Assembly: GCA_003614675.1 (NCBI GenBank)
Contig: ML002311.1
Span: forward strand, 1-43,952
Reading direction: 5' to 3'
Length of the DNA stretch: 43,952 bases
Source of the DNA: Dimargaris cristalligena
Lineage: Eukaryota
Numbering within the stretch: position 1 is the stretch's first letter; the number at the start of each line of letters is the position of its first letter. Positions 1 to 43,952 of this stretch are shown here, piece after piece. The notes beneath the pieces were generated by a model. The model made no database searches. It saw only the letters and a program-made list of their open reading frames with translations, and had not been told where the DNA came from. Made by a program: the position numbers and the translations under genes.

Positions 1-612
1 CTTGCTATAATATTGCAAGGCTATAAAATAATAAATCAGGACTTCGTTGATAAAAGGATATAAAAATAGAAAAGGAATACTATGGTTAACTAAGTGGTCT
101 CAGGTCCTACCACAACATTTCAGTTATGGCCATATGCAGCTTTCAACAGCGTATCCCGTTAGATCTGCGTACTTAAGCAGCTGTCAGTTAATTTAGTACT
201 GAGGTGGGTGACCACTTGGGAATAGTTAATGCTATAACTTTTATATTTTAGATGATATAGGGCTCGATTAAATAAATCACATTTGCATTTTACTTGGAAG
301 TGGCGGTTGGTTCCATGGGTTGAAAGTAATTGGCAGGTCTGCACTTATTTGCATTGGTCCCATTTGCAATACTGGCTAATAGAGCAGCAAGAACTTTTTA
401 TAATAAAGTGGGGAGGGGGGGGGGGAGTTTCAAATTTCAATCTCACCTCGGGTTAGCTACTAAATTGCGCTAAATTTAAAGAATCAAAATGATCGCCTCG
501 GCGAGTTACAAATTGGGGTAACCGGAAGCTGATAGTGACTTTTACTTAAAATTTCTCGAGCGAAGAATAGAGGTGCTGTTTTATATGGCACCCCAGCAAT
601 GGTAGGCTTGAA

Positions 613-2306
613 TTAAGAATCAGTGATTAAAGACTGGTTCAAGTGACGGACGAAACGGGGGCCAAAAATATCGACCAATATGTTATACTTCTCATCCTGA
701 GTCAGGGAGCGGGTTTGGCTCAAATCAGTCTTGACCACGGGGGTGAATAGGGAAGAATCGTGAAGGGGCTGACATTCCGGTTCGGGCAATAGATAGAGAC
801 AGAGGGCTTCGATACATTTCATTCTAAATAGGGTGGGTGATACATAATATATGTGGTGTGGGAGAATGTGTGTAGACGTGGAGAGGGGGGTTAGAGTTAC
901 AATAATATGAGCTTTATAGGGCAATATGCAAATGAACATGCTATTTTCATTTTAAATATATAGTTTATGAAGGATTCCTTGATTTACCTTATGACGTTGC
1001 TATGGTTGGGCGATAGTAGAAGACGATGGATGGCAAACAAACAGCGGCATTTTTCTAGAGTCTTTTTGGGGAAGAATGCAAAAGAATGGACCAACTCGTT
1101 AGTGATGGATCAAAAAGTAGATATATATTATTGACTTTGGTATATTATATAAACCGATTATTACACCTCGGTGGCACATTAATAGCAAGCCCCATTACTT
1201 ACTCGGAGAGTGGGGGGGAAACCCACGGTCAAACTGTTGATGGACTGGATCGTTTGGATCACAATCAGTTTATTGTCGTGGAAAAGCAGGGACTTTAGGG
1301 TCTGTGGGTGTGTTGGTCAAGGATGGAAGGTAAACAAACAAACAAAAAAAGGGTTAGGGCTTATTTAACCATAGCCAGTAGTTTTATAAGCGGGGTATTG
1401 GTCAGTGTCCAATTATGGGGGGAATTGCAGCATTGCCCTTATACCGGTTGTTTACCGAGTATAATTCCCAATGGGTGGAAAAATAATAGCAAACCGACGT
1501 ATTAAATATTTAGTTAGACGGCGAGTTATATATATATATAAACAGGTGCCGAGGGGGGTAAATTCCTACTTCAAATTTAGTGGGGTCGGCGTAGACTACT
1601 CGGAACGGAGGGAAGTGAAGACAGAGGCCCTCGATTATCTGTAAGGCTACTAAAAGATTTCGATCGGCCGTGTCTCGGTCTATAGTTTTACGGTTCAATT
1701 AATCATGCACAAAATGATGCTATTAGTCGTCGATTACACAGGATTTAACTCGGTATCATTGGGATGGGGTATGTTAGGGATATATGGCATGGCTGAATAT
1801 AGGGGGATTACCTTTCGGCTGGGCAGCCCGTTCTGAGATCAGAGAATATAAATGGGTATGTAAATCTTCGGAAAGGGACCATGGCGCGTTTTATAATCCA
1901 ATCGGCATATTTGGTAAGGTGGGTTAGAATAATGGCACTCCGTGGAGACTGGTTCAGAATATATTTATATATACCTCTCCCCAAATGGGCAAAACCTACC
2001 TAAACAGGGATAGTGGCGGGTCGGGTCTGGGATTGGAGCCGCCAAGTTTGAGGTTCGGTCCAGGAGGCCCCGGAGCACCGTCTGGAGTAGAGCGGTAGAG
2101 CGCCTGCTATCCAAGTCGGACACCTGGTGGCCACGGAAAATAATAATAAATTAAAGGGTTGGTGGTGGTTACTAATGGGCCGGAGGGAAATGGGTATGAG
2201 GTGACTTGGCAGGCTCAGACTAGGAGGGGGTTTCGTGCTTGTGGCGGGAGAAGGCCTGGGTGTTTACCTGTCGCAGGGAAGTGGATAGACTGATGAGCGA
2301 TTCCAT
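613..2306 (-). CDS. cdc14: Septation initiation network component Cdc14-like protein (S. pombe Cdc14 family, not the Cdc14 phosphatase), ~236 aa, 7 exons: 2306-2268, 2123-2000, 1865-1812, 1679-1570, 1301-1203, 1061-988, 823-613
   Basis: All six introns are GT..AG with consistent phases (711 nt total). The spliced protein MESLISLSTSLRQ...NLLVALQIIEGLCLHFPPFRVVY...TLEKCRCLFAIHRLLLS...IRMKCIEALCLYLLPEPE resembles the remembered fungal SIN-Cdc14 pattern (MESLLSLA...ALDLLQGVLLLHPPSR...KLKLVEFLYFYLMPE). ATG context is caaccATGg. Confidence 0.75.
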
Positions 2307-3169
2307 GGTTGGTGGATATAAAAATACAGGTAACTTAGGGTTTTTTTATTTGTGTAAAGGAAAGTAAAGGTATACGTGAATGGGCGGGGTCAGGGGGACC
2401 GGAGAATAGAGAGATGCGAGAGGCCATGGGGACAATCTACGTTCCGGGTCAAACTGGTTCAGCCCAGAGTTAGTGACCCCTTACCCCGTATTTTAGGAGC
2501 AAGGACTACTACTATACACACCCCATTAGTGTCCCTAATAGGGGGTTAAGGCGGGGATGGCACAGACGAATAACTATAGTTTTTTTGGGAAAGATGGAGT
2601 GTGAAATAGTAAACAAAGTAAAGGCCAATCACAGAGGTCGGCGGAGTCCCAATGGTCGTCAGGCCGACCTCAGTAATTAATTATGGAAGCGCGGGGTATC
2701 GGCCGGTTAATAGTCGTGCGCGTACCTTTCCTTCGCGGCTGACGCGTGAGGGGTAGAGTAGTGGTGATATATTCTAGCCTAGTGTTGGCCGGCTTTACTA
2801 TTCTCTCTACCTACCTTTCTTTCGCATGTAACATACATATAGATTCTTTTTCAACTTGCTGTGTTTTAGCCCTGTCTGATTCTTTACTCATATTGTTTCC
2901 GAGCTACCCGCGCTTTACATTGAATATACCGTCGAGACAGGTGGCTATCTCGCCTATATCCGAACCCCCCCTCTGTACCGAGCGCCCACTAGTTTGCCCC
3001 CCTCTATAGCCCTACTAGATACTGCTGCTTCCCACCGAGTGGATCCTCCCACCCCAAGCCTACTCGGTCATTCCATTGACCCACTCCCACTGAGACGGTC
3101 TCCTAACTCCCCCCCCCCCACACGCACACACACACTTCGTAGCGCCGAATTGCCCCCCCCTCGCGATCC

Positions 3170-4743
3170 ATGCAATCCCCTCATCCTAATGACATGCCCA
3201 TGCCCCCTCGTGGGCCGTCGCACACGACCCTTTCCCAATACAATGCTTCCCGTATGAGCTCCGCCGACCCACGGTCGGAGGGACTTCGGAGTCCCTTGGA
3301 CCAACGTGGCCCGACTCCCATAAATGGTAGCCGATACGCCCCTACCATACGTGGCTCGGCCATGCCCATGCCTATGCCCGACTCCCAACCACCGCCTCCC
3401 ATGTCGTCCGACTTCCACCAGCACCAATATCATCAGCAGCAGCAACAGCAGGCGGCAATGCATGCTTCGTATCACCCGTCGATGGGTAACCCCAGTATGG
3501 CCATTGACCCTCTGAATATGCCCCACCCTATGCCAACCCCCCAACCCCCACCGCAACTGTCGCAACACCATATGCCGGAACCAAACGATGGGCACGTCCC
3601 CCAAATCCCGTACGACGACGCCGGAGTTCCCGGGGTATACAGTCAACTCCAACTAGCCAACGAACCCCCGTTTGACCACATCATGCACGAACCACCCCCA
3701 CCACCACCACCACACCTACAATCGATTCATCCGGATGGACCGTTCCCTTCAGTACCATTGGGTTCCGGGGTTGGGAATGGAAATGGGCTGCATCATCCCG
3801 TACCGTTCCACCCCCAAAGTCAATCGCCCGCTTTCGACGGGCGGATCCATATGCCCGAACCCGGGGCCATCATGAGCAGCGAAATGAACCCCAACCTATC
3901 CCAACGTCCCCCATCGGCCATTCCCCTGGGCCTCCCGATTGACCGGCCGGCCGTTAGCCCCCCTCCGCTGGGCCTGATGGACCGGTTTTTCAACGTGATC
4001 CGACCCCCGCCTGATGGATACGTGGGCGTCAATTACCCCCCGAACCACCCCTACCACGACGTGTCGGGCGGCAAACACCACGCCCAACTGGCCCGCTATG
4101 CCTGGATGCGGCGCTACTGCCTCATTATCTTCATCTCCATTTCCGTGATCCTGCTGGTCGTGGTGGCCCTATTGCTTTATTTGGCTTTAAGCAAGAATGG
4201 CCAGCCGTGCGGACCGGCCTGTTTAGGGGTGGGTGCGCCCGGATTATACTTGGCGGATTCGGGACAGGCCCACCGTATATCGGTTCTGAATAACACTTGT
4301 CAGGTTTATAGCGAGGATGATGTTTACTACGCAGCTATGGTAAGTTGACCGTTATTGTTTTTTATAGTGATCGGTATCGGCTGTTTCATTTTCATGTATA
4401 TATTTTTTTCGGGTGCCTTGGCATTACTTATTGGATACGACTACCGCCCCCACCTCTCTAACCCTCCCTGTGAATCATTGTGGACTTTCTTTATATATAT
4501 ATATATATATATATTCCTACTCGTTAGAACCTCGACCAGTTCGGCGATTACAGCAATGCTACCAATAGCCCCACATGCGGCAAATGTATTCGTGTTTACG
4601 GACCAGGAGGGACTGTACAGGCCAAATTGGTGGACCAATGTACCTACTGCTCATATGGTTCAATCGCTCTAAGTAGCTCAGCCTATTCGGTCATTGCCGA
4701 TACTTCGGATCGCATCATTCCCGTTCGATGGGAGGGGTGTTAA
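3170..4743 (+). CDS. Type II membrane protein with a Pro/His/Gln-rich N-terminus, one TM helix and a C-terminal RlpA-like double-psi beta-barrel (expansin/loosenin/barwin-like) domain; ~461 aa; exons 3170-4339 and 4528-4743
   Basis: The 392-aa ORF has a GTAAGT donor at 4340. The TTAG acceptor at 4527 gives in-frame NLDQFGDYSNATNSPTCGKCIRVYGPGGTVQAKLVDQCTYCSYGSIALSSSAYSVIADTSDRIIPVRWEGC*, which fits the DPBB pattern (CGKC.V.GP.G.V...VD.C..C..G.LDLS..AF..IA......I.W). The TM segment YCLIIFISISVILLVVVALLLYLAL follows WMRR. Confidence 0.85.
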
Positions 4744-5524
4744 TCCACAACGAACCCCCCCCCCCTGTTTATTTTTGCTTCATGGTATCTTACTAGTACT
4801 CCCATTTGTTGTGTTATTCAGTATATATATATTTGGACATGCTGCCTACTGGATGTATCCTTCAGCTCTATTACAATCGCTGGGCCGTATCCAGCTTGCC
4901 CATGGCCTCTAATCCCTCTCCCCCTCCCCTTCTTTGTATTTTAGCAACCACCTTTTAATTGTTTTTACATAGTACCTTTTTAGTGGATCTAAGCACCTCA
5001 CAGATTGGGTGCCCGTACTTTCCGTTTTGCTCGCACATAATCCTATTATATATAGCTGGCCCTGCCCTTGGGCAGGCCTAGCCGCTTCATAATTTGACAT
5101 TTCATTTTACTATTACCCATCTAATAAAATAGGCCCCATTTTATCATTCCATCCTTTCTCTCTCTCTCTCTCTCTCGCCTTGCCTCATTTCCCCTCACAT
5201 AAAAATACACAACCATACACTGGGCCTGGGAAACAGGGCCTCCGATCCGTCCACATAAATCCATCATGGGACTTTTTCAACCCATCCAAATCATCAAAGC
5301 ATCCCCATGCGGCTGTGACTGGCGATGGAGTCCCCCAAACAGTTAGTGGCCCGCACAACAGCCGCTCATTTTAAAGACCGTCACAGCGCAGGCCTATCCT
5401 CCCCAACTAAGTTCTTCGTTTGTCTCATTCCCTTACCAGTTCGAACTAGCCCACCTCAGCCGTCTTCCACCCTTATTATTACGCCTGTACGTTACTTACC
5501 CGTTAAACGTCCGTCACCATCACC

Positions 5525-7284
5525 ATGTCCAACGAGGTAAGTGGGCTTAGCCAATGTACTGTACTCTCTCATGAGAAGCGCGGCAGGCCGCCTAAACCAG
5601 TAGCCCCAGTCTGTACTCTCTATGAACGAACCCAGGGAGTCCATATATTGGTGGTACTATGTGCGCATTTTTATTTTACCTCTTCGACGTACGAACATAC
5701 ACCCCCTCCCCTCCATTTTAACCCCACTAGTCCGGCTTCCACTTGGTTTGGAATATATATTCTTCCTCTACAGAAGGGCGCCGATATTGTGCTATACAGC
5801 TACTTCCGCTCGAGTAGCTCCGCACGTTTGCGTATCGCTCTCAACTGGAAGAAAATGCCCTATCTGATGCGCCCCATCAACCTACTCAAGGGCGAACAGG
5901 TAGGTTTAGCCTATACACACCCACCCACATGCATACACTTTCTCTCCCGCCTTTTCTCTTTGCATACTCTCCATTAATCAATATCTTGACTGATGGAAAC
6001 AAAGGGCACTTAGCTCAGAGTGGGGTGGAGGTGAGATTATATAAAAATGAAGTGACTTAAATATATAATTATACTATACGTACCCAACCATAGAGATCCG
6101 CCGAATATGCCGAAATCAACCCGAACAGGTCGGTTCCCACCCTTATTGTCAATGATGTGAAGCTGGTCCAGTCGGTCGCTGCGCTGGAATACCTAGAGGA
6201 CCTTTATCCCGGTAAGCCATCCCATATACAATATTATTATTTTAAAAAAAAACGCCGGATTGTCAGTATAGTAACTAGTATAGGCCGTCTGAATATCTCT
6301 CACACCATTACTAATATTTACTTGGTATTCCATACTCTTATTGCACCTAGGATATCCGCTTCTCCCGCTGAACCCAGAGTCCCGGGCCAAGGTAATAAAC
6401 ACTAACCTCGTATTGTTAATGCTGGGTCTGGGAATGAGCAATGGTTGGGAGAGGGTCGATGATCGACTATATTCAGTGATATTATATGCCTATTTTATTA
6501 TTTTAGTGCGCCTATACCAAAGACTTGAAGCGCGGTACATTTCCTATATGTCATCTAAAATGTAACTTGGCTCTGCTATCGCTTTTGGTTTGGGTTGTGA
6601 TTATTGTAGATCCGGGAAATCGTCCAGGTTATTGTTTCTGATATTCAGCCCGTTCAGAATTTCCGAGTTCTCCAGAAAGTAGACCAAGCCGAACGGACCG
6701 AATGGGCGAAAAATACCATTGAGAAAGGGTTTGAAGGTAGGCGACATTGCCCCTCTGATATATACTTAAGGATTGGATGATTTGAATGGATATATTAGGT
6801 TATGCGGGGTCTCTATTGATCGAATCCCCGATATCTATTCTAATTGCAGTGTATATTATTGACCGCACCGCCCCTCCTAGCTCTCGAAACAATGCTCGTC
6901 CCGGTAGCGTCCCAGTACTGCGTTGGGAGCAGTGTGACTCTGGCCGATGTGTGCCTGGCTCCCCAAATGTGGAACGCGCAGAGGTAAGCGCGTATCTAAG
7001 TTACTCCTTTGCTAAGCGAACTGATAGTTTGGTTAGTAGAATTCTAATTGACCAGTCCATTTGGATAAATTCATGATAATTAATTAATATTCCTTTACCC
7101 GGGATCCCCCTCTACACACACACACACACACCACCTGGCTTCCTGTTTACCCAGATTCGGAGTTGACCTCGATCGGTTCCCTACGATTGGACGAGTCTGC
7201 CACAACCTGATGGAGTTGGAGGAGTTCCGTGCGGCCCACTGGCAGAACCAGCCCGACTGTCCCCCCGAATTGAAAGGGCAGTAG
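5525..7284 (+). CDS. maiA: Glutathione S-transferase zeta / maleylacetoacetate isomerase, ~218 aa, 7 exons: 5525-5536, 5774-5899, 6094-6211, 6351-6391, 6610-6736, 6881-6983, 7155-7284
   Basis: Spliced motifs are [90 protein letters not shown] and AAHWQNQPDCP. All introns are GT-AG with consistent phases. Confidence 0.93.
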
Positions 7285-7825
7285 GATAATGAGGCCCCCC
7301 TATACTATATCCCTATTTTCCTAGATAGTAAGCGATATACTCTCTACGAATCCGACTTTAATTAATGGATTATCAGTATCTTTTTTTATGGAGTTTCCTA
7401 GGCTATGGCCTCACCCATATCGTTCACTCTCATCACTTGAATTTGACCTGATTTTTTTTTGTGAGTGTCCTTTAATTTCGGGCCGGTTCAAGGTAACTTT
7501 ATCCTCCCCCGTTTTGTTCCTAAGCCGGGTGTGAAGTGGCGTTAGTATATGGTTCACGCGCACGAGGGGGGTATTCGTAAGCATCTGCTTGGCCGCCAAG
7601 GCATTGGTGGTCAACTAGCCAACTATTATTTATTGATCATGGGGTAAAGTAGTGGAATCGTGTGCTTGCTAATAAAATGATGTACCCATTCAATATTAAT
7701 TTATGATATACACCTTTTGATTCGCTTTCCTATGCTGACAAAGGCCAAACACAAGGGATATACGCTCCTACTTGGCATATCTTGGTAGCCGTGAAATCAT
7801 ATAGAAAGGGCAGGAAGAGAGGTGG

Positions 7826-7897
7826 TCGTAGTAGTGGTAATAGTAATAGCAATAGTAATAGTAATAGTAATAGCAATAGTGGTGGTAGTGGTGGTGG
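7826..7897. repeat. Imperfect (TAGTAA/TAGCAA)n hexamer and (GGT)n simple repeat
   Basis: gtagtagtggtaatagtaatagcaatagtaatagtaatagtaatagcaatagtggtggtagtggtggtgg. Confidence 0.85.
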
Positions 7898-8135
7898 CTA
7901 GTAAGTAGCGTAAAATCGCCTCGCTGAAACGCGACTCACTTTCGCCAAGCTAGCTCGATTGGCTAAGTCGCCCTATCTATTTCCTTGGCATTGGCGTATT
8001 TTTCTACCAAGGTCTCTTGATCATCTATTTCGCCAATATTGCCGCCATTTACTCGTTTCTAGGCGAAACCTCGGCATCCTCCTCCTCCTCTTTTGGGTGA
8101 CTCCTCTTCCTCTATCCAATCAACGAACCGGCATC

Positions 8136-8169
<34 letters not shown>

Positions 8170-8978
8170 CACATCCATTAGAAATATGAAGGACATATTA
8201 AAATTAATAATCCCGGATACACAGGTATGAGTGCGACATTGCTACAGCTTAACCAGGTGCAGTACTTCCTCCTATGCCTCGCAGCCCTCTCCCCTTATAT
8301 ATCCCCTTCGTGTACACTCTTTGGGACTGAGACCTGGGCGCTGGTGGAACTCCCCATTTGCACTCCCCCTCCTGGAGTCCCGCCGACCTTATTCATTAAG
8401 CCGCGCATAGGCAAGGCAAAATAAAAAGGCTTTGAAGTGAAAGTTGTGTGTGTGTGTTGTGCCATTTTGCCAATGGAGAAAGACAGAGGGAGAGTGTGTG
8501 TGCGGCTATAATAGCGCTCTTGGCTTTATTGGCTAGTGGGCAATCGTATCTACAAAAATCCCTTCTGAATTAAGAAGGGTTGGCTGAAGCATACGCTGTC
8601 TACGCATATAAAGACGAGGGATTACAAATGAAATAGAGGGGAAAAACACGCATATACGCATACATACACACATACATATATGTAAGGCCTCGGCTGGTTC
8701 GGTTTAGCCTTTGCTCGGTCTCTCTCTGTTTAGCTCGCCAATGTACAACGCAACGTATTTCTAACTCTTTTACATTCCTTTCATTCTTTTTTGGCCATTT
8801 ATCGCCCACCCCTGCCTATTTGTTTTGTAAACCACCCCGTCTAGCACTTAACTTGTACTACCCCACTTAACCTTACCCGAGTATTCCTAGCAATTAGTCT
8901 TAATTCCCCCACTATACTGTGCTACCAACCCACAATTGAAACCTCAACATACCCACCTACTCCTACACCCCCTCGCCC

Positions 8979-10888
8979 ATGTCCGATAAGCCCCTGACGG
9001 ATTCCACCTCGGACTTACCCGCTGTCCCTGGCTCCAACCACCTGGCCGCCGGAAGTCTGTCGTCACCATCGTCGTCGCTGTCCATGTCGCCAGCTTACCC
9101 TCTGGTAGAGGGGGGCCCGCCGGCTTACTTGAGTTGCCCGAGCGAACCCCGTCTGGCCGCTCGACTATCCCGGCATTTGACGCTGCGCCGGGTTTTGACG
9201 GGAATATTCATCGCCTTTACGTTGGCCTATCTGGTGCTCAGTATTGCCCAACTCGGTGAACACCCTCCACCACCACCACCGTCGGGACACCCACCACCAC
9301 GGCACTACCCATTGGGACTGCCCTCGGACCTGCGCGAGTCTAACCAACGCCCAACCCCCGAGAAACTTAATGCCACCCTATTGGCTCCCACCTCGGGTGA
9401 AAACTGGGACCCTTCGGCGGTGCCACTCGACTTCTTTGTCATGTCCAAGTGCCCAGGTAAGTACTAATTATTTGGGCTGGTTCAATTGCCTGTTATTCAC
9501 TCCCTCTTTTACTACTGTTCCGCTGAGGAGGCATGCCTTATGCTGGGAACGGGGTATACGGGGGTTGGGGGGGGGAGAAGGGTGTACATCAATGCCCCAT
9601 ACATTGTCAATGGGTTAGCCAATAATGCCTCACCCTTGCATGATGTTCGCATATATCCGCGTCCCTCGAGGGTGGTATCGGAGGCATTCCCATAGCCACT
9701 AAGAATTAGTACCTGACTAACCAGTTGTTCCTATGCTGTGGTTTATACACCCTAACGATAGACGCTGTTTTCTGCGAGAACTACTTGTACAGTATAGGTA
9801 AGCCACACCTTGATAAATATAACTACGCACTCTGTAATCAGCCCATTAACGCACCCACCCGCTTCTCTTTAACTATTAGCCGATAATTCGTACTAATCTA
9901 GCCCCCCCTGCTGTGATTCAATATAAATATTACGTTTTACCCCTTGACCACGCCTCCTTTCACGTATAGTTCAAAACCTCAAGCCCATAGTTATACCCCG
10001 GTTCCACTACATCGCCACACTTGAACCGTCCGGGGTGAAGTGCATGCATGGTCCTAATGAGGTAAAGCCCCCAACTTTAACTTTCTTATCTAATAATCCC
10101 CCTAGTTGCCCTCATCAACCCATTCCCAGTTTACTAGGGCGTAGTAGGGGAGGGGGTTAATGTCACTATCGTCCTACTGGTGAATTAAACCAGTGCGGTG
10201 CCCCTCATTGTATTCACCACTGTCCACCCTATAAATAATTATTATTGCATGTGTTCTTTCCCTTCTAGTGTGCTGGCGATATACAGCAACTTTGCGTAGC
10301 CCAGCAGTTTGGTGGGCACCAGGCCTACGATTTTGTACACTGCCAGAACCAAACACCCCACCGGATAGGGTTGGAGCGATTGGCCACTCAGTGCGCCAAA
10401 GAGACGGGGCTGGACTACCGCAAGGATATTCAGCCCTGTGTCGAGGCTAACGGGACTCGACTTCTCAAGGAGTCGGCCCAACTCGTCAAAAAAATTGGAG
10501 TTAGGTAGGTATTATAGAAGCAATGCTATCAACTTCTCCTTGCCCCCCTGTTTCATTGTATACACCACACCCATGGGCGGTTCGCCCTGTGGCGGTGGTG
10601 ACGTTTAATCCATTACATAATGTACTTAAAAGTATCTATGCGATTTTATTACAGGGAGGTTTGTTATCTAATCACTTTCACCTTCTGATGTATCGACCCT
10701 TGAAACCAATATCCCCCCAATGCAGCACGAGCTGTACCATGTACGTGGACCATAAATTCCACTGTATCTACGAATCCGGCTGGCAAACCTGCCCCGGAGG
10801 CCATTCCGAAAAGGACTTTACGCGGGCCATTTGCAAGGCCTACCGGGGCCATTCCCATAATAAACCCAAAGCATGCCAAGGCCTATAG
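8979..10888 (+). CDS. GILT (gamma-interferon-inducible lysosomal thiol reductase)-like protein with N-terminal signal-anchor, ~334 aa, 5 exons: 8979-9456, 9762-9797, 9970-10061, 10269-10504, 10726-10888
   Basis: Spliced VPLDFFVMSKCPDAVFCE and KCMHGPNECAGDIQQLC match the GILT signature CxHGxxECxxNxxxxC (with N to D). The C-terminus is Cys-rich (SCTMYVDHKFHCIYESGWQTCPGG...ICKAY). The TM segment is RRVLTGIFIAFTLAYLVLSIAQL. Confidence 0.85.
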
Positions 10889-13378
10889 GCTTGGTCCCAT
10901 ACGTACACACTGTTTGAAAGTCCCTGTTGGCCACCCCGTCTAGAGAGTCATACATCTCTCCAGCTGCTCAGTCGTCAATTACATGATCCGGCTGTATTCG
11001 CGCCCCACACTTAAACTTGGGTGCAATATAGAGACAGTATAAGGGGTGATTGCTTGGGTTTCTCACATTTCTCTATTTATTCGGTGCACCACCACCTTTA
11101 TTATACCTGTTATTTGTTTTGGTGCTTGGTTTGTTTTCTGGTATCTATAGTTCCTAAGAAAGCCTAATTGTTCTTATCTGTAAATGCCGGTGTATATATT
11201 TGGGTTTGATTGAAAATGGAAGGTGGAGTTTCTTGAGTAGTACGGCTGTATAGGGAGGCCTCTATTAAGCATGTCGCATCATCTACCGATATGGCCGCCC
11301 TTCCGAATATACAGAGAGCCTCTAAAAGAGATTGGGTTCGCCACAAGCTTAGGTGCTCCGGTAGAGAAGGGGGGGGGGGGTTGTGGAGAATTCCTCCGGA
11401 CTTTCTCTTCTAGGGTTTGTCAAAGGGAGCCAGGGAATTACAGGAAGGTTGGTGTTAGAAGAGGATGAATGAATATGAAGGACAAGGGTTGTTGGTTGAC
11501 GCCACTTATTAAAAAAGTCGGCGCATTAAAAGGGTCAGCTGGTTGCTTTACCGCGTACCTTCTTCTTCATCCACCGCCCCGTCTCCTCCTCCTCCTCCTT
11601 TACCATTTTAAACCATTTTTTGGTTGATTCCGCAAGCCTTCTTCGCTTCCGCCAACTAACTAATTGACTGACTCTATTCTATTATTTTGGTATCCCCGCT
11701 CAGATTGAGAGATATGCCCAGCCATTTCATTTTTGTTCACCCACTCAAAATCCCTTGAGTGTAATGGCAAGATATACTAATTCGGTAAAAAGGATTCCGA
11801 ATAAAATAAAATAGGCGATGGAAATCCGAGATCGTAGTGTATATATCCCTCTTCCTCATTTCCGCCCATCACAACTTCATCATGATCGGTTCGGGAAGAT
11901 GTTCTCTCCTCGTTAATGTAGCACATGTTACCGCTGTTGTTTATCTTTAGGGGTTCAAGCTAACTAAATACCCATATCGGGTGAATAATTTCAATACTTG
12001 AGGGTCATTAACTAAGTATCGTTACATCTAAAATCGCGCTATCCACTGTGGTGGGGTGGCATGTGTCTAATCGTGCTATCCCCCCCCTCCTTTACTTTAG
12101 AGGGCGCCTACCTAATTCGATGGACAATAACGACACCGATCTAATGGGAATACTGGATAGAATAGACCCAACCTATACACTCCCACACACACCCCTCCCC
12201 GTTTTCGTCTTATTTTATCCCGATTCCTACCCTGATATAGCCCGTGTCTACCGTGGCTAAGGATCGGAAAAAAGAGACGGGAGGGGGAGGGACCCGTAAA
12301 TAAGAGGTATTCCGAATTTCCGTCGTCTAGGTGAATTCGTTGAACTATAATGTCGCCAATCCACCCCACATTCAGCCTTCACCATCTCTCTCTCTCTCTT
12401 TCTGATAATATAACGCCCCTTCTGGAATCATGCCTAATTCTAAATGAAGATACGTACGCCAGCCCCGCAGAGGCGGCCCGTGGCTAGGCTAGGCGCGTAT
12501 TACCAAGCCCAGTCGATTTAACTACTTCAACCCAAACCGTTTCCATTTCGTACCCCGCCGCTTGGAAAGGTGGGGAGGGGGGCGTTCCGATGAATGGAGT
12601 GGTGAACCATGAATCGGGAATAATGTGGTTGGTATGCCTCTTCCTCATCGTCGCTGCCCCGGGAGCTATACGCTAAAGATATGATGGATTCCCTGGATAC
12701 CGGTTATCCACCCCATCCCACCTGGCTCAGCTAAACCTTCGCTAATGCCCAGGAATAGCACCTGACAGAGAAAGAAAGGGATAGTCTGGGCTCTAAATTA
12801 CCCCTATCTTCAGGCTAGGGACAAGGTTCACGGTCACGGTCACGGCCACGACCACTCCTCACCCCATTTCTCTTCCCCATTTGCAGCACGGCGGTATGCG
12901 CGAGGCATGCACCAGGGCAGGGACCAGGCGTATAAATAATGCATTACCTTCTCCTCCTTCTCCCTTTTCAATACTAAGAAAGCATTTTTACTTAAACTCC
13001 GCCGCCCATTATTGGCCATCTTCCTATCCATTAGAATTCCCGAACTCCACACATTGTTTGACAGGTCGCTAACCCTCTAAAAAACTAGCTTATTTTTGAC
13101 CTGCCTCCCTTTCCTCCTCGCGATTCATTAAGCCTGCTTCATCCTACTCTCTACCGCCACATTGATACATTATTCACCTTTATATATGGATACATATACA
13201 TATATATATATATATATATATCCAGACATCACCCTACCTTCCCTCACTCTCCTTTACTCAATCAAGTCGTTTTCTTTCATCCATATCTCCTCTTATAGGT
13301 TGGAATTATAGTGTTCCTCCTCTACCTCCCGCTACTCTCCTCCCTCGTCACTTCCACACACACACGCATTATCCTGCC

Positions 13379-14182
13379 ATGTACTGCTTCGACATTTTGG
13401 ACAGCACCGACCAGAGCGTTTACGGATACGTTAGCCAGTAAGTAAACGCAATCCCCCACAACAATGTGAAACAATGAGTGGCGGTGCTTGACTCTATTAT
13501 ACCAGTGCATCTCAGAGTTTGGCGAATTAGACTCCCTCCCCCCCTCCTCCCTTGGCAATTGGTTTTCTGACAGGCGATGACCGAATCGCGCGATTATCAA
13601 TTAAACTCCGTCCCACTTTGGGCTCGGTTCATAAACTCCACTTTCTTCTATATAACCGTGATCTGTCACACTCCCATTCTAGCTTTCTCTCACTTTGGCT
13701 CCCATTACCTCGTCTAGTGGTTTTTAGCTAAAAACTATACGCCATACTCGCCTCTTCTTACTCTCTTTCTCTCTCTCTCTCTCGCTCTTTATAGTGAAAA
13801 CGAGCCCATCAGCAAAGTCAAGGAATATATCCGGAGGGATGTCTCTATACCCGATCAGCGCATTACCTTTTACAACCAGTAAGTGCTACCGACCATTGCC
13901 CCTTGTCAATTTATCTGATTGCTTTCACTACCTCCCTCCCCCTTCGAGCCCTACCCACATGGCATAAAAAGGGACAGGGGCCCAACTCTGATCCCCCCCC
14001 TCCATCCTCCTCCTCTTCACCAGAATATTGGACGGTATTGCTAACCCTTTAGCTATTCTATGAAAAAAATATAATCCCCCTACCGCCTTGTATTATATAT
14101 TAGCGGCCAAGAACTTCCCGATAACTACACCCTCAGCCAATGCAACATCGAAAATTGGTCCGAAATCAAAATGACCTATTAA
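13379..14182 (+). CDS. Small ubiquitin-fold protein, 73 aa, no C-terminal diglycine; exons 13379-13437, 13795-13878, 14104-14182
   Basis: gccATG start and two GTAAGT...TAG introns, both phase 2. The product MYCFDILDSTDQSVYGYVSHENEPISKVKEYIRRDVSIPDQRITFYNHGQELPDNYTLSQCNIENWSEIKMTY* aligns without gaps to ubiquitin residues 23-71, with 15 identities by hand (I23,V26,K27,I30,I36,P37,G47,L50,D52,T55,L56,S57,N60,I61,S65). Confidence 0.8.
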
Positions 14183-14288
14183 CCGTCTTTGGAGAGGGAG
14201 GGATCATGACAACCCCGGCACCCCCCACCCTTGCCTAGCCCATTCCCTTAGTTCAACCCAAACCCTGATACAGCTCAACCAACAGGTC

Positions 14289-14339
14289 CGAATCGAATCG
14301 AATCAAATCAAATCAAATCAAGTCAAATCAAATCAAATC
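14289..14339. repeat. Pentamer microsatellite (GAATC)3(AAATC)n in the putative 3' UTR of the ubiquitin-fold gene
   Basis: cgaatcgaatcgaatcaaatcaaatcaaatcaagtcaaatcaaatcaaatc. Confidence 0.9.
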
Positions 14340-15166
14340 CCATCGACCATCATAGGGCAATTATTTATATATTTATTTTTGCTATAGACCGCGCGGTTCA
14401 GACTCGCGCGACCTTCCTTCGCGCTATTAACAACGACACCGTTACCACAATGATGGCTCAGGCCATACACCCTTTTCCGGCTCATTCGTCAGCCCAATGT
14501 ATTTATAAAAGGGCTAGTTAAATTATACATTGTCTAAAACCCTACCATCCCATACCAAAAGTTTTCCATTGGCCATTCCGTTCCTCTTTAAATATAAGTA
14601 TAAATATATAAATAAAGCTACATCTATTGAGGGAATAATTGGCATTGTATTATTGTATTGATATGGGTGAAGTTCGGCCCAGTTGTATAAGGTTTTAAAT
14701 GATAACTGTATGGGATAATATATGGGAGATTTATTTTTAACCAGTCATATTTGCTTCATCCAACGGATTTTTCGTTATACAGCCCGGTTGAACCTCTCCC
14801 ATATGGTTCTACCATCAATGTAATTTATATATATGTATTGGGGCTACTGAAGTCTTCCGTATATATAAAATTTAATGGAATACGCCTTAAATGATCAATT
14901 ACAAAACCAATTATGGGATAATGAGTATTTTCTTAGTAAAAAACAAAAAGTATGCAAAAAGCCGATTAAACACATTGGGTATTTTGACTATATAAAAAGA
15001 GGGGAAAATGAAAACATTGGACCAAATAATCATAATGAGAAAAGTGATAGGGTGTGTAATATTGCAGCAGCCCATCGACAAGAAGAGATGAGTGTATGTG
15101 TGGGCGTATGGATGTTTAAGGAAAACCGAGTTAGAAAGAAAGGTGCGAATGGAGCCTCCTATGCTT

Positions 15167-18100
15167 CTACTGACTTTTCACCTGGAACAGCTGAATGTTC
15201 GTTCCATTCCACAGGCCCAACGGAGCCGTTCCGGCCACATAGATCTGACTCCACAGTAACCCGCGGTACCACGCGGACAATGGTTTCGACCAACGGAGGT
15301 GCCGAATCGCAATGGGGGGTGCGGCCCCATTAGTGGCGGCATCCAGATCCCGCGGTAACCGCTGGTGGAATTCGTTGGAACGGAGCAGGACCAGGACTTG
15401 CGTATCGGATTGGAGGGGGTTTTGGGCGAGATGGTCCTGGACGTAAGGTACGGTAGCGTCCAGGAGAATGAGGATGCCGCGGAGGGGAAGTTTGGGGTAC
15501 CAGGAATTGAACCATTCCAAAGTGGGGTAGAAATCTAGACCCGTGACGGGACTGCCGCCGCCGTTGGACGGTCGGCCCGACACCACACTAGTAGGGGAGC
15601 CGGGCTGACTACGTGGGGTCGGTGACGCCTCGGGTAGTTTGCCCCGCGCTTTATCCGACATACCGGCCAAAACCCGCTGTTCCCGGGCTTTTTGGACGTC
15701 TTCCCATTCGACTAAGGCTGTCGCAAAATCGAGTTGGGCCAGTTTGCGGACCGTATCGTTCGTACGGATCAGGGCGTACAAGAACTGCATATTGGACGAC
15801 ATTTGGTAATAGATCACGTAATTGATGATTTCCAGTACATACAAAAGGGAACGGTAGTTGCTTTCATTGGCCAGGAGTACCGTTGGGCTGGAGTAGATGG
15901 TCAAGAGACGCATGAGTTTATCGCTAGCAAAGGGTGTCAGACCCTTGAGGTAGGGCGCGATATTCCGGAGCACCATCAGCATGGTGGGATGCAGGGCGGC
16001 GTGGATTGTCTTGGTGGTGGTTATGAGGGTGTAGAAGGTATAGATCAGCCAATCGGCGTGGCTGATTTGGTTGGCCGGGATACGCATGGCAGTGGGTAAG
16101 ATGGCCTGGTCAAAGTTGCCATTTAACCGTTCGCCGAACCGCGGTTCCTCGGAGAAAATGTGGAGCAAAAAGACGGCCATTCGGACCTGGCCGATATAAA
16201 GGGGATCCGCCTTGTTGTCCCAGGAAAAGAACGAAACGGCAACAATGACCGACATGAATTCCTCGCTCTCGATTAAGAATGTGCTGAATTTCTATATTCC
16301 CCAATAGAGTAAAGCCCCGATCGAGATAACCATAGGAATGGGAATGCAAATGTTGATACAATACAATAATAATAGTAATTCTAATTATAAACGGTTAGGC
16401 TCTGATGGGGTTGGGTGGGCTACATGGGAAAATCTAAGATAGTCCCGATCCAGTCACACGGGGGGTAGCGGGCATTAAGCCCCATTATAGGGTATATTTC
16501 CACATTGATCCGCCTCAAAATGAACCCCTATAATTCATCTATGCAACCCAGTGTCTAGAATTACGATAATGGTACAGCCCCACACTTACCAGATTCACTT
16601 GAAGAAGAGTCCAAAGCAGCATCATAGTCTCCTGACAAATGTTATGCTGCGTACGACTGCCCATTTGGAAATAGGATGCCCTTGACCGGACCAGCAGGGT
16701 GAGGATGCGACTGATGTTGCTGGATAAAAAAGCGAAATCCCCTTGGCGGTGGAGCCGAGCCACGTAGCCATGGAACAGATTGAGGGACCGGTTCGAGGCT
16801 GGCGTCGTACCGTCCGCAGCGGGTTGGTCCTCGATGGAATGAGGACGGGGATGGGGTGACCCGTTTCCACTTATCCCTGGCTTCCCATTCTCTTCCCCAC
16901 CCACGGACTCCCCGTCAGCGGCGGTGGTGCTGATGGTGGATGCATTCTTAGCAGCGTTTAATAAGACCAACAGGGTCTGTATGCAGTACACGGCGAGTAG
17001 GTCATGAGGGTCGTGGGCGGGTTTCATTTTATAGGGAATGCCCCACCCGGCGGATTTGAACTTAAGGGCGGTATTGATGAGACTACAGAGTAAAGTAAGC
17101 ACCACTTTTTTGTCGGGGAGAAAGGCCAGGTAGTCCAAGGCACGGTTCGGTTGCGTTAGGATGGTACTGCCGGGGGTGTACATGGATTCGGAGAGTAGGC
17201 ACAGTAGAAGGCGCATGACTTCCAGTCGGTGGAAGACAAACTCTTTACTCGTAGCCACCAGTTGGGTCTGCCCGATGCCCGATTCCCAGATACAGTAGTT
17301 GATTTGCGCTTGTTGGGCGGCATCCTCCGATTTAGGAACGGTGAAGTCCGAAAGGAACAGCAAGTCTAGCACGGTCGACACTAGTCGCTCACCGAAGCAC
17401 CGGGACCCCTGTAGTATGACAGTTGGTGATAATATAAAAAAAAATAGGGGGGAGGGGAACTCAGTAGGGGATTCGAAACGAAAGCAGTGGCATATGGCGG
17501 TAAATACTATAGATAATGTGGGGGGGGTAGGCTATCCTAAAAATAATCCCGCTAATGGATCCGTTGCACTTACCTTTTTATGAGTCGACCAGAATAGACT
17601 GGCGGCCAATACCGCTTCATCCCCCGGAGCCCCGGTCTTTTCGTAGACAAAGGGGATAAGACGGGTCAACAAACGGATGCAATTGAGCAACTGCTTAGTA
17701 ATGGCCTGGAGGGCCTGGGGCGACGTGGGGGGTTGGGAGGTATCAGTGGAGGGGGTAAAAATGGGGGAGGATTTGATTTGGACGATTCTCTCGTAGAGCT
17801 TCGTGAATAGAGTAGCGAAATTCTCGGGGGCCTGGTCGCGGATTCGGCGGAGATCCTGGGCCGTGAAGAGGGAGAAGATATCGTCGGCGCTCTCGGGAAC
17901 GGACCATAGCTATATTAGGCGACCAGTGGTTTGAGGCAGGGGTGGATGCGTTAGAAATAGTGGAAGGGGCGGAGATTCAGCAGTATAATTCAGTATAGGA
18001 AAACAGTTATAAGAAGCCCTCGGATACTAAGCAATGGTATTTACGTTGAGTATAGGCGGTGTAACGAGTTAACACTTACACTCGACCAGTATTCGTCGTT

Positions 18101-18435
18101 TTCGTTTAAATTCTAGTATAGTAGAAGTACAGGCGGTAAAAGAGGCATGCGTGGGTTAGGGGGGATATATTCGACCAGGATATTGGCGGCGGTGAAATTT
18201 TGGAAGTCAGCCCGCTTATGGGCCGGGCGAGCAAACAGATTTTGTAAGGCAGAGAAGGTAGGTAGGTAAGTAGGGAGGGAGGGGGCCCTCCTCCTACATG
18301 GCAATTGGCCAATAGCCTGGAATGTGACTGGTCGAAAGTGAAACTACTGGAGGAAGGGGTCAGTCAGCTTACCCGTTCTTTAGCTAGTCGGAATATGCCC
18401 GTCCGCAAGGCGATTTTGCTGTCGGTTGCGCCCAT
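15167..18435 (-). CDS. HID1: HID1 / Ecm30 family Golgi peripheral membrane protein, ~791 aa, 5 exons: 18435-18373, 18112-18080, 17909-17574, 17408-16590, 16291-15167
   Basis: The N-terminus MGATDSKIALRTGIFRL has the myristoylation-type MG start typical of HID1. Other motifs are ESADDIFSLFTAQDLRRIRDQAPENF, LLNCIRLLTRLIPFVYE, CIWESGIG, EPRFGERLN and the C-terminal GLWNGTNIQLFQV. All introns are phase-0 GTAAG..AG. Confidence 0.92.
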
Positions 18436-19472
18436 CGTTGCTTACAAGGGGGGGAGGTCGGAAGGCAATGTATATATGTCTATGGAGGTTGGTATTGAGG
18501 AAGTACCAATAGGGGGGTTGGAATGCGCGGGCTATGCACCCTTAGCCGGGAGATGAACGAAGGGGGGATGGCGCGGGCGGATGGGGTAGGTAAATGGGGA
18601 AAAGGCCGGGGGAAAGAGGTGGGAGAATGTGAATAGCCGAAAACTAGAAGTAACTGGGTAAGAAAAAGGGAGATAAGGGTAATGGTTGCATAGAATGCAT
18701 GAATGGAACCTTGACGGGGCAAAGAAACAAGCACTGACCAGTACAGGGATATAGACTCAAGCTACTATATGTGTATATATGTATATTATATAAATATATG
18801 CCACGAACAAGGGAGCGGGGCTGCGATATAGAGTAGACCCTATATAATAAGCTAGCAGTGGGGGGTATGGCCTCACCGAGTAAAAATAGCCAAGCACGCT
18901 CTTCTCTCTCTCACCAACCCTGCCAGGAAGATTCCCCATGGTATTCAGAACTCACCCCGGCTGCGGACTTGTAGACTGGGGGGATTCCCGCTATTGTTTG
19001 ATTCCAAGACCTGTGTCCCATTCATTACTGCCTTCCTTCTTTGCCAATACACCGGCTTCGTTCTACCCATTAACAGCTATAGGCGGGCACCATGGACTTA
19101 CTCCCACTACAACATAGCAAGTATATATCACATTACTCCCTGGCTATGAGTCCCGTCCTACTTCCCCAATTCATCAATAGTTTGAAATGGCATCTTCTGG
19201 ACAGTTGATTACGAAAGCCATCCTATTAACTGATTATCAGCCGAATCCTAAAGCAACCGTCTATAGCCCACTTTAAGTTTGCCTATAAAATAATCTAAAA
19301 TGACGAGGGTTTTACTAGAATGAACGAGAAATAAAATAGAGAGAGAGAGAGTAGGAGGAACAGGCCATAGAAAGGTAGCTGACTTTAAATATATCGCAAA
19401 AGTCGACCTCACAACCGCGACATTTTTAATAATAACAAGAAAATGCCGCCGATTGGCACGCTGGAGTCGGGT

Positions 19473-20267
19473 CTATTTGTAAGACCGACCCTTACCGGTG
19501 TAAAATTCGTAGGCCAAGGCATGGACATCGGGAGCAAAGGGCGAGGGCAATTCGGTGCGTCCGGGACGGGTCAGGGGATCGCGCAAAAAGACGGTGGAGC
19601 ACGTATTGTAGTTCACTTCGAGGTAATCGGGGATAAACATCCAGGGCTGCATAAACGGACGTTCCTTGAACTTAAACTCGCCCTCCTTGGCGGTCTTTTC
19701 GAGCGTACACACGGCGGCGGGATTCACCTGGATCACATCGCCGTCCGCGGCGGTATAGCTCGGCAGATCCACCTTGCGGCCGTTAACGGTGACTTTACCG
19801 TGCCGCACCATTTGGCGGGCCATGTAGATGCTGGACGCAAAGTGGCTGCGGAACACGATAAAGTCGAGCCGGCGTTCCATGGGGCTGAACATTAAGGAGG
19901 CGGCCTGGGGGTGTTGCCGGTGGGCTACTTCCGCTTCGGTCGCTGCAATTTGACTCGCCGACAGGTCCGCGCCCAACGCTGAAGGGTTGTTGGCACCGCG
20001 GTTGAGTTTGGCGCGGCTGGCCGACAATAATTGGATATTGAGGGTGGGGAGCCGGGGCTTGAACATGCTCAACCAGGACCGTTCGGTGGTGTGCGAATCG
20101 TGGTAGGCGCGGGTTTCCCGTTTGGCTACCCATTGCTGCTGGTACACCGTCTTGCGGGTGCCGTCGAAAAGGCGACGGTTCTTGGTGGAGAGATTGTAAA
20201 GATTGGTCTTGTTCCACGACAGACGGACGAGACCGCGCAGCGTACTGTAGACCTTGGACCGGCGCAT
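19473..20267 (-). CDS. NAM9: Mitochondrial small ribosomal subunit protein uS4m (Nam9), 264 aa
   Basis: Uninterrupted ORF. It has the Nam9-like N-terminus (RGLVRLSWNKTNLYNL, KTVYQQQWVAKRETRAYH), the S4 domain MERRLDFIVFRSHFASSIYMARQMVRHGKVTVNG...GDVIQV, and the C-terminal FIPDYLEVNYNTCSTVFLRDPLTRPGRTELPSPF. Confidence 0.93.
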   Translation of the reverse strand: MRRSKVYSTLRGLVRLSWNKTNLYNLSTKNRRLFDGTRKTVYQQQWVAKRETRAYHDSHTTERSWLSMFKPRLPTLNIQLLSASRAKLNRGANNPSALGADLSASQIAATEAEVAHRQHPQAASLMFSPMERRLDFIVFRSHFASSIYMARQMVRHGKVTVNGRKVDLPSYTAADGDVIQVNPAAVCTLEKTAKEGEFKFKERPFMQPWMFIPDYLEVNYNTCSTVFLRDPLTRPGRTELPSPFAPDVHALAYEFYTGKGRSYK

Positions 20268-20711
20268 GCTGAAAATAAGGCAATTAAGGGACGAGGAGGG
20301 GCTTAATTAAGAAAAATAGAACCGACCTGGATAATTCTAGACGATCGGGAAAAGCAGCGGGGCTGGCAAACGGAAATGGTAACGGGTCCCGTTGTTAGAA
20401 TTCAACCGTAGAGCAAAGTGTGTAGAGGCCCCATGGGATCATACAGACCAGCAAGGAGGGGGAGGTGGTTGATCGGTGGTTGGAATCTCTAGATCCAGTC
20501 GGACTATGGCTTTCTTGGGTGGTCTCTAGTCCTGATCTCCACAGCTGCTGATACAATAATAGCCGAGCAGTTGAGTCTTTCGCCTATGGACTTGCTACGG
20601 TTGCTACTAGTGGCAGGTCTATTTAGAACCAGATGGTCAATAATCCCTCGCTATCCATCTATACCTACACTGTATAGCCAGCGACCTTAATAAGTTTCTA
20701 GGTTTAGGTCT

Positions 20712-21085
20712 ATCACGTGACTAAGTAGACTTCCCAATCTATTAACCTTGAGTTGGGGTAATGTGCTCCTTCGAGATGTTGGTGGAGCGCTAGCAATTAT
20801 CCCCTAATTATCGCTTGACGCACTACCGCCATTTACCCTGGTAGATGATATATTGGAAAGCCTTCATTTTGGAGAATGTGGATTCAAGCATAGACCAAAT
20901 AATACTGAGTTGATTTAGCAGTCAATAAATAGGTCATACCAGTGGTTAATGGCGCGGTTTAGGCCTAGGGATACCACCACCGCTCCGCCCCACTTAAACA
21001 CAGGCCGAGTGGGTGGGGATGGGCTCGCCTTTTTTGTCACGTGATTATTAGGCATTAAGGCCCGCTGCATTCCCAATCAGCCAAT
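20712..21085. promoter_or_regulatory. Candidate bidirectional promoter elements between NAM9 and ATP5: two RTCACGTGAY E-boxes (20712-20721, 21036-21045) and CCAAT boxes (20734, 21073, 21081)
   Basis: ATCACGTGAC and GTCACGTGAT are exact reverse complements and match the Cbf1-type bHLH consensus. CCAATCA matches the HAP/CBC consensus. Confidence 0.45.
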
Positions 21086-21531
21086 ATATAGGGGGGAAAG
21101 CAGAGACGACACTTCTGCCCCAACAGCCACAGTGAGGGGGGGGAGAGACTATTAGTATTAGTCTAAGGCTGGTGGGGAATTGTAGATAACTCCTCCACAC
21201 GCGAGTGCCCTCCTACAAGGATGACCACCAGCCAGGGTGGAGGTGAGCTGGTAAGAAGCACAGGCAGGGAGAGGAGTCTGCTGTGGTGGTGGTGGGACTA
21301 CGTTAACCATACCACCACTGCTCCACATCCCCCCATTCCACTCGACTTGATTCAAGGTCGATCTACCCACCACACCTCTCGTTTCTAGCCTGTGCCCGAG
21401 ATTCCAGCCCGTTGATTGTTGCTTGGATTCCTTTCTGACTTACTCTTCCTTATTATCTTTTCTTATTTAAATAACCTACCACCGGGTGCTTATTCCTTTT
21501 CTCCCCCGTTTTAACCGCCCCACACACCACC

Positions 21532-22824
21532 ATGTCGTCCACTCGTGCCACCGCCAGTTTCGCCCAGCAGGTAGGCCCCGAAGCCCCCCAACGGGCCTTT
21601 GTAGTTTTATCCGCCCGAATCTCGACAATCCTGAATCATCGGCCAATACAGCCAAGCTACTGTACCTGCTCTAAACCATAGACAATGGGGTAGTGATCGG
21701 GCTTCTGGAAATAGCGAAAGACCCCGCTTGCCCTTGGGCCACATTAGTTCTAACCCCCCCCCCTTACACACATTGTTCTTGTTTTATCAACTAAACTCCC
21801 TACCATGTCGTTTATCATGCATTCAGCTCACCCGGGGCTATGCTACCGCCACCAAGTCCATTCAGGTAAGTCCCACCTCTTTTTGACTCGTTTCCTGAAC
21901 ACCGAATTACTCCCTACCTGCGATGAGGGTTCCTCGATGAACCCCTATGAACCTAAATACATTATAGAGTTGTTCAAACCCCCACCCTTTTCCCCCTCCT
22001 TAACTCTTTCCATCACTCCCCCCCCTCCACTATAAAATCACAATGACCGTAGGTCCCCCTGGCCCTTCACGGCATCGAAGGCCGTTACGCCACCGCTCTG
22101 TACACCGCCGCTGCCAAGAAGAATGTCCTGCCCCAGGTGGAGGCCGACCTGACCAAGCTGATGTCCACCATTGAAAAGGACGCCAAGCTGCGCCAGTTTT
22201 TGGAAAACCCCATTTTGGGCAAGCGCATCAAGAAGGAGGGTCTGCAGTCCCTGGCCAAGGCCCAGAACTACAACGCCGTGACCACCAACTTTTTGGACGT
22301 GCTGGCCGAGAACTCCCGCATGGCCGAGGCCAGCAAGGTCATTGGCGCCTACAACAGCCTCATGGCCGCCCACCGTGGCGAGGTTCAGGTGACCGTCACT
22401 TCCAGCAAGGCCCTCTCCGCTAACCAGCTGAACAAGCTCAAGACGAGCCTGACCAAGGGTAACCTGGTGCCCGACGCCAAGAGCCTGACCGTGAACAACA
22501 AGGTCAACCCGTCCATCGTCGGTGGCCTCATCATCGAATTCGGTGACAAGACCATCGATATGTCCCTGGCCTCCCGCTTGGCCAAGCTTGACAAGCTGCT
22601 GACTGGTAAGTAATAGCTGTTTCTCATTGGGAGTGCTTTGTAATTATATATTACTGCTACCGGTGAATATATATATATATATCCCGTAGTACTATAAGTT
22701 TCTTCGAGGGCTGGCCTTGAAATCCAGCGGATAATACCATGGCATGATGATGTCTAACTCGATACTTACCTTGCACTGCTATTCGATTTATTGCATGTCC
22801 CCTATCGGAACAGACTCCATCTAA
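21532..22824 (+). CDS. ATP5: Mitochondrial F1Fo ATP synthase subunit 5 (OSCP), ~213 aa, exons 21532-21570, 21827-21865, 22053-22605, 22814-22824
   Basis: Presequence MSSTRATASFAQQLTRGYAT, then VPLALHGIEGRYATALYTAAAK, NFLDVLAENSR, AAHRGEVQVTVTSS and VNPSIVGGLIIEFGDKTIDMSLASRLAKLDKLLTDSI*. Codons are strongly C/G-ending and the introns are canonical. Confidence 0.96.
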
Positions 22825-24030
22825 GAATCAGGCTACTTCACCCGTCGGTCGTTTACATCCGTACTATTCCGCTCGCACCTCTGCGCCGCCGAGACCCTCT
22901 ACTTTCCAACCCACCTCGGGAATGCCAATCTTACGGCGATTTAGGGCCTCCCTCTAGTGTGCTGGAGGAAACAAGTATGCCGCTATTGTGATAGCTACGC
23001 ACTAGACCCGATAGTTACGACAGCCTCCGACTTATTTTATTCTTACTAGATAAACGAGTATATATACCCGAATAAAGGCGACGAAGTCGATCTTGCCATA
23101 TCTTTTGCATGTATTGTCCTCGTGATTAGATATACAGGTACTTGGTAGGATTAGGGTCGCGGGGAGTATTCCCACTCCATCTTCTATGTGGCTGGATCGA
23201 AGTTCGCCCATGGCATATCCCTGTCTGAAGACATCCTTGAATTACCCACTTTCCAAGTATTCAGACCTAATCAGCTCGTGAAATTCACCAAGACACTAGG
23301 TGTTATGCCAATCTATCCCCACTCCGTTTGAAGGTCGGATTTAATTTAATAATGTAGATTGGGTAGGAGGGCATTGGTCCAACATAGCTAATGAGCCATT
23401 GATATATATATATCGGAATGCAGCATTATTCGCAGCAATCTATCACTTGGATCCACTCGCCATAGAATACATTGTCTCCAAGGACGACAGTGCAGTATCT
23501 TTAAATGCCGCCACTGCGCTCCTGCACTGCCATTTCAGCTGACATTTGGGGCCCCAGCATTGTTATTCGATGAATATGTATAGCTCCATTCACCTATTTC
23601 CCGACCTAATGATCCTCACCCTCGGTTCACCCATTTCCCCTGCTTATTGCGCCTTAAAGGTATATATATATATATATATATATATTACATACTGTCGGAT
23701 ACCCAAACTAACCGGTTCGGTTAAAGACGGCACTGAAAAGGGGGCTGGTGTGGAAGTAATCTGATGCGATGCAGTTTATATATATATATATAATTTGGGG
23801 TGGGGGCTCCCCGAGACCGATCCTTCGAGCTTAGGTGTATGACGAATTTAGAGGGGGGTGAAATTAGGGACACCATAGAACACGGCCAAACTGGACAGAT
23901 GACCGAGTAGTATGGCAGGAGCTGCAGGAGATGAGTGATTAATTGACATTTTGGCATCACTCCTTCTCTCTTCTTTCTCCTCCCGCCTTCGCATTTGATA
24001 TCTCCACTGGTCCATACAGCGAACGAGCAA

Positions 24031-24039
24031 GCGCGCGCG

Positions 24040-24079
<40 letters not shown>

Positions 24080-24080
24080 C
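24031..24080. repeat. Compound alternating purine-pyrimidine microsatellite (GC)4GT(AT)10(GT)9GC
   Basis: 50 nt of uninterrupted R-Y alternation read directly from the sequence. Confidence 0.9.
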
Positions 24081-27000
24081 CAACGGGAGCATCCCCCCGA
24101 CTTCACCACCCTGGCCCTGGGCGGGTAATTGGAACTAGAGCAGAATCCAGGAGATATGGGAGGGAAAGGCGAGAGGGGTAATAGAAAACCAACGGCGTGG
24201 GACGCGTAAGGAGGGGCGGAGGGAGGGGGGAAGTCCCGGGAGATGGGCGCATGGCGGGCCAGGAGTGATCGAACTAGGCTTATCTATATAGTATTACTAG
24301 TGTTATATAGAGGAAAAGGAATAAGGGAGAGTCGGGGGCGGAGTGGGGTGGAGATGGTGGCCAATTTACGATTCCGAGGGGATAAATGGTGAATACATGA
24401 TGCGGATTAAAATGACCCGGGCTTTTTGCGATCCGCTGGCCTGAATTCATCTGGTAAAGCAACCCGGTGAATAGATGATTATTAACGAACGTATTTTTTT
24501 TAATAACGATGCGTCAGTGCAGGGGACTGGTGTGGCTACCTATTAAGTATCTCAGTTAATTTGGGCCAGAGCAAGAAGCTGACTCCGTAAAACAGCTATA
24601 ACAGTGACTTATTAGATTAACATCTGCACCAGTTTAACCATACTGCCCTCCTGGATGGGTTAAGACAACGAATGGTTTATCAAAATGCACCCAACGGATT
24701 ATAGAAAAAAAGGCATGCCCAGAAAATGGGTAAAAATATGCCCAGACTAACGGGGTGAGTTGGTTTCGCCGACCAAACGCAAATGGGCGGTAAATAGCAT
24801 CCAGAGTTCCCCGGCATGACGCGGAATGTGGCACTGGGGAGGATCATGTATTATGCTAGGCCTGTTTCATTTTGTCAAACAATCGGAAACTAGTCAGTTG
24901 TTGAGAGGCATAACAGGTTAGATTCTCGGAGGCATGCCATGGCGATGGATAGCAGTATATGGGTAGGGATTTGCCGATGGAGCCAAGGCAATGTTCCGGC
25001 CCTCCTGGCACTTCAACCAGTTAGGTGGCTTGTAAAGGAGGGGGTGTGGTGGTATAGTGCATGTGAGCATCAACCTGAATAATACTTGTATCAATTGACC
25101 CAAAGACAAGTATTCTCGCACGACAGTTCTAGGGAACTATTCCCGGTACAGAAGACGAGTGAACCCCCCGCCATGGCCAATTTGCGCCCCCTCTCGTATA
25201 ATGGTGACTTGGGTACTAGTAGGCAGGATGGGCTACCTCAATTATGGTGAATTAAAGTGCAGCGAAGGATGGAAGGAGGGAGAGAAGAGTGAGGGGTCGG
25301 GGACGGGGAATAACTATTCCCCAACTCTCTTTAACAGTGCCCAACTCGCTTGTGAGGTCGGGACCTGAAAGTGTACATAAAACCCTATATTCCAGGAGGG
25401 CGAGATTCGCGGGAAAAGTTGGTGTAATAAAAGGCTTTATTATTTTTACTTGAATCTCATAGTGACGATTCATACCCGAGTCGGTCGGCGTAGGTGCAGG
25501 GTTGGACACTGGGGAATTTAAATCTTATTTTAGCGACAAGGGTATGCATCAAAGAGTTTAAGGCGGGGAACCGGTTGTTACTGCGACTGAAGCGCTGACC
25601 AAGAAATGCGTGTACCCTTGCTAGGGCGGGCCAAACAATACTATAGGCAGAGTAGTCTTGATAAATATAGACCTACTGAGCCACCCCGGCTGTTTTTTGG
25701 TCATTCATTAAAAAGGGAGGAATGGCGGACCATTACTGGACTAAAAACGGCAAGGTCGGCTGCATTGGAGCGATTATTTCAATAAAATAAAATAAGCAAA
25801 GTCGGCTTTATGTGGCCAGACTGTACGGCCACGACTTAAATCGTTCGGCACAGTCCTAACCCGTTTATCGTGGAGGGAGAGTAGTAGTTTACCTACAGCA
25901 AAGGGAATGTATTATAATGGCTAAGCCTGGGAAGAAACCGAGCGGCTCCTATGGATTACCAACTTGGAAAGGACAAAAAAGTATTGTTGAGTAGATACCG
26001 TGGGCAAGTTGGTAAATAAGTCGCCGCCCAAACCCGAGGTAGCTAATAATAATAATAATAATAAAACAGTCCGTAATTTCCGGAAGACCGTATCTGCAAT
26101 GTATCTAACATTCAGACTATTGCAGCCGAATGTACGTGGAAGAGTCCGAATGGAGTAGAGGGGGGTGAAGGGGGGGCATCGTTGAAATTCGGCGACTTGG
26201 AGGTTCCGATTAAGGCTAGGGTGCGAACGCCCTCCCATCCCAATTTGTGTTTTCGGAAAATTGCCTTATATAATAACGGGCGGTTTTTTTCTCTAGTGGT
26301 ATCCGATTAAGACTCCGGTGACGGGTATTATTCAGGGGGGAGTGGCTATACTTTTACAATCTGACGAACTACAACACCCCCTTTACTCACCGATACAATC
26401 GCTACAATGTGAGGATTTCGCAGTATACTCTACAAGTCGAGTCATCCCATTCTAACAGGACCGGATGATAACCCATTTCTTCTCGCTCATGATCTGAAGC
26501 TGATTGTTGGTTTTATTGAATCAGATAACGATCTTAAAATATTTACGACTACGGGTGAATTGCATTATAAACTGGAACAAGGAAGAAGTGCCGCGCCGCC
26601 TTGCGCAAAGGTTGAACCGCTGTTCCGGGTCGATAGGAAGCTGCCAGGAAATAAAATATAAAAATTGAGGGTAAATTGAAGACTGCCATCTCATGTTTCA
26701 GAATCTGCACGACTCATGTTCCCCGATAAACAGGCCATACTTCCCCCTCTATTATCTTCGTTCGTTCTCCCACAGGGAGGCGGCCTATTTTAAATGATAG
26801 TAGACTCGGGAAAAAATACTAGATGGGAACCAGCGACGGGTAAATATCCTTTATAGAACGGAGGGAGGGAATGCACCGCGGATGAATTACCAAGTATGCC
26901 AACGCCGTGTTGCGTGCTTTCTGGACTCTCCTGAACTATGCGAATTTACCAATGAGTGGGCCACACTCCCCATTCCCGTGATTTCCCTCCGGCTGCCCTA

Positions 27001-30000
27001 TCTCTCTCTCTCTCTCTCTCCCCTCCCTTCCTCCCAATACATCCACCCACCCCCGCTCTGCGGTTCGCCGCCGCTTTTAACTGCATTAGAACCGGTTCCG
27101 GCGCCGTTTGAACATATATTCATATACCCACGCACACCCTATATCCATAGCCATATCCACCTGTCCTTGAACAGTCTCGTTCGGGGCCCAATGTCCCATA
27201 CCCAAAGGGCGACTTCGTTTTGAGTGGCTCCCGAATGGAAAGGTATGGGTTCAAATTCATGGCCCAGTCGAAAAATATTAATAATAATAAAAATTAAAAA
27301 CATGGCTTGGGATGGAAAGGCGATTAGACGCGTAGGGGAAGTAGAGTATGAACCCATACCCAATACTAAGGGGGGGGTGGATACACCCCACTCTAGAGGA
27401 CAGTGGGTGGACCACCCAAGGCTAGGCAGCGGCGACTGATCCGGAGGCTTAATCGGGGTGAAATGAATCAAAATACACCTCCGATAAGGATCGCGAAATA
27501 TACCCAATTTGAGACTCACCACCAAATCCATCCTGTAGAGTAGGGCTGGACAGTGAGTGGGTCGGAAGGAGAATCTAGCCAATATGGGCCGGCTCGATAT
27601 ATCGATATATAAAAACCCGCATTTCGGAATTGCAGTAACCGGTGTGATGTGGTTTTAGCGGCGTAATGGGCAGGTGGTTAGGTCTTTTACTTCCACCCGC
27701 ACCGTCTGTTTCCTATTTTTACTAGAGTTTTTTTTGGAATATACACGGACACGGTGCAGTATCTTTATCCTTTTTTGGAAAAATCTCGGAATCCCGGGAG
27801 TGTATTATATGTTTCGCCACAATGGAAGTGCCTAGATGTACTAGAGCACCGGCAGCTAAATTTACGGGGCATTCGGATACATCATTGGATAGCTTAGGAC
27901 ATGGTATACTACTTACCCTCCCCCTTCACTCTCTCGCTACATGGAAGGGGCCGGCCGGGCAATGCAGCCCATATACAAAGAGCAATGTTAATGCAGTCCA
28001 TAGGCCACCCTTTATTATTATACAAAACGCGGGCAGCGGTTGAGCATATCGTTTCCAGACCATCGCCACCGTTGCTAACCTCACAACCCGTTAGCTAACA
28101 CTGAAGTAACACAAAAAAACGAGAGAGAAAATGGCAAGAGCTGGTGGCCATTGTATTGGACCACCGGGCCACAGATATACCATGCATGACCCGCTTCGAT
28201 ACAGAGCATTCGACAGTGAAGGAAGGTCGCCTTCCCATCGCCCTCTGTGCCTATTCCCCAGCTAGCCAGTCGGTTTGTTGGCCATGGGCATGGGCCCCTC
28301 CCCCCACTTTGAATTATTATATTTTTTTGAAAAGGCCATAATTCGGGGTACATTGATGACTACCACGGCCCTCTTAATTATGAATATGAGTGTACTAAGG
28401 CAGAAATCAGACTGTAGAATATATATATATATATGTCTACCGATATTTACGATGGCCAATAGGCTGTATGGCCGATGAATTGAACGTTCCAATGGAGGCG
28501 CGTGGGACCACGGCCATTCAGTTTACCATGACCTTTCCCAGAGATATCATGAGCCGAGGAGCGGTATATAAAATATATCGACTGTCGCATGGCTTCCAGG
28601 ATACACTCCTTCTCGATACCCTAGCGGCAATATTACTGATTGAGTTGCTCATACGTTCTCCTGAACTTTAGCCAGGCAGCGCAGCAATCTGAACCTTAGA
28701 TGGGGAGAGCAGATCGAGAGGGGAGGGAGAGGAAGGGTAGGTAGGGAGTAGGGGGGATACAATACCCTAAGCATCCGAAAACTTACTTGGGGAACTCGAT
28801 GGAGAGTGTCCACTACTAGAGGGGGGCACCATGTCACAAGCCCATTCCCCTGGTGCCGACTGGTTGGCAGTATGAAACCAACCCGAGGAAATCCAGGGTT
28901 CGGGGGGTTTGCTTTAGAAGGATAGTTGGTAGTGAAGAGTGGGGAGGGGGGAGGGGGGTATTACCAAGGGAGAAGAGGGGGCTTAATGACAGGGGATAAA
29001 CATGGTAACAGGAAAACTAGGGGAAAAGAGGCTTCACTCTTGAAATTATAATAATAGGAGTTTGAGCCCCACCCGGATGCAAGGTGAGCCAAAAGACGGA
29101 ATGAGGCGGCGTTCCTTTGAACCACCACCACTGAGGGCTCGTTTTGAATCGATGCGGAGGCGTGGGTGGAGGGGTCGTTGTATGATCAGCCTGACAACCA
29201 ACCGATGATAGAGTTGATGAAGCTCGTTCCATTAACGTTGGGCGTGAATACATACAAGGGTCCGGTAAAACGGACATAGAACTCCGCCACGTCGCTATAG
29301 GATTGTCTTGGACCAGAATTGACCCTCTTGCCCGAATAGTCCGGAAGGGGACACCCTGCCATTAGATCTGGGCAGTCAAGAATATCGACGATGTCGTTGG
29401 AGAGGCGGACCATTGCCGGTAGAACAGGCTGGGAAGATAGGTTTTAACAACCATTGCGTACTAGTAATAGTGTGTGTGTGAGAGAGAGAGAGAGAGAGGG
29501 GGGGGGGGCAGGATATAAGCAGGTGGTTCGAGGTCGTCGGATGATACTTGCCCCTGTACTTGAAATCCGTGACTCGTTTTCGAACGGAGAGATTATCTCA
29601 CCCACTCTTTGTCGATGCTTAAATCCAGTTTACCGTAGCGCAATAGCAGTAACACAGTGGGTAAATAATGGTAGATTTTCACGAATTGTTTCAACTTTCT
29701 ATGAGAGAGTGGCGCTGGCCGGGAGTGTTCAGTGAGCTGGGCGAAGTGGTACGACAGTAGGGTTTTTCATTGTTATTATTTAATATTGGGAAGGACAGAT
29801 AGAGAGAGGGAGTAGATACTTTGGCCATTCGATGAGTGGCTGGAGTCGGGCCATAGCGCAGCAACAGCAAACCGGGCAGTAGCGCTCCACCACTTGGCCC
29901 CGGCAGCCTTAGAGTGCTGGGGATTCCGGGCCAAACAACCCAAGTCAGCGGGAGAAGGTGGGGACTACGCATGGCCACGGTGGACGTCTTTTCACTAATT

Positions 30001-32264
30001 AGGGATGCTTAGAACGCCCAGTGGCCCAGGCCATGAGTGCTCGCCGCATCTAGTGGTAAGAACCCCTTTGTTGGGAACATCCCTGGTATACTTTAGTCAT
30101 ACCGAATCATATATATATATATGTACAATTATATGTAGCACACCGACACCGGTGTTGTGTATAGGACTGGGGTGAATACTGTGTCCGTTGGAATTTAATG
30201 GGGGACGGGGACGGCAGGTCGTCATTAGCCTGTTCTATCCAGAATGGTGTGCCCATTCCAATAAGTATCACAAGCCCCACCTACCTATCTATACACCCAT
30301 GGCCCCGATTTTTTCTATTTAGATTTTTTAAATATAAAAACTGGGGCCTAAGGAGGCATGGGCCGGATCAAATAAGAATGAGTAGAATAGTTTCTCCAAA
30401 ACGCACGGAGCTGCAACCCGCGGCAGACCATCATACAGGGCCGCCACTGAACCGCCCAGTCTAGGCGACCCATCCGGATCCCCTCTCCCAGCGACTGTGG
30501 TCCTTTTTTCTTCCCTTTTCATTGTCCATGGTTTCCCCTCTCTATTTCTCATTACCAGTACCATTCCCGTTTGCCTTCTCTACCGACGCGTGGTAAGCCG
30601 CCACCACCACCAACAGCCGCTGACCGGGTTCCCGTTTAAGGGATCTCAACAAAAGTTGTTTATACACCCGGCCATCGGGGCGGGTTATGCGCGCGGGGCG
30701 ATGGCCGGAACTAGTTGTGACGTCTCGGACTTACCGACTCCAGCCGGAGGATTCCTTTGAAAGGAAGGGTGGGCAGTTGCTGCCTCGACTAATTGGGAAG
30801 GGAGGGAAAGGACTATCCCTCCCCCTGGATGGGTGGTTATTGGGACGCACCATGAACTATAATGTGGTACACCCCCACATGCGTGTGCACGAATATCAAA
30901 AAATAAAATTATATATATAAATATATATATGCAACTCTTTCAGATCTTTGACAGTGGGCGGGGTCCTGCGACCCGAATGCGGCCCAGTAGTACAAGCTGA
31001 GAGTTCTTTTGATATGAACAATTCCACACACCAACCCAAGTACCATCTCATAATATAGGCGATTGCAGCAGAAAAAGAAGAGCCGAGGGGAGGCGGCTAG
31101 CTGTAGTGAGAGTGAAAAAGCCTCCAAAAGTACGACCCAGCGGTCTGTCCCACTAGCCCCCAGTCCAAAGGGTGCGATTGGTAATTTAATGTAATGAATG
31201 ACACTCGGCATTTCCCCTAAACCGGGGGCCTCGTCATTACGACAGGCACATGGGGCCCTGTTTCTGACAATACATTAATTGTATGAATGTCATTTCAGGA
31301 CTGAGTCGAGAGAACGGTCCAAGGGAATGTATACCTTGGCCTGGGTCAGTCCAAGGAAAGGGAATGTGATAGGGAAAGGGATAGTGGAGCTTCCCCCATT
31401 TGTACGATACTGCTATGTAGTTTATCCTTTATTTCCCCCGTTGCCCTTTTGCTCCACCCTGGCATGGGAGATATGGAGAGAATGGCAAACTAACCCGCGA
31501 TACAGTGGGCGAGTAGACGAATAGACGCGGGAGGTGGTGGTGGTGGACGGCGATCGTCTCAAAACAGCCAGCCGCACCAGTGGGGGTGGGGGGACCTACT
31601 GCACCTACTGATGCTGGGAGCAGAGGAAGGGGGGATACATACATACATAGCCCAACCGGGCTCTTTTTCCCCCTCTCAGTCCCTCCCCTTCCCTTGGTCC
31701 AGAAAAGGCAACCCAACATTCAACTCATCTAGCCATGGGCAGCGGACCAGAAAGGCGGAGGGCGATGGTGGTAGTGGTGTTAGCGATCCTTCTTAGCGGC
31801 TACAGAGATATAAAAGCCCGGACGACCCCCCGCTGACCTTGACTCCTTATCAACCCACCACCACGCCCTCCCCTTTTGGCAACCCGTACACATTGCTCGT
31901 TCCTAAAATCTATCCGATCGTCCTCTTTATTCACCTTTTCCTCATTGATTATAATCCGGTTGATATTCTCAACGCCCCGTTTTACACGTAACACACCCTC
32001 GAACTAAATCAACCAAACCTCAGCCGAACGTAGCGAATTACCCAATCTCTCTCTCTTGCATTATCTCATTATTTATCTCGTGCTCCGCCCCTGGCCTCGA
32101 TTAGTTCCTAGAGAGGTGATTGCTACCCTGAATCACATATAGCCCCTGAGTCCTTTTGCCTTGAAATACATCTGGTTCTATTTTCCTCTTCGCGCCGTCC
32201 CCTTTTCCTTTAAGCACTCTGCTGATTGTGCCCCTTGGCTAATTTCGACATCATCATTATCATC

Positions 32265-33633
32265 ATGAACCCCTTCCGCTCTCAGCTCATCAATCACTTA
32301 AATCCCTGTGCTATGGATGCTCTGCCCCGCGATCAGCGTGCCCCTGGTATGACCACACATGGTAGGTGTTATGGACTCTTTAACTCTCTCCTAATCAGCC
32401 CTGCCCTATTAATACCCTCCTGATCGCTGCACACACGGCCATGGTTCAGACGGTCCGGATGTTTTAACCGTCCCATCCCCCGTTTAAACCGCACCCCGCT
32501 AGACTTTTATTATCTTTGTAGGTCACGGTCTCTAATCTCCCCCATCTCATTTTATCCCTCCTTATCCCTATGTTTCCTGGTGCTGCTTATCCCTGTATCC
32601 ATTAGACCGCCTTCGTGGGACCAAGGCCTCCCTTCTCCAGCACGCCCGGCAGCGCAGCCAGATTCGTCGTCTTCGCCCTCTCCACGGCCGGCGGAAATCC
32701 ATCCACTCAGCAGCTAAAATGCCTCATTTAGCGGAGTACCACCCTCGTATGGCTACGGCTAACACCACTCCCCCAACTGGTCGTTTACCTTCCCAAAGCA
32801 CCCTGGTGTGCACTCCCGTCGGGAATGACCGGGCCCTGTCCACCAAGTGGACCTCCCAGGTGGGGGGACCAGCCGTCGTCCATCATAATCACCCTTTTTA
32901 CCACCATGGTCTCCCCGTGACGGAATTCCCTCCTATCCTGTCCGGAGTCCCTACCGAGCCGTCCTCGTTCAACGATGAGTATGAATTCGATAGTGACTAT
33001 CTCCTTTCCCATTATTCCCCCCAGCACAATCACTGGCCGCCGCCTCCGACCAGTTACGACCTGATCCCCGACGATGGGAAAGACGATACCGATGATGATG
33101 AGGATGAAGAGGAGGACGCCGATGATGCGGATTTCTTTCAGCGGTTACCCATCGATCCTATCCCCATTGACATCCAAAACCGGACTTGCTCCCTGTTGCA
33201 TTTGGCGTTACAGGACGGAGGTTCGGATGCCCACAAACTGGGGGGAAACACAAATGATGAAGAATTGGATGAAATGGACGCCTTCCATACTCCCCGCAAT
33301 AACCTAGCCCTGTCGTATTATTTCCGTGCGGGTACCTACAACCCCGATTTGGCCCCGCAACACCGGGTATGCCACCCAACGACTACCGTCTCCACCACCA
33401 CCACCACCACGTCCTCCTCCTCCTCCTCCTCCTCCCCCCCTTCTACCCACTCGTCCAGCTCCACCACCACCACTACATCCATGTTTGACGCCGCCCTCCA
33501 AGAAGAAATCGATCGCGCCAATTATTACTCCCATCGGAGTACCGTCTTGCGCTTGTTTGGGTTCAACCCCGACTTTCCCTACGAATCTATTCACCAATCT
33601 TTAAACGCTGATTTTATTCGTACGATGCTTTAA
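32265..33633 (+). CDS. Hypothetical low-complexity protein, ~374 aa, exons 32265-32361 and 32606-33633
   Basis: The 304-aa ORF extends upstream in frame to a CCATTAG acceptor at 32605. A phase-compatible GTAGGT donor lies at 32362. The protein has an acidic tract (DDTDDDEDEEEDADD) and a poly-T/S tract. A TATAAAAG near 31809 is followed by a pyrimidine-rich leader. Confidence 0.7.
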
Positions 33634-36600
33634 ACTGCAACAGCTTTTTGATATTTAAATTTTGTCCCCATTACGCTTTCCCAAACACATACATATACTA
33701 TTTATCCGTCCTCGGATCTTTATTCCCCCTCCGCCACCCTTAATGCTATATCTTTAGCCTTCGCGTGCGACATGCTAATTGCCTCTGTACACAACCCACT
33801 CCCTCACCACTACTCCAATTCAGTGACATCCGATTGCTCTAATGACCCACTCAGCTATGCTTTATACCGTCTCATGATTCGGTACTGTTTACCAACCTGA
33901 CAGTCTAATTTTCTATAATCTATTTTTTTGGTGCTACGATAGCCCACTTTTCAATCTCCTCTATTTTTAAACCAAATCCTCCCCCCTCCCCACACACACA
34001 CACACACACTTCCACCACACTGTACAAATATATGAAAACCCCCCTTGTTCTCTTAAATTCTAATATTGCCCAGATAGTACTCCACATTTAGTTTTGGTTG
34101 AAAATAGGCAGTGCAAACCCCCACTGTCTATGGTGACGGTGTAATTCTCGGACACTTGCTCACCCGTGCATGGTCGAAATTGCCCAGCGTGTGGTAAACC
34201 GGAGTCGGAGTTTTTTTTTAAAAATTTCGAGGTACATTCTGACCATGGATTAGTCAACAATTAAACGCTTGGGCGGGGATGAATATACTGGGAGAATATA
34301 GTGTGGTTTTACTTGGCCGGCTGACCAGCCCAGCGGCCCCGCCAGTGGTTGGCTAATGTAAAACTCCGGCTCAATAAGCATGGCGTTCAATGAAGGAATG
34401 AATGAATTCAGTGGTGGTGGTACATTACCTAAGCCTTTCCCTCCTCCACCAGAGAATGGCCCCAATGGCCGAATAGCGAGAAATACCCATGATTGTCTGA
34501 TAATTGCACTCACTTCGGCTGGGAAATAACAATCGACGCCAATAAGTGTGTATCTTGTGACTTTTGATAAGAAAACCCACCATATTTGATTGTGTAGACC
34601 AATCGCACGGCACCCTTGTTCGGCTCGGCTCTATTTAGGGCGTATCATGCTAATTCTTCAACCATATGGGTGAACTTCAACCCAACTGTATAAGATTTTA
34701 CACAATATGTGTATGGGATAATATGTGTGAGAATAACTTTTGACCAGTAATATTTACCTCATCAAATGGGTTATTCGTTATACAGCCTGGATGAACTTCT
34801 GCCATATATTTTCTTAATAGGCAGTCGAGGGCGACTGTAGTTAATAATGCGGAGGGTTGTCGGCATTGACCATTATTGTTACGGCTTGTCACCAATTAAC
34901 TGGCTGACTCACACTATGGATAATAGTACCGCCTGTTAAATTGAGAGCGTCCACGACTAAGCAATAAGTTTGGTATGCGTCTTAGAGAGTGTATGTTATT
35001 TCACAGTATACAGTACACCAGGCGCCGCTAGATTGGCTTTTTTTAATCGAGTCAAACGTTGCATTTGGTACATTGCTATGGTGGGGTGCAACATAGCAAT
35101 AAAGTAGAATTTGCTTAAATAGCTGTACAGCAAGGTTCTCTTCATCCGAAAATTCACCCGCTTATCATACCCAGTTTTCACCCATTACTTTATTCAGCGA
35201 AAAGGCCCACGTGCCCTCGCCTAGTGGTTGCTAACGAAGCCCAATTCCTTATGGGACCGTCCAATGGTTTACATGTCATGGAGGATCCCGTTTAGCCTTA
35301 GACAACTAGCTTTAGCCCGTACCAGGGCTTGGTATCCGGAGTTGGAAGGATTGTCCGACTATATCTATATATACTTACTTATTCTAATACATTTTCCTGC
35401 TCCCACTGCCACCCTTATTCTCATCTATTAAATAGTGATAATTCTTTGGGAAATCGACCCGGGCTATACCATTTACAGGCCTGTTGTTTGACTGCTGCGA
35501 ATTCTTGCCCCCCCCCTGTTCGGCGTGCCATTCAGGATATCCGGCCATCCCCAGGGGGAATTGGTATCTTAATCGGTAAAATCAGTTAATAATGAAGTAA
35601 TATGGAACCCATTACCCGTGACTTCAGACAATCACAATCCCATAATCAATTAGAGAGACCTTACAGTCCAATCGAAGCCATGGCGGGCTCCCGCCTGTTT
35701 AGTTCATTTACTATCGGCTGAGTAGCTGAGAAGATCAGCACTCTGTGTAACCTTATTGAACAATGAAGGACATTATCTTCAACTACTACGCTCTGTCGAA
35801 AGGGGGAGAGCGTTGCAGAGGCAATAAGCACCCATTGTACTTAATGGGCCAACTTCCATTCTACTAAAATAGGAAAAATACCACTAATATTTATTTTAAG
35901 TTTTCCTAGTATCAATAAAAACTTCTGCACTACCAATTCGTAATATTTAAAGAATACGTATCCAGACCCGTTGCCAATTACTTTGCCCTATTTACCGACA
36001 CCCCGCTCTATCTTGCCGAGTGTATAATACTGGCTCCTTGGACACGCGTAATTTACCAATGTACTATTTAATAATCACTCTAATACCAGAAACCACATTA
36101 TAGGTTTCTCCGCAAAAGAGTGAGCAGCCGACTGAGGTGATCCCTTACTGAAAATGGGGCTACACGTTCTCAGTAATGCACTCTCCCGATTTACGATTTT
36201 CCTAATATACTGATGGCGGGGTATATCATTGTTAAAGTGATTCGCCTGCCTTTTCCCATATGTCTTTACTGTCTTTAAAATTACACTTCCCACCAACTAT
36301 AGCCGGGTTGGCTGAAATGTAAAGCGTTTTGGATCCGCCTAAATATTAGGTAATTCAAGTGCATGTGATATACTAAGTCATGTTAGCTCTATCGTCCAAA
36401 CAGTGATTTTATTTAGTTTTCACTTTGAAGGCTAGTGGGTTTTTAGTTAAATTGAGGTGGACTGATAATAAATTTGACGCGTTCTAATGACCGTGCTACT
36501 GACCAATCGTATACTTCATAAATATCTATTGTATTCCTCTATCTCCAATTTTTAATAAATGGTACTAGTGCTGTCGTTACTCCACCTACCATTGGTTCAT

Positions 36601-39600
36601 TTGGAGTGACCAGAGGGGGCGGACGGGGATAATAATACGAAGGACGGTGTTGTCAAAATAAAATAGAGAGTGTGTAAAAGAAATAAAAGTACAATGTCCC
36701 TTCGCTTGCACCTGTCAATATACTGTCCATTTCCAATTACTGGAGGTATCACCTGCCGACATTAAGACCTACTGCTGACATGGGTTCGACGATCGCATCA
36801 AGTGAGCATAGTGGCTGACATTCCAAGGCTAAACTTGGCATAGGATCGTCTAAAAAGGGTGATGATAAAATTGAAGTACAGTGACGATTCCATCCACAGG
36901 ACTGTCAGTGTTAGTGGGGACCTGGTGCTAGTCCATATTAGCTATTTATCACATTGCATGGGAAGATACAACTATTCCTTTTCCAAACATTCTGCCAGTG
37001 TGGTGGGGGGTTTTTTTTTTAAACAGCCTAAGGTGTGCCATTTTGAAAGCTCGTGAGATGAATTGCGAACCATTCGGTTAGGTTGCTGAGTCCATAATTT
37101 GCGCACAGTCTCCGTAGTTGGCGTAAGGACTATGGAGGTGTACTGTCGGGACTAATATCCGAAGTGGCCAGCCGGACTACTTACTCCGCCGAATTGGCAC
37201 CAGACTTCACCATTCTACTTGGCCGATGAGAAAGTGGGAGAATCTAAGGGCGGGTATGGAATGTCAGCCTTATTTTGATGCCTGAGGCAACTGCCTAGTA
37301 GATATTCCAACCTATACAGCGAATTCTGGGCAACTGTCAAAATTCAATGAAGGCAGTGCTAACGAAAATCCATTAACCGGTTTGGCTTGACTGGCCTGTG
37401 CTAATTATGGAGTATTATAAACCGCATTAAATTGACGATATTCTGCCTATTAATGCCAACCCACTGTACTTAATAGTCGAGCTTCAGACAATCTCCGGCA
37501 CTTTTATTGTTTCCTTTTCTGGGCCAAACTCCCCTTAGCCGACTACCCAGCTGATTTTCCCTGTGAGGGAGTCGAACTTCAAGGACTAAATCGAGAGAAG
37601 AGTTGTATTAATAAAGTTCACAGTCGTATTAAGCCGATTGAACCGAGTCACCAAAGCGATAAATGAATCACCCGCACCCTCATACATACTGGCGGTGGTT
37701 TATGGCCAGCCAACTCCACCTATTGGTCTCCCCCCCTTCACTCTCCCGACCCGTTAGAGAGGCCTTAACCGTGACAGGCGGGACACTCGGTTGATGCTTG
37801 GATGAGGGGGCCGATAAGCGTTGGAAAGGAGCCATTATGCTTACTAACAATTCGAACTGTGGATAAGATGTCTGCTTAAAGCGCAGCGCGTTCAATCAGC
37901 TCTATATGCCACCTTACTATCTATGGCCAATAGTCAGCCAATGTAAGAAATAAAAGGAAGATTGACTGATTATAGGCTAAGCGGCGGGGAAACTCCAGTT
38001 TCAGCAAAGCGAACAGCTAGCCGTCAAAGTTAATCGCCGCTTCTAAGGTAGGCACCCCCAACCCCATTAAGTTTTTTATGTATCCTAAATATTACTGTCC
38101 AGTGTATCATTTAAGTAAACGGGAGGGGGTATCTCATATTGAGCAGTCGTGGGTATCGGTCACCCCATTTACATACTATAATGGCTCGTTGGCATCTTCC
38201 CGACTGGATCTCTCGGGGCGGAGTTTGCAAACATGCCGTGTCAGCTATAAGAAGCTAACTATGTAACATAGGTGGGGCCATATGCACATACCTAGAATAC
38301 GTAATCGCTGATTGACCGAGCAAGGCCAGTTATCAAGAGAGATCGCATAAAATAAAGCACCAATGATTGGGCAAGAGTGGGTGGGGCTATTTTTACTGTG
38401 ATGGAGTTATTGGTGACGCGTTTTTGGAGCACCGCGTTGCTCCCATTGTTTAGTTGGGATTGGCAAAGAACATCCACGCTTATGCGGTTCGTCCATTTAA
38501 CACTCAATGATGCGCGTGGAAGCCATCCTCATAATGGAAAATGTAGTATGGTATGCAAAATTAGTGAAGTATACAGATTCTACCTACGAAAATATCGAGT
38601 GACTAGGCTCATTACAAAATGTGGATTTCGGATTTTGTGAATACCTTTAATTTAGCTATTATACGGTTTATTCGATATTATTTTCAACTATCTTCGTACC
38701 TATGGTCCAGCCAGGTACAATGCGAACGTAATTTAGTGCAGCTACGTAATACTTAGAAAGTAATCCACATTTAAATAGATAGTTATTACATTAATGCCTA
38801 GTAAAATCTAGTTAAATAGACGCTTTTATTATCAAACACTTAACCCTAGCGTCCCTCATACACACTCATTGGCTTTAAATTTATTAATTAAAGCATTGAT
38901 TTATTGATATCGTGGCTATGGTACTTCACATCTTGCACCTCTAAAGGGCCATAGCTTAGCTGGCGACTCGCCGACGACTCGTTTGCGTGTCCGGATAATA
39001 TATCTCCAAGGCTGTATATTAGGGCTGCACTATTCCATTTAACCCACCAGGATGTACATATCCGCGATTGTTCCTTATGGCAAAAACCATTGGCTAATCT
39101 CTCTCCCTTTCCCTCGCCTTTGAATTTCCGATTGACTTTTTTTTTTAATACAATAATTCGCTTCTTATCACTTAGCCTCCGTGGATTTACCAAATGCAAC
39201 GCACCATTGTTTTATCGGCGCAACGCTTGCTCTACCGCCCTGGTTGCCCCTTGTGGGTCGAACCATTTCCTTCCTTGGTGGCACGGGACTGGAGGGTTTA
39301 ACCTCCCAACCCCAGCGGCTTCGCTGGTCACCACGGCACGCAGCCCAATGCTGACTGCCGTAAAAACAAGGATGGTGCAGCAACTATTAACTGGATACCT
39401 AAACCGCCTGATAGAGAAAAATAGTAGAATACGAATGTGGTGTTTTAGCCAACCAACACCAGTGTGGATAGGGTTACCAGGCACTCCCTACATTCACAGC
39501 TGTACCCTCCTTTTATTTTATGTAATAGTATATATGTACTGGCTAAATAGCGATAATCCCGACATTCGGGACTTTAATACTTGCCTGTACCCTATTCACG

Positions 39601-40604
39601 ATTGATTTGGGTACAGCCAGAATATAGGCAACCATTCACAGCTACCCATTCAGCGAGCAAAGGGGAGATCACGGTCCGGAATACCCTGTCTATTCGGCCA
39701 TTTGTATTCTGTTTATAATACTATGCAGTTATAATGGTGTTCATCAATATGCCTGTATTCTACGCACGGAATCTTTGGCCATGGCTTGGTAGTAATGAAA
39801 AACGCTAACCCAATAGATGCGTCGAATGACCGAGTCGATCGCAACCTACCTCGGCCAATTCCCTTAGACTAATATCCGGGATTCGCCATATACATGGGTG
39901 AAGATTACCGTGACTATTTTCACGGCATATCTGGCTTTACATAATAAAATGTCGCTGAATTAGTTAACTGAGTGGGCTAATTAAAATGGCCAGATCTCAA
40001 TTATCGGGCAGATGGAAGATCGATTGGCTTATCGATCATCAATTTTTCGATGGAAACCAAGGGGCCGGGGCAATCAACGCCGATCGGGGAGGTTTGTAGA
40101 GCAGTAGGAGTTGTCCGTCCCAAACTCACCGTGCAATCATATTGGTCAATAAATATAAACGACACTGTTAATCTCATTGATTAGTTGGTCAATCGGAGCA
40201 CTGCTGCCAGGTGACAAATATAGATACACTATAGTAAAATGAAATGCACCCTAATATTTGGGTGGGCGAATACATGCAACGAGGGCCATCTAGTTACAGG
40301 GCAATTCAAGTCCCGTGAAAACAGCCAACGCATGCAACCCTTGAGAATCGAGGGAGGCCTATAATTTACAGTATAGGTTGGTTTATGGCGGATATGGGTG
40401 GTACAGCTATCATGCCTCATTGACTGTTTAAACTCACCCGAATACCCTCTGCTAGATCCGCATCATCATCCACTTCCAATACATCCCCGCCTTGCCTTTC
40501 GATTCCATCATTGCTTCATTGCCGACCTTTATCTCCTATTTAGAGCCTGAATTAGTATTTTACTTTTCCCGTATTACCACGTAGATAAGCCCAAAGCATA
40601 TCCA

Positions 40605-40913
40605 ATGAAGGTCACCGCTACTTTACCCAACCTGGCAACCCTGGCCGCCGTAACCGCCATCGCCGTCGCTATGACTCCCGGAGTTTTCTCCGCCCCCCTG
40701 ATCCGTGACGATACGGTAACCCGCCAATCCGACTATGCTAATATTAGATCGCCTTCCCAGTTAATTTCCGAAAAGAGTTTGACCGAAACGACGGAAGATA
40801 TCGATCTATTTGAAGCGGCCAGACAAAAGTTGAAGAATATGAGGATTACTCTCTCACCTTCAGCATTTAGGAATAGTGGATTTGATGATTCTATTTTTGT
40901 CTACATATTTTAA
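40605..40913 (+). CDS. Candidate small secreted protein, 102 aa
   Basis: MKV start, hydrophobic core LATLAAVTAIAVAM and a likely cleavage site VFS|APL. The 5' half has coding-like C-ending codons, and there is a pyrimidine-rich leader upstream. Confidence 0.55.
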   Translation: MKVTATLPNLATLAAVTAIAVAMTPGVFSAPLIRDDTVTRQSDYANIRSPSQLISEKSLTETTEDIDLFEAARQKLKNMRITLSPSAFRNSGFDDSIFVYIF

Positions 40914-41454
40914 ATCTATAATAACCGATATTGATTATAAAGGAAAGGGATGTATCTACTATATGGTGGTCGTATGGTCTGCTGTGCCCACTACTCATAC
41001 GCGCCTGTGTAATCCGGTAAATTCAATTGCCATGTATAGACTGACGGATTGCGCAACGTAGTTCAGATAATATCTATATTTATAAAAGGTAATTGGCAAA
41101 GAAAAATTCTCAGAGCATAACGGCGGGGGAAGGTTATAGTCGGGTGCAGAAGGTATAAACAGGTCCTATTTAATTGTATTTAAATAGCACAAAATGTCGA
41201 TTGTTAAAAATGGCTAACACATGTGTTGGGGAGGTTGAGGGAAAACCGGCGCGTGGATTGTAAATTGTGGTACACCGATCCCCAATTGTTTAGCCAGCCG
41301 CAATATAGACGAGATTCCATTACGATGATCGCTTATTTACTAACCGCCTGTTTCTAACTCCCAAATCAATGGCTTAGGGGTATAGCCGTAAAGTGAGTCG
41401 TGGGTATTCTAGACCGGACCCTTTGTCATTTAGTTTCCGTAAAAAACCACGACA

Positions 41455-43825
41455 TGTTAAAGCAACCATGCTCTCACATAGCATAGTCAGCACCATCACC
41501 AACAGGCCCCTTGCTTCAACTGTTATCTGAATAAGTCATTTTTTGCCATTGCACCTTTCCCATCGCAGCACCTATTGCTATTATAAAAAAATTATCTCAC
41601 TCCCCTTATGGACCCCTGAAGGTCTTCTCCCATATACCTTCACCATTAGTCTGAAAACTCTTCCAGATACTATCAGGGTCTTTTGGATACCTTCCAGGGC
41701 AATTATTGCCATTTTGGACAATCCCCTGATAGTATCCCCATGTATACATCCTTACACAGGCTACAATCAGATATTTATTTTGTCAAATTTATCTAGTTTA
41801 TCTCAATTTATTCTTTATGCACTTATTCCCAGGCAGTACCCCACCCTTAGATGCACTTATAACATTGTCACCCCTATTCTCTATCGATGAGTCCCTGTAG
41901 AGACTATCACCAATACTGGGATATTAGGAGGCCCGCCTGTGTGGCTTCTGGTATTGTATTGAAATGACCAACCACCATGTTGATTGGAGTAGTGGGTAGT
42001 TGAGGTTAAGGACAGGCTACTAAAAACTCCAAAGAGGTTCTAGGGTATAGACACTATGCAGGTGTGGCCAAATAAATGCAAGTCTACCAGCTAGTATAAG
42101 TATATGATGCCAAGGGTATACCTTAATGGAAATTTTGGGCCAACTGGGGAGTTTGTAGGCCCACATAGTATATAGTTGTGGGCACAATTCCTAGAGTGTG
42201 TGGATGGTGGGTGGTATTCACAATGTATATATACCAATGTGCAAAAATGCAGTACTGGGGACAACCTATCACGTAGTTGCTTAGGAGAGCTTTGCAAGTA
42301 GATTCATAGACATGTAAAATATAATCAGAAAATAAGTATGGGTAGGTGAGGCCACAGGGAAACATGGGGCTTGTTACAATAAGAGGGTCAATTTTTGTGT
42401 GTATTCTTTGGCCTTGACTGTGTCAAAACATTGTTTCAGTCCCCATAGCCATATATTAAATATCAACTAAGTGTCCCTTCAATTTGTGGTTGTAAATATT
42501 CACAATATTAAAGAAAATGCTGTTTTGAGAAGGAAGTTGGGGGAGGAGAGTTAGAATATAAATAGGAATGCTAGTATTAACTACATTCACTAAGAAATTT
42601 AGCTGTGGCACACTCCCCCATTTGCCAATATTATGTGTCAAGGAGCATCACTATTATATTAGTCAAATTAGTTGATCACATACCAACACTAGTACACCTT
42701 AACACTTTAAAGAACATTGTCCTGCACTAGGACAGCAGACTACCTGGCTGTAATGTATTAGTCATGCTCTGAACCATGCATGCAAATGCAAACTAACAAT
42801 AGACCATGGTAATAAGGCATTAGGTTCAGCAGCAAGGTACTGTTGACTCCTCAATTAAGAGAATAGTCAATTATCAACAATCCTGAATGGCACAGATGGT
42901 TGATAACTGCACTATGGCCTTGTCTATTGGCATCAATGTGACTGTTGGGTAGATGGATAGGTGGTTAAAGTCCGGCCTGCTCAGTTTATGCAACCTTTCC
43001 TTTGTGCCAGTACCATGTTGTGCAATGGGACTTGCATAGCAACTAGTCTCCATTCTATGAAAAAAATCCATATAATCTAAAGTATGTTGTCTTAGTATTA
43101 GCCCTCCTAATCTGACTTAATCTGAACCTAATGATCACTATCCTTACCTAGGCCTTATAGTACCATATTACCCCCCATAGTCACCCCCAGTACTATGGGG
43201 TCATCATTTATTATATAACCCCACTCATTCTGACCCCAATGCTTTGCACCCCAAATACTCAACTTACCAATCCAAGACTCTTCCAGTTCCCATAATAGTC
43301 TTCCCAATGTAAAGCCATCTAGTTGAATTCTTTATCTACCTATACCTTAGTCTTAGTAGTATTTCCCTTGGGACCTCCCTCTGGAGCTGTCTCCGTGTAT
43401 ATATAACCAGGCCCCATTATAGACTGGTTCAATTCCTTAGCTTATTCATATCCCCTAGTTTACCTCAATAAACTCTATATACACCTACCCCCCCTTTGTA
43501 CTAACTAGTAAGTGTGCCTGCTGCACATCCCTTGTATATACCTGCACTTATCCTTTATTGGTTAGTACCCCACCCCCCATCCTAACACTAGTAGCCCACT
43601 TAGCTGAGCCTAAGCCCCACCTACTATTAGAAGCCTATCCCCGGGACTCTTGATGGACTAAGAGTGGTTAACTTGGGCAATACTTAGGCCCATTTTTTCT
43701 AAATACTACCATGGCATAGTTTTTAATACCATGTTTATGGTAGAGCCAACTTTCTGCTATCATAATTGTATCCCATGTAATTATTTATATATATATTATT
43801 ATTTTTTAAAAAAAATCCCCCCAAT
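41455..43825. pseudogene. CpG-depleted degenerate repeat or gene relic (possible mutated transposon or gene duplicate)
   Basis: Only about 7 CpG dinucleotides in ~2.4 kb by hand count, with abrupt return to normal CpG content on both sides. Minus-strand frames are coding-like but broken by TAA/TAG/TGA. No recognisable transposase motif. Confidence 0.55.
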
Positions 43826-43950
43826 TACGCATCCGTTTATTCCATAGAACCTGAACGCCTATTCTATATTTATTTTCTGCATACTTCGTGTCGCCCGAGT
43901 TAACCACTCTTAGTCCGTCAAGAGTCTCGGGGGTAGGCTTCTAACAGTAG
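43621..43950. repeat. Inverted repeat: 43621-43680 vs 43891-43950 (54/60 identical); the right arm runs off the window
   Basis: Reverse complement of 43621-43680 is ttgcccaagttaaccactcttagtccatcaagagtcccggggataggcttctaatagtag. 43891-43950 is tcgcccgagttaaccactcttagtccgtcaagagtctcgggggtaggcttctaacagtag. Confidence 0.92.
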
Positions 43951-43952
43951 GC

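Follow-up and report, generated by a model that had tools for sequence, protein, structure and literature searches.

The question raised by positions 13379-14182 (+) of the 43,952-base window analysed here (the whole stretch of DNA under study, from the fungus Dimargaris cristalligena, Kickxellomycota, order Dimargaritales) is whether three very short exons encode a stand-alone protein of the ubiquitin fold and, if they do, whether that protein is one of the known ubiquitin-like modifiers or something apart from them. The original prediction, made from the letters alone, was of a hidden, non-conjugated ubiquitin-like protein (Ubl) of 73 residues. We find that the three-exon unit is very probably a real protein-coding gene, and that its product belongs to the ubiquitin family by profile and predicted fold, lacks the C-terminal glycine on which conjugation depends, and is already present in public databases.

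Gene structure and coding signal

Joining the three exons of Table 1 gives an in-frame coding sequence of 222 nt, comprising 73 codons and a TAA stop, and the predicted arrangement, with exons of 59, 84 and 79 nt, introns running from GTAAGT to TAG and a clean frame throughout, is recovered at every boundary. Both donors read CCA/GTAAGT (13438-13443 and 13879-13884), the acceptors read ...TTTATAG in intron 1 and ...ATATTAG in intron 2, and a CTAAC motif lies 59 nt upstream of the acceptor of intron 2. Stops occur in every frame of each intron (4 to 9 per frame in intron 1, 2 to 9 over both introns), so that read-through across the exons is impossible. When the 73-aa protein is searched against the window by tblastn, exon 1 is returned at 100% identity (E 2.5e-9) and exon 2 at E 1.7e-14; no second copy (paralogue) is found in the window by this search, the next match beyond the three exons standing at E 0.42.

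Table 1. Exons and introns of the ubiquitin-like gene, in window coordinates
Feature	Position	Strand	Length	Description
Exon 1	13379..13437	+	59 nt	ATG, 19 codons and 2 bases; predicted strands beta1 and beta2
Intron 1	13438..13794	+	357 nt	Phase 2; GTAAGT...TATAG; CT-rich tract ahead of acceptor; His20 codon split
Exon 2	13795..13878	+	84 nt	Residues 20-48; predicted helix and strand beta3
Intron 2	13879..14103	+	225 nt	Phase 2; GTAAGT...TATTAG; His48 codon split
Exon 3	14104..14182	+	79 nt	Residues 48-73, including TAA stop at 14180-14182; no tail

Several smaller features of the locus can be recorded here. Each of the two introns is in phase 2, is preceded by CCA and splits a histidine codon, and both intron lengths are divisible by three, which places the exons (13379, 13796, 14105, +) in one genomic frame. 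A TA/ATAC microsatellite occupies 13185-13221 (+), about 160 nt 5' of the ATG, and a stretch of repeated AATCA/AATCAAATC-type units lies at 14287-14340 (+), about 100 nt 3' of the stop. Long introns are the local style, because the conserved Hid1 neighbour contains an intron of 298 nt (16292-16589; GTAAGT...TAG, phase 0), which joins frames matching positions 156-380 and 382-639 of the Dymeclin profile.

GTAAGT occurs 25 times on the two strands of the window, against an expectation of 18.3 +/- 3.9; ten of these sites are on the + strand, and two of the ten fall exactly at the points where similarity to ubiquitin breaks off. The order of the exons moreover follows that of the Pfam ubiquitin profile: exon 3 by itself matches positions 45-67 (E 0.0096) and the joined product positions 7-67. 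Using a codon model trained on long frames of the window that contain no stop, we obtain a log-likelihood for the joined coding sequence of +17.5 bits in frame, compared with -23.7 and -22.5 bits in the other two frames. Long frames held out of training average 13 to 24 bits per 73 codons in five of six cases; the sixth, at 38955-39605, scores -14.3 bits and was excluded from training in a second run. None of 5000 samples of the same length drawn from the flanks and introns reaches the observed score, whether stops are counted or ignored. The GC content at third codon positions (GC3) is 0.66 in the coding sequence and 0.61-0.75 in five neighbouring long frames, versus an overall GC of 0.46-0.47 in the introns. 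A codon-score scan of 10900-15160 for further exons does not discriminate among short segments, since low-complexity stretches score as high as the true exons. Purifying selection we infer solely from the intact frame, the predicted fold and the codon bias.

Family membership, predicted fold and chain end

The 73-aa product passes the gathering cut-off of the Pfam ubiquitin family (PF00240; 29.3 bits against 25.4, E 7.5e-7), with residues 11-71 on positions 7-67 of the 72-position profile. A single-sequence AlphaFold2 model of moderate confidence (mean pLDDT 72, pTM 0.62, no residue at 90 or above) places strands at residues 2-7 and 13-18, a helix at 25-36 and strands at 42-47 and 67-72, the strand-strand-helix-strand-strand order of a predicted beta-grasp; the ESM Atlas model of the same protein has a pLDDT of 0.81. 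A Foldseek search with the AlphaFold2 model returns 378 PDB matches at E ≤ 0.001, headed by ubiquitin chains (TM 0.64-0.71, 24-28% identity). These results bear out the description of a stand-alone ubiquitin-fold protein, at the level of a profile match and a predicted structure.

Fold does not point to a subfamily. Structural alignment with VIA covers 995 chains, 332 of them at Z of at least 8, and ISG15, the HOIL-1L UBL, ubiquitin, Get5, HHR23A, Hub1, Rub1 and NEDD8 are nearly tied at Z 8.7-10.0, so that, with a spread of about one Z unit among these Ubls, the fold cannot assign a subfamily. In a sequence search of the PDB, the parkin Ubl is the best single-domain match (20.5 bits, E 0.0044), a single ubiquitin scores 14.8 bits (E 0.28), and the very low E-values belong to poly-ubiquitin chains, because repeats add up. 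Judged by sequence, the nearest relative is ubiquitin proper, though distantly. Two other profiles were tried and rejected: SUMO/Rad60-SLD (PF11976) reaches 20.8 bits, below its cut-off of 23.8, and SUMO chains show 17-18% identity in Foldseek; NitrOD1 (PF18549) matches exon 2 weakly, at 16-17 bits, also below its cut-off of 25.

The HMMER alignment pairs residues 22-69 with ubiquitin 20-67, gap-free and at an offset of +2; extending this offset puts Y73 on L71 of ubiquitin, in line with the predicted gap-free alignment that ends at the L71 equivalent. Ubiquitin residues retained at equivalent positions are K27, I36, P37, G47 and the stretches T55-L56-S57 and N60-I61; identity to ubiquitin is about 25% (Foldseek), and the equivalents of R72-G76 are absent. 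The protein also differs from ubiquitin in organization, as a single unit interrupted by two introns and neither poly-ubiquitin nor a ribosomal-protein fusion. One of the seven ubiquitin lysines is retained (K27); K6, K11, K29, K33, K48 and K63 are replaced, and the L8/I44/H68/V70 patch reads T/Y/K/T. As had been stated for K48, K63 and I44, their equivalents are Q50, N65 and Y46. The product is an acidic 8.7-kDa protein (pI 4.6; 12 acidic and 6 basic residues) in which 10 of 73 residues are aromatic.

The chain ends with M71, T72 and Y73, its final residue lying one position past the last strand (beta5, predicted at 67-72), and glycine occurs nowhere but at positions 16 and 49; there is thus no C-terminal glycine, and the claim that the Gly-Gly tail is missing stands. 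Conjugated ubiquitin-like modifiers require a C-terminal glycine, usually Gly-Gly, that is free or exposed by processing and is carried on a flexible tail. Given this established pathway, adenylation by an E1 enzyme and conjugation are excluded for the predicted protein, because its chain ends flush with the fold and without a glycine. A role as a chain acceptor, and reading by the usual ubiquitin receptors, would be unlikely given the replacement of six of the seven lysines and of the I44 patch.

Public records, relatives and competing readings

The spliced 73-aa product is identical, letter for letter, to a protein already in NCBI and UniProt (record P0003), which came up when the stop-to-stop frame at 13718-13879 (54 aa, enclosing exon 2) was used as query. 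The record, that of a hypothetical protein, comprises two NCBI accessions under two different D. cristalligena locus tags; the UniRef entry is named "Ubiquitin-like domain-containing protein" and carries a precomputed PF00240 match. The identical record occurs on two contigs, the longer of 44,061 bases, and the protein is in the ESM Atlas as well. The gene is therefore not hidden, and the suggestion that gene finders could easily miss it has to be dropped. Since two NCBI locus tags carry the identical 73-aa protein, two annotations arrived at exactly one gene model; both may be ab initio or homology-driven predictions, and they may come from closely related material and hence not be fully independent. 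Passages of PMC9866270 describe Kickxellomycotina genomes annotated with Funannotate and do not mention the 73-aa protein, and a literature search found no paper with both "Dimargaris cristalligena" and "ubiquitin" in its title or abstract.

An exhaustive HMMER search of 1.84 billion representative proteins gives 308 matches at E ≤ 0.001, and among the 150 of these that were listed, one is the 73-aa protein itself. The other 149 are poly-ubiquitin-like repeat proteins of 235-4605 aa, each with 3-12 matched stretches, and no single-domain relative is found among the 150 of 308 listed. Ten of the 149 were looked up: three are named "ubiquitin C", one "ubiquitin/uncharacterized ubiquitin-like protein YukD" and one "polyubiquitin-B", and five are unnamed. 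Upon local rescoring, no listed relative is significant on one stretch alone, because the best single stretch among the 149 gives 24.2 bits; a weak single-domain relative could be present among the 158 unlisted matches. In a word-based search, the sole match at 40-128 aa is the 73-aa protein itself, and at 129-2000 aa there is no match at E ≤ 10. At the level of annotated proteins the 73-aa protein is, on sequence grounds, an orphan within the ubiquitin family, and the earlier label of lineage-specific fits this absence of relatives (150 of 308 HMMER matches listed, and the word search).

A known protein that invites comparison is Hub1/UBL5, which has 73 aa and no Gly-Gly, acts non-covalently and functions in splicing. 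Could the gene be an extremely diverged Hub1/UBL5 orthologue of this species, acting in pre-mRNA splicing? The two share a length of about 73 aa, a stand-alone beta-grasp (predicted here), a C-terminal tyrosine and the lack of Gly-Gly, which allows non-covalent action only; the Hub1 structure 3plu_A aligns at Z 8.8 (rmsd 2.4, 71 residues), and a feature search of the ESM Atlas places a "Ubiquitin-like protein 5" cluster at rank 19 with a score of 0.91, which serves as a lead only. Identity over those 71 residues is, however, 13%, versus 20-27% for ubiquitin chains, and neither Hub1 nor UBL5 appears by name among the best 60 of 267 PDB sequence matches. The N-terminal Hub1 signature (MIEVxxNDRLGKKVRVKC) and the C-terminal Y-Y-X motif of Hub1 are both absent, the protein ending in T-Y. 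Between yeast and human, Hub1 shows strong conservation, and its orthologues would outscore the relatives listed here by a wide margin; apart from the protein itself, none of the 150 matches listed (of 308) is shorter than 235 aa, let alone close to 73 aa. The low identity, the missing Hub1 match among the 60 best PDB hits and the absent motifs together place the protein outside the Hub1 family by sequence, making orthology highly improbable. More broadly, the Pfam, PDB and HMMER searches and the structural alignment agree with the original prediction that the protein is not a sequence orthologue of Hub1/UBL5, SUMO, NEDD8 or Urm1. The exons might instead be part of a larger gene, with unseen 5' exons or an alternative 3' exon adding domains or a tail: the frame is open for 71 codons 5' of the ATG, about 2.3 kb upstream are without an evident gene, and the window is intron-rich, with merely nine stop-free frames of at least 180 aa in 44 kb. 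Against this, the open upstream stretch is of low complexity, made up of TA repeats and CT-rich sequence, the length in both public records is exactly 73 aa, the three exons suffice for the whole predicted fold, beta1 to beta5, and by eye there is no good-consensus GT donor just 5' of the stop. Likewise, no longer form of the protein emerges from the word search, in which no longer protein shares words with it, or from the 150 of 308 matches listed, among which no long protein contains a closely similar single domain. We regard a larger gene as quite improbable.

A stronger competitor, although still an unlikely one, is that the locus holds a non-functional remnant or a spurious model, that is, a duplicated ubiquitin or Ubl unit that has lost its tail and is decaying, with a product that is not made or not used. 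Its status as an orphan with no orthologue or paralogue detected is consistent with such a history, as is the weak similarity to a single ubiquitin, and a ubiquitin copy in decay would likewise be expected to have lost its tail, six of its seven lysines and the I44 patch. What weighs against decay is that the frame is intact over three exons, both introns having a perfect GTAAGT donor and a pyrimidine-rich acceptor, that the Pfam cut-off is passed and a beta-grasp is predicted from a single sequence at about 25% identity to ubiquitin, and that the in-frame codon bias and GC3 resemble those of neighbouring genes and not the introns; neutral drift to this distance would be expected to break both the frame and the hydrophobic core. 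We therefore favour, as the probable explanation, a real lineage-restricted gene of the ubiquitin family whose product is predicted to be non-conjugatable and to act only by non-covalent binding.

Under the favoured explanation of a functional, lineage-restricted gene, the product would be a bare ubiquitin-family beta-grasp domain whose chain stops one residue past the last strand. Without a C-terminal glycine it would be neither adenylated by E1 nor attached to substrates, and with its lysines and recognition patch replaced it would be an unlikely component of chains or ligand of typical ubiquitin-binding domains. If made, it would serve as a non-covalent binding module acting through its own surface, on the principle seen in Hub1/UBL5 and in UBL domains that belong to larger proteins, but with a separate evolutionary origin. 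The UBL domains of parkin, Rad23/HHR23A, Dsk2, Get5 and HOIL-1L are likewise non-conjugated binding modules of the ubiquitin fold, and those of HOIL-1L, Get5, HHR23A and Dsk2 are structurally tied with ubiquitin in comparison with the 73-aa model (Z 8.8-9.8); these domains are N-terminal in multi-domain proteins, whereas here the domain is the whole protein. We infer that the protein is expressed, maintained by selection and able to bind partners. A more tentative and rather doubtful extension is that the Dimargaritales evolved their own stand-alone non-conjugatable Ubl independently of Hub1/UBL5, which could act as a non-covalent adaptor in fungal cells or, more speculatively, as a decoy against the host. 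D. cristalligena is a mycoparasite that forms haustoria in other fungi; no classical signal peptide is apparent in the protein, because its N-terminus is strand beta1.

Among stand-alone proteins of the ubiquitin fold that are incapable of conjugation, Hub1/UBL5 is, to our knowledge, the only one studied in depth. If expressed, the 73-aa protein would be a second, independently evolved one, and would show how a poorly sampled lineage of fungi reuses ubiquitin units as binding modules. The practical value is modest, because this is a diverged and already annotated member of a very large family, with the fold as the sole clue to function; it lies in having the gene model right and in stating clearly what the protein is not.

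The surrounding window

A gene for a protein of the Hid1/Dymeclin family (15167-17531, -) is arranged tail to tail with the Ubl gene, about 1 kb past the stop of the latter, and its two long frames match Pfam Hid1 at E 1.8e-69 and 3.5e-53. A 277-aa stop-free frame at 19473-20306 (-) matches the S4 RNA-binding domain (PF01479) at E 4.8e-16, and its GC3, 0.745, exceeds that of every other frame tested. The outlier of the codon analysis, a 216-aa stop-free frame at 38955-39605 (+), has no Pfam match, lies in the lower-GC part of the window (0.43) and uses codons unlike those of the other long frames; it may be non-coding, or of foreign or repeat-derived origin. On the upstream side, stop-free frames at 5507-6405 (+) and 8940-9467 (+) end at GTAAGT sites 5537 and 9457, and a further stop-free frame at 3143-4348 ends at GTAAGT site 4340. 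By eye, the pair at 5507-6405 (+) resembles a protein of the glutathione S-transferase type.
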